Sequence record: NC_047815.1 | Direction: 5' to 3' (one strand) | Length of the DNA stretch: 64,000 nucleotides | Shown: piece after piece, positions 1-64,000 of the stretch | How the letters are laid out: each line of letters starts with the position of its first letter | Position numbering within the stretch: position 1 is the stretch's first letter | Program-made: the position numbers and the translations under genes | The notes under the pieces: generated by a model | What the model saw: the letters and a program-made list of their open reading frames with translations, nothing else | What the model was told of the DNA's origin: nothing | Database searches by the model: none

Positions 1-613
1 GCAACGTGATAACACTTACACCGTTCTTGATTGCTGTTTGTAAGGCGTTGCACATTGCAGTAGGCAGCGTTTGATTTGGTGCAGACAGCAGCAAGATAAC
101 ACCTGCAAACTGATGGAAGTAATGCTCGTTGCTGTCATAACCATAAGCACCACCCAGAACATCTGTGTAGATGTGAGGCAAGGTGTCAAGTCCACTGCGT
201 CGTAGATAAGCAGCAAGCTGTCCCCAACAGTTGTAGTTTGTCTGATCATCAACAGAGGCATAGTCAGACATAACAAGCCAAGAAAGTCCGTTAGCTGTGT
301 TAGCGTTGTATCTAATCTGCGTCATCAAGTGGCGCAAGCAACCGATATTGTTGTATGTTTTATTTTGATAGTCACCCACCCAGCCTTGTCCTGCTACAAC
401 AGCAATCGAACCAGCACGGGTGAATTGACCATTCATAAATACGGAGCCAAATCCGCAAATGTAACCAAGAGTATGGCCATCAATAACCATAGACGTAAAG
501 CGGCTGCTGTCTACGCCCATAGCATTTGCTTCTGCTTCTGTGCCGCCGCCTGGACTGCCTGTAAACACAGGCGTTATCCCGCGTGCATACAAGCTACTGT
601 TTCTGATTGTCAT
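1..613 (-). CDS. Hypothetical (probably virion) protein, 3' end truncated by window edge
   Basis: Manual translation: ATG at 611-613 after TAAGGA; MTIRNSSLYARGITPVFTG... stays open for 204 codons to the edge. Absent from the ORF track because it has no stop in the window. Confidence 0.75.
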   Translation of the reverse strand, partial: MTIRNSSLYARGITPVFTGSPGGGTEAEANAMGVDSSRFTSMVIDGHTLGYICGFGSVFMNGQFTRAGSIAVVAGQGWVGDYQNKTYNNIGCLRHLMTQIRYNANTANGLSWLVMSDYASVDDQTNYNCWGQLAAYLRRSGLDTLPHIYTDVLGGAYGYDSNEHYFHQFAGVILLLSAPNQTLPTAMCNALQTAIKNGVSVITL

Positions 614-625
614 TGTTGATCCTTA

Positions 626-646
626 AAGGGGAGAACAAGTCTCCCC
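626..646 (-). terminator. Hairpin / probable intrinsic terminator after the 673-aa gene
   Basis: Minus strand GGGGAGA-CTTGT-TCTCCCC-TTT directly after the stop codon. Confidence 0.55.
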
Positions 647-656
647 ACAAGAAGGC

Positions 657-2678
657 CTAACCAAATACGATGTTTGAAATTGCAAGATAGGTCACATCAT
701 TCGAGTTACCGCGATCTCCACCACCAAACGCGTACAGCCAAACTTCTTCGCCTGCTGGAATGTTGGTATCAAACGTAATTGTCTGCATGACGTTGGCGCT
801 GTTGTATACCCGCTGTGCAGCAGCCTCACCAGCATAACGCTCATAGATAGACATATCATGCCATGCTCCGTTGATACCATCAAACACCCACTGGAATGTG
901 ATCTGCTTGATAGGCTTGACGAAGCTGTTGTTGAACTTGAACCAGCCTTGAGAGCCACCCCAGAAGTTCATGTAGCTGCCATCCCACGCTTTGAGATTCG
1001 CTACACTGCCACTAACACCGCGACCATCAACTTGATCGAATGCGTAACAGAACCAAGGTAAATCATCAGCTATTGGCGGCTGTGCTGAACCTCCCTCAAT
1101 AACAACGCAACGATAAGGAACAAGGAAGTCGCTGACGTCAATCTTAGGCGGCTGCACAGGACAGTAAACAAAGTATTGCCAGTCACAACCAATAGCTGCC
1201 GTCACTCGCACCACGATGTTCTGACGCAGCACATGTTCGGGATACTTCCAGAACTCAAGCGTACCAGTAGAGTTAGCTCCAAGAATCTCTGTGTCAAGCA
1301 GGTTCATGCTCTGATCAAACACTTCAAACTTGGTAGCGAAGTTGCCACTGTTGACCTGAATCAAACCAGCACGAATATCTGTCTGCGCACCAAGTGCAAA
1401 GCAGTCTTCTGTAACAGGATGACCCATGCTGCTGACTGTATAGCTTTCACAAGGGTGTCTGTACTCACGCGCACCACGTTCGGACGGGCAGTACAGATTG
1501 TAGTAGTTCGACTGTAAACTAGTTGCTGAACCAAAATCCTTGCTGACTACACGAATCATCAGGTCATAGCAGTTACTGCCACGTGGGTCAAACAGGAAGT
1601 AGAGATAACCGTTTGCTGTTTGTGCGTCAAGCGTTGTAGCAATACGACGACCACTATGATAGACCTCAATAAAGTCATAGGTCTCCCACGATGTGAAGTC
1701 AAGATACATCCAACCAGCAACCGTACCGATATAGTGATAATACTCAAACGCATTAGCATCCTGTATGCGAGCAGCAATAGGATAAACAGATGCGTGACAC
1801 GGTGCTGGGAATACTGGAGTACCGATATAGTCAGGATGCACAACATCTGGGAAGTTGATAACATCATAACTAAGCTGACTGTCTAGTGCTAAATTACCAC
1901 GATCAGAGGTTACAACAAGGCGCGGCGGGAACACTTGCAGCGACCAGTGAGCACCAGCCTCTGTACGCACACGAACCATGATACGCATGTCATCAGCATC
2001 TGGATCGAACTGGAATTTGATACGACTACGACCAGCTACCTTACCGCAAGTTGATGCAACACGCACACCCATATGATACACGTCAACGCTCATGCCGCTA
2101 GCTACATAGGATGCGAACATTAGCTCGACATATCCCTCAACAGCAGGCATAGCAAACACAGTTTCTGTGATTACTGCGCCCCTGCCATGAACACTAGCAT
2201 ACGGTACATTCGGGTTAGCATAGGTACCAAGTCCAGTACGTGAGCTTGCTCCGACGGGATCGTATGACTCGAACGTTTTAATACCAGGACGATTGATAGC
2301 ACGACCAGTCGGCGGCGCGTAGTTATTGAGTAGACCAAAGCCAACACGTCCAGCATCAGGCAAGTCAAAGCCAGGAGGATATCCGATAAGCTGGTCATAC
2401 GTAGGGCCACCACTACCATCGCCAGTACCACTACCCTTAGTTGTTGAAGTAGGGCCACCGCCACACTCACCTGTTTCAAGGTTGAGACACGGATCATCAT
2501 ACGTCGGGTCATAGCTGTCATCAATATCATGCCAACGTTTACCGTACAGATTGCGCACGCTGAACTTGTCAGGCAACAGCGGTGCCCAATCTCCCTCTTG
2601 CGTGCGCACAAACATCGGAGTATCGACGCAATCGAGCCAGCCGTTATTGGCTTTATTTCTTACGCGAAAGCGTGCCAT
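657..2678 (-). CDS. Virion fibre/appendage-like protein with three internal beta-rich repeats
   Basis: 673 aa; AGGAG RBS; three ~90-aa repeats (VDVYHMGVRVAST / IEVYHSGRRIATT / FEVFDQSMNLLDT); lies in the fibre cluster. Confidence 0.55.
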   Translation of the reverse strand: MARFRVRNKANNGWLDCVDTPMFVRTQEGDWAPLLPDKFSVRNLYGKRWHDIDDSYDPTYDDPCLNLETGECGGGPTSTTKGSGTGDGSGGPTYDQLIGYPPGFDLPDAGRVGFGLLNNYAPPTGRAINRPGIKTFESYDPVGASSRTGLGTYANPNVPYASVHGRGAVITETVFAMPAVEGYVELMFASYVASGMSVDVYHMGVRVASTCGKVAGRSRIKFQFDPDADDMRIMVRVRTEAGAHWSLQVFPPRLVVTSDRGNLALDSQLSYDVINFPDVVHPDYIGTPVFPAPCHASVYPIAARIQDANAFEYYHYIGTVAGWMYLDFTSWETYDFIEVYHSGRRIATTLDAQTANGYLYFLFDPRGSNCYDLMIRVVSKDFGSATSLQSNYYNLYCPSERGAREYRHPCESYTVSSMGHPVTEDCFALGAQTDIRAGLIQVNSGNFATKFEVFDQSMNLLDTEILGANSTGTLEFWKYPEHVLRQNIVVRVTAAIGCDWQYFVYCPVQPPKIDVSDFLVPYRCVVIEGGSAQPPIADDLPWFCYAFDQVDGRGVSGSVANLKAWDGSYMNFWGGSQGWFKFNNSFVKPIKQITFQWVFDGINGAWHDMSIYERYAGEAAAQRVYNSANVMQTITFDTNIPAGEEVWLYAFGGGDRGNSNDVTYLAISNIVFG

Positions 2679-2687
2679 GCTAGCTCC

Positions 2688-3545
2688 TTATAAATACGAA
2701 CGGACAACCGATGCAAGCACAGGCCGTCCTAAATGTTTCGATAAGGATTTGGCATACGCTTGCGCAAATTCTTTCTTTGAATCGAAGCGGTGCTTGTGCA
2801 TTTTGAAGTTCTTCCTCAAAGTTTTAGCATCAACGCCAGTGTTGTTTACGTTAAGTTTGCAGAACGGTGCATTGACGTGCTTCCATCCGCTTTTAGCCGC
2901 ACCATATAGAGCATTATCACTCATGTTTAGCCCATGCTTTTCAGCAAACGTCATGATATGGGTTTTGAGCCGAATAGATCCGTCATAAGACACACGCATC
3001 TTTACCACAAGATCATCAGTCAGCTTAGCAGTATGTGTACGCACGCCATTCACACCACTACCGTTTTTCCACATATCCTTATTATTATCGGCGTCTGTGC
3101 CCCAAGCAAGATTCTCAAAACGATTATCCCAAGGAATATCATTCAAATGACGGACGAGGCGACAGCCAGCAGGGCAAGGCGGTCCGAATGTTTCGAGTAC
3201 GAGTCGATGCACACGAACTTTATGCCTTACACCGGAAGTGTCAGTTACGTGAAACTTCTGATATCCTTTAGTGCTGAACTGCATCAGGAAGTTCTTTGTG
3301 TATGACCAAACACGGCCATCGCGATACACAGCATATCGCACACCATAACAGTCCACATCAACATAGTCACCTTTTGGTGGCGCAATGTCTTTGCACTTCT
3401 CACCCTTCAAAATCTTTCTGCAATAAGGCAGTGCGATTTCATACTTCTTGGCAAGAGCTGTCATCGTATCGAACTTACCTGAAACCCAATCTGAACGAAT
3501 GCGCTGCGCTCTGTCAAATGCTTCGGCTGTTGTTAATCTGGTCAT
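2688..3545 (-). mobile_element. Free-standing HNH homing endonuclease (NUMOD4/HNH_3 type)
   Basis: YAVYRDGRVWS...VHRLVLETF...VRHLNDIPWDNRFENLAWGT..DN is the typical phage HNH signature. Confidence 0.85.
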
Positions 3546-3575
3546 GGCAATCTCAACTATAGGAGCAATGTGGGT

Positions 3576-3581
3576 AAATTA
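3576..3581 (-). promoter_or_regulatory. TAATTT candidate late-promoter element (HNH gene)
   Basis: 31 nt upstream of the start; one of nine similarly placed copies. Confidence 0.5.
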
Positions 3582-3616
3582 CTAAATGCGTACCCAAACT
3601 GCCCCTTAAATTAAAA

Positions 3617-4105
3617 TTATGCCCTCACCCAAATTGCACCTGCGCTGACGGTCTGTGTGAGTGATGGATCATCTGCTTGAACATACACTTCTAACACTCC
3701 ACTTGCGCCAGTAGGTCCAGTAGCACCAGTGTTGCCTGTAGGACCAATCCAACCACGAATACCCTGAATACCCTGCTTGCCTTTATCGCCTTCACGACCA
3801 CGAGCACCTGGACAGCCATCAGTGCCTCGACGACCATCAGTACCCATCAGACCGTTGATACCGTCTGAGCCATCAGAGCCAGGGATACCTGCTGGGCCAT
3901 AGCCAATATCGTTAACAGTAGGCAGTCCATTGATAACTAGCTTACCAACGTTTGGGATGTTGATAGAAAGCTGGCCATTCTGTCTGTCAAATACTCCATC
4001 AAGCGTATCAGTAGACAGCGTGCGTACTGATAGTCCTGTTTCTTGGGAAACGACTTCACCTGTTGAGTCGGCTTTAATCATTCCCACATCAATTTTTTGT
4101 ACCAT
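3617..4105 (-). CDS. Collagen-like (Gly-X-Y) fibre protein C
   Basis: 162 aa with 22-23 uninterrupted GXY triplets. Confidence 0.85.
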   Translation of the reverse strand: MVQKIDVGMIKADSTGEVVSQETGLSVRTLSTDTLDGVFDRQNGQLSINIPNVGKLVINGLPTVNDIGYGPAGIPGSDGSDGINGLMGTDGRRGTDGCPGARGREGDKGKQGIQGIRGWIGPTGNTGATGPTGASGVLEVYVQADDPSLTQTVSAGAIWVRA

Positions 4106-4118
4106 AACCTTTTACCTC

Positions 4119-4748
4119 TTACGGCCAGACGGCACCTTGATCTACATTTGGGTTAACCCAGATCGTCCCGACCTCTACCGCCCCTGGATTTGTAGTTGAA
4201 ACGATAATCCTTACGCGACCTGCAGGACCCGCAGCGCCAGTTGGGCCAGTAGGTCCCGTTGCACCAGTTGCACCAGTTGGGCCAGTACCGCCACGAGGAC
4301 CAGTAGGGCCTACGTTGCCATCAGGGCCAGTAGGGCCAGGCTCCCCACGTTGCCCTTGTTCTCCAGGCAGTCCGGGACGACCATCTTTACCAGCTAGACC
4401 CTGATTGCCATCTGGACCCTGAGCACCAGTACAGCCAGCAGCACCAGCAGCACCGTCGCGTCCGTCACGCCCATCTTTACCGTCAGCACCTGTAGCACCA
4501 CGAGCACCTTGACGACCTACTGGAATATCGCTTGCTGTTGGAAAGCCCGAAACACGTACAGACTCACCGTTAGCAAACGTTAGAGTCATGATACCGCTTG
4601 TTGAATCATAGCTACCGCTAGAGATTTCAGCAGCAGCCGTAGATTCCGCAGTAGACACAACCAACTTGCCGGCCTGTGCTCGCAACGTGGCATTCTCAAG
4701 CGAAGTGCCAGCAGCAATCAGACCGCTTTTAACTTGAACTAATGGCAT
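4119..4748 (-). CDS. Collagen-like (Gly-X-Y) fibre protein B
   Basis: 209 aa with 33-34 uninterrupted GXY triplets. Confidence 0.85.
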   Translation of the reverse strand: MPLVQVKSGLIAAGTSLENATLRAQAGKLVVSTAESTAAAEISSGSYDSTSGIMTLTFANGESVRVSGFPTASDIPVGRQGARGATGADGKDGRDGRDGAAGAAGCTGAQGPDGNQGLAGKDGRPGLPGEQGQRGEPGPTGPDGNVGPTGPRGGTGPTGATGATGPTGPTGAAGPAGRVRIIVSTTNPGAVEVGTIWVNPNVDQGAVWP

Positions 4749-6182
4749 TTACGTTTTCTCCGCTTGCGCAACGATATCCGTATTATGTACCAGAACGTCA
4801 CCAACGTAATAACAATCATAAGGCTCAACGTCTATGTCAACTGTCATGACCTGCTCATAGATGCGCTCGACTTCGTACACAAGAACAGGGCCTTTACGCC
4901 CAGCAACCTTCATGCCTCGACGAACATCACGCGCTGGTACATATCGCCACACAGTGTCGTTTACCAGTATTGGATGCTCATGCGTGAATCGCTGACCGTT
5001 GATCAAGTAGTAGTGGTCTTCTTGACCGTAGCGCAAGGCACGCACAGCAGCATGTTCGTTGTGACCACGCAGCGATTTGCTTGTGTAGTCACGGAACTCT
5101 TTGGGCTGTTCTGTACGAGCAAGCAAGCTATCACCTACTACAAGTTCTTCGACACGACGATCACCCAGCACGGTCTCAACTACGGAGCCGAACACGATAC
5201 AGCCAGATTGAACACCTTGAGGGTTACGTGCAACAAAGGTGATTGTGGCAGTAGCAGTAGCTGTGGGGCGACTTGTTTGACCTAGGTCAGTTACAACACA
5301 GGTAATCTTGCCTGTAAGTATCTTCTCAGAACCAGGTTCAACACGACCATCAAACTTAATCTGAACCGTGCTGGTGGTGTCATCTGCAATAGAGATATTC
5401 TCCATCTTGCTGATTGACCACTTGTACTTGTAGCCACCACGACCGCCACGCACGTTGACAGGCAAGTAAGCTAGGGCATTAAACAAGTCACTTCCCTGCA
5501 CCGATCGCTGTCCAACCATACTGACGTTTGAAGCACTAGCACTCAGTGTTTGAATCGTAGGCAGTGCAGGAGCAGGAGTACCTGCCGCTGTTGGATAAAG
5601 CCACGCAAACACACGACTGTCTGTTGGAACAACTGTTGATACTACGGCTGTTTCAATAGGAGCGGGCCCAGTAGGACCCGTTGCACCAGCAATACAGCTC
5701 GGACCATCATTGCCCCGTGGCCCTAAAGGACCAGTAGTGCCAGTAGCACCAGTCGGGCCTTTTCGTCCTACGGGGCCGGGATAACCAGGATAACCAGGCG
5801 GTCCTTGCTCACCATCTTCACCATCTGTACCATCTGTACCATCGAGACCCCGATTGCCAGAACCGCCTTCGCAGCCACTGACACCAGTTTCTCCGTCACG
5901 ACCATCACGTCCGTCACGACCAGTAGCGCCCGGCGCTCCTCGCTGACCGGGCTTACCTTCACCAAAGCTCGCTATAGTAGGTAGGCCACTGACTTCGACA
6001 ACTTCACCGTTCAGTTTGATGAACGTCAACACGCCGTTAGCACTAGAAAACTTTATCTTGGCTATCTGCGTTTGTGTCTGCAAGTCAGTGGTTTCAAACT
6101 GTAGCGTACCATCTGATGCAATGGCTTCTTTACCACTATCGTTAACATCTGTTGAGATCTGAGTGATACTCAAAGTTGTCAT
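4749..6182 (-). CDS. Collagen-like fibre protein A with Ig-like domain and C-terminal Hint (intein-like) domain
   Basis: 33 GXY triplets, a beta-sandwich-like segment, then C328-IVFGSVV...THEHP...VLVHN467-T. Confidence 0.85.
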   Translation of the reverse strand: MTTLSITQISTDVNDSGKEAIASDGTLQFETTDLQTQTQIAKIKFSSANGVLTFIKLNGEVVEVSGLPTIASFGEGKPGQRGAPGATGRDGRDGRDGETGVSGCEGGSGNRGLDGTDGTDGEDGEQGPPGYPGYPGPVGRKGPTGATGTTGPLGPRGNDGPSCIAGATGPTGPAPIETAVVSTVVPTDSRVFAWLYPTAAGTPAPALPTIQTLSASASNVSMVGQRSVQGSDLFNALAYLPVNVRGGRGGYKYKWSISKMENISIADDTTSTVQIKFDGRVEPGSEKILTGKITCVVTDLGQTSRPTATATATITFVARNPQGVQSGCIVFGSVVETVLGDRRVEELVVGDSLLARTEQPKEFRDYTSKSLRGHNEHAAVRALRYGQEDHYYLINGQRFTHEHPILVNDTVWRYVPARDVRRGMKVAGRKGPVLVYEVERIYEQVMTVDIDVEPYDCYYVGDVLVHNTDIVAQAEKT

Positions 6183-8506
6183 CTAGGCTCGACCTTAATG
6201 CATAGATTACCAATCAGTTTGCTGCTGTAGGCACTAACCTGACTGTCGGTCACGCGAACCTTAGCAACGATTTCAACGTAACCTTGAGGCTGGTTCTCAA
6301 TCGTGATGTTGAACATCTGCGTCAGGCTGGCGTTAGCGTAGGCGATAGCTTCTGTGCCGTTAGTATCAACAACATTGAAACCCGCTGAACCTGTACCTTT
6401 AAGACCACGAGCGTATGCTGCTTCTGGACTGCCTGGCGTCTTGACACCAACAACAAACTCAATGTGTTCTTTACCGCTTGTGACAGCAAAGCCAGGACCG
6501 AGTTGACACGCAAAGTCAGCACTAGCAGTAATGATAAGTTCTTTCTTGAACTCAATGCGCTGCGTGATAACCAGTTCTTCTGTGTCTTGTTCAACGTTCT
6601 GAATGTTGTACACAGCTTTAGGGTCAACGGATGCCGCTTCTGCTTGCGTGTTAACGATTGTTACTTCGGGCCACACACCGTCAATACGAATGCCTTTACC
6701 TTGAATCATAGTAGGAACAGGCATAGGCACAACAACAGGTGTTTGTCCTTGACGCTTGAACATGTAACCGTTAGGAGTAGGCACAACGTCAATGATAACG
6801 CCATCAATCGAACTCTCTTTTGAGCCAACTGATTTAACGTTTTCAAACACTGTGATTTCAACTAAGGTATTCGCCTCAATAGGAGTGCTCAGTTTCAGCG
6901 TGTTGGTAACAAGACTGAACTCGCTGTAGTGGGCAACAACACCGCCAACGTTCACAACACAGTATGCTTTACTTACTGGTGTGATTGGCAGAATAAACGT
7001 GTCTTGCTGGAACGGGAAGGTATACTGTGCAACACGAATGCGTGTAGACCAGCCTTGACGTTCTTCATAGCGAGCACAATACAGGCTGACACCAATACCA
7101 CTTGGAATAGATTCAACAAAAGCAAGGCTGTTGCCGTTGTTGATCTTGTAGCTGATTGATGGCTGCCACGTATTACCAACAATGGCAAACACGTGGTCTG
7201 CTGAATCAACAGCCGTTCCGAGATTGAATGTATCAGTCTGACCATCACCGATAGTGTCGATAACGTCAAACAGTACAACGTGTCCCTGAGTTGGTTCAAG
7301 ACGGAACTGACGCAGGTCAAGTGTGATTGATTCAGGCACACTACCACTAAGCTGCATCGATGTGCCTTGCGCCAGATAAGCAGTGCGAGGCTGCAAGATA
7401 CCACTAGTACCAACAAACAGGTCAGTAGCACTGTCAACGTCTTCCGTTAAAGCATACACAAGCTGCTCAGGTACTGCCGTTGTTACAACAGACGAGAACT
7501 GCAACTTGCCTGGAGGCGTAAACAGCGTAGCAGTCGATTGACGTGCGCTGCTTGAATTCGGAGCCCAATAAGGTTCGTCATTTTCACCGCGACACAGCAT
7601 CCACTCTGTTGGAACATCGTTGTTGAGCGGCCACGGAATACCTGGTGTTGGTGTAATAGGATTCGTGATACGCTGCCAAACAGCAACAGTTGTCTGGGCA
7701 CTAATGAAAGGAATAGCTTGTCCTTGATTAACAAGCTGACCTGTCTTGTCGTATTTGAAATGACGACATGCGCCAGCACCAGGACCGCTTACCGTTTGAA
7801 CGATAACTGTCTCACCCTGTTTCAGACTGAGGTTAGCAATCTTAAACGTGTTGGCATTGATGAAAGCAGTACCCAGCAGATCAGCATACACTCGGTCGTG
7901 CTCACTGAAAGCCCAGTAATATCCACCAGCACCATAGCGTGACGCTGTGCCTGGACTTGATGTACCGTCTGAGTTCGTGTGCAGGTCAAGAACCGATACA
8001 ACGTTGAACTGGTTGTCATTCAGGGACGGGAGATTATCAAGCGTGGCCACACTTGGTACGGTTGCATAGTCATACATTTCAACAGCAAGAATCTTTTGAA
8101 TATCTTGCTGAATGTGAACCAAAAGGCTGATGCGCGTTACAGCATTAGGTACGGCAATAATAGGCTCATTAAGCACAACATGCCCAAAGGCACGATTGTC
8201 TTTGAGCAAAATGAGGATTTCACCGATTTGTTTTAAGTCGTCGCCTGCGTTGAACGTAAGTTTTACGTCAAAGATGAAGCGGGCACTGTTTTCTGTCAGC
8301 ACTTGCACATAGCTCAGTTTGCCTGATGCAAGTTCATTACCAAGTAACTGTTCAGGTACGTCGCTGGGTTCTGCTCCAACGAAATCGCCAACCTTAAAAG
8401 CTACTGGCTGGACAGCAATACCTCCACTATTAGCATCGGCAACGGCCTGCTCACCTTGTGATGTAAGTCTTAGCGCATCAACATAGATAGAGGATGTGGC
8501 AGCCAT
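6179..8506 (-). CDS. Baseplate/tail-fibre attachment protein
   Basis: 775 aa; N-terminus resembles tail-collar/fibre proteins; three GDGxTxxFxL-type wedge repeats; follows the wedge genes. Confidence 0.55.
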   Translation of the reverse strand: MAATSSIYVDALRLTSQGEQAVADANSGGIAVQPVAFKVGDFVGAEPSDVPEQLLGNELASGKLSYVQVLTENSARFIFDVKLTFNAGDDLKQIGEILILLKDNRAFGHVVLNEPIIAVPNAVTRISLLVHIQQDIQKILAVEMYDYATVPSVATLDNLPSLNDNQFNVVSVLDLHTNSDGTSSPGTASRYGAGGYYWAFSEHDRVYADLLGTAFINANTFKIANLSLKQGETVIVQTVSGPGAGACRHFKYDKTGQLVNQGQAIPFISAQTTVAVWQRITNPITPTPGIPWPLNNDVPTEWMLCRGENDEPYWAPNSSSARQSTATLFTPPGKLQFSSVVTTAVPEQLVYALTEDVDSATDLFVGTSGILQPRTAYLAQGTSMQLSGSVPESITLDLRQFRLEPTQGHVVLFDVIDTIGDGQTDTFNLGTAVDSADHVFAIVGNTWQPSISYKINNGNSLAFVESIPSGIGVSLYCARYEERQGWSTRIRVAQYTFPFQQDTFILPITPVSKAYCVVNVGGVVAHYSEFSLVTNTLKLSTPIEANTLVEITVFENVKSVGSKESSIDGVIIDVVPTPNGYMFKRQGQTPVVVPMPVPTMIQGKGIRIDGVWPEVTIVNTQAEAASVDPKAVYNIQNVEQDTEELVITQRIEFKKELIITASADFACQLGPGFAVTSGKEHIEFVVGVKTPGSPEAAYARGLKGTGSAGFNVVDTNGTEAIAYANASLTQMFNITIENQPQGYVEIVAKVRVTDSQVSAYSSKLIGNLCIKVEPR

Positions 8507-8534
8507 TTTAAACTCCTGTTAGATTAACACTAAG

Positions 8535-8542
8535 AAATTAGC
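8535..8542 (-). promoter_or_regulatory. GCTAATTT candidate late-promoter element
   Basis: 29 nt upstream of the start at 8506. Confidence 0.55.
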
Positions 8543-8550
8543 AACAAATG

Positions 8551-8591
8551 AAAAAGGGCCCTAGGAACATCGCGCTCCCAGAACCCTTTTT
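8551..8591 (-). terminator. Intrinsic terminator (possibly bidirectional)
   Basis: AAAAAGGG-TT-CTGGGA...TCCTAG-GG-CCCTTTTT on the minus strand, just after the 1509-aa gene. Confidence 0.7.
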
Positions 8592-8593
8592 GT

Positions 8594-11500
8594 TTACTCG
8601 TAACGCACAGTCACAACAGCAGGACCGAAGGCACGCACGTTGGTGCGATACACATTCCAGCTCTCTGTGAGATTGTCATACGTTTTTCTCAGCACAAGAG
8701 GACCACGCTGTCCGTCATTACCAGTTACAGGCCACTTAGCTCCATCAAACGCTGTCCAGTCTGGATTGATGTTGCCCTGAGCATCGGCACCAGCAGCAAA
8801 CTGCGCTGAACCGTAATCAGCACGCGAAATGAAATAGCCGTACTCATCAGTTTTAGGACTCAACACAAACGTACCGCCAACTGAACTACGCAGACGGTTA
8901 GTTATTGCGGTTTCTACACCAGCAACGGTGTTCACACCAAACGGTGCTGTACCGAAACGTGGGTAGCTTGAGTAGGCACGCATGTAGTGTACCTGAGTAA
9001 GTCGCACATTGTTTTCGATATAAGTTGCCTTGACACCGAAATCAACGTCTGCCAGTATCTTGCCAATAGTCAACATACCTGTTTGCGCATTGATCGAGAT
9101 ACCAGTAAGAGTAACCGTGTCACCCTTGCTGTTGGTAGTCTGCCAAAGAGTAGATGCGGTAACATCATCTTTAACAAACGTACCTGTACGGCCAAGCTGC
9201 GCTTTCATCTGCATGGTGCTATCGTCACGCACATTAACAAAGCCAACGACTGTAAGATCTTGTGGGAAACCAATACCCGGACAGGTTACATCAATCGCCG
9301 TAGTGATGGACGTGCGCTGTTCGGTAACAGTGACCTCGATCGTTACTGTTTGAGGCTGCTCACTGGGTGCAAACTGAAACTTGCCTGTCTGCGCATCAAT
9401 CGTAAAGCCGGGCACAGAACTTGTTACCTGCCAGTCAAAGCTGACCGTATCTGAATCAGGAACTGCGCTTGAACCAGTCTGTTCATCACGGCGTTCATAG
9501 CTAGCAACAGCCTGATACTCTCGGTTCGGCTCAATATTTGATGCAGGTAAATCGATAGCAACGCCAGTGATTGTGCGCGTAGACTGCATCTGAATAACGC
9601 GTGTACCACTGATGGTTTCTACAGCCTGAGTATCTGGATTGATTTTCTTGTAGACAGCATTGATACGAATCCTACCGTCCGACAGTTGAGCATCAGCCAA
9701 ATAAACATAGCCGTTGAGTGCGTCAATAGATACGCCATCAACGTTTGTATCATCACCGATAGACCACGTTGCATCTGTGGTTTCAATCTCTGTGGTATCT
9801 TGAAGAATAACACGCAGAGAATACGGCACGTACCAACGACCATCTTTGTATGCAAGAGTTGGGTTTCTGTCTGATTGATCCCAATACACTTCAGGACCCA
9901 CAATGCTGATACTACGAAGATATGTATTAGCAAGGTTGATGTACACAGTCAGGAACTTTTCAATTGCATATCCATCACAGATAAACTGCGCACGAATACG
10001 CACAGCACAGTTTGCGTTGACATTTACTGTGAGGTTACCGTCTTGGTCGATCTCCGCAACAGTATCGTCTGTTGGTTCAAGCACAATGGCGCTGTCGTCG
10101 TTGCGTTCAAAGTACCAACTGTTAACGATAGACCAGTCCGATGAGACCTCAACATCAAACTGTTTCTTTTCGCCTTCAACATAACTACCATCAAGCTGTT
10201 GAACAATGCCGCCTGATTCGTAGGTGTTTACCAGCGCATAGCTCTCACTGAGAATAGCAGCACTGATGCTGGTGGCACCCTCGATACGACTGTTGAGAAT
10301 CGTATTGATGCTCGGCATTGGAGTTGGTTCGATTGTTACCTCAAACTGTGTTTCGATACGATAGAAACGCGCACGCACCGCAGCTGAGGTTGTCTCGTTT
10401 GATTTACCAATCTGAACAACAGCACCATCGTACAAGGTAGTAGCAAGTTGCTGCATCGTACCAATCTGGTCAAACATAGGCAGCTTGCTGATCTTCATTT
10501 GTCGGAAGTCTTTAATGTCTGTTGGTGCACGACCTTCAACAGTTTCAACAATAGCAGTACCAGTGTATGTACCAGGAACAAAGCGCAACAGTTCATAGTC
10601 ATCTGTGTCTTGATCAGGCCAAACACCAGACCAACTAGCAGCTTGCACATACTCCTGAACGCCATCTGCATACGTAGCAAACAGACGAGCAAAGGTACGC
10701 GACTGGTCAAACAGTTCGTCAGGCATTTCAATCAAGATAGTATCGACCAATGCACGCACAGGCACAACTTGGAAGTCACGCGTGTTTGTGATTGTTGTAC
10801 CCTCAAACTCATACGTCATTGTCACGCGAGCAACACCATGCAGATCGCCAGTATAGTACAGCAACTGAATAGGTTGTTCACGCTGCAACTGTTTGTCGTA
10901 CAAGGTGCCAGCACCGTTAGAGATTTCGACATTAACCCACTGCGAATAGTCGGGATTGTCTGGGTCATACACAGTCGGATCAGCACCAATAGCAACTGCC
11001 TGCTTTTGCAGTTCAATGATGCGCGCACGGGCTTCTTCTACAGCACTGGCCGAAGGGATATACTCGACGGACATAGCACATGCAGCCGCATAGCTTGAAC
11101 CATCAGACCAAAGAGCAACAGTAGGCAGGTTGATGAAATCACCGCTTTTCACACGACTGCCGCTAACAACGTCAACAATCTTTGGCGTGAGGACAGTATC
11201 ATACACAGGAAAGATTTCGCTGAATGTACGAAGCATCGAACCATCTACAATGGAAACATGCAGAATGAAATCGAGATAGCCATCATCAATCGTAGGTGCT
11301 TGGAACTCACCTGTTTGAGGATTGACTTGAGGTAAGGCGTATATGCCGCTAGGAATATCTTCGCTGCTGAACCAAGTACCTTCAAGTTCCTGATAGGCCA
11401 CAACAACTGAGCTATCGCGATCATTGATCTGCTGCTGTGTTGCTGTCTCAAGCACAAACAAACCCATAGCTTTAGGCGTGATGTTCTGACGTTCCATGAT

Positions 11501-13123
11501 GTTTGCAGGCAGTACAATATCAACGTCAGCAAGAATGTTTAGTGGCGCACGCATCTTGATTTGACGTGTAACAGATACCGAACCGTTATCATCAAACTGT
11601 GCAACGAGGTTTGTCATGTAGTCACGACGGCGAACGTTGGACTTCAACACATCCTCAACAATCTGAACGTCATTGCTGCTGCTGAGATACTGAGGCACAA
11701 CAATCTTGGAAGTACCGTCGTTGTATGTCACCACACACTGGAGTGCAGTATCAGCACCCTGAGTAAGAGTATCATCAACAATCAAGGCAAGCGTTTCAGG
11801 AACGAGTTCACGCACACTGCGCAACACAGGGAAGGTGTCTGTGTGCAGAATATCAGCCTGTCCTTGATACAGCACGGTGATGTGTATTTCTGTATCAGCC
11901 GTAACGCTAGGCAAGACGAGATTGCTGCCGCTCATTGCGCCTAAGTCAGGTGTGATTGTAATCGAACCACTAGCAGTCAGATCACGAGTTGTTCCATCCA
12001 CATACTTGCCATACACACGCAACTTGTTGGTGCTGTTGCCATACAAGGTAGGTGCTTCTGTCCAGATTTCAACAGGGTCTGGCTCGACACCCAGCGGAAA
12101 CAGTCGCGTAGCAATCTGATGCGTGTTGCCTTGATATGTAACTTCAAGGTCAATTGCTGTGATAGCGTTAGGCTCAGAGAATACAACAGCGTTGCCGTTA
12201 CGTGATTCAATGTAAGCATTGTCCTCGACATAGCATTCGTATGTCTGTTCTGTGCCGTCACTGTAGCGAACCATCACACCAAATACAACCTCTTCACCGC
12301 CATGAACATATTCAGGTTCGATAAAGCTCAGGCTGCTTGCAAGAGGTGCACCGACAAAGAATCTGCGCACAGGCTCAACTACCGTATGCGCTGTCATGTA
12401 GATAGCTAGACCGATGTTTACCGCTGTTTGCACGCCATGCAATACTTCTTCGATTGGTGCCCACTGATAAAACAAGGCAGTCATGCGACGATTAAGCATT
12501 ACGTTGCGTGCTGTGCGCTGAACAAGATCAATGTTGACAGGATCAAAGCCGATGTGGTTAGTGTGCCAGTCCGTAGCTTCTTGCTCTGTCATACCAATCT
12601 GCTGTAGGGCTGCAACAATATCATCTGCTGCCTGCACATCAATCGTTAGGTCAAGGCCAACATCGATAAGATGCGCATCGACTTCTAGATCGACGTGAGT
12701 TGTCTTGTACCACGTACCACCATCTTTGATCAACACACCAAGAGGCGTAGGCAGGAATGTCTGATAGTCTGCTGTCCACAGTCGGGTAGTATCAAACTGA
12801 CCACCTAACAGGAAGCTGACAAACTTAGACCAATCACGCGTGCCCGCCAATTGGCTGTAGTCAGGCAGCACATCGATAACACGTTTGTATTGGTCGATAC
12901 GATAGCTCATCATATCACGACTGACATTGATACCTAACTGACGAATGCTTTCTTCTGCAATCTCTGTGGGTGAATCAGCCGTGATGTTACGGATGTCCAA
13001 CAGTTGCTGAATCGTGGAGAGATTGAGGTCATCATTCAACCTCCCCATGGTTTCGAACAACTCTTCCCATGCCGGGTTATCTTGTAAGAAGTCTAAAAAG
13101 AACTGTTCGGTATTTGAATTCAC
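8594..13123 (-). CDS. Large baseplate wedge protein (gp7-like N-terminus) with Ig-like repeats
   Basis: 1509 aa; coupled to the gp6-like gene; repeated 'ATYxDG' Ig-like (Big-2-like) units. Confidence 0.6.
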   Translation of the reverse strand: MNSNTEQFFLDFLQDNPAWEELFETMGRLNDDLNLSTIQQLLDIRNITADSPTEIAEESIRQLGINVSRDMMSYRIDQYKRVIDVLPDYSQLAGTRDWSKFVSFLLGGQFDTTRLWTADYQTFLPTPLGVLIKDGGTWYKTTHVDLEVDAHLIDVGLDLTIDVQAADDIVAALQQIGMTEQEATDWHTNHIGFDPVNIDLVQRTARNVMLNRRMTALFYQWAPIEEVLHGVQTAVNIGLAIYMTAHTVVEPVRRFFVGAPLASSLSFIEPEYVHGGEEVVFGVMVRYSDGTEQTYECYVEDNAYIESRNGNAVVFSEPNAITAIDLEVTYQGNTHQIATRLFPLGVEPDPVEIWTEAPTLYGNSTNKLRVYGKYVDGTTRDLTASGSITITPDLGAMSGSNLVLPSVTADTEIHITVLYQGQADILHTDTFPVLRSVRELVPETLALIVDDTLTQGADTALQCVVTYNDGTSKIVVPQYLSSSNDVQIVEDVLKSNVRRRDYMTNLVAQFDDNGSVSVTRQIKMRAPLNILADVDIVLPANIMERQNITPKAMGLFVLETATQQQINDRDSSVVVAYQELEGTWFSSEDIPSGIYALPQVNPQTGEFQAPTIDDGYLDFILHVSIVDGSMLRTFSEIFPVYDTVLTPKIVDVVSGSRVKSGDFINLPTVALWSDGSSYAAACAMSVEYIPSASAVEEARARIIELQKQAVAIGADPTVYDPDNPDYSQWVNVEISNGAGTLYDKQLQREQPIQLLYYTGDLHGVARVTMTYEFEGTTITNTRDFQVVPVRALVDTILIEMPDELFDQSRTFARLFATYADGVQEYVQAASWSGVWPDQDTDDYELLRFVPGTYTGTAIVETVEGRAPTDIKDFRQMKISKLPMFDQIGTMQQLATTLYDGAVVQIGKSNETTSAAVRARFYRIETQFEVTIEPTPMPSINTILNSRIEGATSISAAILSESYALVNTYESGGIVQQLDGSYVEGEKKQFDVEVSSDWSIVNSWYFERNDDSAIVLEPTDDTVAEIDQDGNLTVNVNANCAVRIRAQFICDGYAIEKFLTVYINLANTYLRSISIVGPEVYWDQSDRNPTLAYKDGRWYVPYSLRVILQDTTEIETTDATWSIGDDTNVDGVSIDALNGYVYLADAQLSDGRIRINAVYKKINPDTQAVETISGTRVIQMQSTRTITGVAIDLPASNIEPNREYQAVASYERRDEQTGSSAVPDSDTVSFDWQVTSSVPGFTIDAQTGKFQFAPSEQPQTVTIEVTVTEQRTSITTAIDVTCPGIGFPQDLTVVGFVNVRDDSTMQMKAQLGRTGTFVKDDVTASTLWQTTNSKGDTVTLTGISINAQTGMLTIGKILADVDFGVKATYIENNVRLTQVHYMRAYSSYPRFGTAPFGVNTVAGVETAITNRLRSSVGGTFVLSPKTDEYGYFISRADYGSAQFAAGADAQGNINPDWTAFDGAKWPVTGNDGQRGPLVLRKTYDNLTESWNVYRTNVRAFGPAVVTVRYE

Positions 13124-14583
13124 TGCATTTTCCTTTCGCTGTAACTGACTACAACACGAATCGTCCTCAGTGCTACGTATTCAGTTTTGCTGTTCGGAAT
13201 AACATCTTGAAGTGGGCTAGGAATACTAACATAGTCAACTTCAGGACGCTTTGTAGGTTGATCAGGATCTGTGTAATCGTACTTAACACGGTCCATTATG
13301 TCGCTGAGTGCAAGACGCTGACCGAGAAGACCTCGACGACGTTCAAACAAGGCGCTGACTGCTGCTGTCAAACTGTCTTCGTTTGATTGCTTGGTACCAG
13401 GAGCATCTTGATACAGATATACATTGATAACGCAGTCAATCAACAACTTGGTTGGGTTGTATGTCTGCACATCGAGGTTGCTGCGAAAATCGCTGAGCCA
13501 ATTAAGGAACTTAGTCCACTGTGCAGATGATGGATTAGGATTAACGCCTCCCCAAGTGCTAGTGTTCTTTGGCAACACACAAACGCGCACAACTCCCATC
13601 CACTCTTTATCGTTTGGTGCAATGTCACGCTGACCTTGAACAACACAGTCCGCAACGTCAGGATAGAGCATGATGCCTGCGTGCCATTCATCTTCACGAA
13701 TCAGTCTACGACGACTACGCCCAACGATAGGTGCAAAGTTACGGTAGTAGCTTAAATCAGTTTCATCACTGGCACCAGTAATGCTCGTAGAGGTTTTGCC
13801 GAGAATACTGCTGTTGTTGTTTGATGTTACTTTCAGACCAACAGCGTCAGTGTTTACTGTAGCGCCTTGTGATCGTACAGCACGCACTTTAAGCGTGTAG
13901 CCCGCAGGCAAAGCTGTTCCCCACTGCTCACCACCAAACAACAGTTCAACATCACCGCTGTCTGTTGTGTTGACCAGATAGATACGCTGACCAGCATATG
14001 CTTCAAACAAGGTCTTGTCGAAACGATCATACGTGGTCTTGTTACCGCGAGTATCTTCAATCCATACAGTAATGTCGTCGGTAAGCTGGAAGTCACTTGA
14101 GCCCAACAGCACTGAGGTGTAATCAGCGGTTGTCGTCACAAGCTGACTGAACGTGAACAGGTCACCAACAACAAAGTTAACTGCTTTTGTTTCACCAGCA
14201 GCCCACTGCGTTACCTCAGCAAGCAGACAATCAACACCATTAACCTGAAACGGTTCGTGCTTGTCCATCGTTACTTTGACAGCACTTTGGTTGATGATCT
14301 GTGCAGTGAATGCACCAGCAGACTTACGCCCAATATCTACACCTAAGAAGCGAGCACCCGCAAGGATTGAGGTGTCACGTCGAGCAAGACGTATGAATGC
14401 TTCGCGTGCTGCAATCAGGCAAGCATAGCTGTTAGAAACACCAATGTCACCGAGAGCATCAGCAATCAGTGACGTGATAGAGGAGACTTGAGCATCGGTC
14501 CAGTAGCTGTTAGCGTTGATACGCGTAAGGAACTCGGATGCAAACTCCTCATGTGTTGTCATTGTAGAGAGAAGGTTGCCCAT
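13120..14583 (-). CDS. Baseplate wedge protein (T4 gp6 / baseplate J-like)
   Basis: 487 aa; AREAFIRLARRDTSILAGARFLG and R..R.IREDEW motifs; follows the gp25-like gene. Confidence 0.75.
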   Translation of the reverse strand: MGNLLSTMTTHEEFASEFLTRINANSYWTDAQVSSITSLIADALGDIGVSNSYACLIAAREAFIRLARRDTSILAGARFLGVDIGRKSAGAFTAQIINQSAVKVTMDKHEPFQVNGVDCLLAEVTQWAAGETKAVNFVVGDLFTFSQLVTTTADYTSVLLGSSDFQLTDDITVWIEDTRGNKTTYDRFDKTLFEAYAGQRIYLVNTTDSGDVELLFGGEQWGTALPAGYTLKVRAVRSQGATVNTDAVGLKVTSNNNSSILGKTSTSITGASDETDLSYYRNFAPIVGRSRRRLIREDEWHAGIMLYPDVADCVVQGQRDIAPNDKEWMGVVRVCVLPKNTSTWGGVNPNPSSAQWTKFLNWLSDFRSNLDVQTYNPTKLLIDCVINVYLYQDAPGTKQSNEDSLTAAVSALFERRRGLLGQRLALSDIMDRVKYDYTDPDQPTKRPEVDYVSIPSPLQDVIPNSKTEYVALRTIRVVVSYSERKMQ

Positions 14584-14999
14584 TATGCCATGCTCCTCAT
14601 TGAGAATTGAACTGTTTTAGTTTGTTCCAAAGCTGGAACACGAAACGCTATTGATACCAGATAAGTCTGATCAACAGCGCGTTCCACACTGACATTGATG
14701 CCAGTAACATCGTTGGTCAGTCCGTTGTATGGGCTTTCAAGCGCATCACGAATGTAGGTCTGAATCCAACCTGCTGTTGTATCATCAAACGGTTCAAACA
14801 ACATGGTATAGACGTCAGTACCAAAGTTCTCGCGCCACTTACGGCTTTTACGACGAGTACCGATAATGAACAGGATTTTCTGCACAATGCTGTCAATGTC
14901 TTGCACTGTGTCTCTGTTCTCCAGCTTGATCATCGAGTTAATATCACTGTATGTAGCGAGAGCTGGTGGAAGGTTAACTGACTTTCTTATGATACTCAT
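14583..14999 (-). CDS. Baseplate wedge subunit, gp25-like
   Basis: 138 aa; IIGTRRKSRKWRENFGTDVYTMLFEPFD pattern typical of gp25/GPW. Confidence 0.8.
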   Translation of the reverse strand: MSIIRKSVNLPPALATYSDINSMIKLENRDTVQDIDSIVQKILFIIGTRRKSRKWRENFGTDVYTMLFEPFDDTTAGWIQTYIRDALESPYNGLTNDVTGINVSVERAVDQTYLVSIAFRVPALEQTKTVQFSMRSMA

Positions 15000-15286
15000 C
15001 CGAACCTCACGTTTTTACTTCCTGCTGAGGCTGTATCACCACAACTGTTAGCATCACCAGCACGTTGCGCAGGCTTGCCATTAACACGCACAGTTGACGA
15101 GCTAATTGCTGTGCCTGTATGTGGCGGGTCGTCTTTGCGATCATGTGGTTGATAGGGATCGCCGTGACGTACAACACCCAAACCATTGACAAACACATTA
15201 CCACTGGCGGCTGTAGCTACGACAGGAAAGTAACCATCATGGCCAGTAGACACATCAGCACTCAATCTAATAACAGGGCTGCCCAT
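14996..15286 (-). CDS. PAAR-repeat spike tip protein
   Basis: 96 aa; GSPVIRLS-D..GH, VFVNG.GVVR.GD..H, VRVNGKPAQRAGD..CG. Confidence 0.9.
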   Translation of the reverse strand: MGSPVIRLSADVSTGHDGYFPVVATAASGNVFVNGLGVVRHGDPYQPHDRKDDPPHTGTAISSSTVRVNGKPAQRAGDANSCGDTASAGSKNVRFG

Positions 15287-15288
15287 AG

Positions 15289-15417
15289 TTAATTTCCTTT
15301 CTTTGCAGGAATCTTTGGTCCCTTAGCTGGCACAAAATTCAATGAACCTAACTGAGGCTTTTCACCTCTTAGCATTCTAAGATAGTTTCGCTTTGCAAGA
15401 TCTGAGAGTCTTGTCAT
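15289..15417 (-). CDS. Small basic protein (42 aa, not in ORF track)
   Basis: AGGAGA-ttggtc-ATG; MTRLSDLAKRNYLRMLRGEKPQLGSLNFVPAKGPKIPAKKGN*; preceded by the TAATTT motif; stop 2 nt before the PAAR start. Confidence 0.55.
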   Translation of the reverse strand: MTRLSDLAKRNYLRMLRGEKPQLGSLNFVPAKGPKIPAKKGN

Positions 15418-15471
15418 GACCAATCTCCTATGTCGATAGCACAAAATTACTCAGAACAGGCCCATAGACGC

Positions 15472-15498
15472 AAAAATGGGCGACCGAAGTCACCCATT
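15472..15498 (-). terminator. Intrinsic terminator with UUCG loop
   Basis: ATGGGTGAC-TTCG-GTCGCCCAT-TTTT on the minus strand, including a G.U pair. Confidence 0.85.
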
Positions 15499-15684
15499 AT
15501 GCCCGACGCTACTTGTTGCTGTTGCGTGTTTGTCTTTAGCAGAACACTATGTGACTAGCTAGTCCCGCCATCGCATCGCAATCAACAACGTCTGCCGTCA
15601 CGGTTTCACACACTCGCCCGTCGGCGCTCTAAAAGTGAAGTAACGGCATTGCTGTGTATTGTCAGAATCAACATGCTCAATGTA

Positions 15685-15846
15685 TTATGCTCGGCGCTCC
15701 CACATCCCTCGAACATGTGCCTCGGTCTCCGTAGAGACAGAAGCCGGAGCGCGTGCCTCGCTGATGACTACGCGCAATTCATCATTTAAGCATGGCTGTC
15801 TGCCGAGCAAACAGACAACCACGAGCATCCAGAAAAAGACGAGCAT
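15685..15846 (-). CDS. Small hypothetical protein with hydrophobic N-terminus (53 aa)
   Basis: AGGAGA-tttc-ATG at 15846; MLVFFWMLVVVCLL... Confidence 0.35.
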   Translation of the reverse strand: MLVFFWMLVVVCLLGRQPCLNDELRVVISEARAPASVSTETEAHVRGMWERRA

Positions 15847-15927
15847 GAAATCTCCTGGTGCTGGTTGTTGTAGCAATTGCTACAATTCTTATTTACAGAT
15901 TAATCGTCAAAGAACCAATCGTTCATT

Positions 15928-16122
15928 TTATTTTTCCGCATCTGGAGGAATCTTGCCGTCAGCACAATCTAAGATATGCTGAATTATCTGATCTCGGTCT
16001 AGACCCTGAGGTACTGTGTATGTAGGACCAGCAAGTGCAGTCTTCATGCGCTCAAGATCAAATCCACCACCAGCACAGTCAAAGCAATTGCAATTAGACT
16101 GCGGTCGACAAGCACTAGCCAT
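15928..16122 (-). CDS. Small hypothetical protein (64 aa, Cys-rich N-terminus)
   Basis: Start overlaps the upstream stop (ATGGCTAG), indicating translational coupling. Confidence 0.6.
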   Translation of the reverse strand: MASACRPQSNCNCFDCAGGGFDLERMKTALAGPTYTVPQGLDRDQIIQHILDCADGKIPPDAEK

Positions 16123-16315
16123 CTTTCTTCTCTAATGCAGCACGCACCAGACAATCTTTTGCTTCAAGCAGCTTGCGTAGACCAGCAGACTTTTCAGCAC
16201 CGTCAGGCAGGTCGTTGTCCATCTGACGTGCAAGGTCACCAATCGGTTTGGACACAGCTTGCAGACGTTCAGGAAGATGTTCGTAATCAAAATACTTGAT
16301 GATAGGACTAGACAT
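16115..16315 (-). CDS. Small helical-hairpin protein (66 aa), candidate nucleotide-signal sponge-like fold
   Basis: MSSPIIKYFDYEHLPERLQ...LPDGAEKSAGLRKLLEAKDCLVRAA; true start taken as the ATG at 16315, which overlaps the upstream stop (ATGTCTAG). Confidence 0.7.
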   Translation of the reverse strand: MSSPIIKYFDYEHLPERLQAVSKPIGDLARQMDNDLPDGAEKSAGLRKLLEAKDCLVRAALEKKDG

Positions 16316-16718
16316 TGCTTGCCTCCACAGTTTTAAGAAATTTATCCCGTGCACCAACAAGATAGTGCAGACCAAAATACTTATCAACACGTTCAGGAAG
16401 TTCATCAAGACCGGATACAAACGCGCTGATCGCTTCTGTTGTTGCCTGTGCCTTATCGTCAACCGCACTTAGACCAGCAACAATTTCCTTACAGTCATTA
16501 GCAGCAAGGTTGTCAGCATCACTGCGAGTAGCACAGTGCCACAGTTGATTACGTGACCACAATACACGGCGCAGGATTTCGTTAACTGTTTGCGTGTCAG
16601 CATCTACAGGCAGTTCATCCACAATTGCTTGTGCAATACGCAGCGTAGGTTCAACAATCTTTTGTTGAATGTCCTCAGGCACATCGCCTTGAGTTTCGAA
16701 CATCGATAAATCAATCAT
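16308..16718 (-). CDS. Tandem double helical-hairpin protein (136 aa), paralog of the downstream 66-aa gene
   Basis: GAGG RBS; both halves align by eye to the 66-aa protein. Confidence 0.7.
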   Translation of the reverse strand: MIDLSMFETQGDVPEDIQQKIVEPTLRIAQAIVDELPVDADTQTVNEILRRVLWSRNQLWHCATRSDADNLAANDCKEIVAGLSAVDDKAQATTEAISAFVSGLDELPERVDKYFGLHYLVGARDKFLKTVEASNV

Positions 16719-16739
16719 GATAGCCTCAATGTGGTGTCA

Positions 16740-17345
16740 ACCCGATGCACACTCAAGGGTGAAAGCCCGAATGCGCACCAGGTTGTCTTTCCAACTGTAT
16801 AGGATTTCACAGCCCCCGTCTCCCCTCTGAGATAGGTCTAGCTGCTTTCAGTGCCTGCGTGAGGTTGAAGTATCGGCCGATAGAAAAACGATAACAAAAA
16901 GCTCGGCTCTACGTACACGCATCACATCCTGCGGGCGTTATTCACTGATTAAGCGCATAGCAAGATTCTATGAATGACTACTAACTGGAATCTTGCGTCT
17001 CGGTGTGCGCCCCGCTAACCACCGTGAATTATGGCACACACTAGTCTCTCCTAGCAGTCCGGTCAAGCGAGTGTTCCCGTCTCCCCACTGAGATAGGTCT
17101 AACATGCTGCCTGTTTTAGAACACGCCCTAATCACAAGACCCGGGAAGAATCTTGCGACGGAGTTCGGACGTTAATACCTGTGGCCGTTATTTATCTCAC
17201 ATTTCAAGAGCAATTCAGCCATCGTCGAATGCACACGCGCCTTGCTCACCACTAGAGAGCGCGAAACATCTGGAAGTTAAAGACCGACGGCTGCGGCGAG
17301 TAGTCCTGTCAGGACAACTTAGAAAAACACGAGTGCTTTGCTAAA
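16740..17345 (-). ncRNA. Candidate large structured non-coding RNA or long structured leader (~600 nt)
   Basis: No credible ORF; at least seven stems, four with G.U pairs that work only on the minus strand; internal 26-nt duplication. Confidence 0.55.
16815..17101. repeat. 26-nt direct repeat (25/26 identical) at 16815-16840 and 17076-17101
   Basis: cccgtctcccc(t/a)ctgagataggtcta read directly from the sequence. Confidence 0.95.
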
Positions 17346-17387
17346 CTGTCTCTGCTATACAATTAATATTTACAGATTTTTAGCAAA

Positions 17388-17425
17388 AGAAAAGGGGCAA
17401 AGAAAATATTTATTTTCCGCCCCTA
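17388..17425 (-). terminator. Intrinsic terminator after the 590-aa gene
   Basis: AGGGGC-G-GAAAATA-AA-TATTTTC-TTT-GCCCCT-TTTCTTTT on the minus strand. Confidence 0.8.
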
Positions 17426-17429
17426 ATGA

Positions 17430-19202
17430 TTAGAATACTTTCTTGCGTCGAACGTTAGAATACAGAACATCATACGGAGCACCGTACAGTTCTGGACCAC
17501 GCTGCGCACGTACTGTTACCATGCCAGTATGAATATTCACAGCAGTGATTTCAACTGTAGGCTGCTTAGGCTTAACAGTCTCATAGCCAGGAGCGTTCAT
17601 TGCAGGCAGTTCATCTTGCAGCAACTGAATCGACTCAAGCTGGGCAGCAGTAGGCTTAGGCAGTTTGAGTTTGATTTCTGCAATCTTACGACCACGTGCT
17701 GTAGGCAGGCGAATATTTGCCACGCCCTGCTGTTGCAGATACGCACTGATACGACGAGCACCAGCAACAACGCGGTTGTAGAGTTCGTCAGTCATCACAG
17801 CAGAGGTAAAGCGAATACCATCAGCAGGCTGTTGTTCAGCAAGATGCAGACCCGTAACAAAGAAGCCTTCCGAGATATTACGCAGCAACAGTTTCTGAAT
17901 GTCGTTGGTGTTAATATCGATAGCAGGTATTTCGAGGTCAGGGGCACCTACAGCAGGCTCAACGTATTCAGGAACTTCACCGTCATCACCAGCTACGCGC
18001 ATTTCAACTGTTTGTGCTTGTGGGTAGGTTGCACGCAGCAGACCCGTAGCGCGAATCACTACACTGCCACCTTTAGCGAGATTGTACAGCTCATCGCTGG
18101 TGGTTGTTTCAAACAGGAAGTAGTCAACAGGGCTAGTCATCGCGGTGATTGTCTGACGCGCACGGTCCTGTACTTCGGCAGCAGTCTTGCCAAACACGAT
18201 ACGACTACGGTTAGGCTGACTTGGACTTACAGGAAAGAATGCACCATACACAGCGGCAAGCGTTTCAGCACGACGTGGTGAAGGCTGCTTGAATTTAACA
18301 GGCTGTGCATTCTCAAGAGCAGGCAGCTTAACGCCTACTTGACGTCCTTTAGCAATCGCTTTAGGCAAGTTCTGCGGCTTGACTGAGGACAGCAGTTTGG
18401 CAAGATCGCTAGCATCAAGAATCTTTTCCAGAGGCACAACAAGGTTCTGCGCAAGATAGTGACGCTTGCGGAACATATAGATGGTTGTGTCTTTCTTGAC
18501 TGCGATAGGGTTTGCCATGTTGCGAGCAACACCACCAACAGGAGTGAACGTGTTGTTCTTGTCTGCACCGACTGAACCGAATTCAGCAGGGAAATCAGAC
18601 TGACCAGCAATGTTCATTGCACGCAAGTGACCACGAATGATAAACTTAATCTTGGGTTCATCTTTCATTACCAGTTCGTAGCGATCACGATTCAGGTAGG
18701 TCATGCTGTACTGTTCGCCTTTACTAAGCTCCAGCTCGTATTCATCGTGGGCATCTTCGATGTTAACACGACGACCGTTATACGTAGCCCATTTGCGTGC
18801 AGCACTCATTGAAGCAGCAAGCAGACTTGATGCAACCGAGTTAGCTGTTTCAGCATACGCTAAGGCCGCTGTCAGCAGTTGGCTACGGTCAACGATAGGT
18901 AGTGGTTCACGCTGTCCGTGCAAGGTTACGTCTACAGCATTTGAAGCAGACATAAACACTGACTTGCCATCATCACGGGTACCTGCAAACTGCATACCTG
19001 TCAGACGACTAATGGTTGCTGCACTAACGCTCGGCAGACGTACAATGTCACCTGGAGCAAATTCATGGATTTCACCATCACGCCAAACAAAAGCACTGCG
19101 TGAGCTTAGTCCAATAAAGGTATTGTGTACGCGTTGTACACTTCTTGGGTCAATGCACAGGTCACGCACAAGGCGATTGCTTTCTTTTTTAATCAAAGCC
19201 AT
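17430..19202 (-). CDS. Hypothetical (probable virion/head) protein, 590 aa
   Basis: Long ORF carrying copies of a ~65-aa module shared with three other proteins in the window. Confidence 0.7.
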   Translation of the reverse strand: MALIKKESNRLVRDLCIDPRSVQRVHNTFIGLSSRSAFVWRDGEIHEFAPGDIVRLPSVSAATISRLTGMQFAGTRDDGKSVFMSASNAVDVTLHGQREPLPIVDRSQLLTAALAYAETANSVASSLLAASMSAARKWATYNGRRVNIEDAHDEYELELSKGEQYSMTYLNRDRYELVMKDEPKIKFIIRGHLRAMNIAGQSDFPAEFGSVGADKNNTFTPVGGVARNMANPIAVKKDTTIYMFRKRHYLAQNLVVPLEKILDASDLAKLLSSVKPQNLPKAIAKGRQVGVKLPALENAQPVKFKQPSPRRAETLAAVYGAFFPVSPSQPNRSRIVFGKTAAEVQDRARQTITAMTSPVDYFLFETTTSDELYNLAKGGSVVIRATGLLRATYPQAQTVEMRVAGDDGEVPEYVEPAVGAPDLEIPAIDINTNDIQKLLLRNISEGFFVTGLHLAEQQPADGIRFTSAVMTDELYNRVVAGARRISAYLQQQGVANIRLPTARGRKIAEIKLKLPKPTAAQLESIQLLQDELPAMNAPGYETVKPKQPTVEITAVNIHTGMVTVRAQRGPELYGAPYDVLYSNVRRKKVF

Positions 19203-19212
19203 TTGAACGTTC

Positions 19213-19647
19213 CTAAAGAGAAACTGGTTTAAAGGTATAACGTTTCAGCAAGTTGAGATTGCCTAACATTAAGCTGTATGCGTTTGTGCCGTATTCATCA
19301 ATCAAGGGTTTAGGCACAACTGAGCCAAAGTAAAGACTGTTGGGAATGCGCTCGGTAATCTCGATACCAAGGCTTTTAATCGGGTCTTCAACAATAAATG
19401 TCCAAGGCTCTGCAAGATAGCGGCCATTAGTGTGTTGAATGCGATAACCAACAGCAATGCTTTGTCCATCGGCAGGAACGTATGAAAAGATGTCCGTACG
19501 ACGTTTCAGATCTTTATTGACAGTAAAAAGAGCCATCGTACGGAAGCGTTGCTCAAACTGCGGAATGTATCGGCTGTCTTCACAAATCTGTTTCAAAATC
19601 ATTTCCTGCCTGGCGCGTGTTTGACGACCAAACAGATTTAGATTCAT
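19213..19647 (-). CDS. Hypothetical protein, 144 aa
   Basis: Coupled to tmk by a 4-nt overlap. Confidence 0.65.
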   Translation of the reverse strand: MNLNLFGRQTRARQEMILKQICEDSRYIPQFEQRFRTMALFTVNKDLKRRTDIFSYVPADGQSIAVGYRIQHTNGRYLAEPWTFIVEDPIKSLGIEITERIPNSLYFGSVVPKPLIDEYGTNAYSLMLGNLNLLKRYTFKPVSL

Positions 19648-20273
19648 GGAAAGATGTGTCCTAAGATTTGGCGAATAACATCGCTGACGGATAGTTCGTC
19701 TGTATCAATCACAAGATCATAACCACCAGGAACGCTGAGATAACGCTGCTTTGTTTGCTCGAAGTTTTCTTCGGTAAGGCGCTGCTCGATACGATCACCA
19801 TAACCACAACGTTGCTTGCGACGTTCGCACGACACGTCATAGCTACAGGTCAGCAGCACGGTCAATCTGTTTTCTGGTGCTAACAAACGCCACGTATCTT
19901 CATACAATTTAGCTGTCTGCTCATCACTGACCTGATAAGCAAACGTCGAAGGAAATCCACGATCAGCAACAACAAAGGTGTTCGGCGTTTCGATAACACG
20001 CTGCACAACAGCCATACTTTGACTACGTGCGGCAAGCATCATAAACATTTCACCAAGAGGCGTAAGGTCTTCATCGTCGGTCAGTTTGAGATAGTCCGTA
20101 CCAAGAACAATGGCACGAAGCTGTTCTGCGATAGGGCTGCCTCCAGGTTCACGCATACGAGCAACATTGTTACCGCGTTTCTGTAAGATTTCAGCAAGGC
20201 TGTTACATGCTGTAGTCTTGCCTGCGCCATCGATGCCTTCGATTAAAATGTATGAGGGTTGTTTGTTAATCAT
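19644..20273 (-). CDS. tmk: Thymidylate (dTMP) kinase
   Basis: ILIEGIDGAGKTT P-loop, REPGG, VADR motifs. Confidence 0.92.
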   Translation of the reverse strand: MINKQPSYILIEGIDGAGKTTACNSLAEILQKRGNNVARMREPGGSPIAEQLRAIVLGTDYLKLTDDEDLTPLGEMFMMLAARSQSMAVVQRVIETPNTFVVADRGFPSTFAYQVSDEQTAKLYEDTWRLLAPENRLTVLLTCSYDVSCERRKQRCGYGDRIEQRLTEENFEQTKQRYLSVPGGYDLVIDTDELSVSDVIRQILGHIFP

Positions 20274-20294
20274 TGTTTTTCCTAAGCCAACTGG

Positions 20295-20786
20295 CTATTT
20301 AAATCTACCGCCACGCCATGCGCACTTGATGAGCATCTTGGCGATAACATCGTTTTTCATAGCGGCACGTTTCGCGTTTGAACGAACGCTTGCGCCACCG
20401 AATTGATCAACAACTATCAGTCCACAACGGTGTTCCGAGATAGCTGCTAAAATTTGAGTGCCATGTGTTATAAACAGCGATTCGTCAATCGCAAAGTACA
20501 TGCGCATACAGAACGGCAGATAGCGATGCCATTTTTTATCAGTTTTAAAATCTTGCCAGCAACTTTTAACCTCAGTGATAACAATATCACATTTGGTGTT
20601 GAGGCAAAACACGTCAGCGCGTAAGTTACCATGCTTAATAAGTCCCAATTCAGCATGGCACGAATAGCGTTTTGAGTTCCAATAGACTTGGACAGCTTCG
20701 GTTATGAAGGCTGTCCTGTCTGGTCTGCTCAACGATTTAAACTCTACCGCTGACGGCGCAATGTAACTACGTCGTCTGGCCATCAT
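20295..20786 (-). CDS. MmcB-like PD-(D/E)xK nuclease-fold protein
   Basis: RADVF...ITEVKSCWQDFKTDKKWHRYLPFCMRMYFA pattern. Confidence 0.7.
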   Translation of the reverse strand: MMARRRSYIAPSAVEFKSLSRPDRTAFITEAVQVYWNSKRYSCHAELGLIKHGNLRADVFCLNTKCDIVITEVKSCWQDFKTDKKWHRYLPFCMRMYFAIDESLFITHGTQILAAISEHRCGLIVVDQFGGASVRSNAKRAAMKNDVIAKMLIKCAWRGGRFK

Positions 20787-20790
20787 TGCC

Positions 20791-21258
20791 TCAGTAGCGT
20801 TTGTGTAAGATCTTCAAGGCACGCTTGAGAATCGGACGGAATCCTTTATCGATTTTGCGCATTGCTTTATCGATTGGAACCCACTTGCGATCACGAGTCG
20901 TTGCTTCCATGTAGTTGGTCTTGAGCTTGCGAACATGCATCAGATACCAAGTAACATGTTGGTCACGGCCCGTCTTGCCTTTAACGTATTCGCTGGTACC
21001 AATCAGGTCTTCTGGAGTACCCAAGGCACCAGCTTCTTCGTCAGCTTCTTTAAGAGCACTGGCCACCAGCGTAAGATGCTCTTCCCAGCCACCTTTAGGC
21101 AAGCCCCAATTGTTCGCGTGCTTGGTGCGAATCATCAGGATTTCAATCTCGCCTGTTTCCATATTGTAACGATATGGAACAACACCGCTTTGAATACGTG
21201 GCTGTAAGTGACTCTTATCGCGTGCTGATAGACTCACAATGATTTCCATTACAGCCAA
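20791..21258 (-). CDS. Nudix hydrolase (Ddp1/DIPP-like box)
   Basis: WGLPKGGWEEHLTLVASALKEADEEAG Nudix box. Confidence 0.88.
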   Translation of the reverse strand: MAVMEIIVSLSARDKSHLQPRIQSGVVPYRYNMETGEIEILMIRTKHANNWGLPKGGWEEHLTLVASALKEADEEAGALGTPEDLIGTSEYVKGKTGRDQHVTWYLMHVRKLKTNYMEATTRDRKWVPIDKAMRKIDKGFRPILKRALKILHKRY

Positions 21259-21752
21259 TCTTGCGCACGGGCGCTGTCAACACGAAGGCTCAGGCTGTTG
21301 TCAATCCATTTACCTGATTGCTTCAACACGTCAAGCGCATCGCTGTAGCTGATTTCAGCCATCACACCGTAATCAGCAGAGAAGTCACGCTCTGGATCAC
21401 CATAGCTGAATACAACGCCTGGAATATATCCCATACGCTGACCTTCATGCGGGTCATACACGACTTCGCCGCTTGAGTCAGTGATAACAGCATGGCAGGC
21501 TTGAGAGTTACCCAAGATAGCAATGCGGTGTTCAGGCTGTAAGCGATAGTCACGCTGTACATACTGAGCGCAATCAGCAAACGGACGAGCAACAACAGCA
21601 GCACGACTTGATTCGGCGCGATAGGCTTGTTCAATCACAGGACGAGCACCTGTCAAGTTCATCGCACCAGCAAATACCATTACAGCAAGATCTTGCGGGT
21701 TAAGTTGCGTAGGAAAGAAGTTAGTTCCCCACGCGCTGTTCAAAGATAACAT
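21249..21752 (-). CDS. Hypothetical protein
   Basis: Start moved to the ATG at 21752 (GGAG RBS; TAATTT motif 29 nt upstream). Confidence 0.65.
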   Translation of the reverse strand: MLSLNSAWGTNFFPTQLNPQDLAVMVFAGAMNLTGARPVIEQAYRAESSRAAVVARPFADCAQYVQRDYRLQPEHRIAILGNSQACHAVITDSSGEVVYDPHEGQRMGYIPGVVFSYGDPERDFSADYGVMAEISYSDALDVLKQSGKWIDNSLSLRVDSARAQDWL

Positions 21753-21783
21753 AGCGTTCTCCACGATTGTTTACACGTAGAAA

Positions 21784-22092
21784 TTATTGACGTTCAAGCC
21801 TATGTGTGGGACAAGTTAAGACCTGTTTACGCCGACTATAAAACGAAGGTGGAGCCGTGCCTATCACTATGCCCAAATCGCAAACAGGATGCTTTTGCGT
21901 AGTGATATTCAGATTGACTCCCTGGCAGTGCAACAAGAAAAATGAAGCAAAATCACCGCGAAGCATCAACATATGGTTGTAGTAGTTACGACCCGAGCGC
22001 CTTTGTGTGCGCAGAACGAGATCACGCACATTCAGCACTTCTATCATTGTTGGTGCTCGACCGCAATAGACGTCAACGTGGAGTGTCGTCAT
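21784..22092 (-). CDS. Hypothetical protein (~102 aa)
   Basis: Fills the gap between neighbours; start uncertain (the track start at 22206 overlaps the upstream gene by 134 nt). Confidence 0.4.
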   Translation of the reverse strand: MTTLHVDVYCGRAPTMIEVLNVRDLVLRTQRRSGRNYYNHMLMLRGDFASFFLLHCQGVNLNITTQKHPVCDLGIVIGTAPPSFYSRRKQVLTCPTHRLERQ

Positions 22093-22726
22093 TAATAAGG
22101 GCTTGGCCATTAATTGCTCCTGCATAATCCACAAGTCCTTTGATAAAGTAGGGGCTGAAACCTCTGTTCTTGGTGCCGTTGTCAATATCAAGGACAAGTG
22201 ATTCACTGTCTAGTACAATACGCCTGTCAGCGACAACGTTTTGAGGCACATCTGTGCGATCAGTCAAGACTTCATAGCCACGTAAAATGCCGTCAGTTAC
22301 GTCAAACAGTTGGACTCGGCGCATCTGTTTAACACTGATCTGTAGGCTGCGTAGCATACTTTTATTGTCGTCAACATCTGCACCGTATGCCTGAACGTCG
22401 CAACTGAATGCGTGGCTTAGGTGGACGCTGAGAGCGTCTGCAATCACATGATATTCGGACAGGTCTTGACTAACAATATCAATACCAAAGCCGAAGTATG
22501 GAAAGCTAACATTACCGAACTGTGCTGTGCCCGATTGATCATCAAGAATCATTTCTTGGTCAAAGAACACAAACACATTCTTTTTCAAATGCTCTTGTAC
22601 TTTTACAAGTTTTTCAGGGCTGTCAGAGAGATCTGCAAACGATACAGTGAAATCCATATTGCGAACATGCGGCGCACCCGCTTCGATATACGTTACGCGC
22701 TGCTGGAAGTTGTGTACAGTTTTCAT
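22073..22726 (-). CDS. Hypothetical protein, 217 aa
   Basis: 4-nt overlap with the upstream gene. Confidence 0.65.
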   Translation of the reverse strand: MKTVHNFQQRVTYIEAGAPHVRNMDFTVSFADLSDSPEKLVKVQEHLKKNVFVFFDQEMILDDQSGTAQFGNVSFPYFGFGIDIVSQDLSEYHVIADALSVHLSHAFSCDVQAYGADVDDNKSMLRSLQISVKQMRRVQLFDVTDGILRGYEVLTDRTDVPQNVVADRRIVLDSESLVLDIDNGTKNRGFSPYFIKGLVDYAGAINGQALINDDTPR

Positions 22727-23418
22727 TGAGCGAGCACCGTGTTGCGGAACATAGCAAACTCTTTGAAGAAAGAAGATAGTGCTGTGAAGCTCGACTGACC
22801 ACTGTCGCCTGTGTTTACAACATTGACACGGAAACCGGATGCAGTCACACTACCACTAGAGTGATTGATAATGATAACCTTCTTGTCCTGTGTTAGATCA
22901 TCTGTGACCATCAGATTGGATTCCCACACGCCTGTAGGCAGTATTTCAATTACAGGCACAGTCAGCATCGCAGGAACCATTTGACCAAACGGTTGTGCAG
23001 ACTCAATCCACATTTCTTCGGCCGAATCAGCAGGGAGAATTTCAAAATCAAAATCACGTTCGGCCTGCGGTACATGCGGATAGGTATGATAGAAATCCTC
23101 GACACTGCAACAGATGCAACTGTAGTTATGCTCTGCCGTAGCACGAACACGTTTGATTTTGGTCAGTTGAAGGCTACAGTTATCAATCGACACGTAATCA
23201 CTTACCAACGTGAGCTTGGCAGTATCTTCTACTTCCACATCTTCATCGGACATACAAAACAGATGATTGGCAATGCTGTTGTGTACGCGAAACAAAAACT
23301 GATTGATGCGTCCGATGTTTGCTTCTGAGCCTTGTGCGACGATCATCGCAGAGGTAACAAACGGGACTCCGCCATCCATGTGAGTAATAAGCACAGGACA
23401 TTGCACTGTGAGTTGCAT
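22723..23418 (-). CDS. Hypothetical protein, 231 aa
   Basis: GGAG RBS; directly follows the spike gene. Confidence 0.65.
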   Translation of the reverse strand: MQLTVQCPVLITHMDGGVPFVTSAMIVAQGSEANIGRINQFLFRVHNSIANHLFCMSDEDVEVEDTAKLTLVSDYVSIDNCSLQLTKIKRVRATAEHNYSCICCSVEDFYHTYPHVPQAERDFDFEILPADSAEEMWIESAQPFGQMVPAMLTVPVIEILPTGVWESNLMVTDDLTQDKKVIIINHSSGSVTASGFRVNVVNTGDSGQSSFTALSSFFKEFAMFRNTVLAQ

Positions 23419-23427
23419 AGCAGCTCC

Positions 23428-24216
23428 TTAGTTGAGATTGATTGCTTGACCATTAACAGTAACTTGACCACCCGTATCAATGTCATAGTTCTTGCCGACT
23501 TTGAGCCGGTCACTGCCTTTAACTGTTGTTTCACGGTTGCCATCAACAAGCACAGTCTGATTGCCCTTGATGTGCGTGTACTGATTGCCCGCCTGACCAC
23601 TAGCTTTACCAAGATACTTGATACGCTTGGCTGGACTTGCTTTCAGTTTACCAGCAGTCATAACAGGGTCACTCAAGATATAGTCAGGAATGTCTGACTT
23701 GTTGCCGGTCACTATCAGGCTTTGGTTACCGATGATGGTCTGATTAACATCGCCAAAGATAGTCTGATTGTAGTCGCCACTCATTATCAGGAAGTGTTCG
23801 TTGGTCTTGCGATCAATGATTAGCTGTGTGCCAGTAGAAAGCTGCATCACAATGCGATGTGGATAGTTAATCAACGCAGCAGGAAGTTGTTCAGCTTCGG
23901 TAGGACGTGCCTGCATCGAATACTGTGCGTCATACATGTTGCCTGTAGGAAAGTTCACAGTGATGCGACTGCCTCTTACAGGAACTGAGAACACACCAAA
24001 CGCGTTTGCTTGCGTGCCGCCGAGATAGCCTTCAATGTGACTGACATGCGGACGAATCCACGGCAAATTCTTGTCTTCAATGTCATCCATCAGACCCATA
24101 ACACGCGCACGGACTTGACTGATACGACGAGGATCGTTGTTGTCGATGACAATCGCCTCGTAGTCCATGTGAGGGTCAAGCCCTTTCTTTTTAACGTTCT
24201 CATTAAGTGGAATCAT
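23428..24216 (-). CDS. Baseplate central spike (gp5/gpV OB-fold plus beta-helix, no lysozyme domain)
   Basis: IVIDNNDPRRISQVRARV..LPW..P..GS.I.V.F..G; C-terminal (I/V)xGN repeats. Confidence 0.8.
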   Translation of the reverse strand: MIPLNENVKKKGLDPHMDYEAIVIDNNDPRRISQVRARVMGLMDDIEDKNLPWIRPHVSHIEGYLGGTQANAFGVFSVPVRGSRITVNFPTGNMYDAQYSMQARPTEAEQLPAALINYPHRIVMQLSTGTQLIIDRKTNEHFLIMSGDYNQTIFGDVNQTIIGNQSLIVTGNKSDIPDYILSDPVMTAGKLKASPAKRIKYLGKASGQAGNQYTHIKGNQTVLVDGNRETTVKGSDRLKVGKNYDIDTGGQVTVNGQAINLN

Positions 24217-26108
24217 GAAGCAACCTTAGGCAAATACATTTCTAACTTCTGACCTGTAGCAGTGCCAGTTGTGCCACTACCATCAACTGTACCATCACCT
24301 AAACTGCACAGCAAGTTACGCAGGTCTTCTTCTGCCTGACGCAGCAACTGACTGAGGTTAGTTTTGGGTCCGAGCAAGCTGCCCATGCTGAGAGCATCCA
24401 TACACTTGTCAGGCAAGGCATCGTCCAATGATTTCTGCAAGTCACTGAGCTTGTTACTGACACAGGTTTGATTGATCTGAGGACCGTCAAGATAGTAGTC
24501 TGGAATGTTGCCGTCAGCCACCAGCCCGTTAATATCTGACGTAAAGCCAGTCATCAATCCTTCCATCTGATCTACGCGACCAGCAAGAGCACTCAAGATA
24601 GTAGGACCGTAGTCGATCACAACATTGATACTTAGCTTTTCAAGTTCGTTCAACGTGCCGCAAATGCTGTTGATAAAACTAGCCATGCTGAATTCTTGCA
24701 TCAAACTCTTGAGGTAATCAGCACCTTCACCATACTTTTCAGCAAGCTCGGGAAAGTTAAACATTTCACTGTCTGTCTGAAACTGGTCAAGCATGAGATT
24801 GAGACGCAGCGTGTGCTGTTGCGACAATAGGTCAATAGGGTTAAGCCCAGCAAGTGACTGCAAGATGTTTGTGTTGATCTGAAACGGACGCAGCACGTTA
24901 GCAACTGTAGGCCAGATGGTTTCTGCAATGTTAGCACCGCCACCAATACCCGTAGTGCCTTCAACTGGCGTGAAGTTACGAGCAAGCAACAACGTTTCGC
25001 TGTACTGACCGCTGTAGAAGCTGCGCGTCTTGCCAATAACAATCCACTTGCCGCTAGACTTGTAGTCCGTACGCTGGTCTTCTTTTGAAGTAGGCAGACT
25101 TGCTTTGACCTCGATGCAATCAAGACCGTTAATAGTAGGTGCACCACCGAGAATTAACACACGAGCAGTTTCTGTATACAGCAGGGCCTGACGCTTCCAG
25201 TTATAGTATGCTTTCATGAAACTGTCATGCATGTTAGCATCGTTGGTCGGTCTGGCATACTGTTTGCGTGCACCAACAATATCACCGCGAGTGTCACTGT
25301 TGATGTTTAGTGGGTCACGCGTTTTAATCTTGATTGATTTAAGGCTGTTTGTTTGACCTTTACTGTCAGACCACAACAGAACATCGCCATAGTTTGACAC
25401 ACCGTTGAATGTACCGCTGGTGGATTTAGTACGCAGCTCCTGCGCCTGATATTCTGTGTTAGCGTTAGCTGTGTTGTAGCAGATTACAGCAGTCGGGTCT
25501 TGCTCAAGCACTTTGTTGAGGTCGCGAATGATCATACGATGATCAGCAGTCACAAGCATCTTAGGCATAGCATCTTCGCCAAGCCACATATGCTTCTCAA
25601 TCTCACCAGCAAAACGTTTTGGACTCTGCGTAGCACTCAGCCACTTCATGTTATCTTTAGGCTGAAGGTCACCGCTATCTAATGACAGACCGCACGCATC
25701 ACACAGCTTTTTCAGTGCATCAAGACTTGTGCCTTGAATAGCCCAGCTACGACTGTCATAGATGAAGGTAGGCGCGTCAAAAGCACAAACGGTGCGGAGA
25801 ATGCGAGTTCCTGAGTCCTCGTATTCCCTCACACCAATCACACGAAAGATAACTTCTTGCACTGCGTCCATACTCGGACCCATTGAGATAGTAATCTGCG
25901 TACCATCAACAATAGCGTTTTTATCACGTAGCACGTTGTTACGATCAGTAAACTCAATAACTGCGCAAGGCACAGTCATCGGGTTTTCAATAACATGAAC
26001 ACTGCGCACAAGACCAGGAGTATTTGGAGGGGCCTTGCCATCCAGCAGCATACCCAAATAGCCCTGACCCTGAACTCCACCTATTGAATGTTCGTCTGCC
26101 ATAGTCAA
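24213..26108 (-). CDS. Baseplate hub protein (gp27/VgrG-like) with C-terminal extension
   Basis: 631 aa; position just upstream of the spike; hub-like beta-rich N-terminal region. Confidence 0.55.
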   Translation of the reverse strand: MTMADEHSIGGVQGQGYLGMLLDGKAPPNTPGLVRSVHVIENPMTVPCAVIEFTDRNNVLRDKNAIVDGTQITISMGPSMDAVQEVIFRVIGVREYEDSGTRILRTVCAFDAPTFIYDSRSWAIQGTSLDALKKLCDACGLSLDSGDLQPKDNMKWLSATQSPKRFAGEIEKHMWLGEDAMPKMLVTADHRMIIRDLNKVLEQDPTAVICYNTANANTEYQAQELRTKSTSGTFNGVSNYGDVLLWSDSKGQTNSLKSIKIKTRDPLNINSDTRGDIVGARKQYARPTNDANMHDSFMKAYYNWKRQALLYTETARVLILGGAPTINGLDCIEVKASLPTSKEDQRTDYKSSGKWIVIGKTRSFYSGQYSETLLLARNFTPVEGTTGIGGGANIAETIWPTVANVLRPFQINTNILQSLAGLNPIDLLSQQHTLRLNLMLDQFQTDSEMFNFPELAEKYGEGADYLKSLMQEFSMASFINSICGTLNELEKLSINVVIDYGPTILSALAGRVDQMEGLMTGFTSDINGLVADGNIPDYYLDGPQINQTCVSNKLSDLQKSLDDALPDKCMDALSMGSLLGPKTNLSQLLRQAEEDLRNLLCSLGDGTVDGSGTTGTATGQKLEMYLPKVAS

Positions 26109-26356
26109 TCCCGTTGTGCAAAAGGACCACTAGTGTATCTAAATGCTGCCTGAGTAATACCATGATTGTTGCAGCGCACAGCAGCACAGGCAGGACACAC
26201 TAGTTCATTGTTTGGATTAATCTTACTCTGCACATAGTCAGACAAGACGTAGTTAGGAAAACGAGGACTGTCTCGGATAGCACGGCAGTCCACACATGTT
26301 TGATAGAAGGTATCTACTTTCCAACCACTTTGCGAGAGTGATAGAGTGATCTTCAT
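26105..26356 (-). CDS. Small Cys-rich protein (putative Zn ribbon)
   Basis: CVDC...CPACAAVRC; coupled overlaps on both sides. Confidence 0.55.
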   Translation of the reverse strand: MKITLSLSQSGWKVDTFYQTCVDCRAIRDSPRFPNYVLSDYVQSKINPNNELVCPACAAVRCNNHGITQAAFRYTSGPFAQRD

Positions 26357-26757
26357 TACTTGCCCTCATCGATCTCCTTCGCAATCTGACGCAGCAGACC
26401 AGCAAGGATTTTGAGTTCGCTGCTGGATGGCTCCATATTGAAGCCACCACGTGCAGGTTTCTTCTCAGGGTCATTCTTGGTTGAATAGAACTTTCTGATA
26501 GCAACAATGGATTTACCCCGATCGTCCTCAGCAAGTTCAACGGTAAGGAAGCTGTGTTCACCTAAACGAATATAGCCAGCAGCAGGTTCAGAAGTCTCTT
26601 GGCGAGTCTTCTTTTTCTTTTCAGGTTCTGCTTTAGCTTTCTTCTTTTTAGGTTTGTCTGCAACAACTTCTACAGGCTTGGAAGACTTTTTCTTCTTGAC
26701 CTCTGTTTCAGCATCGCGCTTGCGTTTGATGATGATCTTACCGTTTTTCATTACCAT
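26356..26757 (-). CDS. PC4/YdbC-like ssDNA-binding protein with Lys-rich N-terminus
   Basis: IRLGEHSFLTV...IVAIRKFY...KPARGGFNM..EL pattern. Confidence 0.6.
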   Translation of the reverse strand: MVMKNGKIIIKRKRDAETEVKKKKSSKPVEVVADKPKKKKAKAEPEKKKKTRQETSEPAAGYIRLGEHSFLTVELAEDDRGKSIVAIRKFYSTKNDPEKKPARGGFNMEPSSSELKILAGLLRQIAKEIDEGK

Positions 26758-26758
26758 T

Positions 26759-27049
26759 TTAGATTGTAACCTGAGTTAGTTTTTTGACAGCAGCTTTCGG
26801 TCGTCTGATAGGTAGGAGAATCGTCATGCCAGCCTTTATCTCTGATGCGTGAACCATGCCGTTAGCAATCAGAATATAGTTCCAGTAAGCGTTCGTTCCA
26901 TACTTGTTAAACGAGATAAGCTGCGGATTTCCTTCCAGTGCTGCGTTGACCCGAAACTGCTCGAAACTGCTTTGGTCAACGTCATCAAAGGCCTGAACTG
27001 TTAGTGGGTCTATGCCCCACTGATCGACGTCTGCGATACTTTCAGCCAT
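26759..27049 (-). CDS. Baseplate protein, gp53/LysM-like
   Basis: LISFNKYGTNAYWNYILIANG...IKAGMTILLP. Confidence 0.7.
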   Translation of the reverse strand: MAESIADVDQWGIDPLTVQAFDDVDQSSFEQFRVNAALEGNPQLISFNKYGTNAYWNYILIANGMVHASEIKAGMTILLPIRRPKAAVKKLTQVTI

Positions 27050-27849
27050 TTTTGTAAGTCCTGTCTGGTGACGGCAAAGTAACTAGATACTTGAAGCACA
27101 AAGTCTGCGCGAATAGGATTACCTGAAACGTCTTCAAACACGTTGTCAAAGTTAACACTAACACTGTCAACTACAGCAGGTTTCATTGTGAAGAAATTAC
27201 CAATATCAACAGTGAACGCTTCGGGATCATCAAACGATGCAGCAGTATCGCCGTTACTGTTTCCAGTAGCATTATTGTACTGCGTCTGCGCCTCGTTAGC
27301 TGCCTGTTTGACAGGTGATGGTCCAGGAGCAATCAACAAACCGCCTAGTGCTTCGGTAGGGGCACACAAGCTCAACAGTTTGACCAAGTTCTCAACGATC
27401 TCAGACTTTGTATCGGAGTACGCGTCCAAGAAGATTGGCAGGTCAAGCTGTAGATAGCTCGGCTGTGTCCACAGTTTAGCAGAAGCCACTTTAAACATCG
27501 AAGTAGCACCACCAAACTTAAGGGCTTTCTCAGCAGCACCGGCACTGTTACCAATGGCTTGAGCACCACGCTGTGCGGCATTGATATATCTGTTACTTGA
27601 TGTAGCGTTGACGCCACTAAGTCCCTGAGCCATTTGACCAAGAGACGTGTCACCGAACGGAGCATTCCAGTTAGACGCAAGACTAAACGAGAAGTCAGGC
27701 GGGATATAACCAGTGAACTGGATTGTTTTCGCAGTGTTATAGATACGGATTTTGTACATGTCATCAACGTGAATGAAGCTGTCCTTGCTGCCAGCAGCTG
27801 GGGCTTGAATCACGCTTTGACCTGTAGCAGGCATGAGATAGTTAGCCAC
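27010..27849 (-). CDS. Tail tube initiator / baseplate cap (gp48/gp54-like)
   Basis: Position between tape measure and LysM-like gene; AVVDSVSVNF...PIRADFVLQV tube-like C-terminus. Confidence 0.5.
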   Translation of the reverse strand: MANYLMPATGQSVIQAPAAGSKDSFIHVDDMYKIRIYNTAKTIQFTGYIPPDFSFSLASNWNAPFGDTSLGQMAQGLSGVNATSSNRYINAAQRGAQAIGNSAGAAEKALKFGGATSMFKVASAKLWTQPSYLQLDLPIFLDAYSDTKSEIVENLVKLLSLCAPTEALGGLLIAPGPSPVKQAANEAQTQYNNATGNSNGDTAASFDDPEAFTVDIGNFFTMKPAVVDSVSVNFDNVFEDVSGNPIRADFVLQVSSYFAVTRQDLQKWLKVSQTSISGA

Positions 27850-27858
27850 GGTCGCTCC

Positions 27859-30600
27859 TTACATATAGCCGACATTAATCATTTGCAGCGTTGGGTCATC
27901 AAGGAACACAGGAATGTCGTCCATAGTGTGCGTCTTGCCTCCACCGCTTGAGCCTTGAACTGCACGCGCTGTGGCCCGAGGCGGTTCAGAAGCAGCAACA
28001 GGTGCGGCGACTGGCGCCGGTGCTTGTCGTTCTGAGGCAGGTGTAACATCATCCACAGTAACAAGAGGCTGACGTTCAACTTCAGGTTCAGGCTTTTGTG
28101 TTGGTGTGATAGCTTTATCACGTTCCTGCAACAGCCGAGGCTCAAACGTATCACGACGAAATTTCTGGCGAGCAGCAGCAAGTTCTTCTGGACTAACACT
28201 GGCTTGTATAGCACTGCGCGGAGTTGCATCAAGAGCAGTTGCTCCCATTTCTCGCGCACGGGCATCAAGTGCTTTATCGCCTACCAACTCTGCTAGTCTG
28301 CGATCTTTATCAGCCTGCGAAGTTGGTGCAGACACAGTGCTGCCTTGTTGAGTAAAATCAGGCAAGTTTTTAAGATTAGCATCAACTTGTGTAGCGGTCG
28401 GGTCGACACTACCATCACCTTTACCCAAACCTGGAAACTTCTCAGCAACCTTGCGGTCCAGTTCAGAATCAGCAGGAGTGAGAGCTTTAGCAACAGCCTC
28501 TTTCCTTTGTTTGCCTTTCTCATCCTGATCGAGCTGGGTCAAGACCTTGCGTTCGTTTTCAGCACGGGCTGCGACACTTGCCTGCGTATCAGCACTGCTT
28601 GAACGGAAGTCTGTACCAACGTTGGCTGCTTTAGATTGCTGCACTGTGTTGATGATTTGCTCGTCGGTCATAGAACTTAGGTCAAGACCATTAAGAGCAC
28701 GCTTGATAGCGTTTGTATTCCCACCATACTGTACGGCAGTGGAGTAGACCATCTCCTGCACAGCTTTACCGCGCTTCGACACATCAAGACCTAAATCGTT
28801 TTGCAGTTTAGCAGCTTGAGGTGCATAGTGCGTGCGGGTAATATAATCATCCTGCGCTTTGGAAAACGCATCGCCCTGAGTTGAAGCAAGGTTCTTGTAC
28901 GCTTCATTGAATCCAGCAGTGCCAGGAGCTTGTCCACCAAACTGAGCTAAGAACGGTTGCCCTTCTTTCGAGTTCAAGAACTTCATCATGCTGCCGTTGT
29001 TTGTAGCAAGCTGGTGGGCACCGTAACTAACACCGCCGTAGTCACCACGACCACTAGACACAGTACCGACACCACGACCGCCAGATTCAAACTGAGCACT
29101 GACTGAACCAAGTCCACCAGCAGCAGCTTTGGATGCAAAGTCGGTGATTTGTTTGCTGTCGAACGCACGAGGAGCAGAAGCACGCTGAGGACCAGAGTAT
29201 GTACCGCCACCACCTGAATTGCCGCCGAACCAGCCGCTCATAAAGCTAGGCATTTGAAAGCCGCGACTTGATTCTTGAGGAGGTTGTGATCTCAAGTCTT
29301 CTTCACGTTTCTTATCAGCTTCATTTACAGCTTTATCCGCGCTGTCTTCTACCTTGTCCGATATAAGCTCACCAACTTTACTACCAAGCAAGTCACCCAA
29401 GATACCGCCAACTACGCTACCAAGTGCAGCACCAGCCGCAGTACCTGCGATAGGAACAACGCTGCCGAGAGCACCACCAACCCAAGCACCAGCAGTAGCC
29501 CCAATAGCAGCCCCGCCAGATGATGTAACATTCTTGGTTTGTTCCCGTTTCTTTTCAGCCTCTGTAAGGGTGTCATCATTTGCTATTTGCTCAGCATTAT
29601 ATCCTGCGCTCAACACAGACACAGCAGGTCCAATTAATGGTATACGTTTCGCACTGCCTACAGCAAGAGCGGCAGTTGAGCTGAGGTCAAACGCTGCATC
29701 TTTTTGTTCTTGCGTCATTCCACCAGCATCAGGAGCGGTCTGTGTGCGTGCTGTTTCTGGTGTGGTAGGAGTTGCTGCTACGTCATCACTGCCGTTAGCA
29801 AACTCTTCACCAGCTTCTTGTTTAGCTTCGCTGCCTGCATATAGTGCAGCACCAATACCGCCAACAGTAAGTGCAGCACCAAGCACACGTCCAAGACGAC
29901 TTGAACCAAAGCCATTACGTCTGTTGCGACGTCGGTTGTTGCGTCTACCACCACGGCCATAACGTCTGCCACGACGACGACCTCTACGATCATCTTCGAA
30001 GTCTGCATCTTCACCGCCAAGCAAGTCACTGAGGCCACCGCCTGTGTTGTTTGTGTTGTCTACAGGTGCAGGCAAGTTAACCGTAGGAGTTGGAGCAGCA
30101 TCATCAGTGCGCACAGAGTTAGCACGACGAAACGCTTCTGCTTTCTCCCAATCCAACCAGTCTTGCAGCACTTTAACTGTTTTAGCAGACATGCCAGCAA
30201 CATCATCCAGTCCTTCAACAATGCGGTCGCTGTTGGAATCGTTAGCAACAAACATGTTTTCAAGTGCTTGGTCAATGTCACGATTAGCAGGACGATCGAC
30301 GGTTGCACGAGCAGCAGGAACAGCTTGAGCGGCAGCTCGACGTTCACGCATTTCACGGTTCTTAGCGCGAGAGCCGGGACCAACATACAGCTCATAATCT
30401 TCATAATCGTGGTCAGTGCGAGTGTTGCCCTCAAGGAAACTCTGCATAGAACGCGCATCTGGCCTGTTGTTTCTTCTGCGTCTGCTTGTACGTGGAGCAC
30501 CGGCTACGTTACTAGCAAGTGTATCGGCGTGCTCCATCATCAGTTCAAGGGCAGACAACTGTTTTTCATCGATATCGGTATCGAAAAGACCAGCCATCAT
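27859..30600 (-). CDS. Tape-measure-like tail protein with glycine-zipper segments and a muramidase-like domain
   Basis: 913 aa; GAAIGA..GA.VGGALG zipper; FESGGRGVGTVSSGRGDYGGVSYGAHQL lysozyme-like motif. Confidence 0.65.
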   Translation of the reverse strand: MMAGLFDTDIDEKQLSALELMMEHADTLASNVAGAPRTSRRRRNNRPDARSMQSFLEGNTRTDHDYEDYELYVGPGSRAKNREMRERRAAAQAVPAARATVDRPANRDIDQALENMFVANDSNSDRIVEGLDDVAGMSAKTVKVLQDWLDWEKAEAFRRANSVRTDDAAPTPTVNLPAPVDNTNNTGGGLSDLLGGEDADFEDDRRGRRRGRRYGRGGRRNNRRRNRRNGFGSSRLGRVLGAALTVGGIGAALYAGSEAKQEAGEEFANGSDDVAATPTTPETARTQTAPDAGGMTQEQKDAAFDLSSTAALAVGSAKRIPLIGPAVSVLSAGYNAEQIANDDTLTEAEKKREQTKNVTSSGGAAIGATAGAWVGGALGSVVPIAGTAAGAALGSVVGGILGDLLGSKVGELISDKVEDSADKAVNEADKKREEDLRSQPPQESSRGFQMPSFMSGWFGGNSGGGGTYSGPQRASAPRAFDSKQITDFASKAAAGGLGSVSAQFESGGRGVGTVSSGRGDYGGVSYGAHQLATNNGSMMKFLNSKEGQPFLAQFGGQAPGTAGFNEAYKNLASTQGDAFSKAQDDYITRTHYAPQAAKLQNDLGLDVSKRGKAVQEMVYSTAVQYGGNTNAIKRALNGLDLSSMTDEQIINTVQQSKAANVGTDFRSSSADTQASVAARAENERKVLTQLDQDEKGKQRKEAVAKALTPADSELDRKVAEKFPGLGKGDGSVDPTATQVDANLKNLPDFTQQGSTVSAPTSQADKDRRLAELVGDKALDARAREMGATALDATPRSAIQASVSPEELAAARQKFRRDTFEPRLLQERDKAITPTQKPEPEVERQPLVTVDDVTPASERQAPAPVAAPVAASEPPRATARAVQGSSGGGKTHTMDDIPVFLDDPTLQMINVGYM

Positions 30601-31434
30601 TTACCGCCTAGGTTTCTGTTGTAGTCTCAGCAAGCGTTCTTCCTCAGCACGCTGTTTGTCCTTGATGAAGCAACTGTGCCAATACAACAGCTTGGCAATT
30701 GGAATATCATCTGGGATATATGCGCCTTTACTTGTTGTCAGGTCGAGTGCCATATTCATCATGGACGTGCTGCTGTGTACACGGAAGAAATTGAGCAGGT
30801 CTATTTGACTGCGTTGTTTGTATGTTCGGAAGCAGTTACCACACTTGAATTCTGTTTCAAGTTCACAACTGGCAAACACATGACGTTCCGCAAACATCAA
30901 CTCTTCTGGTGAGGTGTTATCAAGTGTTGCATCAAGAGACAGATCGCTGTCAATCCACATGGCTTTGAATGCAACGTCACCCTCTGTTTCGGCAAGTTCT
31001 ACAGCTTCAATCCAACGCTGTACCGTGGGATGACGTAGACCGTTAGGCAGCTTGCGCCACGGATTGCCTACGACACGAAACTTTGATACTTCTTCCGTGT
31101 TGAGACGATTGCACTTGACTACGTGATACTTGCGACCAACAGGCCGCTGGTAATAACGATTGTGAGTTGCGTCCACATAGAAGTCCGATTCGCATCGCCA
31201 CTCATACATACGGTGACTCACAATCCAACTATCCTTGTCGAACATTGCAAGCATGTATCGAAAGTCCTCAAGCAACATTTCGCGGACTTTGATGTTGGTA
31301 AAGTGCTGCAACGTGTCGGCAAGTAACTCAGGCAGTTTATATTTCTGCGCGTTGTACAGGCTATTCATGTGATTAGCTGTTATCTGATTGATACGCGCAT
31401 CTTTCCTACCTGAAGGAAGGTATATCTCAAGCAT
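30601..31434 (-). CDS. Baseplate hub assembly chaperone-like protein (gp26-like)
   Basis: Start at 31434 (ATGCTTGA overlap); YLPSG...LLEDFRY.L and CGNC motifs. Confidence 0.5.
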   Translation of the reverse strand: MLEIYLPSGRKDARINQITANHMNSLYNAQKYKLPELLADTLQHFTNIKVREMLLEDFRYMLAMFDKDSWIVSHRMYEWRCESDFYVDATHNRYYQRPVGRKYHVVKCNRLNTEEVSKFRVVGNPWRKLPNGLRHPTVQRWIEAVELAETEGDVAFKAMWIDSDLSLDATLDNTSPEELMFAERHVFASCELETEFKCGNCFRTYKQRSQIDLLNFFRVHSSTSMMNMALDLTTSKGAYIPDDIPIAKLLYWHSCFIKDKQRAEEERLLRLQQKPRR

Positions 31435-32128
31435 TGATAAACACCGATGGCTGGAAGTCCCAGCTACGCAGCGATTCACGAGCACAGTGACTACAGGTCA
31501 TGTTGAGTTCTGTAATGATACCATGACGTGATGCCTGCACCCAATCGCTCAGTCGCGTCCACAGCTCAAGGTCTTGCTGCTGTTCAAGACGAGCAAGGTT
31601 GGCGTCAAAGTTTGGTCCCATGTGAGCCACAAACCAATAGAACATCCCATCTTGTTCGTCTGTGGTGTGGTCATAGTTGCGCATACGAGGCAGGTCAAAC
31701 TCATCAGAGCTTGCATTCAATATCGCCATAGCACAACTGTCTTTGTCTACCACACTGACATTACTGTGTTCACACGGATAAATGTTGGTAGGAGTTGTAT
31801 CGCCCTGAAGTGCAAACATGACCTGCTGTCCGTATTCATATACAGGCTTTTTACACTGCCATGACAGCACAACAGGGCTTACTTCATTCATCAACATACG
31901 CTGATTGAAGATCAAACTGAATGCGTCTGGAATAGTTAAGGCGTCGATTGGTATCGATAAGCAATCAGGCAAGACCCTTTGCAGCACGTCCGACCAGTCT
32001 TTGTCTTTTGCAGCACGCGCTAGCTGGCGTGTGTGTCTGCCACTGAATTTTTCCATCTGAAACGATTCAGGCAGTCCTGACTTCCATCCGCGTGAAGGAA
32101 GATTGCGAGTTTGAATATCAATAGCCAT
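31427..32128 (-). CDS. Baseplate hub assembly chaperone-like protein (gp26-like paralog)
   Basis: Start at 32128 (GAGG RBS); LPSRG...LTIPDAFSLIFNQR and CSHC motifs. Confidence 0.5.
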   Translation of the reverse strand: MAIDIQTRNLPSRGWKSGLPESFQMEKFSGRHTRQLARAAKDKDWSDVLQRVLPDCLSIPIDALTIPDAFSLIFNQRMLMNEVSPVVLSWQCKKPVYEYGQQVMFALQGDTTPTNIYPCEHSNVSVVDKDSCAMAILNASSDEFDLPRMRNYDHTTDEQDGMFYWFVAHMGPNFDANLARLEQQQDLELWTRLSDWVQASRHGIITELNMTCSHCARESLRSWDFQPSVFINA

Positions 32129-32135
32129 AAGTTCC

Positions 32136-32651
32136 TCAACTAAAAATAGGTCGTGCAACATCGCACTCAAATTGAATCGAAATCATACCACGACCGCCTG
32201 TGCCATTCAGTGTAAGCTCCTGCATACCTAAAGGCCACACGCTGCGTAGTTCATGCACCATTACCTGTGTGCCTTGCGTATTAAACAAGGCGACTTGCAG
32301 ATTCTTTTTGTACTGTGATGGCAATCGAAAGCCACCAGTGTACGGGTTCTGAATAAGATTCTGCCACGCTGTGTAATACTTGATAACAGCCAGCTTTTCA
32401 TCAAGACTAAACTGTGCAGTAAAGCCTTCTACCGACGTAGCACTGGGCCAACTCGTGCTGGTAGTTGCTACTTCTTTTGATTTCTGCTGGAACACAGGAA
32501 AAGGCAGGCCAACTTCTTCACACGCTAGTGGGCTAAGAGACACACCGCCAATCTGAGGTAAGGTCAAGAAGCGCCATTTGTCTAGCATGAATGGATCTGC
32601 AAGCCCAGGCTGCGAGGAATCTTGCAGTTCGTCGATAGTTACAGCAGGCAT
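32136..32651 (-). CDS. Tail tube-like protein (paralog of the main tube gene)
   Basis: VTIDEL..LADP...W.NLIQNP...VWP aligns with the 172-aa tube protein. Confidence 0.7.
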   Translation of the reverse strand: MPAVTIDELQDSSQPGLADPFMLDKWRFLTLPQIGGVSLSPLACEEVGLPFPVFQQKSKEVATTSTSWPSATSVEGFTAQFSLDEKLAVIKYYTAWQNLIQNPYTGGFRLPSQYKKNLQVALFNTQGTQVMVHELRSVWPLGMQELTLNGTGGRGMISIQFECDVARPIFS

Positions 32652-32653
32652 AG

Positions 32654-33331
32654 TTACTCCTCAACAATGATAAGCATTGGATGCACTGTGCCGTCATTGA
32701 ACTTGAGGAACGTTGCACCAACTACATATCCCCATGACCGTATCTTAGCGATAACATGGTCTTCTATGTCACGTTCCCACTTAGCACGCTGCGTTGACTT
32801 GTATGAGGCGAAGGTGGAGGTTGCTTCATAGTAGTTGTACAGCTCACCGCTAGGCAGTGGAACACGCGCCATATACTGAATACCACTAGCACCATCAACA
32901 GACAACGTTTGCAGTGCTTGCGTTAGCTTTTTGTTCTCAGGCTTAGAGCCAGGAACAGCGTGCCATACTTTCTGTTTGCCTTTCTGCGATACATCAGTCG
33001 GAGTCTTTGATTGCTCACGAGTACCTTTAGGTTTGGATGATACTCGGGTACCTTTAACTGTGCCTGTGAAAGGACGGCTGCGACCTAACAAGCTGCGTGC
33101 TTGTTTGGCATCAATCTCAAAGCTGGTGGAAGGGTCTTCCTTGTGAAGCAGCGCATAGCTATTCTTGCCTGTGTTGACAATGCCATACACATCATTGTAT
33201 TCAACATCCGCCTCGAACTCATCGTTCTCTACGGAGACTGCACGTTTACCTTCAAAGCGGTACCAGTCGCATTCTTCGATAGTCACGGCGCGTTTCGGCT
33301 TTCTGGCACTGGCGCTGATAAAGAGCAGCAT
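32654..33331 (-). CDS. Hypothetical (probable virion) protein, 225 aa
   Basis: Carries the shared ~65-aa module. Confidence 0.7.
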   Translation of the reverse strand: MLLFISASARKPKRAVTIEECDWYRFEGKRAVSVENDEFEADVEYNDVYGIVNTGKNSYALLHKEDPSTSFEIDAKQARSLLGRSRPFTGTVKGTRVSSKPKGTREQSKTPTDVSQKGKQKVWHAVPGSKPENKKLTQALQTLSVDGASGIQYMARVPLPSGELYNYYEATSTFASYKSTQRAKWERDIEDHVIAKIRSWGYVVGATFLKFNDGTVHPMLIIVEE

Positions 33332-33350
33332 AAAAAATCTCCCAGAAACG

Positions 33351-33372
33351 AAAATGGGGCACGAGGCCCCAT
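33351..33372 (-). terminator. Intrinsic terminator after the tail tube gene
   Basis: ATGGGGC-CTCGT-GCCCCAT-TTT on the minus strand. Confidence 0.8.
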
Positions 33373-33376
33373 ACGA

Positions 33377-33895
33377 TTAAACGGTTCTCAGCGCGTAGTC
33401 GAAGGACCATTCGATTGACACTGGTACTGACTGTGCCGCACCACTGAACTGCAAGTCTGGTACCTGCTTCGGCCATACACCGTAGATTTCATACTCAGCA
33501 ACAACATCGCCCGCCTGATTAAAGATACGGAAGATAGCTTTCACTGCGTAGTCAGCTTTCACAGCACCGAGCTGGGTCTGCGTTGCACGAATAGCGTCGT
33601 GCCACAGCTCCAGTGGTTTGTAGATAGCCATCTCGGCGTTTTCGTTGTACTCAGTAGACAAGGAGTGAGAGAAGATCTTGCGACCAGCATAGTTAAGCTG
33701 ATGGCCGAACGCCTCTTTCAATACTTCTTCTACTGTTGAACCAGGCTTGACACCAGTTTTACACATGATGCGCAGCGCACGAGCGTATTCTGATCCACCA
33801 GTCGCAGCAGGCGGGTTGGGAATCAGAAACTCGAAGTTATCATCTAACAGCGGATCAGCCGTTGATGAGAATTCATCAAGAGTTACCTTAGGCAT
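33377..33895 (-). CDS. Tail tube protein (gp19-like)
   Basis: 172 aa, directly after the sheath; YEIYGVWPKQV..L.FS...SIEWSFDY. Confidence 0.85.
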   Translation of the reverse strand: MPKVTLDEFSSTADPLLDDNFEFLIPNPPAATGGSEYARALRIMCKTGVKPGSTVEEVLKEAFGHQLNYAGRKIFSHSLSTEYNENAEMAIYKPLELWHDAIRATQTQLGAVKADYAVKAIFRIFNQAGDVVAEYEIYGVWPKQVPDLQFSGAAQSVPVSIEWSFDYALRTV

Positions 33896-33906
33896 TTAAT
33901 TGCTCC

Positions 33907-35598
33907 TTACAGACTGCCTTTGCTGATGAGGTCAAGCGCGTACTGAATGTCACCAACAGGCGGAACAATAGCAGTAACGTGAATACGCTTGGTATAACGC
34001 GTCGGGTCAAGGAACACATCGATGATTAGATCACCGCGTGCTTCATCCTCAGCCGTGTTGTTTGTGTAGTCACACACAACAGCATACCAGTCAAGACCAC
34101 GACCAGTTTTAATCGGCTCAAGAATAGATTCCATGCCCGCTTTCTGATTCTGTTTGAGAACGTCATCGTTCGGTTCAAACACAGCACGCAGGTTGTTAGC
34201 ACGAACAGAGGCATGAAGCATTGCCAGCAGACGACGAACACCGATATCATTGAGTGGGCTTTTGGTAGTCATTGTGGTGTCTGCACCCCACATGTAAATA
34301 CCTTCACCTTCAAATACAGCAATCGGGTTAATCTGATTCTCTGCAAGAACGTCACGATCATTCTGCTTGAAGCGATAACGCACGTCAGTAGCCCAATCCA
34401 ACTGACCGCGATTCAAGCCGCCTGGTGCAAGCCACTGAGCAATCTGATCAGTGTTCAGCATACAGTAGGCCATACAGATAGAAGCAGGAACATAAATGTC
34501 ACGGCTGTTATCTGTATCACGGTACAAGGCGTCGCTGTTTGACAAGCAAGACCACGAGCCTGTGATTGAGAACTCTGTGCCCATGTAGGCTTTGTTACCA
34601 CGACGATAAGCAACGGCATTATCACGCTGTTGCAGCAGCACAGGAATACCATGAACAGCAATTGAATCTTGACGACTTGCTGCTAAGGTATCCAGCTTGT
34701 TTGCAACAACAGGATGCTCAAGGCCACCACTGCACAGAATGCCTGCCTGAATGTCTTCCCAGTCTGCATAGTTATCCCATGCAGTCAACACAGCACTCAG
34801 ACTAGCATTAGCAATCAATGCATCCGAGTGATCAATGTCGATTGTGTTGCCATCACTGCCGCCAGTAAACTGACCGTTGATAGCAGTAGGGTTGAGTACA
34901 TCAAGCGGGCCACCAGCAATCGCGTTCAGCACAACGAAGTCTGGATCATCAACCAGCTTGTAGTTAGCAGTATTCAGCTTGACGCGAATATAGCTTGAAG
35001 CATTGTTGATAACGTCTTCGATGTAGAACTGGTTGCCTGAACCATCTTTGTAATATTTGGTTGTGACCGTGTGCTTCTCAACAGGCGTTAAGCTGCCAGT
35101 CAGATACACTTTGATGATTGCCTTGATGCCTAACACGTCATTAACGTCAGGTTCAACGGTAATATAAATGTCGTTAGCACCACTGTAGCCGCTTACTGAA
35201 TACAGCAAACAAATGTCGCGGTCAGTAAACGCAATCTGCTCGGGATCAGTTAAGCCTGCATCACCAAGAGGACGGCAAGTGGTAAAGTTATTATACGTGG
35301 TGAGATACACGCCAGCGTACTTGACGTTGAGACCAACACGCGTGATGTTTAGGCGAGTGGCCTTTCGCATCAGCAATTTGGCGTACTGCACGTTTCGAGC
35401 GTATGGGCTAGAACTTGTTGCAGGTCCAAATTTTAAGTCGATCTCATCGACAGAAGTAACAGTCGTGTTCACACCAACTTCACCCTTAGGGAACGGCAGC
35501 ACCAAGCAGCAATAGCCGTTAGTAACTAACGTCTGCTGGTTGGAACGGTCATTCTCCAAAGAGTATACCCCAGGAGAGGGGTGATTTGGTACGAGCAT
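33907..35598 (-). CDS. Contractile tail sheath protein (gp18-like)
   Basis: SPGVYSLEND start; WLAPGGLNRG, NQINPI, VRRLL, VVCDYTNNT...RG C-terminal sheath motifs. Confidence 0.93.
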   Translation of the reverse strand: MLVPNHPSPGVYSLENDRSNQQTLVTNGYCCLVLPFPKGEVGVNTTVTSVDEIDLKFGPATSSSPYARNVQYAKLLMRKATRLNITRVGLNVKYAGVYLTTYNNFTTCRPLGDAGLTDPEQIAFTDRDICLLYSVSGYSGANDIYITVEPDVNDVLGIKAIIKVYLTGSLTPVEKHTVTTKYYKDGSGNQFYIEDVINNASSYIRVKLNTANYKLVDDPDFVVLNAIAGGPLDVLNPTAINGQFTGGSDGNTIDIDHSDALIANASLSAVLTAWDNYADWEDIQAGILCSGGLEHPVVANKLDTLAASRQDSIAVHGIPVLLQQRDNAVAYRRGNKAYMGTEFSITGSWSCLSNSDALYRDTDNSRDIYVPASICMAYCMLNTDQIAQWLAPGGLNRGQLDWATDVRYRFKQNDRDVLAENQINPIAVFEGEGIYMWGADTTMTTKSPLNDIGVRRLLAMLHASVRANNLRAVFEPNDDVLKQNQKAGMESILEPIKTGRGLDWYAVVCDYTNNTAEDEARGDLIIDVFLDPTRYTKRIHVTAIVPPVGDIQYALDLISKGSL

Positions 35599-35640
35599 AT
35601 TACGTCTCCATGAGAATGTGCAGCGTATTGTAACTGTTTT

Positions 35641-35649
35641 AAATTAGCG
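35641..35649 (-). promoter_or_regulatory. CGCTAATTT candidate late-promoter element (sheath)
   Basis: 43 nt upstream of the sheath start. Confidence 0.55.
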
Positions 35650-35661
35650 TAACCGGCTAGG

Positions 35662-36006
35662 TTAGTATTGGATTACGTTGACTGTTTGCAATTCATCGCT
35701 GACCAACACACATGCAGGGTGTTTACCAGTAACAATATACTGACCTTCAATAGTGATGCTGGCATTTCCCAACTGCAGGATGATAGGTTCTGCCGTATCG
35801 ATATACAGCAAGCCTTTCGATTCAGGCAATTCAACGCCTGTAGGACCTACTGAAAACTGACGCTGTACATAGTTACCGTCAGCAGGAATGCCTACTGCGG
35901 TGTTGTTACTGACTGCGATACCGTTTTGATGTGCTGTAACAAGACGCACACGGGCATCGACAACAAGTGTACGGCTCAGCGTACGGTACTTCTCACGCGT
36001 GTACAT
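35662..36006 (-). CDS. Hypothetical virion protein, 114 aa
   Basis: Coupled ORF between the tail-completion-like gene and the sheath. Confidence 0.6.
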   Translation of the reverse strand: MYTREKYRTLSRTLVVDARVRLVTAHQNGIAVSNNTAVGIPADGNYVQRQFSVGPTGVELPESKGLLYIDTAEPIILQLGNASITIEGQYIVTGKHPACVLVSDELQTVNVIQY

Positions 36007-36689
36007 TACGCCTGCTCCTCAGCTGGTGGAACGATAACGGAATTAACTGTGTAGTCATCAATATCAAGCTTGGTGTTAACAGTTACTTCACCGTAGTTGT
36101 TGATTTTCGCCTCTTCACGATTAAAGCCTATCTTAGTCTGAACAGTGAGAGGGATTGTGATTTCAAAGCTGCCTGGAGTTGAACCTTCATCAAGGTCTTC
36201 AATGAAAGGAAGTGGAATGGATTCACCGTCAAGCAACACACGCACCGTGAACTTAGTTGATGGCATCTGAATCTCAAATGACATAAGCTCAACAATGCTG
36301 GCTATCAAGAACTGTTGCACAAACGCAAGAGCCTCATCAATGCTCATGAACTTAACGGTGGCTTCTGCACTCAGTGTCACAGGAAAGTAATAGTTGTTGA
36401 CAACAACAGCATTCGAAGGGTCAGGAGTTAGCGCCCAGCCTGTACCAAAGCGTCCAGCAGACTTAGGGTTCTGCATCAGCTCACGGTTGAATGCGAGATT
36501 GTTTAACTTTACCCAGCCATATGGATAATCGGTAGACTGTGCATTAAGAGCGCGTATACCTTGTTTTGGGTTGTTGTGCACCATCCACACAAAGCGCGTT
36601 AAGCCATAACCATTACGGAACTGTTGCTGTATTCCATGTATGGTAGCTTTCAGGCTAGTGCTGTTGCGCATCAGTTGGTCGATAGCCAT
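36006..36689 (-). CDS. Tail completion / neck protein (gp15-like, tentative)
   Basis: 227 aa; position between head and sheath genes. Confidence 0.4.
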   Translation of the reverse strand: MAIDQLMRNSTSLKATIHGIQQQFRNGYGLTRFVWMVHNNPKQGIRALNAQSTDYPYGWVKLNNLAFNRELMQNPKSAGRFGTGWALTPDPSNAVVVNNYYFPVTLSAEATVKFMSIDEALAFVQQFLIASIVELMSFEIQMPSTKFTVRVLLDGESIPLPFIEDLDEGSTPGSFEITIPLTVQTKIGFNREEAKINNYGEVTVNTKLDIDDYTVNSVIVPPAEEQA

Positions 36690-36707
36690 CAGGCAGCTCC
36701 AGATACG

Positions 36708-36734
36708 AAAAAGGGGCCCCGTTAAGGACCCCTT
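36708..36734 (-). terminator. Intrinsic terminator
   Basis: AAGGGGTCC-TTAACG-GGGCCCCTT-TTT on the minus strand. Confidence 0.75.
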
Positions 36735-36758
36735 AGGTTTCTTTCCCGCAAACGGGTC

Positions 36759-37157
36759 TTAGTTGAATCGCAACTTGATTAGACTAGAAGACTGTGCAAC
36801 TACAGGAGCTGGGTTATCTTCTTCGTCAACAAGCGTCAGGTCGATTTCAGTGTCGTCATCAAAACTAACAGACAGCGACTCGTCATCACCATACATAGCT
36901 TGTTGCGTTTCTTCCTCAGCGTTAATCTCCAACGCACTCGACAGAGCAGCAACGGAGTCAGCCAAAGAAGGTTTCGCTTCACTTACAGAGTTAACGATAG
37001 CCGAAGCTACGTAGTTGTCTGCAAGGGTTTCCTCAAGAAACAATTCACTGTCAGGAGCAGCAGCAGATTGCGAAAGCAAACGCGCTGCATCCTTCATGTT
37101 TCCGTCACGCACAGCAAGAAGCGCCAGAGCAGCTAAGGAACCGGATAAAGATTTCAT
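36759..37157 (-). CDS. Hypothetical head-associated acidic protein, 132 aa
   Basis: GAGG RBS; follows the capsid gene; several S-x-S motifs. Confidence 0.7.
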   Translation of the reverse strand: MKSLSGSLAALALLAVRDGNMKDAARLLSQSAAAPDSELFLEETLADNYVASAIVNSVSEAKPSLADSVAALSSALEINAEEETQQAMYGDDESLSVSFDDDTEIDLTLVDEEDNPAPVVAQSSSLIKLRFN

Positions 37158-37174
37158 GTTTGTTCCTCAGTGAA

Positions 37175-37196
37175 GAGGGCAGCTTGCGCCACCCTC
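37175..37196 (-). terminator. GNRA hairpin after the major capsid gene (short U tract: stabiliser or leaky terminator)
   Basis: GAGGGTGGC-GCAA-GCTGCCCTC with G.U pairs on the minus strand. Confidence 0.55.
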
Positions 37197-37206
37197 ATGT
37201 CTGGAC

Positions 37207-38319
37207 TTAGCCCTTGACTGCTTTAGCCACGGAACGCACGTTCGCCAGAGTGAAGGAGAAGGTGCTTGACAGCAACCAGCCGCGGTCAGTGTTACCCTGG
37301 TTAGCACCAGAAGTAGGAGTAGACTGCGTACCGCCACGAGTAGTATACATACCGTGGTAATCCTGATCAGCAACAACGTACAGTTCGCCCGGCTCCAGAA
37401 CGCGATGCTCTGGTGCGCGGAAGCCGTCAGTGATCAGTTCCATACCTAGCAGAGTACCCAGACGACCGGTAGTGATCAAATCATACTTAGACACTGGGTC
37501 CAGAGCAGAGGTGAACTGATCGTTACCAACAATGTCGTTCCAGTAGTCAGCGGCCAGAATGGCAGTTGCTACAGGCAGAGGCCAGCTTGCTACGTGGGTT
37601 TTCATCTGAGACAGCAGGCGCGGAGTCAGGTCACCGTGGATGTAGGTTACTGGGTTAGCAACGCCAGCAGCCTGATCTACAGCTTTCTTCCATAGACGGT
37701 CTTCTGCAACCATGATTGCAGACAGGCCATCTTGCTGTGCGCGGTCCAGCAGGTCGCCGTTGATCTGGTCCAGATCCATTTTGCTTACGCGGATGTTGGA
37801 TTTCAGTTCAAACTCAGACGGAGTGAACACGCGGCCACGCAGCAGACGATAACCGTAATCGGTAGGACCGACAGCGATGATACCTTCAGCCTGGTGAGTT
37901 TTCAGCTCGATACGAGCAACGTCACCCTGACGAATGGTAGCGCCTTTACATACGCGACGCAGAATACCCTGACGTTCAGCACGGTCTTCGATAGAGCCAA
38001 CGATTGAAGCACCCAGTGAAGCCCACTTAGCGCCTGATGGATCGTTAACAGCTTCTTCAACCAGTTGACGACGTTCTTCGGCCTGCTGTGCAGCAGATAC
38101 AGAAGTCTGTACGCTAGACTCGGAGTGCACCAGGTTGCCCTGAGCAGCTTCTGCCATCAAACGGCTGATGTTGTTCAGAAGGTCTTTCTGTGAATAGGCG
38201 TTGATTTCGCCGGTAGACTCGGACAGAGCCAGGTCACCTTTACCGCCGAAGCGCAGGTCTTCAATCGGGGCACCGTTGCGCAGGGTTACTTTAGCGTTGC
38301 GCATCATTTGGTTTCGCAT
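37207..38319 (-). CDS. Major capsid protein (HK97 fold inferred)
   Basis: 370 aa; strong AGGAGA RBS; biased codon usage; follows scaffold-like genes; GRLGTLLGMELITD...LEPGELYVV pattern. Confidence 0.8.
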   Translation of the reverse strand: MRNQMMRNAKVTLRNGAPIEDLRFGGKGDLALSESTGEINAYSQKDLLNNISRLMAEAAQGNLVHSESSVQTSVSAAQQAEERRQLVEEAVNDPSGAKWASLGASIVGSIEDRAERQGILRRVCKGATIRQGDVARIELKTHQAEGIIAVGPTDYGYRLLRGRVFTPSEFELKSNIRVSKMDLDQINGDLLDRAQQDGLSAIMVAEDRLWKKAVDQAAGVANPVTYIHGDLTPRLLSQMKTHVASWPLPVATAILAADYWNDIVGNDQFTSALDPVSKYDLITTGRLGTLLGMELITDGFRAPEHRVLEPGELYVVADQDYHGMYTTRGGTQSTPTSGANQGNTDRGWLLSSTFSFTLANVRSVAKAVKG

Positions 38320-38345
38320 CTTAAATCTCCTGAGAAACTTTTCTC

Positions 38346-38351
38346 AAATTA
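38346..38351 (-). promoter_or_regulatory. TAATTT candidate late-promoter element (major capsid)
   Basis: 27 nt upstream of the capsid start. Confidence 0.5.
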
Positions 38352-38379
38352 ATTGTTGTGTGTCACAATGCGCGACGGA

Positions 38380-39087
38380 TTAGCCACCGAAAGAGGAAGC
38401 CATTTCAAAGATAGCATAACCGCGTTCAGCAGTTGGTGCCTGTTTAATCAGAACGCTTTTCAGCAGAGTACCTGTACCGCCAACAGTCAGACGACCGTTC
38501 GGGCCGAGTGAAGGATGCAGTACGGTATCGTCGTTCCAGTCAGCAGCGAAGTCAAACATGTTAGAGGCAACGTTGCCCTGTTTGATATAACCACAGCGAC
38601 CGATTTGGTTCGCAGCCAAACCACCGATAGGCGCATCAGCCAGGAACGAACGAGCTTCAACAGCATTCAGCACGTAACCGTACTGAATGTAAGCTTTCTT
38701 GCCGATGTCAGATTCGTGGAAGTACAGGTTATCTCCATCAACACCAACAGCACCAGCAGCAGAGGCAGCGTCATCAGCTTCCTGAGTTGCTTTGGTGCCA
38801 CCAATTTTGATCAGCATCTGACCAGCTTCTGGCAGACGACCAGCGCGGAAAGTTTTGGTTGAATCGATAACGAATTCTTCAACGCGCACCTGATGGGTAG
38901 GCGGCAGCAGACGTGCGATAGCAAAACCAGCGAACACTTCGCCTTCAGCACCTGTAGAAACTTTCAGGTACATTTTACCATCTTCTTTAGCCCATACCAG
39001 AGCCTGACCTTCTTCCTGGATTTGTTCGCCCGGCAGCAGATCAGCTTCGTTGGTCTGAACGATATCGGTAGCATTAGTAAACAGCAT
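38380..39087 (-). CDS. Head structural/decoration-like protein, 235 aa
   Basis: Directly upstream of the capsid gene with similarly biased codon usage. Confidence 0.5.
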   Translation of the reverse strand: MLFTNATDIVQTNEADLLPGEQIQEEGQALVWAKEDGKMYLKVSTGAEGEVFAGFAIARLLPPTHQVRVEEFVIDSTKTFRAGRLPEAGQMLIKIGGTKATQEADDAASAAGAVGVDGDNLYFHESDIGKKAYIQYGYVLNAVEARSFLADAPIGGLAANQIGRCGYIKQGNVASNMFDFAADWNDDTVLHPSLGPNGRLTVGGTGTLLKSVLIKQAPTAERGYAIFEMASSFGG

Positions 39088-39140
39088 GTTTTAATTCCTC
39101 TAAAAGGGATTTGATAACCGTTTAACTGGCCCCTGCGCGA

Positions 39141-41183
39141 TTAACGCAGGAGAGCAGCGGCGCGGCTTGCAAATGAGTCAACAGAAGCTGAACTCTGGGA
39201 CTGAATCGGGTCTGCATCCTGAACAAGCAGGTGCGCAGCAGTTTGTTTCGGCTTAACCTGTTCGACTTGAACTTGAACTTGCTCAGTCTGAGGTAATGCG
39301 CGAGAGATACCGGTTGACGAACTAACCGCTTCTGCGATTTCGTTCTGTGCGACTTCTGATTTGCTCATCAAGGATTGAGCTTGGCTAAGAGCCTGAACCA
39401 GGAAGTCTTGACCGTGAGCGAAGAAAGCACGTTCTACGATAGCGCGTGGTTCTTTAACGCCAGCAGCGGTCAGGGCACTGCACAGACTTTCAGCAACAGG
39501 GTTGCGGCTGTTCTGCCAGAAACCTTTAGTCAGACCCAGCATAGCAGTAGACAGTGCCGCTTCAAAACGTTCTTGATGCGCAGACACAGACTGCTGGATG
39601 GTGGACTGAACTTCGCTTGTAGCACTTTCAATGCGTGCGTCAGCTTCACTTGCGATCAGCTTTTCAACAGGCATTTCGATTTTGAATGGTTCAAAACCAA
39701 AGTTGCTGCAAGTTTCAATAACGCCTTCGCTTGACAGACTTGAGCGAACTGCACGCAAGAAATTATCAGATTCGAAGGTTTGGCGTGCGGCTTCTTCACC
39801 AACAGCGTTAGACACTGACTGGAAAGTAGCCAGAGCAATTGGCAGGCCATCGTAGTACATGTGTACCTGAGGTACAACACCGCCTACGCTACGGCTCAAG
39901 CTAACCATGCTCGGGTTCAGATTCGAGTGCTGGGCAACAGCAGAGCTGAGGCTATCAAACACACGGCTGACTGGTTCGTTGACTTTGGAATCAGATTCGA
40001 ATTCGCTGTCATCAATATCGTCTTCGCTGTCTTCCAGCTCGTCGAGATCTTCATCTTCTAACAGCAGATCGTCGTCTTCATCTTCGTCGGCTGACGCGGA
40101 TTCAGAATCGAAGTCTTCTTCCTCTTCATCTTCGAGGTCTTCGTCGTCTTCTTCAAGATCGTCGAGGTCTTCATCAATATCATCGAGGTCGTCTTCGTCA
40201 TCTTCTTCCAGATCTTCGTCGTCGAGATCATCAAGGTCGTCTTCGTCGTCAAGGTCATCCTCGTCGTCGTAGTCTTCGTCCTCTTCCTCGTCTTCTTCGT
40301 CAGAAGCAGATTCTGAATCGAAGTCTTCTTCGTCCTCGTCTTCGAGGTCCAAATCGTCTTCGTCTTCGTCATCAAGGATATCAATGTCAGCGCCTTCGTC
40401 GTCATCGCCAGACAGTGATTCTTCTTCCTCAATGTCAATCAGAGGTGCAGAGCAATGCGCACAGAACACAGGCTCTTCATCGCTAGACACAGTGAACGGC
40501 TGATCGCATGACGCGGAGCAGCTATACATGTGAACATCGACTTCTTTGTCGCCACCAACGATAGCGTTGGACAGCGCCTCAACTGTTTCTTCATCAGCCT
40601 GCGACACAGACTCAACTTCAACCGCAGTATACGGATTGAACTTGGCAGCGACAGCAGCTTTAAAAGTACCAGTAGAAGACTCGGCAACAAAGCTGGTGGA
40701 ATTCGACAGAGCAGCAACAAACGCTTGCTGCGCTTCTTCGGCAGTAGCGCCAGTGGCTACAAGACCGTCATGCGACACAGACTGTTCGGACATTTCGTTA
40801 CCCAGATGTTCTGTGATGCGCTCGTCAGTGATTTCGCTAAGGTCAGCAGAGCATGACGGACAGTTCGTCACTTCTACAGAGCTTTCGCTAACGATGTGTT
40901 GACCACAACCATCTAAACAGATGTGGTACTCTGCGCGAACGTCTTGGCCAGATGATTCGGATGCGAAATCAGCTTCCTCAACCAAACCAGGTTGCTCGAC
41001 CAGCAGCGCATTGCCGCCGTTCGGGCTGTAGAGATCCGTGCCGCTCTGCGATGCAAATACATCACCACTTTCAGAAGCGAACAGCATAGTACCAGCGCCA
41101 ACAGCGGTACGACGGAAATTTTCTACTGCCTGATTATGGTTTTTGCCTACGCATACGATCCCCTTGAATTGGGAAATCTTCAT
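39141..41183 (-). CDS. Scaffold/prohead-core-like protein with Cys clusters and a long Asp/Glu tract
   Basis: 680 aa; CLDGC, CPSC, CSASC, CAHC; ~145-aa D/E tract; located between protease candidates and capsid genes. Confidence 0.55.
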   Translation of the reverse strand: MKISQFKGIVCVGKNHNQAVENFRRTAVGAGTMLFASESGDVFASQSGTDLYSPNGGNALLVEQPGLVEEADFASESSGQDVRAEYHICLDGCGQHIVSESSVEVTNCPSCSADLSEITDERITEHLGNEMSEQSVSHDGLVATGATAEEAQQAFVAALSNSTSFVAESSTGTFKAAVAAKFNPYTAVEVESVSQADEETVEALSNAIVGGDKEVDVHMYSCSASCDQPFTVSSDEEPVFCAHCSAPLIDIEEEESLSGDDDEGADIDILDDEDEDDLDLEDEDEEDFDSESASDEEDEEEDEDYDDEDDLDDEDDLDDLDDEDLEEDDEDDLDDIDEDLDDLEEDDEDLEDEEEEDFDSESASADEDEDDDLLLEDEDLDELEDSEDDIDDSEFESDSKVNEPVSRVFDSLSSAVAQHSNLNPSMVSLSRSVGGVVPQVHMYYDGLPIALATFQSVSNAVGEEAARQTFESDNFLRAVRSSLSSEGVIETCSNFGFEPFKIEMPVEKLIASEADARIESATSEVQSTIQQSVSAHQERFEAALSTAMLGLTKGFWQNSRNPVAESLCSALTAAGVKEPRAIVERAFFAHGQDFLVQALSQAQSLMSKSEVAQNEIAEAVSSSTGISRALPQTEQVQVQVEQVKPKQTAAHLLVQDADPIQSQSSASVDSFASRAAALLR

Positions 41184-41265
41184 GGTAAAAACCTCTCGTG
41201 AAATTTTTAAAGTCGTTGTTTCGACATGGGAAAATTAACGTATTCGAGAAAATTGAGGTAAAAAA

Positions 41266-42348
41266 TCAAATTTTCTTAGAATCAATGTCTGCTTGAGGAA
41301 TATAGCGATTTTCGAAGTATTTTTCGACGATCTCTATGCCATTCAGCGTATATACACGCCGTAGGCTGTTTCCCCACACCATTAGCTCAGCCAGCGTTGC
41401 AAAATGCTCGGCAGGCACAGTGCTGATAGCACCCGGACGCAGTGTATCTGGATGTATTTTCTTGCCACGAATAGCCTGTTCAAAGCGCATACGGTCAACG
41501 TTACGTATCATTGTATGGTCAATAAAGTGGGCTAGTTCGTGTGTTGTTGCGTGGGCCACACTAGCACTGTTAAAGCCACCCATCAGAGCGATAAGCTGTT
41601 TAGGGTCAACTGAGATAGCACCGTACAGGATTCCACTGACGCGATACGTAACAATGTGCGTACCGTCACGCAGATCAGAAGTAATGCCGAAATAAAGACG
41701 CTTGAACGGGAGAGGTATCTTTAGTCCTAACGCAGGCATAACGTTGTCTTGAATATCCTGCATAACATAGTCAGGAGCGTCATGGCCATGCAGCTTTGCT
41801 ACTTTACCTTGCAGCTCACTGATAGGACGGATTTCAAGAGCAACTTTACCACAGCGAGGCAGCTTTTTAACTGAGTAGTTAGCCATGCTGCCGCCACTAT
41901 AGATAGGCGTTGCATACTCAAGAGGACGCATCTTGCCGAAGTCAGGGCTGTTCTCCTGTTGATACTGGCGCGCAGCACGAGTTGCTTCGTCTTCGCGTGT
42001 TTCGTTTTCTGTCTTGATCTTGACAGGTTTGGGCTTTGCAGCAACAGGCTTAGGTTGCGGCTTATCTACTTCGCCACTCTTGCGTCCACCCTCTGTTGGT
42101 AGTGTGAAATCAAAGTCACCAAACAACTTGCCGGGATCAGCAGTAAACGCACGCGATGATTCCATGATTTGATCATACATAGAACCATCAATAGCACCCA
42201 CGACAGGATAACGAGTGCTTGCAATATAAGCCAGCCCCTCATTGACTGGCATAAGGCCAACAACATCACGAGGCTGAACTTCCACGCCGTTAGACCTTAG
42301 TACATCAGCACCAAGATAGCGGCGAAATTTAAAATCAAATATGCTCAT
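41266..42348 (-). CDS. Putative zincin metallopeptidase (HExxH) with shared N-terminal module
   Basis: THELAHFIDH ... EHFA. Confidence 0.6.
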   Translation of the reverse strand: MSIFDFKFRRYLGADVLRSNGVEVQPRDVVGLMPVNEGLAYIASTRYPVVGAIDGSMYDQIMESSRAFTADPGKLFGDFDFTLPTEGGRKSGEVDKPQPKPVAAKPKPVKIKTENETREDEATRAARQYQQENSPDFGKMRPLEYATPIYSGGSMANYSVKKLPRCGKVALEIRPISELQGKVAKLHGHDAPDYVMQDIQDNVMPALGLKIPLPFKRLYFGITSDLRDGTHIVTYRVSGILYGAISVDPKQLIALMGGFNSASVAHATTHELAHFIDHTMIRNVDRMRFEQAIRGKKIHPDTLRPGAISTVPAEHFATLAELMVWGNSLRRVYTLNGIEIVEKYFENRYIPQADIDSKKI

Positions 42349-43121
42349 TAGCCAATCTGCATCAGGTGATCAGAGTAAGATGCGGCGCACGCAAACGCAG
42401 GGTCATCAACGGAGCTACACTCAAAGCCGCGCAGGCCGATGCAATCACGATACGTCAGTTTGCCGCTACGTGGGTCGAGGAATGCAGGCTTGTTAAACGC
42501 TGTGTGCTCACAGAAGTTACGTTGACGAGGAGTTACCAACGCACCACAAATCGAACACTGATACGCCTTGTACGTAGTGCCTTTGCTGTATGTATTCAAT
42601 TCACCGCGCAGAATACGATCACAACGTTCAGGACAACGAGTACGGTCAAAGCCCATCAGCAAGGTAAGACGCGCATGATCACCACGGAAACCGCGCAGAG
42701 GACTTAGATGACTGTCAAAGATGATACCCATTGCTTTGGTATGGTCTTTGTTGTTGTGTTCAATAAACGTCGGCTTGCCTTTAAACGTCTGATAAGACAA
42801 TCGTCCTTCATCGTGATTGAAGCGCAGCCATTCACGTTTCGAGAACGCATCACCGTTAGTGTTCGGCAGTTCACTGATGTTTACAGGAACAGGAACAATG
42901 ATGTAGTCACGAATATCGCTGCTGGTGTTGTAGACTTCTGAGGCAGGGCGCAGCCACGTATTAATATCAATATCGAATGCTTGACTTGAACCTACGCGAT
43001 TGCCAGCAAGACGAATAGCAGAACCTTCACGTGATGCGCCTTCTTTGTGAAGATCGATTGCAGGCATACCCGTAAGACTCAGGTCAAACGAATGGCTTGG
43101 AATTTCAAGCTGTGTTTTCAT
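42348..43121 (-). CDS. Putative prohead protease with C-terminal Zn-finger-like segment
   Basis: PNTNGDAF, FKGKPTFIEHN, SKGT..YQCSICG...CEH; position ahead of scaffold and capsid genes. Confidence 0.5.
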   Translation of the reverse strand: MKTQLEIPSHSFDLSLTGMPAIDLHKEGASREGSAIRLAGNRVGSSQAFDIDINTWLRPASEVYNTSSDIRDYIIVPVPVNISELPNTNGDAFSKREWLRFNHDEGRLSYQTFKGKPTFIEHNNKDHTKAMGIIFDSHLSPLRGFRGDHARLTLLMGFDRTRCPERCDRILRGELNTYSKGTTYKAYQCSICGALVTPRQRNFCEHTAFNKPAFLDPRSGKLTYRDCIGLRGFECSSVDDPAFACAASYSDHLMQIG

Positions 43122-43130
43122 TACTTTTCC

Positions 43131-43550
43131 TTAGTCGAAATACTGAAGGTTGTATTCGTTGGATTTGACAATCTCAACGTTGCCTTCAGGCGCGATAAAA
43201 CAATTCATGTTGCAGTCACGCACGCGATAATACAGACGACCACGTTCAATGTAGGCTGCCTCAATAAGACACAACACAGGAGGCTCATCGCGGCCAAAAC
43301 GAAAATAATTGACCTCAATACCAGGATGCATCACGTCAAACGACTTGGTGCTATATACGGCGCGAACAACGTCTTTGACATTAACGTAGTTAGTGCCTTG
43401 TGTAGTCTCGATGGTGTAGCCGTATGTATCATCACCAACAATGATAGTACGAATAGTGCCGCGCAGCGTGCCACCACAGGTACCTTCGTCGTTTTGAAAG
43501 CGATAGCAAACGATATCGCCGATGTTGTGATCAAATTGAAAAGTAGCCAT
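43131..43550 (-). CDS. Hypothetical protein (two small SH3/KOW-like repeats)
   Basis: 139 aa; two similar beta-rich halves. Confidence 0.6.
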   Translation of the reverse strand: MATFQFDHNIGDIVCYRFQNDEGTCGGTLRGTIRTIIVGDDTYGYTIETTQGTNYVNVKDVVRAVYSTKSFDVMHPGIEVNYFRFGRDEPPVLCLIEAAYIERGRLYYRVRDCNMNCFIAPEGNVEIVKSNEYNLQYFD

Positions 43551-43551
43551 G

Positions 43552-44550
43552 TTATGCCCTCAATGCACCACGTGCCCAGCTACGAGCAAGATCAAGTGTC
43601 ATACGACTCGGGTTCTGTAGCTTGACTTCACCCTTGTGTACGGCAGTAAAAGGCTCGTTAGCATTCTGCCCACGACCGCTGCGATATGCTGTTTCATTAA
43701 AGCCATCAAACAAGGTAACTACCCAGCCTGTTGACTTCTCGCTGCAAGAGCCACAGCTTTTATCCCAATTGATGACACCACAGTTCTTGCCTGCGCGATT
43801 GATAACGTAGGTAGTTTTCTCTGAGTCATCGTATGGGCTACGCGCTGTAATCTTTTTAAACGTGATGCGTGCCGCAGCAGAAAGGGATTCAGTCTTGCTG
43901 AGGTCTTTCAGACGTTCAACATCAAGGCTTGACCACCAGCTATCAAACAGGCGTGCAAGTTTATCCGTGATTGGTGCAGCGATTGAGTTGAGACGTGCGA
44001 CGGTGCTGGTGGGATCATCAATAATACGGTTGATAAAATACGCACCCAGCAGCAGGGGCATCACACTACCAGAAGCAGCGGTAGCAGCAACAAGCCCAGC
44101 ACCAGTAGCAGCGACAATGCTTAGGCCAATAGCAACACGCGCTAGGGTCTTGAACGTGTTCTGTTCACCAGTACCAGACACTTCGGCCATGATACGGCTA
44201 GCAACACCAGGGTTAGAAGTACGCTTGATAATATCATCAATCTCTTCTTTGGTAAGACCCTTGCCTAGCTTTTTCTTAGCAGCCAATCGAAGGGCGTTTT
44301 CAAGAGCAGCTTTATCGTCGTCCTTCAGATCTTGGTCTAAGCGTTCTTTCAGTTTTTCAGAAAGGCTACTCAGATTTGGCTGACGAGGCGCTTTCTTCTT
44401 GCGTACTACTCGGTTCATGGGTTGTGTCCTTGATTTCTGACGGGCTGTCACCTTGTACTTCGAGCGTGGGTGACGTTTCAGATAACGTTCCTGTTCCGCT
44501 CTTGTTAAGCTGTTCCACCAGTCCTGATTCTGAGATAGACTGATTAACAT
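43552..44550 (-). CDS. Hypothetical protein with hydrophobic central segment
   Basis: ATG at 44550 after GAGG; DWWNSLTRAEQERYLKRHP motif; VAIGLSIVAATGAGLVAA hydrophobic stretch. Confidence 0.7.
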   Translation of the reverse strand: MLISLSQNQDWWNSLTRAEQERYLKRHPRSKYKVTARQKSRTQPMNRVVRKKKAPRQPNLSSLSEKLKERLDQDLKDDDKAALENALRLAAKKKLGKGLTKEEIDDIIKRTSNPGVASRIMAEVSGTGEQNTFKTLARVAIGLSIVAATGAGLVAATAASGSVMPLLLGAYFINRIIDDPTSTVARLNSIAAPITDKLARLFDSWWSSLDVERLKDLSKTESLSAAARITFKKITARSPYDDSEKTTYVINRAGKNCGVINWDKSCGSCSEKSTGWVVTLFDGFNETAYRSGRGQNANEPFTAVHKGEVKLQNPSRMTLDLARSWARGALRA

Positions 44551-45595
44551 CTTCACCTCTCAATTGTGCAAGTTGAGCGAGATAAACAATAGCCTTATCG
44601 ATCATACCTAGACGTTCGCAGGACAGTTTAGCTACCTCAAAACATAAGTCTAAATTAGATAAGGCCGAATCAAATAAGAAAGTTTTAGCTGTGCCAGATT
44701 GATATGCTGCAATGCCTTGAATAGCAAAGCCAAGAGCGTTTACGTTGTCGCCTTGACGCAAGAAAGCATCTGAGGCTGTACCGTAGCACTCAATACGATC
44801 AGGACGAGAGGCGACTGCTGCATAGGCAGACTGTTGCCAGTTACGTCCAGCCATATATAAGGCTTTCAACAGTTCGATGTGAATCAAGGCAGTGTAGTCT
44901 CGCCACTGACTGATACGTTCCAGACGTGCTACTTCACTGATGGCTTCATCGATAAGATTGTACTGACCTTCAACAACGCGGTAGCAGATCTCACGCGCAT
45001 AATAGAAAGCAGCACGGTGATCATGAGGATAGTGTGCAGCATCCGCAGCAAGCTCATTGATATAATCACGAGGCTTGTCATAGTCAGGGAAATGGTCTGT
45101 GTGAAACGCTTCAATCGAGTAGCTACCAAGACCCGGTTGGTCATCAGGCCGACGACTGATCAACACTTCATGCGCATGATAACGCCATTCGAAAAACGCT
45201 TTACGATAGGCTTTAGTCTGACCGTAAACGCTTGTACCGTTGTGCATTGTAATCCACAAGCAACGCAGGTCAGGCGCATGGAGAATGCTATCACGCAGCG
45301 TCTGTACCCAATCAGGATCAGAGAAGCGTTCATCAATATCCAGCCATACTACAAGGTCATCGTCAGAGAATGGCGCAGCGGCCAAGTTTCGACTGCGTGA
45401 CAGATCACGAACACCTTCTGCAACGTCATAGCTGAGGTAGAAGTTAGGGTGATCGTATTGTTCAAAAGCAAGAGACGTGTTGTCCGTACTGCCTGTATCA
45501 ACGATAGACACAGCATCGGCACCACGCACATGCTTTAGGAACTCTGTCATGTTCTTTTCTTCATTTCGACAAATAGCCGCTACGCAAATTCTCAT
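44366..45595 (-). CDS. Glycosyltransferase family 2 with TPR-like C-terminal region
   Basis: CVAAICRNEE, IVDTGSTDNT, WLDIDE (DxD), then helical repeats (FYYARE...). Confidence 0.85.
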   Translation of the reverse strand: MRICVAAICRNEEKNMTEFLKHVRGADAVSIVDTGSTDNTSLAFEQYDHPNFYLSYDVAEGVRDLSRSRNLAAAPFSDDDLVVWLDIDERFSDPDWVQTLRDSILHAPDLRCLWITMHNGTSVYGQTKAYRKAFFEWRYHAHEVLISRRPDDQPGLGSYSIEAFHTDHFPDYDKPRDYINELAADAAHYPHDHRAAFYYAREICYRVVEGQYNLIDEAISEVARLERISQWRDYTALIHIELLKALYMAGRNWQQSAYAAVASRPDRIECYGTASDAFLRQGDNVNALGFAIQGIAAYQSGTAKTFLFDSALSNLDLCFEVAKLSCERLGMIDKAIVYLAQLAQLRGEDVNQSISESGLVEQLNKSGTGTLSETSPTLEVQGDSPSEIKDTTHEPSSTQEESASSAKSE

Positions 45596-45604
45596 TGTGT
45601 TTCC

Positions 45605-46525
45605 CTATACTAAGATGTTACCACTTTCCCACCAGCGAGCACCATAAATATCAGACGCACGGAAGATGAGATTGATTGGAACTGAAAGATCTACCTGCTG
45701 AATCTTGGCGCCGGTAGTAGGATTGGTTACTGTTTTTTCTGTGCAGTACAAACTGATTTCAACTTCAACATCACCCTGAGATCCGAAGGGCGAGAAAGGA
45801 ACGTTTGTATCTCCATCAAATGCCTGACCAAGTGACGTATCAAAATAGGTGCTGAATGTCACTTTATCATACTGATTGATAACGGTAGGCTTTGTTGCAG
45901 TCAGACCGTTATAGCCAGTAGAGTTAGCAATGGTCTGTTGTACTAAGGTACGGCGCTTGTACGCACGCTTAACACCACGAGCATCAAGCTCTACAACGTA
46001 TTGGTTGTAGTACCAACGAAACTCCGCATACAATACTTTCTGTAGACCAACAGAAACAAAATCAACAGTAGGCTTTGCATAGAACTCGTTGCGTGTGCCG
46101 TCCTGATAGCGTTTAGTAATCTGCATGAAATATTGATACCACTGATAAACCTGAAAGTTAATCTGTGCTACAGCAGATTGTTGAGTACCGTTCGTGAGTG
46201 CATAGTTGCAACAATCGACCCCAATATAACCACTGCGCGGTCGATAGATAATCTCGTCACCAAATAGGTTGAGACTAGTATCGCCGCGCACGGTGTTTGA
46301 GATCAGGATGGCGTTTAACCGCCACCCACGTTGCACAGGCACCTTGTCGAGTATACCTTCTGTTGGGCTGTGACCAGTTTCGTGATCACGACTGCCTTGA
46401 AGAAGTAGCTCGGCTAGACTGTAGCGCGTCTCCTCACTGTTCTTGACTGGAATGCTTAGGTCAGGAGCGTAAGGAACATAGTTGCGCCAGTAGTCAAACA
46501 AACAGGGTTGTGCAAGCATAATCAC
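45605..46525 (-). CDS. Hypothetical (probable virion) protein, 306 aa
   Basis: Coupled to the ligase stop by a 4-nt overlap. Confidence 0.65.
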   Translation of the reverse strand: MIMLAQPCLFDYWRNYVPYAPDLSIPVKNSEETRYSLAELLLQGSRDHETGHSPTEGILDKVPVQRGWRLNAILISNTVRGDTSLNLFGDEIIYRPRSGYIGVDCCNYALTNGTQQSAVAQINFQVYQWYQYFMQITKRYQDGTRNEFYAKPTVDFVSVGLQKVLYAEFRWYYNQYVVELDARGVKRAYKRRTLVQQTIANSTGYNGLTATKPTVINQYDKVTFSTYFDTSLGQAFDGDTNVPFSPFGSQGDVEVEISLYCTEKTVTNPTTGAKIQQVDLSVPINLIFRASDIYGARWWESGNILV

Positions 46526-48474
46526 TCCAGTTTGTAACGTCGTTTGAACTCCGCGACTGAATAAATCGGGATGCCTTTGTCCATAGCTTTTTGCAGCTTG
46601 GCGCTACCGCTGCCAGGATCTTTAGCAATCAAGATGTTTGTGTCAGCCTTCATGGAATCAGTAGCTACGCCACCCAACGCTGTGATTTGCTGCATCAGTT
46701 CACGATCACGAACACCAGTAAACGCAACGTTGACGCCTTTCAGTTTGCTTGATACAACAGCAACACGTTCAGGTGCCTTCAACTTGATACCGATTTGGGT
46801 TGCAATCTCATAGGCAGCAATACACGCTTCGGCTAGGTCAGAGGCGCGAGATTTAACTCCATGAATACTGGATATCAGGAACGCGAGATCACCAGTATCA
46901 CCACGACGCAGCACGTTAGACAGATCAGGAATGCTGTCTACAACTTTATCAAACGTAGTGTTTGCACCGCGCATGTAATACGGCGCTGTAGCTTTTAACC
47001 ACGAATTGATAGGCAGTCCAGAACGCATCTGCTTGAGGTCAATAGCAAGTTGCTTGCCTCTTGCATCACCCAACACAGCACGCAGCGTAGCCATTGAAGC
47101 ATCAAACAAGGCAGCAGGATCAGTGATACCGCTATCCACCAGCATCTTCGCTGTAGAAGGACCTGTGTTCTTGACGTCAAGCGATTTCAAGAAGCTGCCA
47201 AGCAAACGCGCAGTAGCAACACTGGTCTTTTTCTTAGCAACGAACTCTACGCCTTTCAACGTGTACGGTACGTCAGGCAGTTTCGGCTTGCGTGCAGGTT
47301 TGATTATATCCATGATGTATGGAATAACCTTGCCGCTGCGTATCAGCTTAACTTTAGCCCCTGGTCCGAGAGGTCTGATTTCGTGCGGTGGCTGCTGATT
47401 CTTTTTAGGCTTGAGATATCCGTGCTGAACATAATAACCATTGTGGCCATTAGCCCGGGTAACAGTAACACCGCCAGACATAACAGTAGGCGCAAATACG
47501 GCAACAGGTTGGAGAGTTCCATATTTAGTTTCCTGATAGATAATGTCTTCAACGGTAGCGATTACTGCATCAGCGTCCACGTTCATCTTGAACTTGAATG
47601 CATGTGATGGATTGCTCGCAGTTGACTTGTGACCTGGTGTGTCTTCTGTTACGACAACACCATCAAGCTCAAAGATAGACTTGGACATGCGGCGTTCAAG
47701 CCACGCAATCAACTCGTCCTGATCTGCAAACTGTAGAGGACCAAAGTGACGTACTACTTCGAATCCCCAACGCTCAAGCAGTTTAAACTGCGCTGATTGT
47801 TTGAGATTAGCACCACGACCACCGATGATGCCAAAGCATACCTGACGAACGTACTTGAACTCTTTGGCTGTTTCAAAGTTACGAATCAAACCGGAGGCTG
47901 CGTTACGTGCTGCTTTAAAGCGACCACCAGCAGATTCATGCATCTTGGACATGAATGTTTTCTGCGGGATAAGTGCTTCACAGCGAATCACAACTTGACC
48001 ACGTTCAGAAATAGTTTGTGGTATGCGCATTGAAGGCAGATGGTGTGATACATCTTTACCGTGCGTAGCATCACCGCGAGTATAAGCAGCGACAGGACGT
48101 CCACCTTCATACACAAGTTCAATCGACAAACCATCGAGCTTGTCAGTCAGCACCCACTCAACGTCCTTGTTGAGTGCTCGTGCCAATTGTTTTGAGTCAG
48201 GCTGGAACTGATTGAGACTTGCCATAGGTACAGGCAGCTTCACATCAGCATCGTCGCGTTGACCTATCTTGCGTGCCAGCTTTGACTTAGGCCACTTCTG
48301 ATCAATGTATTTACGAATAAAATCGTAAACAGCATCACTGACCATGCCTTCACCATCAACGTGATAGGCTTCGTCCAGCTTGGTCACTAAGGTTACGACT
48401 TGCTTTTGCGTCAGTTCATCCAGCACCTTCTCAGGGTACTTGTTCAAACGTTTAAGAGACAATTGCACGGCCAT
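46522..48474 (-). CDS. ligA: NAD-dependent DNA ligase
   Basis: Domain Ia (YH...SDAVYD), KLDGLS, RCE, RNAASG, DGVV, AFKFK, OB fold, HhH, BRCT (FTG...GG). Confidence 0.93.
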   Translation of the reverse strand: MAVQLSLKRLNKYPEKVLDELTQKQVVTLVTKLDEAYHVDGEGMVSDAVYDFIRKYIDQKWPKSKLARKIGQRDDADVKLPVPMASLNQFQPDSKQLARALNKDVEWVLTDKLDGLSIELVYEGGRPVAAYTRGDATHGKDVSHHLPSMRIPQTISERGQVVIRCEALIPQKTFMSKMHESAGGRFKAARNAASGLIRNFETAKEFKYVRQVCFGIIGGRGANLKQSAQFKLLERWGFEVVRHFGPLQFADQDELIAWLERRMSKSIFELDGVVVTEDTPGHKSTASNPSHAFKFKMNVDADAVIATVEDIIYQETKYGTLQPVAVFAPTVMSGGVTVTRANGHNGYYVQHGYLKPKKNQQPPHEIRPLGPGAKVKLIRSGKVIPYIMDIIKPARKPKLPDVPYTLKGVEFVAKKKTSVATARLLGSFLKSLDVKNTGPSTAKMLVDSGITDPAALFDASMATLRAVLGDARGKQLAIDLKQMRSGLPINSWLKATAPYYMRGANTTFDKVVDSIPDLSNVLRRGDTGDLAFLISSIHGVKSRASDLAEACIAAYEIATQIGIKLKAPERVAVVSSKLKGVNVAFTGVRDRELMQQITALGGVATDSMKADTNILIAKDPGSGSAKLQKAMDKGIPIYSVAEFKRRYKLE

Positions 48475-48518
48475 CTATGTTGTTCCCCATGAATACATCT
48501 AACAACTGTATTTACAGC

Positions 48519-50465
48519 TTAGGACGCGATAGGCTCTCGATTCACAGGGTAATCTTCTGCCATGTCCAACACTCGGTTGAACAGCTTAGGCGTCATATCC
48601 TTAATGTGTTCGCAGTAGTCAAACAAGTTCTGCTTACGAGCACGATTAACGCGCACCTGACGTACTTCATCAGGGCTGTTGGTAATGTCGTAGACTGTGT
48701 ACACAACAATGTTGTCCGAAGCATTGTGCGTAGAGATCTTGAGGACTACCCAATCACGTCGAAGTTTGGCATCAGCTTTGAAACGAACAACGTCACCTTC
48801 TTCTGCTTCGGAAGCGGCTGAACCTGCAGGACTAGCATTAGCGGCAGCAACCTCACGGGCAGTTTTAGCAGCTTCATCTTCGGCTGCGGCAACATCGTCG
48901 TCTTCTGCGTCATCCTCATCAGTTTCTTCTACGGCATCTGAGGTGTCGGCGTCATCGTCACCGTCCTCATCTGCTGCTTCTTCGTCTTCTTCCTCGTCTG
49001 CGTCAGAATCCTCAACATCAGAATCGTCATCCGTCTCTGCGTCTGGATCTTCTTCGTCCTCTGCATCCTCGTCATCCTCAGTTTCATCATCAGACTCCTC
49101 ATCGGTGTCTTCTTCGGATTCATCAGATTCTGCATCCTCATCATCCTCTTCTTCAACGTCATCGAGGTCAACGTCCTCTTCGTCGTCAGAAGATTCATCG
49201 GAGTCATCAGAATCATCTTCGGTTGCTTCTGGACTTGCTGCTACAGGAGCTGTACCTTTCTGCTTTTTACGAACCTTTGAACGTGCTGGTGGTTCTTCAT
49301 CATCTTCGGGTTCGTCAATGTCTGACATATCAAACGCGCCGTCATCATCTTCTGGCAGTTCGTCGTCATCATCTTTGCCAAACATCTTGGCAACACTGTT
49401 TTCGATGTTGAGCACATCAGCAACAAAGGGACTTGAACCAAACAGGTTGGCTAGTTGCTCATCTTCCTCTGTCGCGTGCTCAACAAGTGCCTCATCGAAT
49501 TCAAGATCTTCATCGTCTAAGATTTCTTCCTGAAGTATACGACGCACACGGCTACGCAGCTTGACAGGCTTAGGCAACAAGTCATCTTCGTTTAATATCT
49601 TAGCACGAGGAGCTTCCATTTCACCACTGCGTACCTTAGCACGCATTTCAGCAAGCCGTTGTTCTTCGGCACGAGACGCTTCACGCTCTTTGTTACGCAA
49701 CAATTTAGCTTCGGTCTTGACAGCGATACGTTCAGCGCGAGCAGCGAGACGACGTGATTCCGCTTCTTCGGCTGCTGTTCGACGATGCGCAATCTTAGAC
49801 GCACGACGATATTCCATAACGTCTTCTTCACTGAGATGACCTTGAGGCCAATCAGGATAAGGCAGCACGTTGCTGTTAGCCACCAGCATGTCGTAATCTT
49901 CTGTAGGAACTTTGAGATACAAGCCTTCAGGATTGATTACGATACCGCCTTTTGAATCACGCAAGAAGCGTAGACCAACCAGCTCGTTTCGTGAAAAGGT
50001 TTGGAGACCTTTACTGTGACGTAGCTTATAGTTAGCGTCAGGCACAATACGCCACTGATAGTTCTCAAAGTCAATACCATTAACTGATTCGACTGGAACG
50101 CGTCGTGGTGCAAAGCGTGGATTGTCAAACGACTTACGAGCAAGTTGACGCTCAATCGTCGTCACACCGGCAGCTTTAGCACGTCCTTGACGTTGAGCAA
50201 CCTCAGGCGGCTTGCGCATCTTTTTGCTGCGGTCCATGAGAAAGTCCGCTGTATTGCGATCAGCAGGAAACTCAACGTGCGGCATGTCAGGGAAAATCAG
50301 CGTATAGCGTGCACCACCACGGGTAGCAAGCAGGCCATACACATCGCCTTTCTTGATCATTCTTTTATGGCTGCGCTGTGTTACTTCACGACCACGAGGG
50401 CCGTCAAAAGTATACCAAGCAAATTTGCCTACAGCGTCATCATACGTTGCAGATAACGAGTGCAT
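48519..50465 (-). CDS. Hypothetical protein with two shared modules, a basic coiled segment and a long acidic tract
   Basis: 648 aa; D/E-rich tract at ~48890-49375. Confidence 0.75.
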   Translation of the reverse strand: MHSLSATYDDAVGKFAWYTFDGPRGREVTQRSHKRMIKKGDVYGLLATRGGARYTLIFPDMPHVEFPADRNTADFLMDRSKKMRKPPEVAQRQGRAKAAGVTTIERQLARKSFDNPRFAPRRVPVESVNGIDFENYQWRIVPDANYKLRHSKGLQTFSRNELVGLRFLRDSKGGIVINPEGLYLKVPTEDYDMLVANSNVLPYPDWPQGHLSEEDVMEYRRASKIAHRRTAAEEAESRRLAARAERIAVKTEAKLLRNKEREASRAEEQRLAEMRAKVRSGEMEAPRAKILNEDDLLPKPVKLRSRVRRILQEEILDDEDLEFDEALVEHATEEDEQLANLFGSSPFVADVLNIENSVAKMFGKDDDDELPEDDDGAFDMSDIDEPEDDEEPPARSKVRKKQKGTAPVAASPEATEDDSDDSDESSDDEEDVDLDDVEEEDDEDAESDESEEDTDEESDDETEDDEDAEDEEDPDAETDDDSDVEDSDADEEEDEEAADEDGDDDADTSDAVEETDEDDAEDDDVAAAEDEAAKTAREVAAANASPAGSAASEAEEGDVVRFKADAKLRRDWVVLKISTHNASDNIVVYTVYDITNSPDEVRQVRVNRARKQNLFDYCEHIKDMTPKLFNRVLDMAEDYPVNREPIAS

Positions 50466-50495
50466 GTTTTGTTCTCTGTTGGTTGCGATTAGTGA

Positions 50496-50504
50496 AAATT
50501 AGCG
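50496..50504 (-). promoter_or_regulatory. CGCTAATTT candidate late-promoter element
   Basis: 31 nt upstream of the start at 50465. Confidence 0.55.
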
Positions 50505-50515
50505 TCCTTAGGTAA

Positions 50516-50537
50516 AGCGGGGCTATTAACCCCCGCT
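50516..50537 (-). terminator. Hairpin overlapping the stop of the 1367-aa gene
   Basis: AGCGGGG-GTTAATAG-CCCCGCT-TT. Confidence 0.55.
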
Positions 50538-53500
50538 CAGATAACCCCTTGTATCGCACCCATAAACGCCACAAGTATTCTCACACGGAATAACTTGTGC
50601 CCACGTCCAATATCCATTAGGTTGCTTGATAGCATACACAGCGGACGGGTCGTGGCCCCAGACCTGAACAGCATTTTGCAACGCTAGTTGTTCAGTTTCA
50701 AAGTAACCCTGTTTCAGTGGATCAGTTTCACCTTGAGATACCTCAGTGACAAACGTAACGATTTCAGCGCGAGGTACATGTATCGCCTTAACAACAGGGC
50801 GACGCGGTTGCTGACGAGTAACTGCCAACACTGTTGTCTTAACCCGATTAGAAGCAGCAGGTTCAACAGATTTGACTAGTGCTCCAACCGTATAGCCAAC
50901 ACTCATTGCAATAGGATTCACTTTAGGTGCATCTATCTTGCGTGGTTCGTTTGTGTTTTGCGAGGACACAGTGTTGGAGAACGCGCGATCAGCAGTTAGT
51001 TTCTGTTGATAGCTCTTAGGAGCCTGAACAGTTCTTGCCGCTGATCCATCTATCTGCGACAACTGGCCAGAAGACTCAACGTAACGAGCCTCTAGATCAA
51101 GACTGAACCAGCGAGTCGCCTGAGCCACCTTACCTACAGTGCTTAACTGATACGGCTTGCGCTTGTTACTGTACGCAACAGTCATAGCATACGTAAACGT
51201 TACTCGTGGTATATGCGTCCAGCGAGGCGTCATGTTGGTATACTTGTTAGGTACTTTGTACTGACGCCAAACAGCGCGTCCAGTATCTATTGCATACTGC
51301 GGCATTGCCTTAAACACGTCAGGCGTAGCTGTGTCCGTGTGATACACAGTGGCAGTGGCAACGTTATGCTGCAAAGAAGATTGCTGAATCAAACCAGAAG
51401 GACGCACAAGACTCAGACGGTCGTTGTCTAGCACATAAGGTACAACGCCTTTAACAAGCTCAGCATTCGCCTGATCAACACGTTCTGGCCTCAGCATAGG
51501 AACGGTTCGAGGCGCCAAGCTGTCTATGTTGTTCGCGTCACCTGCACGGGACAAGTTGACTTGTGCAGCATTCTGATGTAATGCTTTACCGGAACGCAAC
51601 AGATTGGCTGAGGCAGCATCTACGTGTAGGTATTCAGCGATAGAAACTGTGTTAGGGCCCCGCATCTGGAACATGGCGCTATCAAAACCGCTACCACCTT
51701 CTTGATACTGTTGATCGATTTCTGCATCAAGAATTAAATGAGATTGTTTGTCGCTGAAACCACGATCAAACGCAGTTGAGATAACGCCCGCCTCGATAGG
51801 AATGAAGCGGCTGTCAAACTCTGCTTGATTGAAATCCGCACGCGTTTCAAACTCACGAATAAACACAGTGTCTATCCAAGCTGTTGACTCAACAAACATA
51901 CGGTCATAGCTAGAGCCAACAACGCTGTCCATATGTGGTTCAAAACGTGAGGCAAACGACGCGACAACAACACGGCTGTCTTGAGACTCAAATGCCTGAT
52001 CAAACTCGGCAGTCATGCAATCTACTTCGACAACATGTTGCTGATCGACCGTCTGAATCTCAGTGCTGTCTACTGTCTCATAGTGTTGAGCAACAGGCAG
52101 GATTACAGAATCAGCTTGTCCACTATATGTAGGGTCCTCAGTGAAATCATACAGCCACTCAAGAGCGGCATCGCCCAACATGATTGTGTGAGGCTGATCA
52201 TGACTAGGCAGACCTTCCATTTTGAGTACGGTTGTGCTGCATTCAAGGTTACGGATTTCAGTCTGCTCTTTGTAGACACCACGAACATCAAGCGGTAGAT
52301 CTACATACTCACCGTTAACTTGCAGCAAGATACCAGCAGGAACACGGATATGCGTGTAGAAGTTCTCTGGGATGGCATCAAACGAAATATCACCGCTGTC
52401 TGCGAACACATAGCGTTCAGCACGGTCGGTTTCAGGCTGAGGATCAAGCCAATGATCATCTGCCCACACCTGCCACTCATAATGATTCTGCTCTGTATCA
52501 AACGGAATCACATACTGCTCGTTGGCTGGTGGCGTAAATGAAATAGTTGCAGACTGACCCGCAGCAAGCGTCACAGTCTGTTGATCGTTATTGAACTTGG
52601 CAGTGGTGTTTGTGATAGTCAAGGTAAGACGCTGTGGACCAGGGTTGGTTATAGCATCACTGACTACTTCAACATCGCGCGGCTGATAAGCCCAATTACG
52701 AATAGTGTTGAGTCGTGGTTCAGGCACAGTGAAAATGCCAAAGTCACATACGCCGGAGCCGACGCTAACAACAACACGGCTAGTATCGCCTTCATGCAGT
52801 ACCTCTAGTCGTAGCTTACCGCCATTCGAAATCATGAATGGTTCGATAGCTTGTTCACCGTTGATAAAGATCTGCACGTTGTCTTCGGCGGGTTGGCCGT
52901 TGACTGTTACACTGACAGGCACGCGTGTGTTGATGCCAGTGATTGTTATTTCTTCTGTTTGATACACTTCACCATCTTCGATACCCGACACATCAACAAA
53001 GTCGAATGCATCTGGCATGGTATCAGGTTGCTGCTCAAACAAGGTAGTCGAGCGGCCAATAGAGATAGGGAAGCTGTGTTGCGTAATGTTCGGATGGCTT
53101 ACAGTGAATTCTACTTGATCGCCGTCACGCACATAGCGAACGGATTCGCCGTTTATCTTAGCAGTCCATACAACACCGTTAGGCAATTTGATTTCAAGAG
53201 GAATATCGGCATCACCGCTCTCGACTACAAGAGTGAAGGTAACGCTGTCGCTGCCAGCCTGATCGAACTGAGGCAAGGTTGCACTGTAATCACGAACATT
53301 GAGATGCGTTAGATTGTTTGTAGGACGCGCTACAGAAAAGAATCTACGAGTAGTCGAATCACTGACCTCGTAAGGAGTACCGAAGATTCCAAGATAAGAC
53401 CAGCCATCACGATTTGTGGTGACACTGCTAGCAGCGTTTGCAAAATCAAATACACCATCACCGCCAGTAGTATCAAACCCACCAGCAGGCACAATACCAG

Positions 53501-54629
53501 CAACAGACCAATCGGATGTAGTGTTGTAAACAACACGGTCGTTTTTAACCAGATTACGAGACGGCGCATATTCAGCATTATCCCGAATGTTGAACTGGCA
53601 AATATCACCGGTTGTCGCACGCACACCAATTGCAATCAGGCTGCTTGGTACGAACTGATAGAATGCGAAGTCGGTGGGTGCATTAGATACAGTCTGACCT
53701 ACAAGCTGCCCGCTGCGAGTACACAACACATCATAGCTGTCAGAGGCGTCGGTGTAAAACTTATCCTGACGCGTGTTCTGTTCCGCAAATGAGGCATCTA
53801 AATAGTGCGCAACGCCAAGTGAGGTCAACAGCACAACAGAATCAACAGTGTTGGAACCTATACCTTTGCGGCGATACACAGCACGAGTCACATCTGAGGC
53901 TGTAGCCTGAACGATATTAATAAGAGCAAATGATTTATCATATACTCGAATCTGGCCGTTAGTATAGAACAACACAAACTGACGTTCAGTGCCTGCTGGA
54001 TCAATACGTTCAATGGCAGTAGCCAGAGTGCCATCTTCATCATCAGTGAACTTGTATCCCACACGAAGATCAGCTACGGTATCAGCCGCGTTTAAAACAT
54101 ACAAGGCACCGTTAGGCTTATCGTGAATCAGGTACGGACTGCGTGTTGTATTGAAAGGTGCAGACGGCATCTGAGCCAGCGCACGATAATCACCAGCTTC
54201 GATAGCAGCTTTGAGATTCGCATCTGTAGGCTGTGCAACACCGCCACTGATAATTGCTCCGTAATAAGGAGAAGTCAAAGCAGCGTTTTTAGGCAAAGCA
54301 CCGAAGCCGCTACGCTGAATGCGGTAGTCAATCTCTTTTGTTTGCTGTCGGGCTAAGATACGGCTTGCATCTTGAGATAAAACCCACTCACCTTCCATTT
54401 CATAGTAGACAGCTACCTGTTGAACTGTGCTTTGATCTGTAGGTGGTGTTCCTTTCAGAGCAAGAGAATAAACGCCAACGTTGGGGCTAATAGTCTTTTG
54501 CGCAGAGCCGTCAGAGAAGGTACCGCCAACAACGTGAAACACAAGATCGCCAGACACATTCTCAAGAGGAAGGTCTGTGGTCCAGCTAGTTTCAGCATTG
54601 GCGATTATTGTTTTAATCTGGTTGGACAT
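50526..54629 (-). CDS. Long fibre-like virion protein, 1367 aa
   Basis: Beta-rich N-terminal domains, then a ~16-aa periodic C-terminal shaft. Confidence 0.6.
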   Translation of the reverse strand: MSNQIKTIIANAETSWTTDLPLENVSGDLVFHVVGGTFSDGSAQKTISPNVGVYSLALKGTPPTDQSTVQQVAVYYEMEGEWVLSQDASRILARQQTKEIDYRIQRSGFGALPKNAALTSPYYGAIISGGVAQPTDANLKAAIEAGDYRALAQMPSAPFNTTRSPYLIHDKPNGALYVLNAADTVADLRVGYKFTDDEDGTLATAIERIDPAGTERQFVLFYTNGQIRVYDKSFALINIVQATASDVTRAVYRRKGIGSNTVDSVVLLTSLGVAHYLDASFAEQNTRQDKFYTDASDSYDVLCTRSGQLVGQTVSNAPTDFAFYQFVPSSLIAIGVRATTGDICQFNIRDNAEYAPSRNLVKNDRVVYNTTSDWSVAGIVPAGGFDTTGGDGVFDFANAASSVTTNRDGWSYLGIFGTPYEVSDSTTRRFFSVARPTNNLTHLNVRDYSATLPQFDQAGSDSVTFTLVVESGDADIPLEIKLPNGVVWTAKINGESVRYVRDGDQVEFTVSHPNITQHSFPISIGRSTTLFEQQPDTMPDAFDFVDVSGIEDGEVYQTEEITITGINTRVPVSVTVNGQPAEDNVQIFINGEQAIEPFMISNGGKLRLEVLHEGDTSRVVVSVGSGVCDFGIFTVPEPRLNTIRNWAYQPRDVEVVSDAITNPGPQRLTLTITNTTAKFNNDQQTVTLAAGQSATISFTPPANEQYVIPFDTEQNHYEWQVWADDHWLDPQPETDRAERYVFADSGDISFDAIPENFYTHIRVPAGILLQVNGEYVDLPLDVRGVYKEQTEIRNLECSTTVLKMEGLPSHDQPHTIMLGDAALEWLYDFTEDPTYSGQADSVILPVAQHYETVDSTEIQTVDQQHVVEVDCMTAEFDQAFESQDSRVVVASFASRFEPHMDSVVGSSYDRMFVESTAWIDTVFIREFETRADFNQAEFDSRFIPIEAGVISTAFDRGFSDKQSHLILDAEIDQQYQEGGSGFDSAMFQMRGPNTVSIAEYLHVDAASANLLRSGKALHQNAAQVNLSRAGDANNIDSLAPRTVPMLRPERVDQANAELVKGVVPYVLDNDRLSLVRPSGLIQQSSLQHNVATATVYHTDTATPDVFKAMPQYAIDTGRAVWRQYKVPNKYTNMTPRWTHIPRVTFTYAMTVAYSNKRKPYQLSTVGKVAQATRWFSLDLEARYVESSGQLSQIDGSAARTVQAPKSYQQKLTADRAFSNTVSSQNTNEPRKIDAPKVNPIAMSVGYTVGALVKSVEPAASNRVKTTVLAVTRQQPRRPVVKAIHVPRAEIVTFVTEVSQGETDPLKQGYFETEQLALQNAVQVWGHDPSAVYAIKQPNGYWTWAQVIPCENTCGVYGCDTRGYLSGG

Positions 54630-54659
54630 TTATCACCTCGTGGCAGATAAAACGACGAA

Positions 54660-54679
54660 GGGGAACCCGAAGGCTCCCC
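54660..54679 (-). terminator. UUCG hairpin / terminator
   Basis: GGGGAGCC-TTCG-GGTTCCCC-TT. Confidence 0.7.
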
Positions 54680-54685
54680 AGTGAA

Positions 54686-55864
54686 TTAAACGCCGCCACC
54701 TTCGGCCAACAGGAACAGACGCATCCCTGTGTTCTTAGGGCTGTTCGCAGATACAGCTTTGTACTTACGCAGCTTAGGCTCATCGGCTTCATCAACTTCG
54801 CCGTAAACCTGAGTTTCGATCACGACACCGTTCGAGATAACGTCAGCACTCGCAAAGCCAACCATATCCATTTCGTATGGATAGCTGTAACGCTGAGTGT
54901 TGAAGCCCTGCGGCAGGCGGAAGTCAAACTTGTTGTCTTCACTGAACGGAACCTGCTGGAACGGGTTGATTACTGCAAACGCATCAGAGCTATGAGCGGC
55001 CGCATTGATAGGTGCAGTAGGTGCGTTAACGTCTGCCTCACGCACAGTAAAGCGCATGATTGCATAGTTAGTGTCTGGGTTAGCGTTTACCAGAGTTGTG
55101 GTGATAGGATACATCTTGTTATTATCAGGACTGCCTCCACCATTTACACTGAACATGCAGAACAGAGGTGCTTTACCTTCCGTAACAACAGTACCATCGC
55201 TGTTGATAGCACGCTGAATAACAACCCAATGTTGACGACAGCCGGCATCATCTTGACCTTCAACACGAATATGCAGTGCGAAGCCATGATTGCTCAGAGA
55301 CAAAGTATAGGTAAACGGAGTTGCGGCCTGATCACCACGAATCAAGCTGTCTGCTACGGTTTGCGCTACGGTTGTGCCGTTGTTGATAGTGCTGAAAGAC
55401 ATAGTACCAGCATAGGAAGTATTTGCACTACCGCTATCGCTGTCAATTCCGCGATGGTAGAAACAAACTTCGTTAGGGTCCAGCTTATCGCCGTCTTGAT
55501 TGACAGCAGTACCGAAGTAACGACTACCGATAGCACCAGCATAGTTTGCTTTGCCGTTGCCACTGATAATGATGCTGCTAACTTTAGCAACTTCACCCAA
55601 ATCGCTGATCTGCTCAGGAGCACCGGCATACATGCGAGTGGACAGTGGATTGATCTTGAGGGCTAAACGCCAAGGCTGTGCATCAATCAGAGGGTCAATT
55701 GTATTGGTCGGTTTGACAACAAACGAGGTGATTGCGCCAGTAGGTACTGTATTGCCCAGAGTACCATTGACGCTGACAGCAGTAAAGCCGTTAGCAGTCA
55801 GGTCAGCCAGAATTTGTTTCCACATTTTCTGGTTGTCGATAAAGCCAGTTCTTTCAATAAACAT
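54686..55864 (-). CDS. Virion structural protein (paralog 2), 392 aa
   Basis: Shares HGFAL.I..EG.D, PLF...S..GGG, INP.QQV, SADVIS.G and GMRL motifs with the 323-aa neighbour. Confidence 0.7.
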   Translation of the reverse strand: MFIERTGFIDNQKMWKQILADLTANGFTAVSVNGTLGNTVPTGAITSFVVKPTNTIDPLIDAQPWRLALKINPLSTRMYAGAPEQISDLGEVAKVSSIIISGNGKANYAGAIGSRYFGTAVNQDGDKLDPNEVCFYHRGIDSDSGSANTSYAGTMSFSTINNGTTVAQTVADSLIRGDQAATPFTYTLSLSNHGFALHIRVEGQDDAGCRQHWVVIQRAINSDGTVVTEGKAPLFCMFSVNGGGSPDNNKMYPITTTLVNANPDTNYAIMRFTVREADVNAPTAPINAAAHSSDAFAVINPFQQVPFSEDNKFDFRLPQGFNTQRYSYPYEMDMVGFASADVISNGVVIETQVYGEVDEADEPKLRKYKAVSANSPKNTGMRLFLLAEGGGV

Positions 55865-55879
55865 TGTGCTTGTTCCTTA

Positions 55880-56851
55880 TTACGCAGAAATAGGAGTATC
55901 GATTGGGAACATCAGGCGCATACCACGGTTATCTTTACCGTTAGCATTCATGCCGCGATACGTGATTTTAGTTCCAGCAGGAGTCAGATCAACAGTGGAA
56001 CCGGCAGAAATAACGTCCGCTGAGGTATAGCCCAACAGGTCCAGTGTAACGAAGTACACATAACGCTGACTGTTAATCAGTTTCGGGAACAGCACGATTG
56101 CCTTGTTGCCTTCTGCCAGCATTACCTGCTGCATAGGGTTGATGATAGGCGCAGCATCTGCACTTGGTTGACAAGCAGAGATAGACTTGGTTGCTGAGTT
56201 GATGCCTTTCTCGATAACAGTGAAACGCTGAACAGCAGTTGCTACTGAGGTATCTGGGTCACCGTTCTGACCACCACCGTTGCTGTAGATAGCAAACAGA
56301 GGGCTGCCTTGACCCGCGGTTTCTTCGCCGTCAGTCAGACCACGCTGCACAACAGCCCATGAGAATGCTGTACCTGTGTTATCGTAACCTTCTGCGTTGA
56401 TTTGCAGAGCAAAGCCATGATCAGTAATAACCAGATCATAGCTGAGCGGATAAGCTGCGAAATCAGCACCAGCATCCATCTTCCAATCAGCAACAAAGTC
56501 GATGAAGTGGTTTGCAGTCAGACCGTCACGACTCAGGCGACCGATAGACTGCGTTGCGTTGCGGGCGGCAGCTTCAAACTCAGAAGTCATCTGTAACTTA
56601 GGCAGAACGCTTACGTCCAGATACTTGTCGGTGTCATCGGCGGCAATCAGCACAACCCATTTCTGGTCTGCGGCTTGGGTATCGACGGTAGCAGTTGCTT
56701 CAAGCGCAAATGACTTAGAATCACCATCAATAACTGTACTCGCATCGCCATTAACACCGATAACGGTGAAGCCCGCGCCTTTCATAGCGTTGACGAGACT
56801 GATGGCCAACTGTTGCGGGCCAACAATACTGCGTCCGGTTAAATATTGCAT
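55880..56851 (-). CDS. Virion structural protein (paralog 1), 323 aa
   Basis: Tandem paralog of 54686-55864. Confidence 0.7.
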   Translation of the reverse strand: MQYLTGRSIVGPQQLAISLVNAMKGAGFTVIGVNGDASTVIDGDSKSFALEATATVDTQAADQKWVVLIAADDTDKYLDVSVLPKLQMTSEFEAAARNATQSIGRLSRDGLTANHFIDFVADWKMDAGADFAAYPLSYDLVITDHGFALQINAEGYDNTGTAFSWAVVQRGLTDGEETAGQGSPLFAIYSNGGGQNGDPDTSVATAVQRFTVIEKGINSATKSISACQPSADAAPIINPMQQVMLAEGNKAIVLFPKLINSQRYVYFVTLDLLGYTSADVISAGSTVDLTPAGTKITYRGMNANGKDNRGMRLMFPIDTPISA

Positions 56852-56855
56852 TGAA

Positions 56856-57632
56856 TCACTCCATTACCAAATAGGTTACTGTGAGTTTTGGTTTTGCTGG
56901 TGCAGTACCGATGTTTTTAAATGACCAATACTGCAACTGCGAACCGTCGGTGTTTGAAATGAACGAGTACCGTCTGCCTTTAACAAACTCACCATCTTCT
57001 TCCCGAACACCTTCATCAGATAAGAAATTAGTTGATGAGCGGAATAAATACGGATTTCTGTCGTTTCTTTCGTTAGTCGTATGGCAGGTAAGTTCAATAT
57101 CAAATGCATTCAGTGTAACTTCCAACAACATGTTGGTACGTGCCATCTGCAATTCAAAGTTGAACGACTGACCAGGCGTGAGATAGTCGGACATTTCATA
57201 TTCTTTGGTATAGCGCACACCTTGATTAGCATTCGCACTAAAGTCAATCCAAAGAAGTGTTTGGTTGGGACCAGACACAAGCGTGTAGCCAGCGCCAGGA
57301 CTGCCTGGAATAGAGTTATTAGCATTAAGTCCAACAATCACTTTCCCATCAGCATCTACAGCACTAACGAGAGGTGACTGGAATTCATATTCCGCGCCAC
57401 CGCCCAATTTAGCTTCCTCCCAAGTAGCAAGGTCCGTAGCCAGTTGATAGATCTTCTGTGTCTCAGTGACATAGACAAGCATACCAGCTTTCTTCGAACC
57501 TGCTACTATGGCATCACGGTCTGCAATAGCAGCCAGACAGCGCATACCACCTCGAACATATTTATCTTCGATAAGAAAAGGAAGTGCTGTAGATACCGGC
57601 ACCAGAAACGAGTTCATAGTTACCGGCATCAC
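56856..57632 (-). CDS. Virion structural protein, 258 aa
   Basis: GMLVYVTETQKIYQL fibre-type N-terminal motif. Confidence 0.6.
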   Translation of the reverse strand: MMPVTMNSFLVPVSTALPFLIEDKYVRGGMRCLAAIADRDAIVAGSKKAGMLVYVTETQKIYQLATDLATWEEAKLGGGAEYEFQSPLVSAVDADGKVIVGLNANNSIPGSPGAGYTLVSGPNQTLLWIDFSANANQGVRYTKEYEMSDYLTPGQSFNFELQMARTNMLLEVTLNAFDIELTCHTTNERNDRNPYLFRSSTNFLSDEGVREEDGEFVKGRRYSFISNTDGSQLQYWSFKNIGTAPAKPKLTVTYLVME

Positions 57633-57641
57633 ATTCTCCTA

Positions 57642-60600
57642 TTACGGTTGACCAGACAGCGGATCAGCACTGCCGTACACAACGCTGTATTTGTAGTAGG
57701 TCTGATCGAACGGGAAGTCATTACGATAGATAATGTAATCACTGCCGTCAATCGTTACCTCAGCAGCACCGACGAAGTTAAAGTCGTCATACTCCTGAGC
57801 ACCATCCCACGAACCAGCAAAGCCGTAGCTACCACTTGAATAATCGCGGAAGTAACCATAGCCCAAACTCTTCGGCCAAATGACATAGAAGAATTTGCCG
57901 TTACCGCTAGTAGAGCCACCAGCAGGACACTCAATGAACTGCTCACCAGTCGTTGTCAACTGAGTAGCAAGTGCCATTGCCCAAGCTTTGGTATAACCCG
58001 CAGCTGAGGTAATCTTGTTGCTGACACCGAAGCGAGCACCAATCGCATCACCACCGCCACCTGACGGAACAGACACAGCAACATCTTTTGTCGCAGTCTT
58101 TGTTGAACCGTTACGGGTATAGCTCACAGTCACAGTGATAACACCTGCAACAGTAGCGCCACCAGTTTGCAGCAGACCACTGTTAGAGATAAGTGGGTTA
58201 GTGATAGAACCCGACTTGACCTGCATGGTCCACGTAGCGTTTGTACCAACGTCAACGATAGTACCGTCACTGAGAGTAGCAGTACCTACATACTGACCGT
58301 TCTGACCGCCAACGATTGAGTCTGGACCTGTCAGCACAAGGCTATCAATGGTCACAGGCGTAACGCTGTTGGTAACAAACTTGCTTGCTGTGTAGGTCTG
58401 ACCGTTCTTGGTAGCAGTCACTTTGACTTGAGCCTGCTTGGTAGCAGAGATAGTGTTACCAACAATAGTATCATTGCCTGGATAGGTAAACACTTTGTCT
58501 GTGTCAGTGCCCGTACCGCCATAGCTTGTTACAGGAGTCAGGTCTTCTGTAGCACCAGTGTCAGGATAAGTCAGACGCAGGATATACGTACCTGTTTGAC
58601 CAGCATTCACTGTGTCAGGACCAACAATTGAAGCGACTGGTGTTGACGCTACGTTAAGCAGACGAATAGACTTCGTAGGCTTGTACGTTGAACCTTCAAT
58701 TGTCAGAGTAGCAACAGTAAGCGTTGCGTTCTGATCAGCGGACAAGGCATCTTTCGCCACGGCAACTTTCTTGGTGTAACCGTAAGTACCAGTAACGATA
58801 GTAGCATACGCACCACCAGCAGACAGTGAATATGTCGGGCTAGTTGCTGTGTATGTTTCAACTTTACCACTAGCACGAGTAATCTGCACAGAGTAGTCAC
58901 TGGAAGTTGAGTTCTCAGTCACAGTGTCTGGACCGATAATATCAACAGTTGCAATGCTGTCAGTAGGACCTTTAACAGTAAACACAGCAGTGCTGGATTT
59001 GCTATCAGTTCCAACCTTAGCAACTACATTTACAGTAAACGTTTTGTCACCGTACCAACCATTCAGCACGCGCTTGGTGCGAATCTGCCAGACGGTGTTT
59101 GCAGTCGGTGCAACCAGTTCAAAGTAAGTCTGCGTATCACCAGCGGCCAGAGTATAGGTAAGCTCGGACGCAAGGCCATCACGCGTAGAGCTATCGCTGA
59201 ACGTCAGAATGGTTTGCAGAGACTTAGCCAAAGCTGTTGCGTCGTTGAACGCGTAGGCTGGAGTAGGTTGCTGTAAGGCAGCAGCGGTCAACGTGATAAC
59301 AATAACGTTCTTGATTGTCACGGTCTTTTGTGCAGTCAAGCCATTAGAAGCAGCACGCAGCAGCACGCTAGAATCAGCAGTAACCGAACCAACAGTCAGC
59401 ACACCAGTCTGAGCGATTGTTGCAAAGGCACTGCCCTGCACAACAGTCCAAACAGGATTCGAGACTTTAACTTCTGAACCATCCGAGTAGATAGCATAGC
59501 ACTCAAATGTAGAGGCAGTTTCCTCATTCATTTGGTCAACGCCACGTACTTCCAGATTAACGATAGTTGGCGCTTGACCCACCAGCGTTACGTCCAGCGT
59601 TGCAGTCTTGGTGATGTTGTTTTCGATGTAAGTTGCGCTGATAGTCACGCTTGACGTAGCCACGTTAACAGCACCAACAGTCAACTTACCATCGGCAAAC
59701 TGTGCATACTGATTAGCAGCAGTCAGTTTGAAATCGTTCGGTGTAACTGTTTTGGTAGAACCATCAGTGTATGTCGCAAGCACCGTGTAGTTGCTTGTGG
59801 TGTTTTGATTCACTGAGTTGCTGCCGATGATCTTGATACTGGCCAGATCAACAACTACAATCACGTTCAGGATGTTAACATCCAGCGTAGCAGTTTTGGT
59901 AATACCGTTATCGGTGTAGCTTGCGCTCAACACAACTTTCGTGTCTTGCTCAACACTGCCTGCTGTTACCGTCTTGTTCACGATAGTAGCAAACTGTGCA
60001 AGGTCCACAGTAAACGTCAGCGGGTTAACAGTTTTGGTAGTGCCGTCACTGTATGTAGCAAGGAACGTATAGTTCGCGCTGTTGTTTTCCTGAATGCTGT
60101 TAGCGCCCTGAATTTCGAGCTTGCTCAACACAGGTGCAACCGTTGCATGAATGATAGTGATTGGCTTGGTAGCTTCAATCGTCTGACCATTCGAGGTATA
60201 AGCTGCTTTCAGGTTAACTGCACGATCAGCAGTCTCTTCCTTGTTAGCAGTTACCTTATTTGCTGCAACGACAGTGTAGGTTGAAGGCTCAGCACGGAAA
60301 TAATCAGGCGTTACAATCTCTGTCTTGCCGTTGCTGTACGTCACACGGAACGTATAGCTAGCAGAGGCTTCACTGTTGATTGTATCAGCGCCAACGATTT
60401 CCAGCTTGGTCATGACCTGAGCTTTAATCGTTACTGTCTTCTCGGCAGTCAGCGCAACACCGTTATAGGTGTAGGTAGCAGTCAGCTTGACAGGCGTGTC
60501 TGTGCGAGCAGTACCGGCAACACCAGTCAAGCCAGTAAGCGCAAGCAGCGCATCGTCAGCAGAGGTGAAGTTGTCCGGCACTACAGGGCTTGAGCTACCT

Positions 60601-61706
60601 GACTTGAACGTTGCAACCACGCTGAATGTTTCTTTCTGCGCGGCGAACATGCTGTCAGCACCAATGATACGAATGTTAACGATCTCATCATCGGTAACAA
60701 ACTTGTTCTTGATCAACAAGCTGTAGGTAGCAGTTATCCAGTCACCGTAAACAGGGTCACGTAGTTTTGCAGTCACAGTCAACACAACATCGGTCTGCAA
60801 ATCAGGAGCGGTCACGACACCATCTTGATCGATAGTCACGCCAACAACGTTCTCTTGAATAGACCACACAATGCCTTCAGGACTCTGCTCAACGCGGTCT
60901 TCCCACTCGGCAGTAGCAACCATCTTGACAGTGCTGTTGTCTGACATAAAGCTAGCATCACCAGGCAAGCTGAGACGCAGATTAAGCAGACGAGGACTTT
61001 CCCAATCGATGTTCTGACTGATAGGCTGAATCCACTGACCGATATACTTGTTCACGTTCGTAGGGTCACGATCAACGATAGCAAGTACAGAACCGGCAGC
61101 AGGCGCAACGCTTGAACCGACTTCAACAAAGTCTTTTGCGTTGAGACGAATCATTGTGCGCGGATAGTCGTCGTGATCGTGAGGCAGCGGATAGCGGGCA
61201 TCAGTCATACGAGAGTCATCAGTTGACACAACAACAGGGTCTTGTACGTCGCGTGCATCTTCCGCAGATTGGTCTTGCAGTGCCTGAACAACAACGGTAC
61301 CGAGACGTGACGTGTTAGCGTGAGGCAGCACAACGTCGCCCGCTTCAATACCTAAGTCCGAAGCGTTCTCAACAACCAAACGATAATACTGTTTGCTGTT
61401 GAAGATCTTGCTGTAGTCATCGATGGTCATCCAGCTACCGCGATGGTTGCCGTCTGATACGTGACTGGTACGAATAAGAACAAACTTGTACTGAGGGCTG
61501 CCTGCGTTAGCATCAATCCACAGCAAGTTATACGGCTTGTCAGCAAAAGAAGGCTCGGTCATTGAAACAACGACACGATACACATCGGTCTGATCGTTAG
61601 CATTCGGACGGAATTCAAATTCAATCGGATTGCGTGCAGTCAGGCCGCGAGTACGAGCAAGCTGAATATATTTCGCCGCAAAATCAGCGATATTGGTAAC
61701 AGCCAT
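57642..61706 (-). CDS. Ig-like repeat fibre/whisker protein, 1354 aa
   Basis: About ten L..I.I.G.D.....Y...ATY.DG repeats. Confidence 0.75.
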   Translation of the reverse strand: MAVTNIADFAAKYIQLARTRGLTARNPIEFEFRPNANDQTDVYRVVVSMTEPSFADKPYNLLWIDANAGSPQYKFVLIRTSHVSDGNHRGSWMTIDDYSKIFNSKQYYRLVVENASDLGIEAGDVVLPHANTSRLGTVVVQALQDQSAEDARDVQDPVVVSTDDSRMTDARYPLPHDHDDYPRTMIRLNAKDFVEVGSSVAPAAGSVLAIVDRDPTNVNKYIGQWIQPISQNIDWESPRLLNLRLSLPGDASFMSDNSTVKMVATAEWEDRVEQSPEGIVWSIQENVVGVTIDQDGVVTAPDLQTDVVLTVTAKLRDPVYGDWITATYSLLIKNKFVTDDEIVNIRIIGADSMFAAQKETFSVVATFKSGSSSPVVPDNFTSADDALLALTGLTGVAGTARTDTPVKLTATYTYNGVALTAEKTVTIKAQVMTKLEIVGADTINSEASASYTFRVTYSNGKTEIVTPDYFRAEPSTYTVVAANKVTANKEETADRAVNLKAAYTSNGQTIEATKPITIIHATVAPVLSKLEIQGANSIQENNSANYTFLATYSDGTTKTVNPLTFTVDLAQFATIVNKTVTAGSVEQDTKVVLSASYTDNGITKTATLDVNILNVIVVVDLASIKIIGSNSVNQNTTSNYTVLATYTDGSTKTVTPNDFKLTAANQYAQFADGKLTVGAVNVATSSVTISATYIENNITKTATLDVTLVGQAPTIVNLEVRGVDQMNEETASTFECYAIYSDGSEVKVSNPVWTVVQGSAFATIAQTGVLTVGSVTADSSVLLRAASNGLTAQKTVTIKNVIVITLTAAALQQPTPAYAFNDATALAKSLQTILTFSDSSTRDGLASELTYTLAAGDTQTYFELVAPTANTVWQIRTKRVLNGWYGDKTFTVNVVAKVGTDSKSSTAVFTVKGPTDSIATVDIIGPDTVTENSTSSDYSVQITRASGKVETYTATSPTYSLSAGGAYATIVTGTYGYTKKVAVAKDALSADQNATLTVATLTIEGSTYKPTKSIRLLNVASTPVASIVGPDTVNAGQTGTYILRLTYPDTGATEDLTPVTSYGGTGTDTDKVFTYPGNDTIVGNTISATKQAQVKVTATKNGQTYTASKFVTNSVTPVTIDSLVLTGPDSIVGGQNGQYVGTATLSDGTIVDVGTNATWTMQVKSGSITNPLISNSGLLQTGGATVAGVITVTVSYTRNGSTKTATKDVAVSVPSGGGGDAIGARFGVSNKITSAAGYTKAWAMALATQLTTTGEQFIECPAGGSTSGNGKFFYVIWPKSLGYGYFRDYSSGSYGFAGSWDGAQEYDDFNFVGAAEVTIDGSDYIIYRNDFPFDQTYYKYSVVYGSADPLSGQP

Positions 61707-62341
61707 CAGTCATCCTCCGACAAGATTTCTGTGGTACGCACTTTATCGTACTTGGTAGTTGTAGCATCAATGCCACGAAGTGTTGTACCGTTCTCACCGA
61801 GGTCATCATCGACAAGCACACTGCCGCTAGCAGTACGCAAACGCACAGCAGGCTTTTCAGGATGCATTTCATCGTGAGGCAGAGGTGTACGTGCATCCGT
61901 GTTGCGTGGGTCACTAACCGATACAAAAGTAGGACGACCAACATTCTTCGGACCAGTAGTGAGACGAGCAATACCATATTCATCAACGGTTGCACGCTCA
62001 TAGTTGTCTGAACCAGGCAGGTCAGCGGTATCGTAATACTGCGGTGCCCACATCAGATTGATGTTTGTCACTGGTTCCCAAGTGTTCTGGAAAGGTGCTG
62101 TCGCAGTCTTTGATTTACGTGCGAGGAATGTGCGATAGTAATCGCTGTTCTTGTCCATGCACAGCCAGATAACATTCATCGGCAGTACATAGTCGAACGG
62201 TTCTGTTTCGCAGACGATCTGAGTGCAACTGATATTCAGTACGGGATTGATTTGACGAGTGGTCTGTGCCACAGTCGTATCATCCAAGAAACCAGTAATG
62301 CTCAACAGGGCATCCGCAAGCTGATTAAGCGTAGGCGTCAT
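61706..62341 (-). CDS. Virion structural protein, 211 aa
   Basis: Paralogous to 62352-62984 and to the N-terminus of the 1354-aa protein. Confidence 0.65.
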   Translation of the reverse strand: MTPTLNQLADALLSITGFLDDTTVAQTTRQINPVLNISCTQIVCETEPFDYVLPMNVIWLCMDKNSDYYRTFLARKSKTATAPFQNTWEPVTNINLMWAPQYYDTADLPGSDNYERATVDEYGIARLTTGPKNVGRPTFVSVSDPRNTDARTPLPHDEMHPEKPAVRLRTASGSVLVDDDLGENGTTLRGIDATTTKYDKVRTTEILSEDD

Positions 62342-62351
62342 GCTGTTTTCC

Positions 62352-62984
62352 TTAGCTGTTGCTCAGTTCATCTTCACGAATATGTCGCCATTGAAGGCTG
62401 TCATCTTCCAGCACAAGGACTTGATACAAGGCAGGCTTGTCTTGGTCTTTGATTGGAACGTGTTCTTCACCAGTCGTGCCGTTGATGCTTAACATCGTTG
62501 CAGGCTTTTCTGGATGAGTGTGATCAAGAGGCTTACGATCATCAGTAAGTGTCTCATCACCTTCAAGAATAACACGCGAGCTGGACTCAGGATAGCTGAG
62601 ATAACCAACACCGTGAGTCAAGCTGGTGGCAAGTGGAGGCAGTTCAGTATTGATAACACCAAGATCGCTTGGGTCATATGTCTGTTCGCCCATAGCGTCA
62701 TCATAGAAATATAACGCTGTCCACACATCTTGATATGGGTCTGAGGCGTGCTTCGTTGTACGCTTGAACACTTGTTGGAAAGTGTCTGACTCTGGATTCA
62801 TATCAATCCAGATAGCGTTGATTGGAAGCACGACGTAACGCGGACACGAATACGCGCAATAGAACAACAGACCCAACGTGCTGCCTTGCGCAGGCAAGCG
62901 GAACATAATCGGGTTCTTGTTCTGATTGTGAATGTTCGTGAGAAGCTCGACGTTACTTACGAACTGGGTAAGTTTCAGTTCCAT
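62352..62984 (-). CDS. Virion structural protein, 210 aa
   Basis: Paralogous to 61706-62341. Confidence 0.65.
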   Translation of the reverse strand: MELKLTQFVSNVELLTNIHNQNKNPIMFRLPAQGSTLGLLFYCAYSCPRYVVLPINAIWIDMNPESDTFQQVFKRTTKHASDPYQDVWTALYFYDDAMGEQTYDPSDLGVINTELPPLATSLTHGVGYLSYPESSSRVILEGDETLTDDRKPLDHTHPEKPATMLSINGTTGEEHVPIKDQDKPALYQVLVLEDDSLQWRHIREDELSNS

Positions 62985-63017
62985 CGTTTTCTCCGTTTAT
63001 CCTAAATCAGGTAGTTA

Positions 63018-63026
63018 AAATTAGCG
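63018..63026 (-). promoter_or_regulatory. CGCTAATTT candidate late-promoter element
   Basis: 34 nt upstream of the start at 62984. Confidence 0.55.
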
Positions 63027-63034
63027 AACATCGG

Positions 63035-63736
63035 TTATTCTACGCCAGAGCCGGGATTAGAAGAACCATAAACAATACTAAACACATAGTCCACGCTGTC
63101 AAACGGGAAGTCGTTACGATAGATAACGTAGTCGAAACCTTCTAGCGTTACTTCGGCTGGTCCAGCAAAGTTAAAGTCATCAAACTCTTGTGCACCGTCC
63201 CAGCTACCAGCAAAGCCATAACTGCCGCTTGTGTAGTCACGGAAATAACCGTAACCCAGCTCTTTAGGCCAAGCAACATAAAAGAACTTGCGATTGTCAC
63301 TGGTCGAAGCATCAGGAGGACATGTAATGAACTGTTCACCCTCTTTGCTGAGTTTGGTTGTGAGTGCTTTGAAGAATGCGCTGTTGTATTGGTCGATCGA
63401 GGTTACTTTATCCAAGATACCAAAGCGAGGACTGAACTGACCACCCTCAGGAACAGACACATGCACAGGTGAGGTGCGTAGTACCTCTTTCTCACCATTG
63501 TCCAGCACAACGGCAACCAAATCGTATTCACCGCTATCGACTGTGAGAGCAAAGCTCGTCACCAACTGTGCGTCAGCAGCGGCTACTGTTTTTAACGCAC
63601 GATTGCTTGCAGTGTCAAACAGTTGTAGGCTACCACCAGCAGGTACGGCTGTGTCTAGTGCGATGTGAAAAAGGCATTGACTGTTTAAGTTAACAAAGCA
63701 ATAGCTAAGATTGCCATTTGCGCTGAGACTTGCCAC
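63035..63736 (-). CDS. Virion structural protein, 233 aa, sharing its C-terminal domain with the 1354-aa protein
   Basis: KFFYV.WPK.LGYGYFRDY.SGSYGFAGSWDGAQE.DDFNF nearly identical in both proteins. Confidence 0.75.
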   Translation of the reverse strand: MASLSANGNLSYCFVNLNSQCLFHIALDTAVPAGGSLQLFDTASNRALKTVAAADAQLVTSFALTVDSGEYDLVAVVLDNGEKEVLRTSPVHVSVPEGGQFSPRFGILDKVTSIDQYNSAFFKALTTKLSKEGEQFITCPPDASTSDNRKFFYVAWPKELGYGYFRDYTSGSYGFAGSWDGAQEFDDFNFAGPAEVTLEGFDYVIYRNDFPFDSVDYVFSIVYGSSNPGSGVE

Positions 63737-63757
63737 GAAAGGCTCCTTAAACGTGCA

Positions 63758-63780
63758 AGGGGAGAACCGTAGTCCTCCCC
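63758..63780 (-). terminator. Hairpin after the second sheath gene
   Basis: GGGGAG-GAC-TACG-GTT-CTCCCC with a G.U pair on the minus strand. Confidence 0.55.
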
Positions 63781-63786
63781 TGTTGA

Positions 63787-63999
63787 TTATGCAGCTTCAC
63801 CCAGAACTGTGGAGGTGCTACCTTTCGGGTTGATATTGAAGCGATAGATCAGACGCTTGGTAGTACGCGTCGGGTCAAGCACAATATCAAGAACCAGATC
63901 ACCGTTAGCGATTGTCGCATTGGTGTTGTTCGTACGGTCACACACAACCACATAACCCTGACTGCCGCTCTTGCCGCTACGCAGACCACGAGCAAGTTT
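63787..63999 (-). CDS. C-terminal 70 aa of a second tail-sheath-like protein (5' part outside window)
   Basis: Manual translation KLARGLRSGKSGSQGYVVVCDRTNNTNATIANGDLVLDIVLDPTRTTKRL... matches the sheath C-terminus GRGLDWYAVVCDYTNNTAEDEARGDLIIDVFLDPTRYTKRI. Confidence 0.85.
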   Translation of the reverse strand, partial: KLARGLRSGKSGSQGYVVVCDRTNNTNATIANGDLVLDIVLDPTRTTKRLIYRFNINPKGSTSTVLGEAA

Positions 64000-64000
64000 A

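Follow-up and report, generated by a model that had tools for sequence, protein, structure and literature searches.

Paralogous collagen-like fibre proteins of Erwinia phage vB_EamM_Yoloswag and a possible pairing of two of their chains

Collagen heterotrimers are seen as an animal invention that depends on large propeptides, and the collagens of prokaryotes and viruses are regarded as homotrimeric. Three adjacent collagen-like genes in Erwinia phage vB_EamM_Yoloswag, a jumbo phage, raise the question of whether different chains might share one triple helix in a virus. An initial annotation of the locus had proposed this for all three chains. We analyzed the window, a stretch of 64,000 nucleotides of NC_047815.1 that matches Yoloswag at 100% identity, together with related loci, and compared the architecture, lengths, cysteines and charges of the encoded proteins.

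Gene set and protein architecture

The three genes, gp103, gp102 and gp101 (chains A, B and C, respectively), are consecutive minus-strand ORFs, each encoding an N-terminal domain, then a Gly-X-Y rod, then a short C-terminal cap. They are present exactly as first described, and all three score above the PF01391 (Collagen) cut-off of 27.2 bits (A, 52.6; B, 58.8; C, 56.9). A fourth paralog, gp95 (chain D), is located outside the window, ~2.5 kb beyond its start; it also has a Cys at triplet 10 of its rod (Cys-10) and carries its own globular head. The features discussed below are these:

6179..8506, minus strand: gp104, a 775-aa protein (ORF, profile match, locus comparison)
4749..6182, minus strand: chain A gene, gp103, 477 aa, with N-domain, rod, cap, Ig-like domain and BIL/Hint domain (ORF and domain matches)
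5958..6182, minus strand: A N-terminal beta-rich domain, aa 1-75, homologous to the N-domains of B, C and gp95 (alignment, model)
5661..5957, minus strand: A collagen rod, 33 triplets, aa 76-174 (triplet count)
5871..5873, minus strand: A Cys104, X position of triplet 10, GCE (triplet count)
5694..5696, minus strand: A Cys163, in place of the Gly of triplet 30, CIA (triplet count, orthologs)
5592..5660, minus strand: A cap motif, aa 175-197 (alignment)
5202..5591, minus strand: Pro-rich linker plus Ig-like beta-sandwich of A, aa 198-327 (Ig-like matches of a moderate-confidence model)
4782..5201, minus strand: A bacterial-intein-like Hint domain, Cys328 to His466-Asn467 (sequence and fold match)
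4752..4781, minus strand: A C-flank, 10 residues after His-Asn, whose codons GCGGAGAAA contain the Shine-Dalgarno of gene B (sequence)
4119..4748, minus strand: chain B gene, gp102, 209 aa (ORF, PF01391, triplet count)
4518..4748, minus strand: B N-terminal domain, aa 1-77 (alignment)
4212..4517, minus strand: B collagen rod, 34 triplets, 33 to GPA plus G-R-V (triplet count)
4431..4433, minus strand: B Cys106, X position of triplet 10, GCT (triplet count)
4122..4211, minus strand: B cap, aa 180-209 (alignment)
3617..4105, minus strand: chain C gene, gp101, 162 aa (ORF, PF01391, triplet count)
3899..4105, minus strand: C N-terminal domain, aa 1-69 (alignment)
3692..3898, minus strand: C collagen rod, 23 triplets, 22 plus G-V-L, ~20 nm (triplet count)
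3812..3814, minus strand: C Cys98, X position of triplet 10, GCP (triplet count)
3620..3691, minus strand: C cap, aa 139-162 (alignment)

The neighbors of these genes are a baseplate wedge gene, a 1509-aa tail protein, the tail-collar-like 775-aa protein and long-tail-fibre genes, and the set lies inside a tail-baseplate-fibre module, with baseplate and tail genes on one side and long-tail-fibre genes on the other. Every locus has the genes in one succession: a 1500-aa protein comes first, then the 775-aa protein, followed by A, B and C. The gp104 gene is directly upstream of A in all loci, has an ATGA overlap with the A start, and encodes an N-terminus with a weak match to tail-collar fibres. 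PHROG 8745 (“tail fiber protein”, a label itself derived by inference) matches B over the N-domain and rod with an E value of 1e-41, and the RefSeq label for the chains, an annotation only, is “virion structural protein”. The best explanation is that gp101, gp102, gp103 and gp95 are four paralogous short fibre proteins from the baseplate/tail-fibre module of a “hairy” jumbo myovirus.

The N-domains of the paralogs are ~25% identical and share a nearly invariant motif, G..L...G(L/F)PT; no Pfam model covers this domain family. The shared domain had been recognized before, although the spacer within its motif is 8 residues rather than the 6 given. The cap is present in all three chains, as (I/V)xV(S/Q)xxxP...G.(I/L)W(V/I), but the distance between its Pro and Trp is 7, 8 or 11 residues depending on the chain. 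Counting upheld the reported rod lengths (33 triplets to a final GPA in A and B, 22-23 in C) and the Gly-to-Cys substitution at triplet 30 of A. The A rod would measure ~28 nm if triple-helical and has an acidic patch at triplets 13-17, and the C rod has a basic patch at triplets 11-16. AF2 monomer models have pLDDT values below 50 across the rods; the predicted structure of B has a pLDDT of 49, and that of A is of moderate confidence, limited to the Ig and Hint domains. Residues 198-477 of A, the paralog gp95 and the occurrence of Cys-10 in a fibre from a locus with a single collagen gene had been passed over in the initial annotation.

The latter fibre is a 1249-aa lectin-headed protein with the same N-domain, Cys-10 and cap, and it is the only gene with a Collagen match called in its locus; thus, the module presumably can homotrimerise. 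In Yoloswag the B start codon directly adjoins the A stop, and across loci the A stop abuts or overlaps the B start. The A and B genes are translationally coupled.

Rod lengths, cysteines and the C-terminal domain of chain A

Triplet counts are invariant in ~40 related loci (A, 33; B, 33 plus one; C, 22 plus one). Counts of 33/34/23, without one indel, occur in 13 GenBank phages from at least seven genera, in NCTB, in Afa-NA1/Sen-NF, in 24 IMG/VR loci and in 7 metagenomic loci; a metagenome scan returned three loci, all redundant. The C rod is 10-11 triplets shorter than those of A and B in every lineage. Both counts and Cys positions stay fixed though X/Y identity falls to ~45-50%. For background, 121 unrelated phage collagen ORFs (the generic phage collagens returned by an IMG/VR scan with the B alignment) range from 12 to 335 triplets, and 8 of the 121 have any Cys. 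The best explanation is that the number of triplets in each rod is set by selection.

The lone Cys previously noted at the X position of triplet 10 in A, B and C is indeed there (GCE, GCT and GCP, respectively). Across related loci, Cys-10 and the Cys-30 of A (Cys163) are near-universal, and Cys-30 is kept by all A-type chains seen. The Cys-10 losses affect single chains: A in the Salmondvirus clade, and C in two lineages (L044 and L047), where C has no Cys at all. A further Cys, at triplet 20, has been gained by A and B together in lineages where C lacks Cys. Independent variation of Cys position and rod length among orthologs, which had been named as an outcome that would speak against co-assembly, is absent, since neither varies to any extent; this constancy fits homotrimers equally well.

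The idea that Cys-10 marks co-assembly or locks chains within a helix is not supported. Because it also occurs in gp95 and in the sole-collagen-gene fibre, Cys-10 is a family-wide inherited trait and not a three-chain lock; it is lost from one chain at a time, and the X position is exposed. Taking canonical helix geometry, we estimate that ~7-9 Å separates the beta-carbons of X residues at one level on neighboring chains, a distance too great for a disulfide. A knot of the collagen III type takes Cys at Y/G or at Y(n) and X(n+1), whereas Cys-10 is at X in all chains; the knot-compatible cysteines are A Cys-30, at a Gly position, and rare extras (Y9 in L156, Y29 in L154). A Cys at a Gly position can form an intra-helix disulfide only with a chain of the same type (here A), as in Gly-to-Cys mutants of alpha1(I). 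The A Cys-30 and the Cys-Cys of L154 (Y29/G30) suggest that a helix may contain at least two A chains, which would bring in a repulsive A-A interface, a point against the pairing of A with B favored below. The exposed Cys-10 would more likely tie rods to one another, or to a common partner, than join chains inside one helix.

The C-terminal domain of A carries the Hint motifs Cys328, T400-H403 (TxxH) and H466-N467. The best PDB sequence match for residues 328-467 is 2lwy (E 3.4e-10), and a Foldseek search with the predicted structure gives 2lwy (TM 0.81) and 6y75 (TM 0.75); the Pfam Hint_2 score of 25.3 bits is slightly below the 28.4 cut-off. These entries are bacterial-intein-like (BIL) domains from Clostridium thermocellum (2LWY) and Tetrahymena (BUBL BIL2, 6Y75), which have in common with A the N-terminal Cys, the TxxH motif and the C-terminal His-Asn, as well as a non-conserved +1 residue and no endonuclease. 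In A, unlike in these two, the domain is a C-terminal addition to a phage collagen fibre protein, and its activity is putative.

The residue at +1 is mostly Thr, with Val in Yen9-02, Met in Afa-NA1, Ala in NCTB and Glu in L044. The Hint-free A alleles of JA11, JA29, L035 and L037 end in ...ARNPK ahead of Cys1 and have no C-flank. A canonical intein was rejected because these alleles are not colinear and the +1 nucleophile is not conserved, and conservation of the C-flank as evidence of splicing is largely accounted for by GCGGAGAAA, the invariant sequence that serves gene B as ribosome-binding site. The domain is optional by lineage: it is absent from Salmondvirus, sits on chain B in L044 and is a separate gene in NCTB and L046. 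The Salmondvirus pattern might have tied loss of Hint to loss of Cys-10 from A, a link rejected because P0045, P0047 and P0067 are Hint-free and keep Cys-10. We consider the domain a BIL-like mini-Hint without endonuclease, forming the variable C-terminus of a structural protein, that presumably cleaves itself from A at Gly327/Cys328 during maturation.

Charge pairing and the composition of the fibres

We scored ion pairs from Y(n) to X(n, n+1) over triplets 9-33, the variable region, and compared chain pairs from the same phage with pairs made across phages. For A and B, the same-phage mean is 5.07 and the cross-phage mean 1.85 (z 6.2), and as the phages are related, such z-scores overstate the number of independent events. 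With one representative for each of 9 clades the means are 5.12 and 1.13 (P<0.002), and against triplet-order shuffles z is 8.1. The signal is maximal at zero register shift and at d = 0/+1, with covariation also at d = -1 in one direction; it persists without triplets 15-17 and is present in each half of the rod. Among 17 phages, 10 A chains rank their own B first of 17. Lineage-specific, co-located A-B pairs occur at differing triplets in SNU7, Afa-NA1, the Alexandra clade, JA11, NCTB and Yen9-02. The signal is absent from two lineages, L153 (score -1) and L154 (score 1), and in L156 an inverted charge style common to all chains is a lineage-wide confound. Gene conversion between A and B was rejected as the source, since A-B identity at X and Y has no same-phage excess (z -0.2); triplet 16 is the only one ever identical, and the signal persists without it.

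The other chain pairs do not behave in this way. A-C and C-C contacts do not exceed shuffled sequences, and B-C contacts fall below them; neither A-C nor B-C covaries between phages, and pairs with gp95 have no covariation like that of A and B. A pairing of C with gp95 was rejected, as there is no complementarity past the conserved first 8 triplets. Contacts of A with itself are worse than shuffled (-3.43 vs. -0.62, z -4.2), and those of B with itself are better, with 25 attractive and 0 repulsive. Whole-trimer net scores (attractive minus repulsive) are about -1 for AAA, 14 for AAB, 23 for ABB and 25 for BBB, making A1B2 the best-scoring composition that contains A. In Yen9-02 the AAA score is -18, and an A3 ring would hold up to 30 uncompensated acidic residues. 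Acids are mainly at Y and bases mainly at X, so the Y-X specificity is no independent proof of intra-helix geometry. Percentiles of the self-scores against background collagens were dropped as uninformative because the background rods are mostly uncharged.

Of the co-assembly first proposed, a pairing of A with B is supported in part, by equal rod lengths to GPA with aligned caps, coupled genes, covarying complementary charges and the net repulsion of A by itself. The part that adds C, with all three chains in one helix locked by Cys-10 disulfides, appears highly improbable. In its favor are the three adjacent, tightly coupled genes, the common N-domain, the Cys at an equal triplet, and a rough tally of ion pairs in triplets 1-23, in which ABC exceeds the mean of AAA, BBB and CCC in 10 of 10 phages. 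However, this advantage mostly reflects dilution of A self-repulsion and the choice of the best of six registers. C falls 10-11 triplets short, which would leave a two-chain overhang, and the paralogs number four, not three; the B-C and A-C scores, the single-chain losses of Cys-10 and the geometry of the X position all tell against it.

Our preferred reading, with a probability of roughly 0.45, is that A and B stand in register, probably in one mixed triple helix, with C and gp95 as separate homotrimers. Each protein consists of a ~70-aa beta-rich N-terminal anchor, a collagen rod (~28 nm in A and B, ~20 nm in C and gp95) with a Cys ten triplets from the anchor, and a small beta cap. A and B would run alongside each other with no shift in register, most likely within a single A/B helix, B being able to pair with itself and A repelling itself, much like alpha1 and alpha2 of type I collagen. 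A fuller version, which is possible but doubtful, is one natural A/B heterotrimer, probably A1B2 or A2B1, with its register set by the N-domains and charges, a single asymmetric Ig-like head and maturation through the BIL domain. All the evidence is computational: the analysis shows the architecture, its conservation, the Hint fold and the covarying A-B charges, and from these we infer triple helices, their mixed composition, self-cleavage and disulfides.

Against the mixed helix, two laterally packed homotrimers would give the same covariation. Such packing, with A3 and B3 rods levelled by their N-domains and C3 and D3 perhaps joining them, would allow Cys-10 (and Cys-20 where present) to form inter-rod disulfides after lysis and would resemble the bundled stalk at the N-terminus of C1q or the collectins. 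It agrees with covariation that, reaching d = -1 in one direction, is wider than contacts strictly within a helix, with an exposed Cys at an equal distance from the anchor in all four paralogs, with the extra triplet-20 Cys in A and B jointly, and with the unfavorable geometry that we estimate for an X-X disulfide inside one helix. We nevertheless consider it distinctly unlikely: the A3 rod would be the acidic ring described for Yen9-02, only one face per rod would be buried and yet complementary pairs run along the whole rod, and C has Cys-10 but no complementarity with A or B.

Independent homotrimers (A3, B3, C3 and D3), whose homologous N-domains dock at different baseplate or tail sites, are rather unlikely. 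Equal lengths and Cys-10 would then be ancestral, with a separate structural constraint preserving each. The prokaryotic and phage collagens characterised to date are all homotrimers (PMC8968730). The module with Cys-10 in the sole-collagen-gene fibre and in gp95 with its own head, the strong self-complementarity of B, and a Gly-position Cys confined to A, where it could bond only A to A, all accord with this arrangement. What it leaves unexplained is the in-register A-B covariation across at least nine clades, lacking in A-C, B-C and gp95 pairs, and the A self-contacts that fall below shuffles of its own triplets.

Relation to other collagens and significance

In EPcl proteins the rod length varies, one gene serves each fibre and, to our knowledge, no Cys is conserved; the Yoloswag family differs from them in its own N-domain, fixed triplet counts, Cys-10 and four paralogs. 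EPclA and EPclB, from the side-tail of an E. coli O157:H7 prophage, likewise have hydroxyproline-free bacterial-type rods, and in both systems the rod is flanked by non-collagen trimerisation domains and the genes are in the tail-fibre region (Ghosh et al., 2012; PMC3368898). They are homotrimers by experiment, with PfN, alpha-helical PCoil and PfC as flanks (PMC3368898). Scl1/Scl2 and BclA are prokaryotic rods as well, with charge pairs instead of hydroxyproline and nucleation by a terminal globular domain. They are homotrimers, and their repeat number varies greatly from strain to strain, whereas in the Yoloswag family it is frozen across genera.

Among animal proteins, C1q and collectins are tandem paralogs in which a short region at the N-terminus precedes a collagen stalk of a few dozen triplets, with a conserved interruption, Cys ties and in-register chains; the Yoloswag chains are alike in their tandem paralogs, stalk length, interruption and Cys. 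In C1q, three equal-length chains form each heterotrimer, all bear gC1q heads, and the disulfides are in the N-terminal non-collagen segment, whereas here C is shorter, the Cys is within the rod at X and the support is for A-B pairing only. In type I collagen, (alpha1)2 alpha2, alpha1, which can pair with itself, resembles B, and alpha2 resembles A, which apparently cannot; helix lengths are equal. It differs in that chains are chosen by large C-propeptides and the ~338 triplets are hydroxylated; the homology is Gly-X-Y alone.

For hairy jumbo myoviruses, the proteins of the “hairs” or fibre network are stated to be unknown (PMC6143709). Chains A, B, C and gp95 are obvious candidates. A mixed A/B helix, if true, would make this the first case outside animals of a natural collagen with mixed chains, and phage rods of ~100 residues that select each other would overturn the animal-only view of heterotrimers. 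The A/B pair would then be a compact hydroxyproline-free system with chain selection and register written in its sequence, and would offer collagen chemists a natural model, open to recombinant production, for a design problem of long standing, the specification of composition and register. Should A and B turn out to be separate rods, the frozen triplet numbers and the placement of Cys-10 would still show that these phages use collagens as molecular rulers or struts, unlike the repeats of other phage and bacterial collagens, which expand freely.

Collagen-like genes and their neighborhood

Positions 3000-9000 of the window are 100% identical to Erwinia phage vB_EamM_Yoloswag, a 259.7-kb jumbo myovirus whose host is Erwinia amylovora and a member of the "hairy Myoviridae" (Lu11/PaBG/Y3 group). 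Day et al. (PMC6143709) describe the hair-forming proteins of these phages as unknown and name the annotated tail fibers as candidates. Window positions correspond to record positions minus 62000:

657-2678, minus strand, 673-aa protein (RefSeq label "putative large intein domain protein")
2688-3545, minus strand, HNH endonuclease gene (Pfam HNH_3), between C and the 673-aa gene
3617-4105, minus strand, gp101 ORF (chain C)
4119-4748, minus strand, gp102 ORF (chain B)
4749-6182, minus strand, gp103 ORF (chain A)
6179-8506, minus strand, 775-aa protein gene, with a weak N-terminal Phage_tail_fib (tail-collar-fiber) match below cut-off
8551-8591, minus strand, terminator-like hairpin with a 19-bp stem, between the genes for a 1509-aa tail protein and the 775-aa protein

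All three chains (3/3) pass the Pfam Collagen cut-off. The three-gene architecture, triplet counts and Cys positions in the initial annotation are confirmed by evidence beyond what was then at hand. The A rod has 33 Gly-X-Y triplets; a Cys occupies X of triplet 10 (Cys-10), and another replaces the Gly of triplet 30 (Cys-30). The B rod runs 33 triplets to GPA, followed by a G-R-V triplet, and the C rod has 23 triplets; both carry Cys-10. The N-domains are homologous (~25% identity), with a nearly invariant G..L...G(L/F)PT, and the caps share the motif (I/V)xV(S/Q)xxxP...G.(I/L)W(V/I). The motifs described earlier for both ends thus exist, with slightly different spacings in each. Missed at that stage was the part of A after the cap, which comprises a Pro-rich linker, an Ig-like beta-sandwich and a Hint domain.

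Upstream of the trio are genes for a PAAR protein, a baseplate wedge protein, the 1509-aa tail protein and the 775-aa protein; downstream are the HNH endonuclease, the 673-aa protein, a long-tail-fiber-like protein and more fiber genes. The 775-aa protein directly precedes A in all loci examined (763-775 aa), and in Yoloswag its stop and the A start share an ATGA. The protein is a candidate for docking the collagen fibers. The terminator-like hairpin may set off the 775-aa gene and the A-B-C trio as a separate transcription unit. Yoloswag alone has the HNH gene between C and the 673-aa gene; a 670-aa gene directly follows C in pEa_SNUABM_5, Y3, Alexandra, AD1, JA11, Yen9-02 and others. A mobile endonuclease seems to have inserted here recently. 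The intein label of the 673-aa protein looks unsupported, as the protein has no Pfam match at E<=0.01 and its sole PHROG match is of unknown function.

Conserved rod lengths and cysteines

Counts of 33, 34 and 23 triplets, Cys-10 and Cys-30 are conserved across 13 GenBank phages that represent at least seven genera, apart from the Cys-10 losses described below. The same counts and Cys are found in NCTB and Afa-NA1/Sen-NF, where N-domain identity falls to ~39%, in 24 IMG/VR loci and, with the exceptions given below, in the distant metagenomic loci L042, L044, L153, L154, and L156. No rod indels occur in a B alignment covering 45-71% identity. Searching 1.84 billion representatives with an N-domain profile recovered 93 proteins, many of them A-like (33 triplets and Cys-30), B-like (34 triplets) or C-like (23 triplets). 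Nearly all collagen-bearing matches have a Cys at or next to triplet 10, and about 12 have other rod lengths (16-32 triplets). In comparison, 121 unrelated phage collagen ORFs span 12 to 335 triplets, with any Cys in 8 of the 121. Strong selection therefore acts on rod lengths and on the Cys position.

The A, B, and C proteins of Alcaligenes phage Afa-NA1 (L015, 78 kb) and Salmonella phage Sen-NF (L016, 108 kb) are identical; the GenBank records differ in assigned host and in length. They look like fragments of one jumbo-phage genome, which makes the host assignment or assembly of at least one record doubtful.

Cys-10 had been proposed as a possible lock between the chains, a role that its distribution does not bear out. 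It is also found in a fourth Yoloswag paralog:

58693-59514 of the Yoloswag record (L050:3694-4515), outside the window, minus strand, gp95 (273 aa), with the same N-domain

This protein has a rod of 24 triplets, with GCP as triplet 10, and its C-terminal head is globular; relatives give a weak Pfam Gp53-like_C match. Next comes gp94 (157 aa), which bears the annotation "tail fiber protein"; gp93, another HNH gene, adjoins gp94/gp95. Similar (D-type) genes lie alongside the trio in other loci. Relative to A and B, the C and D rods fall short by 10-11 triplets. A 1249-aa fiber with the family N-domain, a Cys, the cap and L-type lectin domains is the sole gene with a Collagen match called in its locus. 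Furthermore, Salmondvirus lacks Cys-10 in its A chain only, and L044 and L047 lack it in C only. On these sequence comparisons, Cys-10 is a family trait and not a three-chain lock. It sits at an exposed X position, and from canonical helix geometry we estimate that same-level X beta-carbons of neighboring chains are 7-9 Å apart, too far for a disulfide; more plausibly, it links one rod with another or with some partner.

Additional Cys cluster near triplets 10, 20, and 30 across the family (relatives P0011, P0021, P0034, P0050, and P0089; loci L044 and L047, where Cys-20 is present in both A and B). Pairs at Y9+X10 in L156 and Y29+G30 in L154 could allow intra-helix bonding. The ten-triplet spacing is about one supercoil repeat of the 10/3 collagen helix. 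The rods concerned are:

5661-5957, rod of chain A
4212-4517, rod of chain B

A mobile Hint domain on chain A

4782-5201, minus strand, bacterial-intein-like Hint domain of A (Cys328 to His466-Asn467, ~140 aa)
4752-4781, minus strand, C-flank of A, with the nine-base GCGGAGAAA in its last codons, which contains the GGAG ribosome-binding site for B

A profile of this region matched the "bacterial intein-like domain" PDB 2LWY at E 3.4e-10. The AF2 model of the post-cap Ig/Hint part (pLDDT 70-86) superposes, in its Hint domain, on 2LWY (TM 0.81), Tetrahymena BIL2 and mini-inteins. Ten residues follow His466-Asn467. A canonical intein was ruled out by Hint-free alleles without the C-flank (Salmondvirus JA11, JA29, L035, and L037, which stop at ...ARNPK before Cys1) and by the variable +1 residue, which is Val, Met, Ala or Glu in other lineages. 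L044 has the domain on chain B, L046 has it as a gene of its own, and the A chain of Salmondvirus lacks it; phage NCTB has it duplicated as an extra stand-alone gene (153 aa). The domain is thus mobile within the family and behaves as a movable C-terminal fiber appendage. Part of the C-flank conservation is accounted for by the ribosome-binding site GCGGAGAAA, which is nucleotide-invariant across genera, with synonymous changes in neighboring codons. The A stop overlaps the B start as TAATG in most relatives.

Proposed pairing of chains A and B

In collagen peptides, residues at Y(n) contact X(n) and X(n+1) of the next chain. We counted opposite- versus like-charged pairs at these positions in a crude triple-helix model with a one-residue stagger. 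In Yoloswag, BBB is strongly self-complementary (25 attractive, 0 repulsive), AAA is net repulsive (13 versus 16), and for CCC the counts are neutral (9 versus 11). Averaged over 10 phages, the net score (attractive minus repulsive pairs) was about -1 for AAA, 14 for AAB, 23 for ABB and 25 for BBB. An acidic patch around triplets 13-21 is conserved in A. Relative to shuffled triplets, A-A contacts are worse (z -4.2, shuffling A's own triplets) and B-B contacts better (z 4.8). A single heterotrimer of A, B, and C, as initially proposed with a Cys lock, is not supported and highly improbable. B-C contacts are worse than shuffled (z -3.6) and A-C contacts neutral, as are C-C and all D-containing pairs.

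A narrower version, in which A and B may co-assemble, has support from sequence covariation; C and gp95 would stand apart. Over the variable rod part (triplets 9-33), A-B contacts averaged 5.07 within the same phage versus 1.85 between different phages (z 6.2), with no same-phage excess in A-B X/Y identity (z -0.2). With one representative for each of nine clades, the means were 5.12 versus 1.13 (P<0.002 in 200/200 resamplings). The signal stands out against triplet-order shuffles (z 8.1) and persists without triplets 15-17 and in either rod half. Among 17 phages (z 6.25), the phage's own B ranked first of 17 for 10 A chains. Because the phages are related, all of these z-scores imply more independent events than there were. 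The triplets involved differ by lineage: 20-21 in SNU7, 22-26 in Afa-NA1, 20/21 in the Alexandra clade, 26 and 28/29 in JA11, and 22 and 31/32 in NCTB. The signal is absent from L153 and L154. In L156 (metagenomic contig SRR18474599_331939), all three rods have an inverted, animal-like charge style, with acid at X and base at Y (GEK/GDK triplets), an effect that runs through the whole lineage; its A and B keep 33 and 34 triplets and the Cys positions, and its C is broken by interruptions and ends at the contig edge.

The A-B excess is highest at zero register shift, is gone by a three-triplet shift, and occurs only in Y-X pairs at d = 0/+1, plus d = -1 in one direction. Acids favor Y and bases favor X in the rods of these phages, so this Y-X specificity adds no independent support for contacts within one helix. 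A pair of homotrimers packed side by side would give the same in-register signal, although such bundling is overall unlikely. Wholly independent homotrimers are rather unlikely. We tentatively favor, at a probability of roughly 0.45, a reading in which A partners B in register, probably as strands of one mixed triple helix, and C and gp95 stand apart. That the helix is truly mixed is, taken by itself, somewhat unlikely. The Gly-position Cys of A and the Cys-Cys of L154 hint at at least two A chains per helix, which fits awkwardly with A self-repulsion. AF2 monomer models of the rods and of B were unusable.

Follow-up and report, generated by a model that had tools for sequence, protein, structure and literature searches.

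The collagen-like fibre protein gp103 of Erwinia phage vB_EamM_Yoloswag ends in a Hint domain followed by a tail of only ten residues. We propose that this domain is a self-processing terminal module, which would be excised from the fibre through a thioester and asparagine cyclisation with a nucleophile supplied by the tail, and we give this reading a probability of roughly 0.55. The window, meaning the whole stretch of DNA that was analysed, comprises 64,000 nucleotides (NC_047815.1).

Translation of the minus strand gives for gp103 one uninterrupted reading frame of 477 aa, free of stops and frameshifts (Table 1). The product is annotated as 'virion structural protein' and matches phrog_38766 over its full length. 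The ATG of gp103 overlaps the stop codon of gp104 (ATGA), and its stop codon directly abuts the ATG of gp102. The original prediction had described a collagen fibre that carries a Hint domain of 140 aa without endonuclease insert and a C-extein of ten residues. This layout was reproduced from the minus-strand ORF: the positions of Cys328, the THEH motif, His466-Asn467 and Thr468 all match the translation, and the collagen identity is borne out by Pfam.

Table 1. Features of gp103 and of its paralogous neighbours, with positions in the window
Feature	Position	Strand	Remark
gp103 (HOR66_gp102, YP_009789508.1)	4749..6182	-	collagen-like fibre protein with C-terminal Hint
N-terminal domain, residues 1-75	5958..6182	-	common to the paralogous fibres gp102, gp101 and gp95 (alignment)
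Collagen-like G-X-Y region, residues 76-175	5658..5957	-	Pfam Collagen, E 4e-14
Post-collagen cap (~176-199) and all-beta Ig-like domain (~211-320)	5202..5657	-	
Hint domain, residues 328-467	4782..5201	-	140 aa, no endonuclease insert
Cys328 codon	5199..5201	-	Hint position 1, after the invariant Gly327; predicted N-S acyl-shift nucleophile
Block B, T400-H-E-H403 (TxxH)	4974..4985	-	
His466-Asn467	4782..4787	-	end of block G; predicted Asn-cyclisation site
Tail (C-extein), residues 468-477	4752..4781	-	TDIVAQAEKT, then stop 4749-4751; codons of Thr468 (+1) 4779-4781 and Lys476 4755-4757
gp102, 209 aa	4119..4748	-	paralogous collagen fibre without distal domain or Hint
gp101, 162 aa	3617..4105	-	short paralogous collagen fibre without Hint

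The N-terminal domain is presumably where the fibre attaches, and in the AF2 model its residues 40-65 form three beta-strands. The collagen-like region also matches collagen entries in the PDB. In the orthologue alignment glycine is invariant at every third column of this region, and so are Cys104 and Cys163. The monomer model of full-length gp103 is poor in the collagen region and in the N-terminal part, which is no surprise for a protein that forms trimers. Behind the collagen follows a cap whose motif is also present in gp101 and gp102, and then the Ig-like domain, which is the part of the N-extein immediately before the Hint. The strands of this domain (residues 214-319) are modelled by AF2 with a pLDDT of 73-91 and its matches to Ig-domain folds are weak; in relatives Calx-beta and other domains take its position. 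A comparison of Yoloswag with SNUABM_5 sets an identity of 88% against one of 68%, and the Ig-like domain is the recombined (swapped) one.

That the C-terminal domain of gp103 has the Hint fold, a beta horseshoe of pseudo-two-fold symmetry, is confirmed. The AF2 model of the domain reaches a mean pLDDT of 94.1 and a pTM of 0.88, and all of the 50 PDB matches which Foldseek finds with it at E<=1e-3 are BIL domains, inteins or Hedgehog proteins. The two solved BIL domains head these structural matches, 2lwy in first place (TM 0.73/0.81) and BIL2 (6y75; TM 0.72) in second place; the model also superposes on mini-inteins. At the sequence level the picture is similar, and the matches are far too strong to be due to chance. 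The single gp103 sequence matches 2lwy over its full length (E 7.6e-4), and a profile of 50 Hint relatives finds 2lwy with E 1e-21, BIL2 with 8e-13, classical inteins with 1e-8 or weaker, mostly over blocks F and G, and Hedgehog with about 0.01. The tail is modelled with a pLDDT of only about 56, so that the placement of Lys476 and Thr468 relative to Cys328 is of low confidence.

The domain is easily overlooked, as annotation pipelines miss the terminal Hint because its Pfam matches stay below the cut-off. For gp103 the Hint_2 profile reaches 25.3 bits where 28.4 would be required, and covers residues 328-378 only, Pfam Intein_splicing does not recognise the protein, and every Pfam Hint-type match in gp103 and its relatives is below the gathering cut-off. 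The NCBIfam intein models TIGR01445 and TIGR01443 give no match to gp103 at E<=0.1, and no Pfam match to Peptidase S74 was found in it. The Yoloswag annotation calls gp98 a 'putative large intein domain protein' and adds to gp96 the remark 'contains intein domain'. Both were considered as Hint carriers and rejected, as neither Pfam nor a custom Hint HMM, run on six-frame translations, finds a Hint in them. Only the first ~517 residues of gp98 are similar to Hint-ending proteins of phage NCTB and of a metagenomic jumbo phage, which explains how the 'intein' name was transferred; the labels thus sit on the wrong genes. An 'intein domain' had already found its way into the annotation of related phages.

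The fibre cluster also includes two free-standing HNH endonuclease genes, gp100 and gp93. A homing link between the Hint and gp100 was dismissed, as five related phages which retain the Hint have no gene at this position. Scans of the window for tRNAs and Rfam families found nothing, and a scan for promoters and terminators performed no better than on shuffled sequences.

Conservation of the domain was studied in 50 relatives with 24-77% identity. Invariance is confined to four columns, namely Cys1, the block-B threonine and the terminal histidine and asparagine, which are likewise invariant in 16 orthologues and 6 cultured phages. The block-B histidine is kept in 47 relatives. Cysteine at position 1 is found in 50/50 relatives, 16/16 orthologues and 6/6 cultured phages, the TxxH motif of block B is invariant among the gp103 orthologues, and glycine precedes the domain at -1 in 38 of the 50 relatives. 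The dN/dS of the Hint, 0.07-0.25, is not above that of the other gp103 domains, these ratios being rough because synonymous sites are near saturation. Judged by them, the Hint is under purifying selection like the remainder of the fibre. All 11 homologues of gp103 residues 176-327 are 476-478 aa long, therefore none of them is without the Hint, and no Hint-less allele was found among these homologues of the preceding domain. One stop codon could delete the Hint, yet it is retained, which supports a functional and not a decaying domain, as far as sequence comparison can tell. The suggested check of whether orthologues keep the domain came out positive, with the catalytic residues present in 16/16 of them. 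The wider claim of a functional autoprocessing module instead of a selfish intein has gained comparative evidence on the side of function (invariant catalytic residues, purifying selection, no Hint-less homologue), and the processing itself stays a prediction.

A different result was obtained for the residue at +1, which had been counted among the splicing residues. In gp103 and its clade of Erwinia and Dickeya phages this residue is threonine, but it is valine in Yersinia phage fHe-Yen9-02 and alanine in P0021 and P0023, and across the Hint relatives valine, alanine, methionine, leucine and lysine also occur. Among the terminal relatives +1 is a non-nucleophile in 73/83 cases of the representative library and in 49/50 viral cases from IMG/VR. 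On this comparison the Thr468 nucleophile is lineage-specific and no conserved part of the machinery. Because a +1 nucleophile is mostly absent in the relatives, the gp103 Hint is nearer to a type-A BIL than to a splicing mini-intein. We call it BIL-like and not a textbook BIL, because its own clade has threonine at this position.

What the tails do share is lysine. It is present in 81/83 tails of terminal Hints from the library and in 50/50 from IMG/VR (131/133), and the enrichment of lysine over arginine is significant (Fisher p 9e-11). Lys476 of gp103 is kept in 16/16 orthologues and 6/6 cultured phages, and together with D469, A474 and E475 it is invariant among the orthologues. The enrichment could also answer another need, for instance solubility or the environment of Asn cyclisation.

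By its sequence the gp103 Hint belongs to a distinct 'terminal' subfamily at the extreme C-terminus of phage fibre-like proteins, where the domain is followed by a tail of 1-20 aa. Copies ending at most 20 residues from the protein C-terminus account for 83/171 Hints in the representative library and for 50/62 on IMG/VR viral contigs. The terminal copies form a sequence subgroup of their own, as in 90/100 cases a copy has its nearest neighbour within its own class. Hint plus short tail ends proteins with varied distal domains (Ig-like, Calx-beta, LCCL, PASTA and FN3), and also a protein of 1300 aa. A single search pattern, built from a 10-sequence alignment, found 135 relatives in viral contigs. 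Going by these matches, the module is widespread on phage fibre proteins. Our literature search brought up no work on Hints carried by phage fibres; phage papers on 'Hint' or 'intein' concern inteins of terminase, RNR or PolB.

From these observations we infer which reactions take place and in which order, which nucleophile acts and what the processing is for. Most likely, the Hint would serve to excise itself from the tip of the fibre, and an amine of the tail would resolve the thioester. The process would begin after translation, probably only when folding of the distal Ig-like domain or trimerisation of the fibre is complete. With the aid of T400 and H403, Cys328 would attack the carbonyl of Gly327, and the N-S acyl shift would yield a thioester. 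Asn467 would then cyclise with the help of His466, by which the tail is cut off, and a nucleophile from the ten-residue tail would resolve the thioester. In the Yoloswag clade this may be the side chain of Thr468, and in the family at large an amine, either the alpha-amine at +1, which type-A BILs use, or the epsilon-amine of the conserved Lys476, as reported for BIL2. Published chemistry offers precedents: in type-A BILs both ends are cleaved, and the amine freed in this way can serve for ligation (PMC4031507), one change at +1 converts BILs into efficient splicers (PMC7664689), and BIL2 forms a lysine isopeptide (PMC8616854). The predicted products are a released Hint of 16 kDa and a mature fibre of residues 1-327 plus the short tail, of ~34.2 kDa, or of 33.1 kDa if the thioester is merely hydrolysed. 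On this view the Hint would act as a C-terminal maturation module which the fibre tip sheds. In other phage fibres the C-terminus has auto-cleaving chaperone domains that work in a comparable way, though not with Hint chemistry. A chaperone role for the collagen helix itself is unlikely. The paralogues gp101, gp102 and gp95 share N-terminal domain, collagen and cap and have no Hint, which weakens this candidate role, and because the collagen of gp101 and gp102 folds with no Hint present, any chaperone role would be confined to the distal domain.

Cleavage might also be restricted to the N-terminal junction, in the manner of Hedgehog or S74 domains. Water or a small molecule would then resolve the thioester at Cys328, Hint and tail would leave together (17.3 kDa), the fibre would end with Gly327 (33.1 kDa), and His-Asn and tail would have no chemical role. 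This would be the simplest route to shed a C-terminal module; BIL domains yield mainly cleavage products (PMC7664689; PMC4031507), and a small residue at -1, as the glycine in 38/50 relatives, favours N-cleavage. We nevertheless regard it as rather unlikely, because the invariant His-Asn (50/50) and the lysine-bearing tail (131/133) would then be unneeded even though both are kept. Hedgehog Hints, which are purely N-cleaving, have no terminal asparagine, and the four invariant tail residues of the orthologues also speak against this route.

By analogy with BIL2 the terminal Hint may, more tentatively, be an ATP-independent ligase, which would pass the C-terminal thioester of the fibre to a lysine amine and form an isopeptide. 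The acceptor would normally be the lysine of its own tail, resulting in a branched, capped C-terminus, and in some phages perhaps a lysine of another virion or fibre protein. If this should be true, the isopeptide splicing of one ciliate BIL would extend to a large class of viral structural proteins.

We consider it improbable that the Hint stays on the virion unprocessed, as a structural or receptor-binding knob with possibly a latent thioester for use on host contact. The domain is the most distal one in the chain, stable Hint folds are possible, and the full-length family is labelled 'virion structural protein', a label that is silent on which part is in the virion. However, receptor tips usually vary fastest, whereas here the four catalytic residues are the sole invariants while the surface varies, and the part which was swapped by recombination is the neighbouring Ig-like domain. 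By general chemistry, a thioester in equilibrium is unlikely to persist through the lifetime of a virion.

Slighter still is the chance of a conjugation in trans, in which the Hint would pass the C-terminal carboxyl of the fibre to an amine or lysine on a virion protein or a neighbouring fibre, giving a covalent isopeptide link at assembly, in the way that BIL2 links ubiquitin-like domains. BIL2, which ranks second among the solved relatives, is reported to conjugate its N-flank to lysines of other proteins without ATP (PMC8616854), and the fibre cluster encodes several potential partner proteins. The analysis turned up no partner showing a co-varying feature, though; the conserved lysine in the domain's own tail points to a reaction in cis, and the presence of the module on very different proteins across phages speaks against a single dedicated acceptor.

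A selfish or neutral mini-intein, splicing between Cys328 and Asn467/Thr468 near the end of the fibre gene and persisting since its loss is hard, is very improbable: gp103 possesses all class-1 residues, threonine at +1 among them, mini-inteins are structurally similar and free-standing HNH genes (gp100, gp93) lie in the cluster, but 140 aa leave no space for an endonuclease domain or remnant, the 11 homologues include no Hint-less allele, viable relatives have lost the +1 nucleophile (fHe-Yen9-02, P0021, P0023), the insertion lies where a 10-aa tail is joined on and not at a conserved position in an essential enzyme, a stop codon at this junction would remove the domain free of cost, NCBIfam intein models do not match, the host domains show an equally low dN/dS, and gp100 is absent in the five Hint-keeping phages.

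Fibres decide phage binding, and their maturation is known for few systems only. Among known Hint proteins the gp103 domain is closest by sequence and structure to the type-A BIL of Clostridium thermocellum (2lwy), with which it shares Cys1, TxxH, the C-terminal His-Asn, a size of ~130-150 aa and the lack of an endonuclease. Type-A BILs sit in variable, non-enzymatic, surface-type proteins, just as the gp103 Hint sits behind a swappable fibre domain, and the non-nucleophilic +1 residue of the wider terminal subfamily is a further likeness (PMC4031507). The phage Hints differ in being placed on fibre proteins, at the extreme C-terminus with a lysine-bearing tail of 1-20 aa and not embedded or in tandem, and they form a separate subgroup which is ~20 residues longer; the gp103 clade, in addition, has threonine at +1. 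Should self-excision be true, BIL domains, whose natural role has been vague so far, would gain a concrete biological setting.

The second-best solved relative is BIL2 from the polyubiquitin-like BUBL locus of Tetrahymena thermophila (6y75/6tmm). There the epsilon-amine of a lysine in the C-flank is reported to resolve the thioester, giving an isopeptide (PMC8616854); the phage tails regularly keep a lysine, which may have the same role. BIL2 is eukaryotic and has ubiquitin-like flanks, whereas the Hint of gp103 lies between an Ig-like domain of the fibre and a decapeptide. The near-universal tail lysine bears on the long-standing question of how Hints without a +1 nucleophile resolve their thioester. 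Class-1 mini-inteins (gp41-1, Npu DnaE, Ssp DnaB) share the Hint fold and the same four catalytic positions, and gp103 has a hydroxyl at +1 like them. In contrast to these inteins the gp103 Hint is not located in a conserved enzyme site, has no intein-free alleles among the 11 homologues, and its +1 residue is not conserved.

The Hog domain of Hedgehog (1at0) has a Hint fold as well (TM 0.68/0.73) and is a C-terminal module which removes itself via a cysteine thioester. It has no terminal His-Asn, and carries a sterol-recognition region with cholesterol as nucleophile (PMC7765530). The gp103 Hint, on the other hand, has the His-Asn and then just ten residues. PT-HINT domains (PF07591), of which several relatives show sub-threshold Pfam matches, are predicted to release a neighbour by autoproteolysis; they precede the toxin domain they release, whereas behind the gp103 Hint there is only a short tail and no toxin.

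Peptidase S74-type auto-cleaving C-terminal chaperones are portable domains on trimeric phage tailspikes and fibres and are cut off after maturation. In this respect they may be functional analogues of the gp103 Hint, although there is no kinship in sequence or fold, and a cysteine thioester with Asn cyclisation would take the place of the Ser-Lys dyad. If self-excision is true, the terminal Hints would represent a second class of self-removing C-terminal domains on phage fibres, chemically different from the first in that it would use Hint chemistry and not that of a serine protease.

In the jumbo myovirus vB_EamM_Yoloswag of Erwinia amylovora (genome 259.7 kb), to which the window is 100% identical, the collagen-like fibre gene gp103 is an intact ORF whose ATG overlaps the stop of gp104 and whose stop abuts the ATG of gp102; it therefore belongs to a fibre operon of closely spaced genes, which adjoins the baseplate genes. 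Every gene annotated within the window's first 49 kb is on the minus strand and belongs to the module for head, tail, baseplate and fibres. Neither tRNA genes nor Rfam families at gathering score were found in the whole window (1-64000). A stretch of about 0.7 kb (16719-17429), lying between gp113 and a series of small hypothetical genes, holds no annotated gene and just small ORFs of 63 aa or fewer.

Features of gp103 and of genes discussed with it. Nucleotide positions are those of the window (record position minus 62000) unless a compared locus is named (L001, Yoloswag; L004, phage NCTB).
Feature	Position	Strand	Description
gp103 (HOR66_gp102)	4749-6182	minus	477 codons, annotated 'virion structural protein'
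N-terminal small domain	gp103 residues 1-75		common to the paralogous fibres gp102, gp101 and gp95
Collagen G-X-Y region	gp103 residues 76-175		Pfam Collagen E 4e-14; collagen chains matched in PDB
Short post-collagen cap motif	after the collagen region		also in gp101 and gp102
All-beta Ig-like domain	gp103 residues about 211-320		AF2 pLDDT 73-91; weak Ig fold matches
Hint domain	gp103 residues 328-467
Gly327/Cys328	5199-5201 (Cys codon)	minus	start of the Hint domain
T400-H-E-H403	4974-4985	minus	block B, TxxH
His466-Asn467	4782-4787	minus	end of the Hint domain
Tail	gp103 residues 468-477		ten residues from Thr468; stop at 4749-4751
gp100	2688-3545	minus	free-standing HNH endonuclease gene between gp101 and gp98
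gp98	657-2678		'putative large intein domain protein'
gp96	L001:16470-16676		'contains intein domain'; off the window
NCTB BN7874_135	L004:5698-6159	minus	free-standing 153-aa Hint-like ORF, HMM E 2e-26

The C-terminal part of gp103 is a Hint domain. Its Gly-Cys start, TxxH, His-Asn end and ten-residue tail beginning with Thr all lie where the original prediction had placed them, and, as it had also said, there is no endonuclease insert, for which the domain leaves no room. Pfam gives a partial Hint_2 match below threshold (25.3 bits versus a cut-off of 28.4), and no curated NCBIfam intein model matches gp103. The single sequence matches 2lwy, a bacterial intein-like (BIL) domain of Clostridium thermocellum, over the full length (E 7.6e-4), and a profile of 50 relatives matches it with E 1e-21. 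An AF2 model of the domain built from the alignment of these relatives (mean pLDDT 94.1, pTM 0.88; the gp103 tail is modelled at low confidence) retrieved from the PDB by Foldseek exclusively Hint-fold proteins, with 2lwy on top (TM 0.73/0.81), followed by Tetrahymena BIL2 (6y75/6tmm) and then by mini-inteins and Hedgehog (1at0). The two solved BIL domains outrank all inteins, by sequence and by structure alike. In BFVD, fibre-type Hint proteins fit the model better (TMq 0.81-0.87) than terminase or polymerase inteins (0.72 or less). Our own Hint HMM found no further Hint domain in the 64-kb window.

The collagen region of gp103 has two cysteines, Cys104 and Cys163, which are invariant in the orthologues. 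The collagen regions of gp101, gp102 and gp103 (window 3617-6182) each carry a Cys in a G-C-x triplet at an equivalent place, and the collagen cysteines of these proteins may form interchain disulfide knots. Order and sizes of the three genes are conserved across all the relatives examined (476-723 aa for the counterpart of gp103, about 210 and 163 aa for the others), and the trio might assemble either as separate homotrimers or as a mixed fibre. When gp103 (4752-6182) is compared with its counterpart in pEa_SNUABM_5 (L007:2020-3453), the identity is 88% in the Ig-like domain, 68% in the Hint domain and 52% in the N-terminal domain, a mosaic which suggests that phage lineages have exchanged the distal domain by recombination.

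At E<=1e-3, a HMMER search yielded 291 relatives among 1.84 billion representative proteins, and one peptide pattern found 135 in IMG/VR viral contigs; being cluster representatives and hits of a single pattern, these counts are samples and not a census. All sequences were analysed unaltered. Of the library Hint copies, 171 have an aligned His-Asn; 83 of these have no more than 20 residues between them and the protein end (median tail about 7 residues). The remaining 88 lie inside their proteins and often form tandem arrays. By sequence, terminal and internal copies fall into different subgroups (for 90 of 100 the nearest neighbour belongs to the same class), and they differ in length, with mostly 148-155 versus 125-136 residues. 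The distinct, non-close IMG/VR copies, from 80 loci kept, are terminal in 50 out of 62 cases. The N-terminal partners vary and include collagen with Ig-like or Calx-beta domains, LCCL, PASTA, FN3, a 1300-aa virion protein and unknown domains. The syntenic fibre clusters of a 311-kb metagenomic jumbo phage and of NCTB encode two Hint-ending proteins each. From the varied partners and the mosaic identity, the distal domain appears to be exchanged and the Hint domain to be a portable end module. In NCTB, BN7874_135 directly follows the collagen-Hint fibre gene and ends with His-Asn plus three residues including a Lys; Yoloswag has no counterpart.

Across the 50 relatives, which share 24-77% identity, four columns alone never vary: Cys1, the Thr of block B, and the His-Asn pair at the domain end. 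The His of block B is retained by 47 of them. The dN/dS of the Hint domain, where estimable among six cultured phages, is 0.07-0.25 and does not exceed that of the N-terminal, collagen and middle domains, these figures being rough with synonymous sites near saturation. All eleven homologues of the preceding domain (residues 176-327) are 476-478 aa long and keep the Hint domain; no Hint-less allele was found among them. Five Hint-keeping related phages (Y3, AD1, SNUABM_5, SNUABM_7 and fHe-Yen9-02) have no gene at the position of gp100, which is therefore a lineage-specific insertion in the fibre cluster, unrelated to the Hint domain. Because a single stop codon could remove a useless domain that lies ten residues before the protein end, retention across this divergence argues for a function of the gp103 Hint domain. 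Invariant catalytic columns, dN/dS, the missing Hint-less allele and the absence of gp100 all agree with the earlier view of a functional rather than selfish element.

Lysine is found in 81 of the 83 library tails and in all 50 viral ones (tail length 1-20 residues). It makes up 12.8% of tail residues versus 3.8% elsewhere in these proteins, while Arg is not enriched (2.0% versus 3.0%; Fisher p 9e-11). The last Lys is followed by just 0-2 residues in 48/83 proteins, and 49 of the 88 internal copies have Lys at +1. Lys476 of gp103 does not vary among 16 orthologues and 6 cultured phages, and neither do D469, A474 and E475. We found no published explanation for the tail Lys in the literature searched.

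The original prediction had counted the +1 nucleophile among the splicing residues. This position is Thr in 15/16 close orthologues and in Erwinia and Dickeya phages, Val in Yersinia phage fHe-Yen9-02, Met in Alcaligenes phage Afa-NA1, Ala in both Hint-ending proteins of NCTB, and Ala, Ser and Ala in the library relatives P0021, P0022 and P0023, respectively. Since it varies in this way, with a non-nucleophile in 73/83 library and 49/50 IMG/VR relatives, a +1 nucleophile is not part of the conserved mechanism. One +1 substitution has been reported to make BILs efficient splicers (PMC7664689), and therefore the Yoloswag clade may well splice classically, as a local variation.

From the observed fold, catalytic residues, conservation, selection and distribution we infer, with a probability of roughly 0.55, that the Hint domain excises itself via a thioester which is resolved by a tail-derived nucleophile. 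Cys328 and Gly327 would form the thioester, cyclisation of Asn467 would free the tail, and the resolving nucleophile would be Thr468 in the Yoloswag clade and, across the family, an amine, either the new alpha-amine or a Lys side chain. From a precursor with a computed mass of 50.4 kDa the Hint domain would leave as a 16.25-kDa piece, and the mature fibre would comprise residues 1-327 and the attached decapeptide (34.2 kDa); hydrolysis of the thioester would give 33.1 kDa instead. Other phage fibres carry auto-cleaving C-terminal chaperone domains, and by analogy the Hint domain might be a removable module that helps the distal part to mature or checks this step. A role for the collagen helix is unlikely, given that gp101 and gp102 fold their collagen without any Hint domain.

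N-cleavage only is doubtful, as it leaves the invariant His-Asn and the conserved tail unexplained. That the Hint domain stays on the fibre as a permanent tip is improbable, the conservation pattern being catalytic rather than surface-like. Conjugation to another protein would be feasible chemically; as the Lys lies in cis, however, and an acceptor is not apparent, we give it slightly less credit still. A selfish mini-intein is very improbable, with distribution and selection counting against it and both endonuclease and empty alleles missing.

Annotators of related phages had already noticed an 'intein domain': the Y3 orthologue is a 'putative phage tail protein, contains intein domain', and NCTB names are similar. 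In Yoloswag the label is on the wrong genes, gp98 and gp96, neither of which has a Hint domain by Pfam or our own HMM, whereas the true carrier gp103 is named without it. The name of gp98 seems transferred from homologues, because its residues 1-517 match the N-terminal part of Hint-ending proteins of NCTB and the metagenomic jumbo phage. No paper on Hint domains of phage fibres was found in the literature searched. Three points are new: the gp103 domain is placed on the BIL side of the superfamily, a terminal Hint subfamily borne by phages is recognised, and a Lys-tail rule is stated and linked to BIL2 chemistry.

BIL2 is a precedent for the tail Lys: a Lys epsilon-amine in its C-flank is reported to attack the N-terminal thioester and so yield an isopeptide, and its N-flank can also be conjugated to other proteins (PMC8616854). 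In reviews, type-A BILs are those Hint domains that have Cys1 and end in His-Asn but lack a +1 nucleophile; mainly both ends are cleaved, and the flanks can be ligated if Asn cyclisation sets free an amine which then attacks the thioester at the N-terminus (PMC4031507; PMC7664689; PMC7765530). Except for its Thr at +1, gp103 fits this definition.

Follow-up and report, generated by a model that had tools for sequence, protein, structure and literature searches.

The window, by which we mean the whole stretch of DNA analysed (64,000 nt, NC_047815.1), belongs to the genome of the Erwinia jumbo phage vB_EamM_Yoloswag and carries on its minus strand three small, coupled open reading frames: gp112 (YOLOSWAG_111; 16308-16718), encoding a two-hairpin protein of 136 aa, gp111 (YOLOSWAG_110; 16115-16315), whose 66 aa form a single module of a short helix and a helical hairpin, and the Cys-rich gp110 (15928-16122; 64 aa). 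When gp112 and gp111 were checked against open reading frames and annotation, the genes and coordinates given for 16115-16718 in the original prediction, made from the DNA letters alone, proved right. The two genes overlap by 8 nt (16308-16315, minus strand), the ATG of gp111 being placed within the last codons and the stop of gp112 and preceded by GGAGG; both the 8-nt overlap, ATGNCTAR, and the upstream GGAG are kept in five related phage loci. This arrangement is consistent with translational coupling. Likewise, the last 8 nt of gp111 overlap with the start of gp110. gp110 is variable among the relatives, being common to them in part only, and matches phrog_17259 (E 1.4e-5); in Pfam, NCBIfam and PADLOC scans, no significant match was found for any of gp110 to gp112. 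In Yoloswag and its relatives, the gp112-gp111 pair sits between gp113 and a PAAR/gp25/gp6 block, and the region from gp111 to PAAR is a variable island of small open reading frames.

Directly upstream of gp112, an alignment of six loci delimits about 640 nt (16719-17360, minus strand) as a conserved non-coding leader or ncRNA candidate. RNAalifold assigned 115 pairs to this region, 30 of them with compensatory changes, and its consensus energy was -98.6 compared to -54.0 +/- 5.1 for column shuffles (z = -8.7), while neither an Rfam match at E<=1 nor any ARAGORN prediction was obtained. The region encodes a conserved, apparently structured RNA, which may be a novel phage RNA in itself. The head of the unit is marked by the promoter-like motif AATCTGTAAATATTAATT (17361-17378, minus strand), which is nearly invariant in the six loci, with one substitution (in L088); a second copy with 2 mismatches is located at 15884-15901 (minus strand), where 0.05 would be expected by chance. 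Next to it, a terminator-like hairpin with a GC stem and a T-run (17385-17423, minus strand) ends the upstream gene gp113, and the stem GGGGC...GCCCC followed by the T-run is present in all six loci.

gp111 is a full-length match to the phrog_1761/phrog_5120 family (E 3.2e-36 and 3.9e-26, respectively) with every invariant residue present, and additionally matches phrog_1454 (E 2.2e-4). This module family, which has no Pfam entry, falls into 7199 clusters when grouped at 90% identity and into 4597 at 50%, and is present in 357 sequenced phages, which infect hosts from Vibrio to Mycobacterium, including Proteobacteria, Actinobacteria, and others. Representatives of the 50% clusters share 59-79% identity, and 11 positions are invariant in all of 80 representatives (F9, A29, E41, R47, L49-D54). 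Podo-, sipho-, and myoviruses as well as prophages carry the module, at many unrelated genomic positions; across 80 viral loci, its neighbours were mostly capsid, portal, lysis, and terminase genes, and no constant partner gene was found. AlphaFold2 predicted an all-helical gp111 (pLDDT 96.2) with helices at residues 4-9, 16-35, and 40-65 that form one hairpin. Furthermore, true tandem duplicates of the module exist in nature (P0122, P0127, P0133, P0134, and P0217). Few small phage proteins without known function are as widespread and as conserved as the module.

That gp111 and gp112 together hold three copies of one module, as had been read from their sequences, was borne out by profile matches and by the AlphaFold2 hairpins. 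The gp112 model (pLDDT 91.8) is all-helical, with five helices (15-35, 42-64, 73-83, 88-102, and 111-135) arranged in two hairpins, of which one occupies the N-half (residues 13-65; 16524-16682, minus strand) and the other the C-half (residues 88-135; 16314-16457, minus strand), and its helix boundaries agree with those of gp111. In a BLASTP comparison with gp111, the C-half alone was matched (31% over 39 aa, E 5e-4). Scored with a hidden Markov model built from 80 diverse module members, gp112 reached 12.5 bits (E 6e-6, one target) with a single matching stretch in either half, and none of 2000 shuffles exceeded 5.2 bits; the best single hmmsearch case for an N-half was that of P0277 (E 1.1e-5). 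Using hhalign, the N-half of the gp112 family aligned with the module at 65% probability (E 6.1e-5, score 26.3; residues 15-65 against module residues 15-58) and the C-half at 22% (E 9.4e-4, score 20.7), compared to maximal scores for the N- and C-half of 18.0 and 19.1 in 200 column shuffles and of 13.0 and 10.3 in reversed controls; with the whole profile, the C-half hairpin was aligned at E 2.6e-4. Reciprocally, with the gp112 model as query, 139 of 270 module proteins were retrieved at E<=0.01, and in every case positions 92-135 of the model were aligned with module residues 16-59; the best reversed decoy was at 0.004. Moreover, the gp112 family and the module are conserved at coinciding positions (P24, A29, L36/L107, the L-R-(R/K)-L-L stretch, and C62/C55). 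The two halves gave no significant match to each other (hhalign E 0.095) or to the PF24729 profile (E 0.11 and 0.0055), and gp112 has no PHROG match, most of the module-invariant residues being replaced. Likewise, the N-terminal motif F-x-Y-x-H-L-P, which belongs to the module, is mostly lost in gp112, and the aromatic residue at module position 11 is lost in both halves. Judged by these alignments, the similarity of gp112 to the module is weak yet beyond chance.

The gp112 family has seven members among 5.8 billion proteins. In a word-index protein search, gp112 alone retrieved itself only, and an alignment with its SNUABM_5 orthologue retrieved six relatives. All are confined to Yoloswag-like and Rivsvirus-like phages, and the syntenic locus of Dickeya phage JA29 contains the module gene and lacks gp112. 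Orthologues of gp112 are 35-43% identical, whereas those of the flanking genes are 63-81% identical, and the rate at which gp112 evolves is about double that of its neighbours. On the comparisons given above, gp112 is a fast-evolving tandem derivative of the module that is restricted to its phage lineage.

The original prediction had also proposed that the module is a distant relative of immune-signal sponge proteins. What held is a distant homology to the Acb2/Tad1 hairpin (PF24729), revealed by hhalign and by a Foldseek search of BFVD, whereas membership of Sequestin, Tad1, or canonical Acb2 found no support in Pfam and PDB searches. In hhalign, 80 module proteins aligned with 68 PF24729-core proteins, a set to which the weak tblastn matches of the N-domain of P0125 had led, at 93.8% probability and E 1.8e-7, and a looser setting extended the alignment to residues 1-66. 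Members of phrog_1454 are strong PF24729 proteins (64-84 bits), and P0125 matches phrog_1454 in two stretches. When the gp111 model was searched against BFVD, 17 of the top 50 matches beyond its own family were named 'Acb2/Tad1 hairpin domain-containing', and the best non-family matches were PF24729 proteins (E 0.03-2.6, TM 0.6-0.7). Neither gp111 nor gp112 matched Pfam PF24729 even at E<=10, and the gathering score of 27 bits was not reached; weak matches were seen in 3 of the 80 module representatives (best E 0.025), with JBD67 Acb2 (59.6 bits) and Jasmine gp9 (63.8 bits) serving as positive controls. The single JBD67 Acb2 sequence gave no significant alignment with either the module or the PF24729-core profile. 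No sponge was found when the PDB was searched by sequence, the queries being gp111, gp112, the family profile, and P0125; the sole borderline match, the sheath protein gp22 of phage P1 (8JAJ, E 0.012), was judged to be due to chance. Against the PDB, the models of gp111 and gp112 returned nothing at E<=0.001 in Foldseek, and the solved Acb2 and Tad1 structures were matched neither by sequence nor by fold. From the profile comparisons, the module is homologous to the PF24729 core members and hence a distant relative of the Acb2/Tad1 hairpin, and gp111, by its sequence, is a stand-alone member of a very large, divergent, and in itself unusually conserved clade of this helical-hairpin superfamily.

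An aromatic residue occupies module position 11 in 79 of the 80 representatives (Y 59, F 12, W 5, H 3). In the alignment, its counterpart is the Tyr at position 2 of the PF24729 profile, corresponding to Y11 of Acb2, which stacks on cyclic dinucleotides (PMC10312549). We place moderate confidence in this equivalence, since the alignment is a two-step one, chained via Y43 of Jasmine gp9 to Y11 of JBD67. The cyclic-trinucleotide site of JBD67 Acb2 reads R82-W-A-A-I-A-K-T89. A chained alignment, which is unreliable at such distance, puts D54 of the module and a variable residue at the places of R67 and T74 of Acb2; with low confidence, the R-x2-A-I-x2-T motif of Acb2 appears not to be recognisably kept in the module.

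Natural fusions and neighbours connect the module to sponge domains. For instance, P0191 consists of the module and Sequestin (PF21825, residues 131-190, 47.6 bits), P0125 joins PF24729 to the module and has a separate Sequestin gene 1.4 kb off, and in one locus the module has a Tad2-like neighbour. The published table of Sequestin homologues contains 12 matches to a module motif, two of which read as module-plus-C-terminal-extension proteins. Further fusion partners are RyR, Com zinc ribbon, FtsK-gamma, and RMF domains.

Members of the gp111 family were already included in a published screen, in which AlphaFold-Multimer predicted a 'hexamer' (once 'dimer/hexamer') for seven of them, chosen for positive pockets, which lie between the protomers of the predicted homo-oligomers (Tal et al., bioRxiv 10.1101/2025.07.12.664507). 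The link to the Acb2/Tad1 hairpin explains why a structure-based sponge predictor picked the family, and offers a concrete, testable idea of the identity of the module. At least seven family members were tested (Table S2 of that study); they were inactive against Thoeris I (3'cADPR) and Thoeris II as well as against the cCMP and cUMP Pycsar systems, and no culture collapse occurred with 3'3'-cGAMP type I CBASS (10.1101/2025.07.12.664507). The panel covered these five signalling systems, and its authors expect most positive-pocket candidates not to be sponges (10.1101/2025.07.12.664507). The inactivity against Thoeris I and 3'3'-cGAMP CBASS counts against 3'cADPR and cGAMP, two of the ligands originally suggested, and if the module is a sponge, its ligand is other than 3'cADPR, His-ADPR, 3'3'-cGAMP, cCMP, and cUMP.

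The reading we favour, tentatively and at somewhat less than an even chance, is that gp111 is a sponge-type homo-oligomer for an immune nucleotide, and gp112 its derivative in the form of a covalent pseudo-dimer, both acting as a coupled unit. In this model, gp112, gp111, and gp110 would be read from one transcript behind the long conserved leader and would be translationally coupled. By analogy with the Acb2/Tad1 superfamily, gp111 would most likely assemble into a small homo-oligomer, which would sequester a small molecule bearing phosphate; the most plausible candidate is a nucleotide signal of host immunity outside the tested set. gp112 would have arisen by fusion of two module copies into a covalent pseudo-dimer, followed by divergence about twice as fast as that of its neighbours. 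Because it would be co-transcribed and translationally coupled with gp111, gp112 could either build a second assembly whose pockets are altered or co-assemble with gp111 as its partner; a hetero-oligomer of both might form, the sole basis for it being their conserved translational coupling. For gp111 and gp112 in Yoloswag we infer an oligomeric state, ligand binding, and a counter-defence role. The Yoloswag pair may be seen as a natural experiment, as an intact module adjoins a tandem copy that is diverging rapidly, which is what one would expect of an oligomeric binder undergoing retuning. A more elaborate version, which we consider unlikely, is that the module forms an eighth large sponge clade with another ligand (for example, cyclic trinucleotides, cyclic oligoadenylates, N7-cADPR, or decoy dinucleotides), gp111 and gp112 building mixed six-hairpin particles with non-equivalent pockets, and a hitherto undescribed, structured RNA leader of ~640 nt controlling or accompanying the unit.

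Possible, albeit on balance doubtful, is that an Acb2/Tad1-type hairpin was re-used, its target being a conserved host protein or else a nucleotide with a housekeeping or regulatory role, with gp112 as a diverged paralogue in a related accessory role. The negative results of seven family members in five signalling systems speak for it, as do the fusions to RyR, Com zinc ribbon, FtsK-gamma, and RMF domains and the mostly capsid, portal, lysis, and terminase neighbours with no fixed partner; in addition, the extreme conservation across host phyla, with 59-79% identity and 11 invariant positions, could point to a conserved protein target instead of a sponge role. However, such a re-use fits poorly with the recurrent fusion to two different sponge domains and the adjoining Sequestin and Tad2-like genes, with the hexamer and positive pockets predicted in print, and with the retention of an aromatic residue where Acb2, in the alignment, has its ligand-stacking Tyr. 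Moreover, the structural-gene neighbourhood is no evidence against a sponge, as the acb2 gene of JBD67 itself is flanked by the genes for the major head protein and the head-tail adaptor.

The helical hairpin is a common fold, and gp112 might be unrelated to the module, its hairpins having converged through like composition and helix periodicity in what are merely neighbouring small genes. The hhalign probabilities of just 65% and 22%, and the lack of significant matches of the halves to each other and to the PF24729 profile, would agree with such convergence. We nevertheless regard it as distinctly unlikely, since both halves beat 200 of 200 column shuffles and the reversed controls in the same register, the reciprocal search found 139 of 270 module proteins in one fixed register, and conserved positions and helix boundaries coincide with those of the module, of which true tandem fusions are known; furthermore, gp112 directly adjoins the module gene, and does so in its lineage only. 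Highly improbable, finally, is that the pair encodes minor virion or baseplate-assembly proteins, as its position among late genes, between gp113 and the PAAR/gp25-like/gp6-like baseplate block, could suggest: the module is found in podo-, sipho-, and myoviruses and prophages at many unrelated positions, gp111 is separated from PAAR by a variable island, the unit comes with a promoter-like motif and a leader of its own, and the match to the P1 sheath protein was borderline.

Among known sponge systems, Acb2 (anti-CBASS 2; PaMx33, JBD67, T4 Vs.4) is likewise a small all-helical protein in which a short N-terminal segment is combined with a long antiparallel hairpin, although it is larger than the gp111 module (94-108 aa versus 60-66 aa) and its homologues are far less conserved; as an accessory gene beside structural genes, the module resembles the acb2 gene of JBD67. 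Acb2 itself is a homo-hexamer, built as a trimer of dimers, whose pockets lie between protomers. More generally, known sponge families show 'high sequence divergence' (10.1101/2025.08.24.671296), whereas the module is far more conserved. Tad1 (Thoeris anti-defence 1) shares with the gp111 module the C-terminal two-helix hairpin (PF24729), which in Tad1 makes up both the trimer-of-dimers core and the site for cyclic trinucleotides (10.1101/2023.11.15.567273), but possesses an N-terminal antiparallel beta-sheet domain (10.1101/2023.11.15.567273) that is absent from the predictions of gp111 and gp112. Sequestin (PF21825, crAss001_48 family; T4 Y16O), a dimer or tetramer with 3'cADPR as its ligand, is a helical phage protein of about 60-80 aa, as is gp111; PF21825 was matched by neither gp111, gp112, nor 80 single-domain relatives. 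Two further identities were rejected, namely TadIV-1 (T4 Vs.3), which is restricted to Straboviridae, and Lockin, which is a beta-sheet protein. A close parallel to gp112 is offered by the Acb4-Tad2 and Tad2-Sequestin fusions (Tal et al. 2025), in which two small oligomerising sponge-type domains are carried on one chain, just as gp112, P0122, and P0133 carry two hairpin modules. In contrast to these fusions, both domains of gp112 derive from one module and have diverged to the point that the family-invariant residues are mostly gone, and gp112 is coupled to an adjoining intact single module.

In Erwinia phage vB_EamM_Yoloswag, a 259.7 kb jumbo myovirus whose record KY448244.1 is 100 % identical to the region (record position 62001 being window position 1), gp112 (16308-16718, minus strand, 136 aa) and gp111 (16115-16315, minus strand, 66 aa) are both annotated as hypothetical proteins. 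The ATG of gp111 sits 8 nt within the 3' end of gp112 and is preceded by GGAGG, and a similar overlap joins the end of gp111 to the start of gp110 (15928-16122, minus strand, 64 aa). A gp112-like gene (141 aa) followed by a gp111-like gene (69-70 aa) was also found in Erwinia phage pEa_SNUABM_5 and four metagenomic jumbo-phage contigs, all of which share the 8-nt overlap and the upstream GGAG; the coupling of the two genes that was originally predicted is conserved. The surrounding synteny is constant: genes for a dTMP kinase, a 144-aa and a 591-aa protein precede a gap of ~0.7 kb and the pair, after which come small ORFs that vary and then PAAR, gp25-like and gp6-like genes. The large hypothetical protein gp113 (17430-19202, minus strand, 590 aa), whose orthologues are 63-66 % identical and have a precomputed Pfam match to PF20294 (KMPT-N), is always encoded ahead of a conserved RNA region and the gene pair. 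The stretch from gp111 to the PAAR spike gene (15300-16122, minus strand) is a variable small-ORF island that differs among four compared loci (L088, L090, L092 and L093): gp110 is similar only to the N-half of a 120-aa ORF in L092, the C-half of that ORF is matched by 56-aa ORFs of SNUABM_5 and L088, and L093 is devoid of ORFs of any of these three types.

The single helical-hairpin module of gp111 defines a very large family: a word-index search yields 7,199 clusters at 90 % identity, and scanning all of 1.84 billion representatives with phmmer (E<=0.001) yields 4,597 at 50 % identity. It occurs in 357 sequenced phage records, nearly always annotated as hypothetical protein, with hosts ranging from Vibrio, Erwinia and Acinetobacter through Mycobacterium, Gordonia and Brevibacterium. 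No model of the Pfam, NCBIfam or PADLOC libraries covers it, and in PHROGs it corresponds to phrog_1761 and phrog_5120, both of unknown function. Among 80 representatives from different 50 % clusters, which are 55-79 % identical to gp111, residues F9, A29, E41, R47 and L49-D54 never vary, and H13, L14, P15, K48 and R58 hardly do. With these representatives as input alignment, AlphaFold2 predicted (pLDDT 96.2) that residues 4-9 form a short helix, ahead of an antiparallel hairpin made of helices 16-35 and 40-65. A borderline match of gp111 residues 7-49 to residues 426-471 of the phage P1 tail sheath gp22 (PDB 8JAJ, chain a), including an H-x-P and A-R-Q-M stretch, was judged to be probably due to chance (E 0.17 for gp111 by itself and 0.012 for the profile of its family).

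Two further copies of the module were proposed within gp112, and several lines of evidence bear them out. Pairwise BLASTP with gp111 detects only the C-half (E 5e-4). Profile methods detect both: with an HMM built from the 80 representatives, gp112 reaches 12.5 bits (single-target E 6e-6), one stretch being aligned in each half, and the best of 2000 shuffles 5.2 bits; one gp112 relative (P0277) attains 17.5 bits, its N-half having an E of 1.1e-5. In half-profiles built from an alignment of the six gp112 relatives found, hhalign paired residues 15-65 of the N-half with module residues 15-58 (65 % probability, E 6.1e-5) and residues 91-129 of the C-half with 19-58 (22 %, E 9.4e-4), with scores of 26.3 and 20.7 as against maxima of 18.0 and 19.1 in 200 column shuffles, and 13.0 and 10.3 in reversed controls. 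Reciprocally, the gp112-family HMM matched 139 of 270 module proteins at E<=0.01 in a fixed register (HMM positions 92-135 against module residues 16-59; best reversed decoy 0.004). Furthermore, the AlphaFold2 model of gp112 (pLDDT 91.8; helices 15-35, 42-64, 73-83, 88-102 and 111-135) consists of two hairpins, the first with nearly the boundaries of that in gp111; the invariant positions of the gp112 family coincide with module-conserved ones; and natural tandem fusions of well-conserved modules exist (P0122, P0127, P0133, P0134 and P0217). We therefore accept three module copies and an internal duplication in gp112, with the caveats that no significant similarity links its two halves (E 0.095) and that the N-terminal F-x-Y-x-H-L-P motif is mostly gone.

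The original prediction also saw in the module a distant relative of the immune-signal sponges Acb2 and Tad1, an interpretation that is partly supported. Direct tests failed: gp111 and gp112 gave no Pfam match, PDB searches with single sequences and the family profile retrieved no known sponge, and Foldseek of both models against the PDB found nothing. However, three indirect lines agree on kinship with the sponge hairpin. First, gp111 matches phrog_1454 (E 2.2e-4), which is also matched, at 1e-25 to 1e-29, by Arthrobacter phage Jasmine gp9 and Gordonia phage ChisanaKitsune gp20; these score 64-73 bits on PF24729, the Pfam 'Acb2/Tad1 hairpin domain', on which the experimentally characterised JBD67 Acb2 (accession from PMC10312549) scores 59.6 bits. 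Second, comparison of the module profile with a PF24729-core profile of 68 distinct domains gathered from viral contigs gave an hhalign probability of 93.8 % (E 1.8e-7), the alignment covering all 66 residues at a looser setting. Third, among the top 50 Foldseek matches in BFVD, six gp111-family members lead and 17 of the rest carry the name 'Acb2/Tad1 hairpin domain-containing protein' (E 0.03-2.6, TM ~0.6-0.7). These lines place the module in the Acb2/Tad1-hairpin superfamily as a divergent clade, homologous to the hairpin from which the oligomer core and the ligand sites of Acb2 and Tad1 are built. In the extended alignment, module residues F9, Y11, H13 and P15 pair with F41, Y43, H44 and P46 of Jasmine gp9, whose Y43 occupies PF24729 position 2, as does Y11 of JBD67 Acb2, the residue that stacks on cyclic dinucleotides (PMC10312549); position 11 of the module is aromatic in 79 of 80 representatives. 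The cyclic-trinucleotide motif R82-W-A-A-I-A-K-T89 of JBD67 Acb2 is not recognisable in the module, at a distance where alignment is unreliable.

Moreover, the module is recurrently fused to sponge domains. In a Pfam scan of 71 longer family representatives, two carry a Sequestin domain, for instance P0191 (module at residues 1-65, PF21825 at 131-190, 47.6 bits), and P0125 alone has PF24729 ahead of the module, with a separate Sequestin gene 1.4 kb away on its contig. Other fusions, seen in alignment A6, involve RyR (P0264, residues 129-174), a Com-type zinc ribbon (P0151) and, in single cases, FtsK-gamma, RMF, DUF7323 and DUF6874 domains. Fusion to known sponges was also the criterion by which Sequestin was discovered (Tal et al., 10.1101/2025.07.12.664507); its table of Sequestin homologues (Table S1) contains at least 12 matches to a module motif, and two of these, inspected individually, begin with the module, followed by a C-terminal extension. 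Neighbouring genes in 80 viral loci are mixed (capsid, Mu-F, portal, lysis, terminase and one Tad2-like gene) and include no constant partner, a composition typical of a self-sufficient accessory gene; likewise, acb2 of JBD67 lies between major head and head-tail adaptor genes.

Family members have also entered a published screen. Tal et al. (bioRxiv 10.1101/2025.07.12.664507) examined 124 small phage proteins selected as homo-oligomers predicted by AlphaFold-Multimer with several positively charged inter-protomer pockets, and their Table S2 contains at least seven gp111-family members (61-93 aa), listed as 'hexamer' and once as 'dimer/hexamer'; an independent structure-based predictor therefore marks the family as sponge-like. 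The same authors warn that the majority of proteins picked in this way may not be sponges, and culture collapse was seen for none of the at least seven when paired with type I Thoeris (3'cADPR), type II Thoeris (His-ADPR), type I CBASS (3'3'-cGAMP), Pycsar-cCMP or Pycsar-cUMP, one Pycsar strain not having been transformed in two cases. Apparently, the five commonest signals are not ligands of this family. Both this negative outcome and the unusually high conservation favour the main rival explanation, namely that the hairpin was recruited to bind either a host protein or a non-immune ligand that is conserved. The family is absent from the seven sponge families in reviews up to October 2026, and our literature search found no paper linking it to PF24729. 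In the mechanism taken to be most likely, gp111 would form a hexamer-type oligomer, by analogy a trimer of dimers like Acb2 and Tad1, which would sequester a phosphate-bearing small molecule outside the signals screened so far. As a putative covalent pseudo-dimer, gp112 would either form trimers, giving a particle of six hairpins whose pockets are altered, or co-assemble with gp111.

Since gp112 orthologues are 35-43 % identical to the Yoloswag protein and flanking genes 63-81 %, gp112 is evolving about twice as fast as its surroundings; four gp111 orthologues are 71-73 % identical. The fifth (L093 3419-3631) reaches just 47 % at a locus whose flanking genes are as similar as elsewhere, and may be a replacement by a different family member. 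In protein searches, gp112 is confined to this phage lineage (Yoloswag-like and Rivsvirus-like phages). At the syntenic site of Dickeya phage JA29 (L180 3381-3692) it is absent, and JA29_106, a 103-aa protein, carries a C-terminal module with diverged first and conserved last helix behind a 40-aa Gly/Pro-rich extension; other Erwinia jumbo phages have the module alone, at other genomic places. This distribution fits an origin of gp112 by local duplication and fusion.

The 711 nt between gp113 and gp112 hold no annotated gene and show DNA-level conservation in every relative, with long invariant blocks and, in the alignment, a conservation exceeding that of the gp112 coding sequence. From gp113 towards gp112, all on the minus strand, a terminator-like GC stem (17385-17423) is followed by a promoter-like motif, AATCTGTAAATATTAATT (17361-17378), which hardly varies across six related loci, with a single substitution in L088. 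It recurs with 2 mismatches just ahead of gp109 (15884-15901, minus strand), and is possibly a phage-specific promoter marking two small transcription units. Directly upstream of gp112 stands a candidate non-coding RNA of ~640 nt (16719-17360, minus strand), with counterparts at L002 5621-6374, L088 2302-3000, L090 2398-3000, L092 2255-3000, L093 2272-3000 and L180 2378-3380. The called start of the gp112 orthologue P0275 (171 aa, L090 3001-3516) lies 30 codons before the conserved ATG, reaching into the conserved non-coding region, and is probably mis-called. For the RNA candidate, RNAalifold predicted 115 pairs, 30 with compensatory changes, at a consensus energy of -98.6 kcal/mol against -54.0 +/- 5.1 in column shuffles (z = -8.7); Rfam gave no match at E<=1, and ARAGORN no tRNA or tmRNA. 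Within the region, the hairpin ACCTRTCTYAGNNGGGAGACGGG (8-bp stem, 6-nt loop with a variable fourth base) occurs twice (16815-16837 and 17076-17098, minus strand) where none is expected by chance, and in IMG/VR only three contigs carry it. The motif is recognisable, with one compensatory stem change, in the ~1 kb of unannotated sequence upstream of the JA29 module gene. The region has the look of a structured leader or ncRNA that belongs to the gp112-gp111-gp110 unit and is specific to the lineage; it may be a new RNA of the Yoloswag-, Rivs- and Salmondvirus-type jumbo phages.

With regard to known systems, the gp111 module falls outside canonical Acb2; the lack of a beta-sheet domain sets it apart from Tad1, and the lack of a match to PF21825 from Sequestin. 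The three-copy observation is confirmed and its interpretation partly supported: a divergent, very widespread clade of the Acb2/Tad1 hairpin, here paired with a rapidly evolving tandem paralogue.
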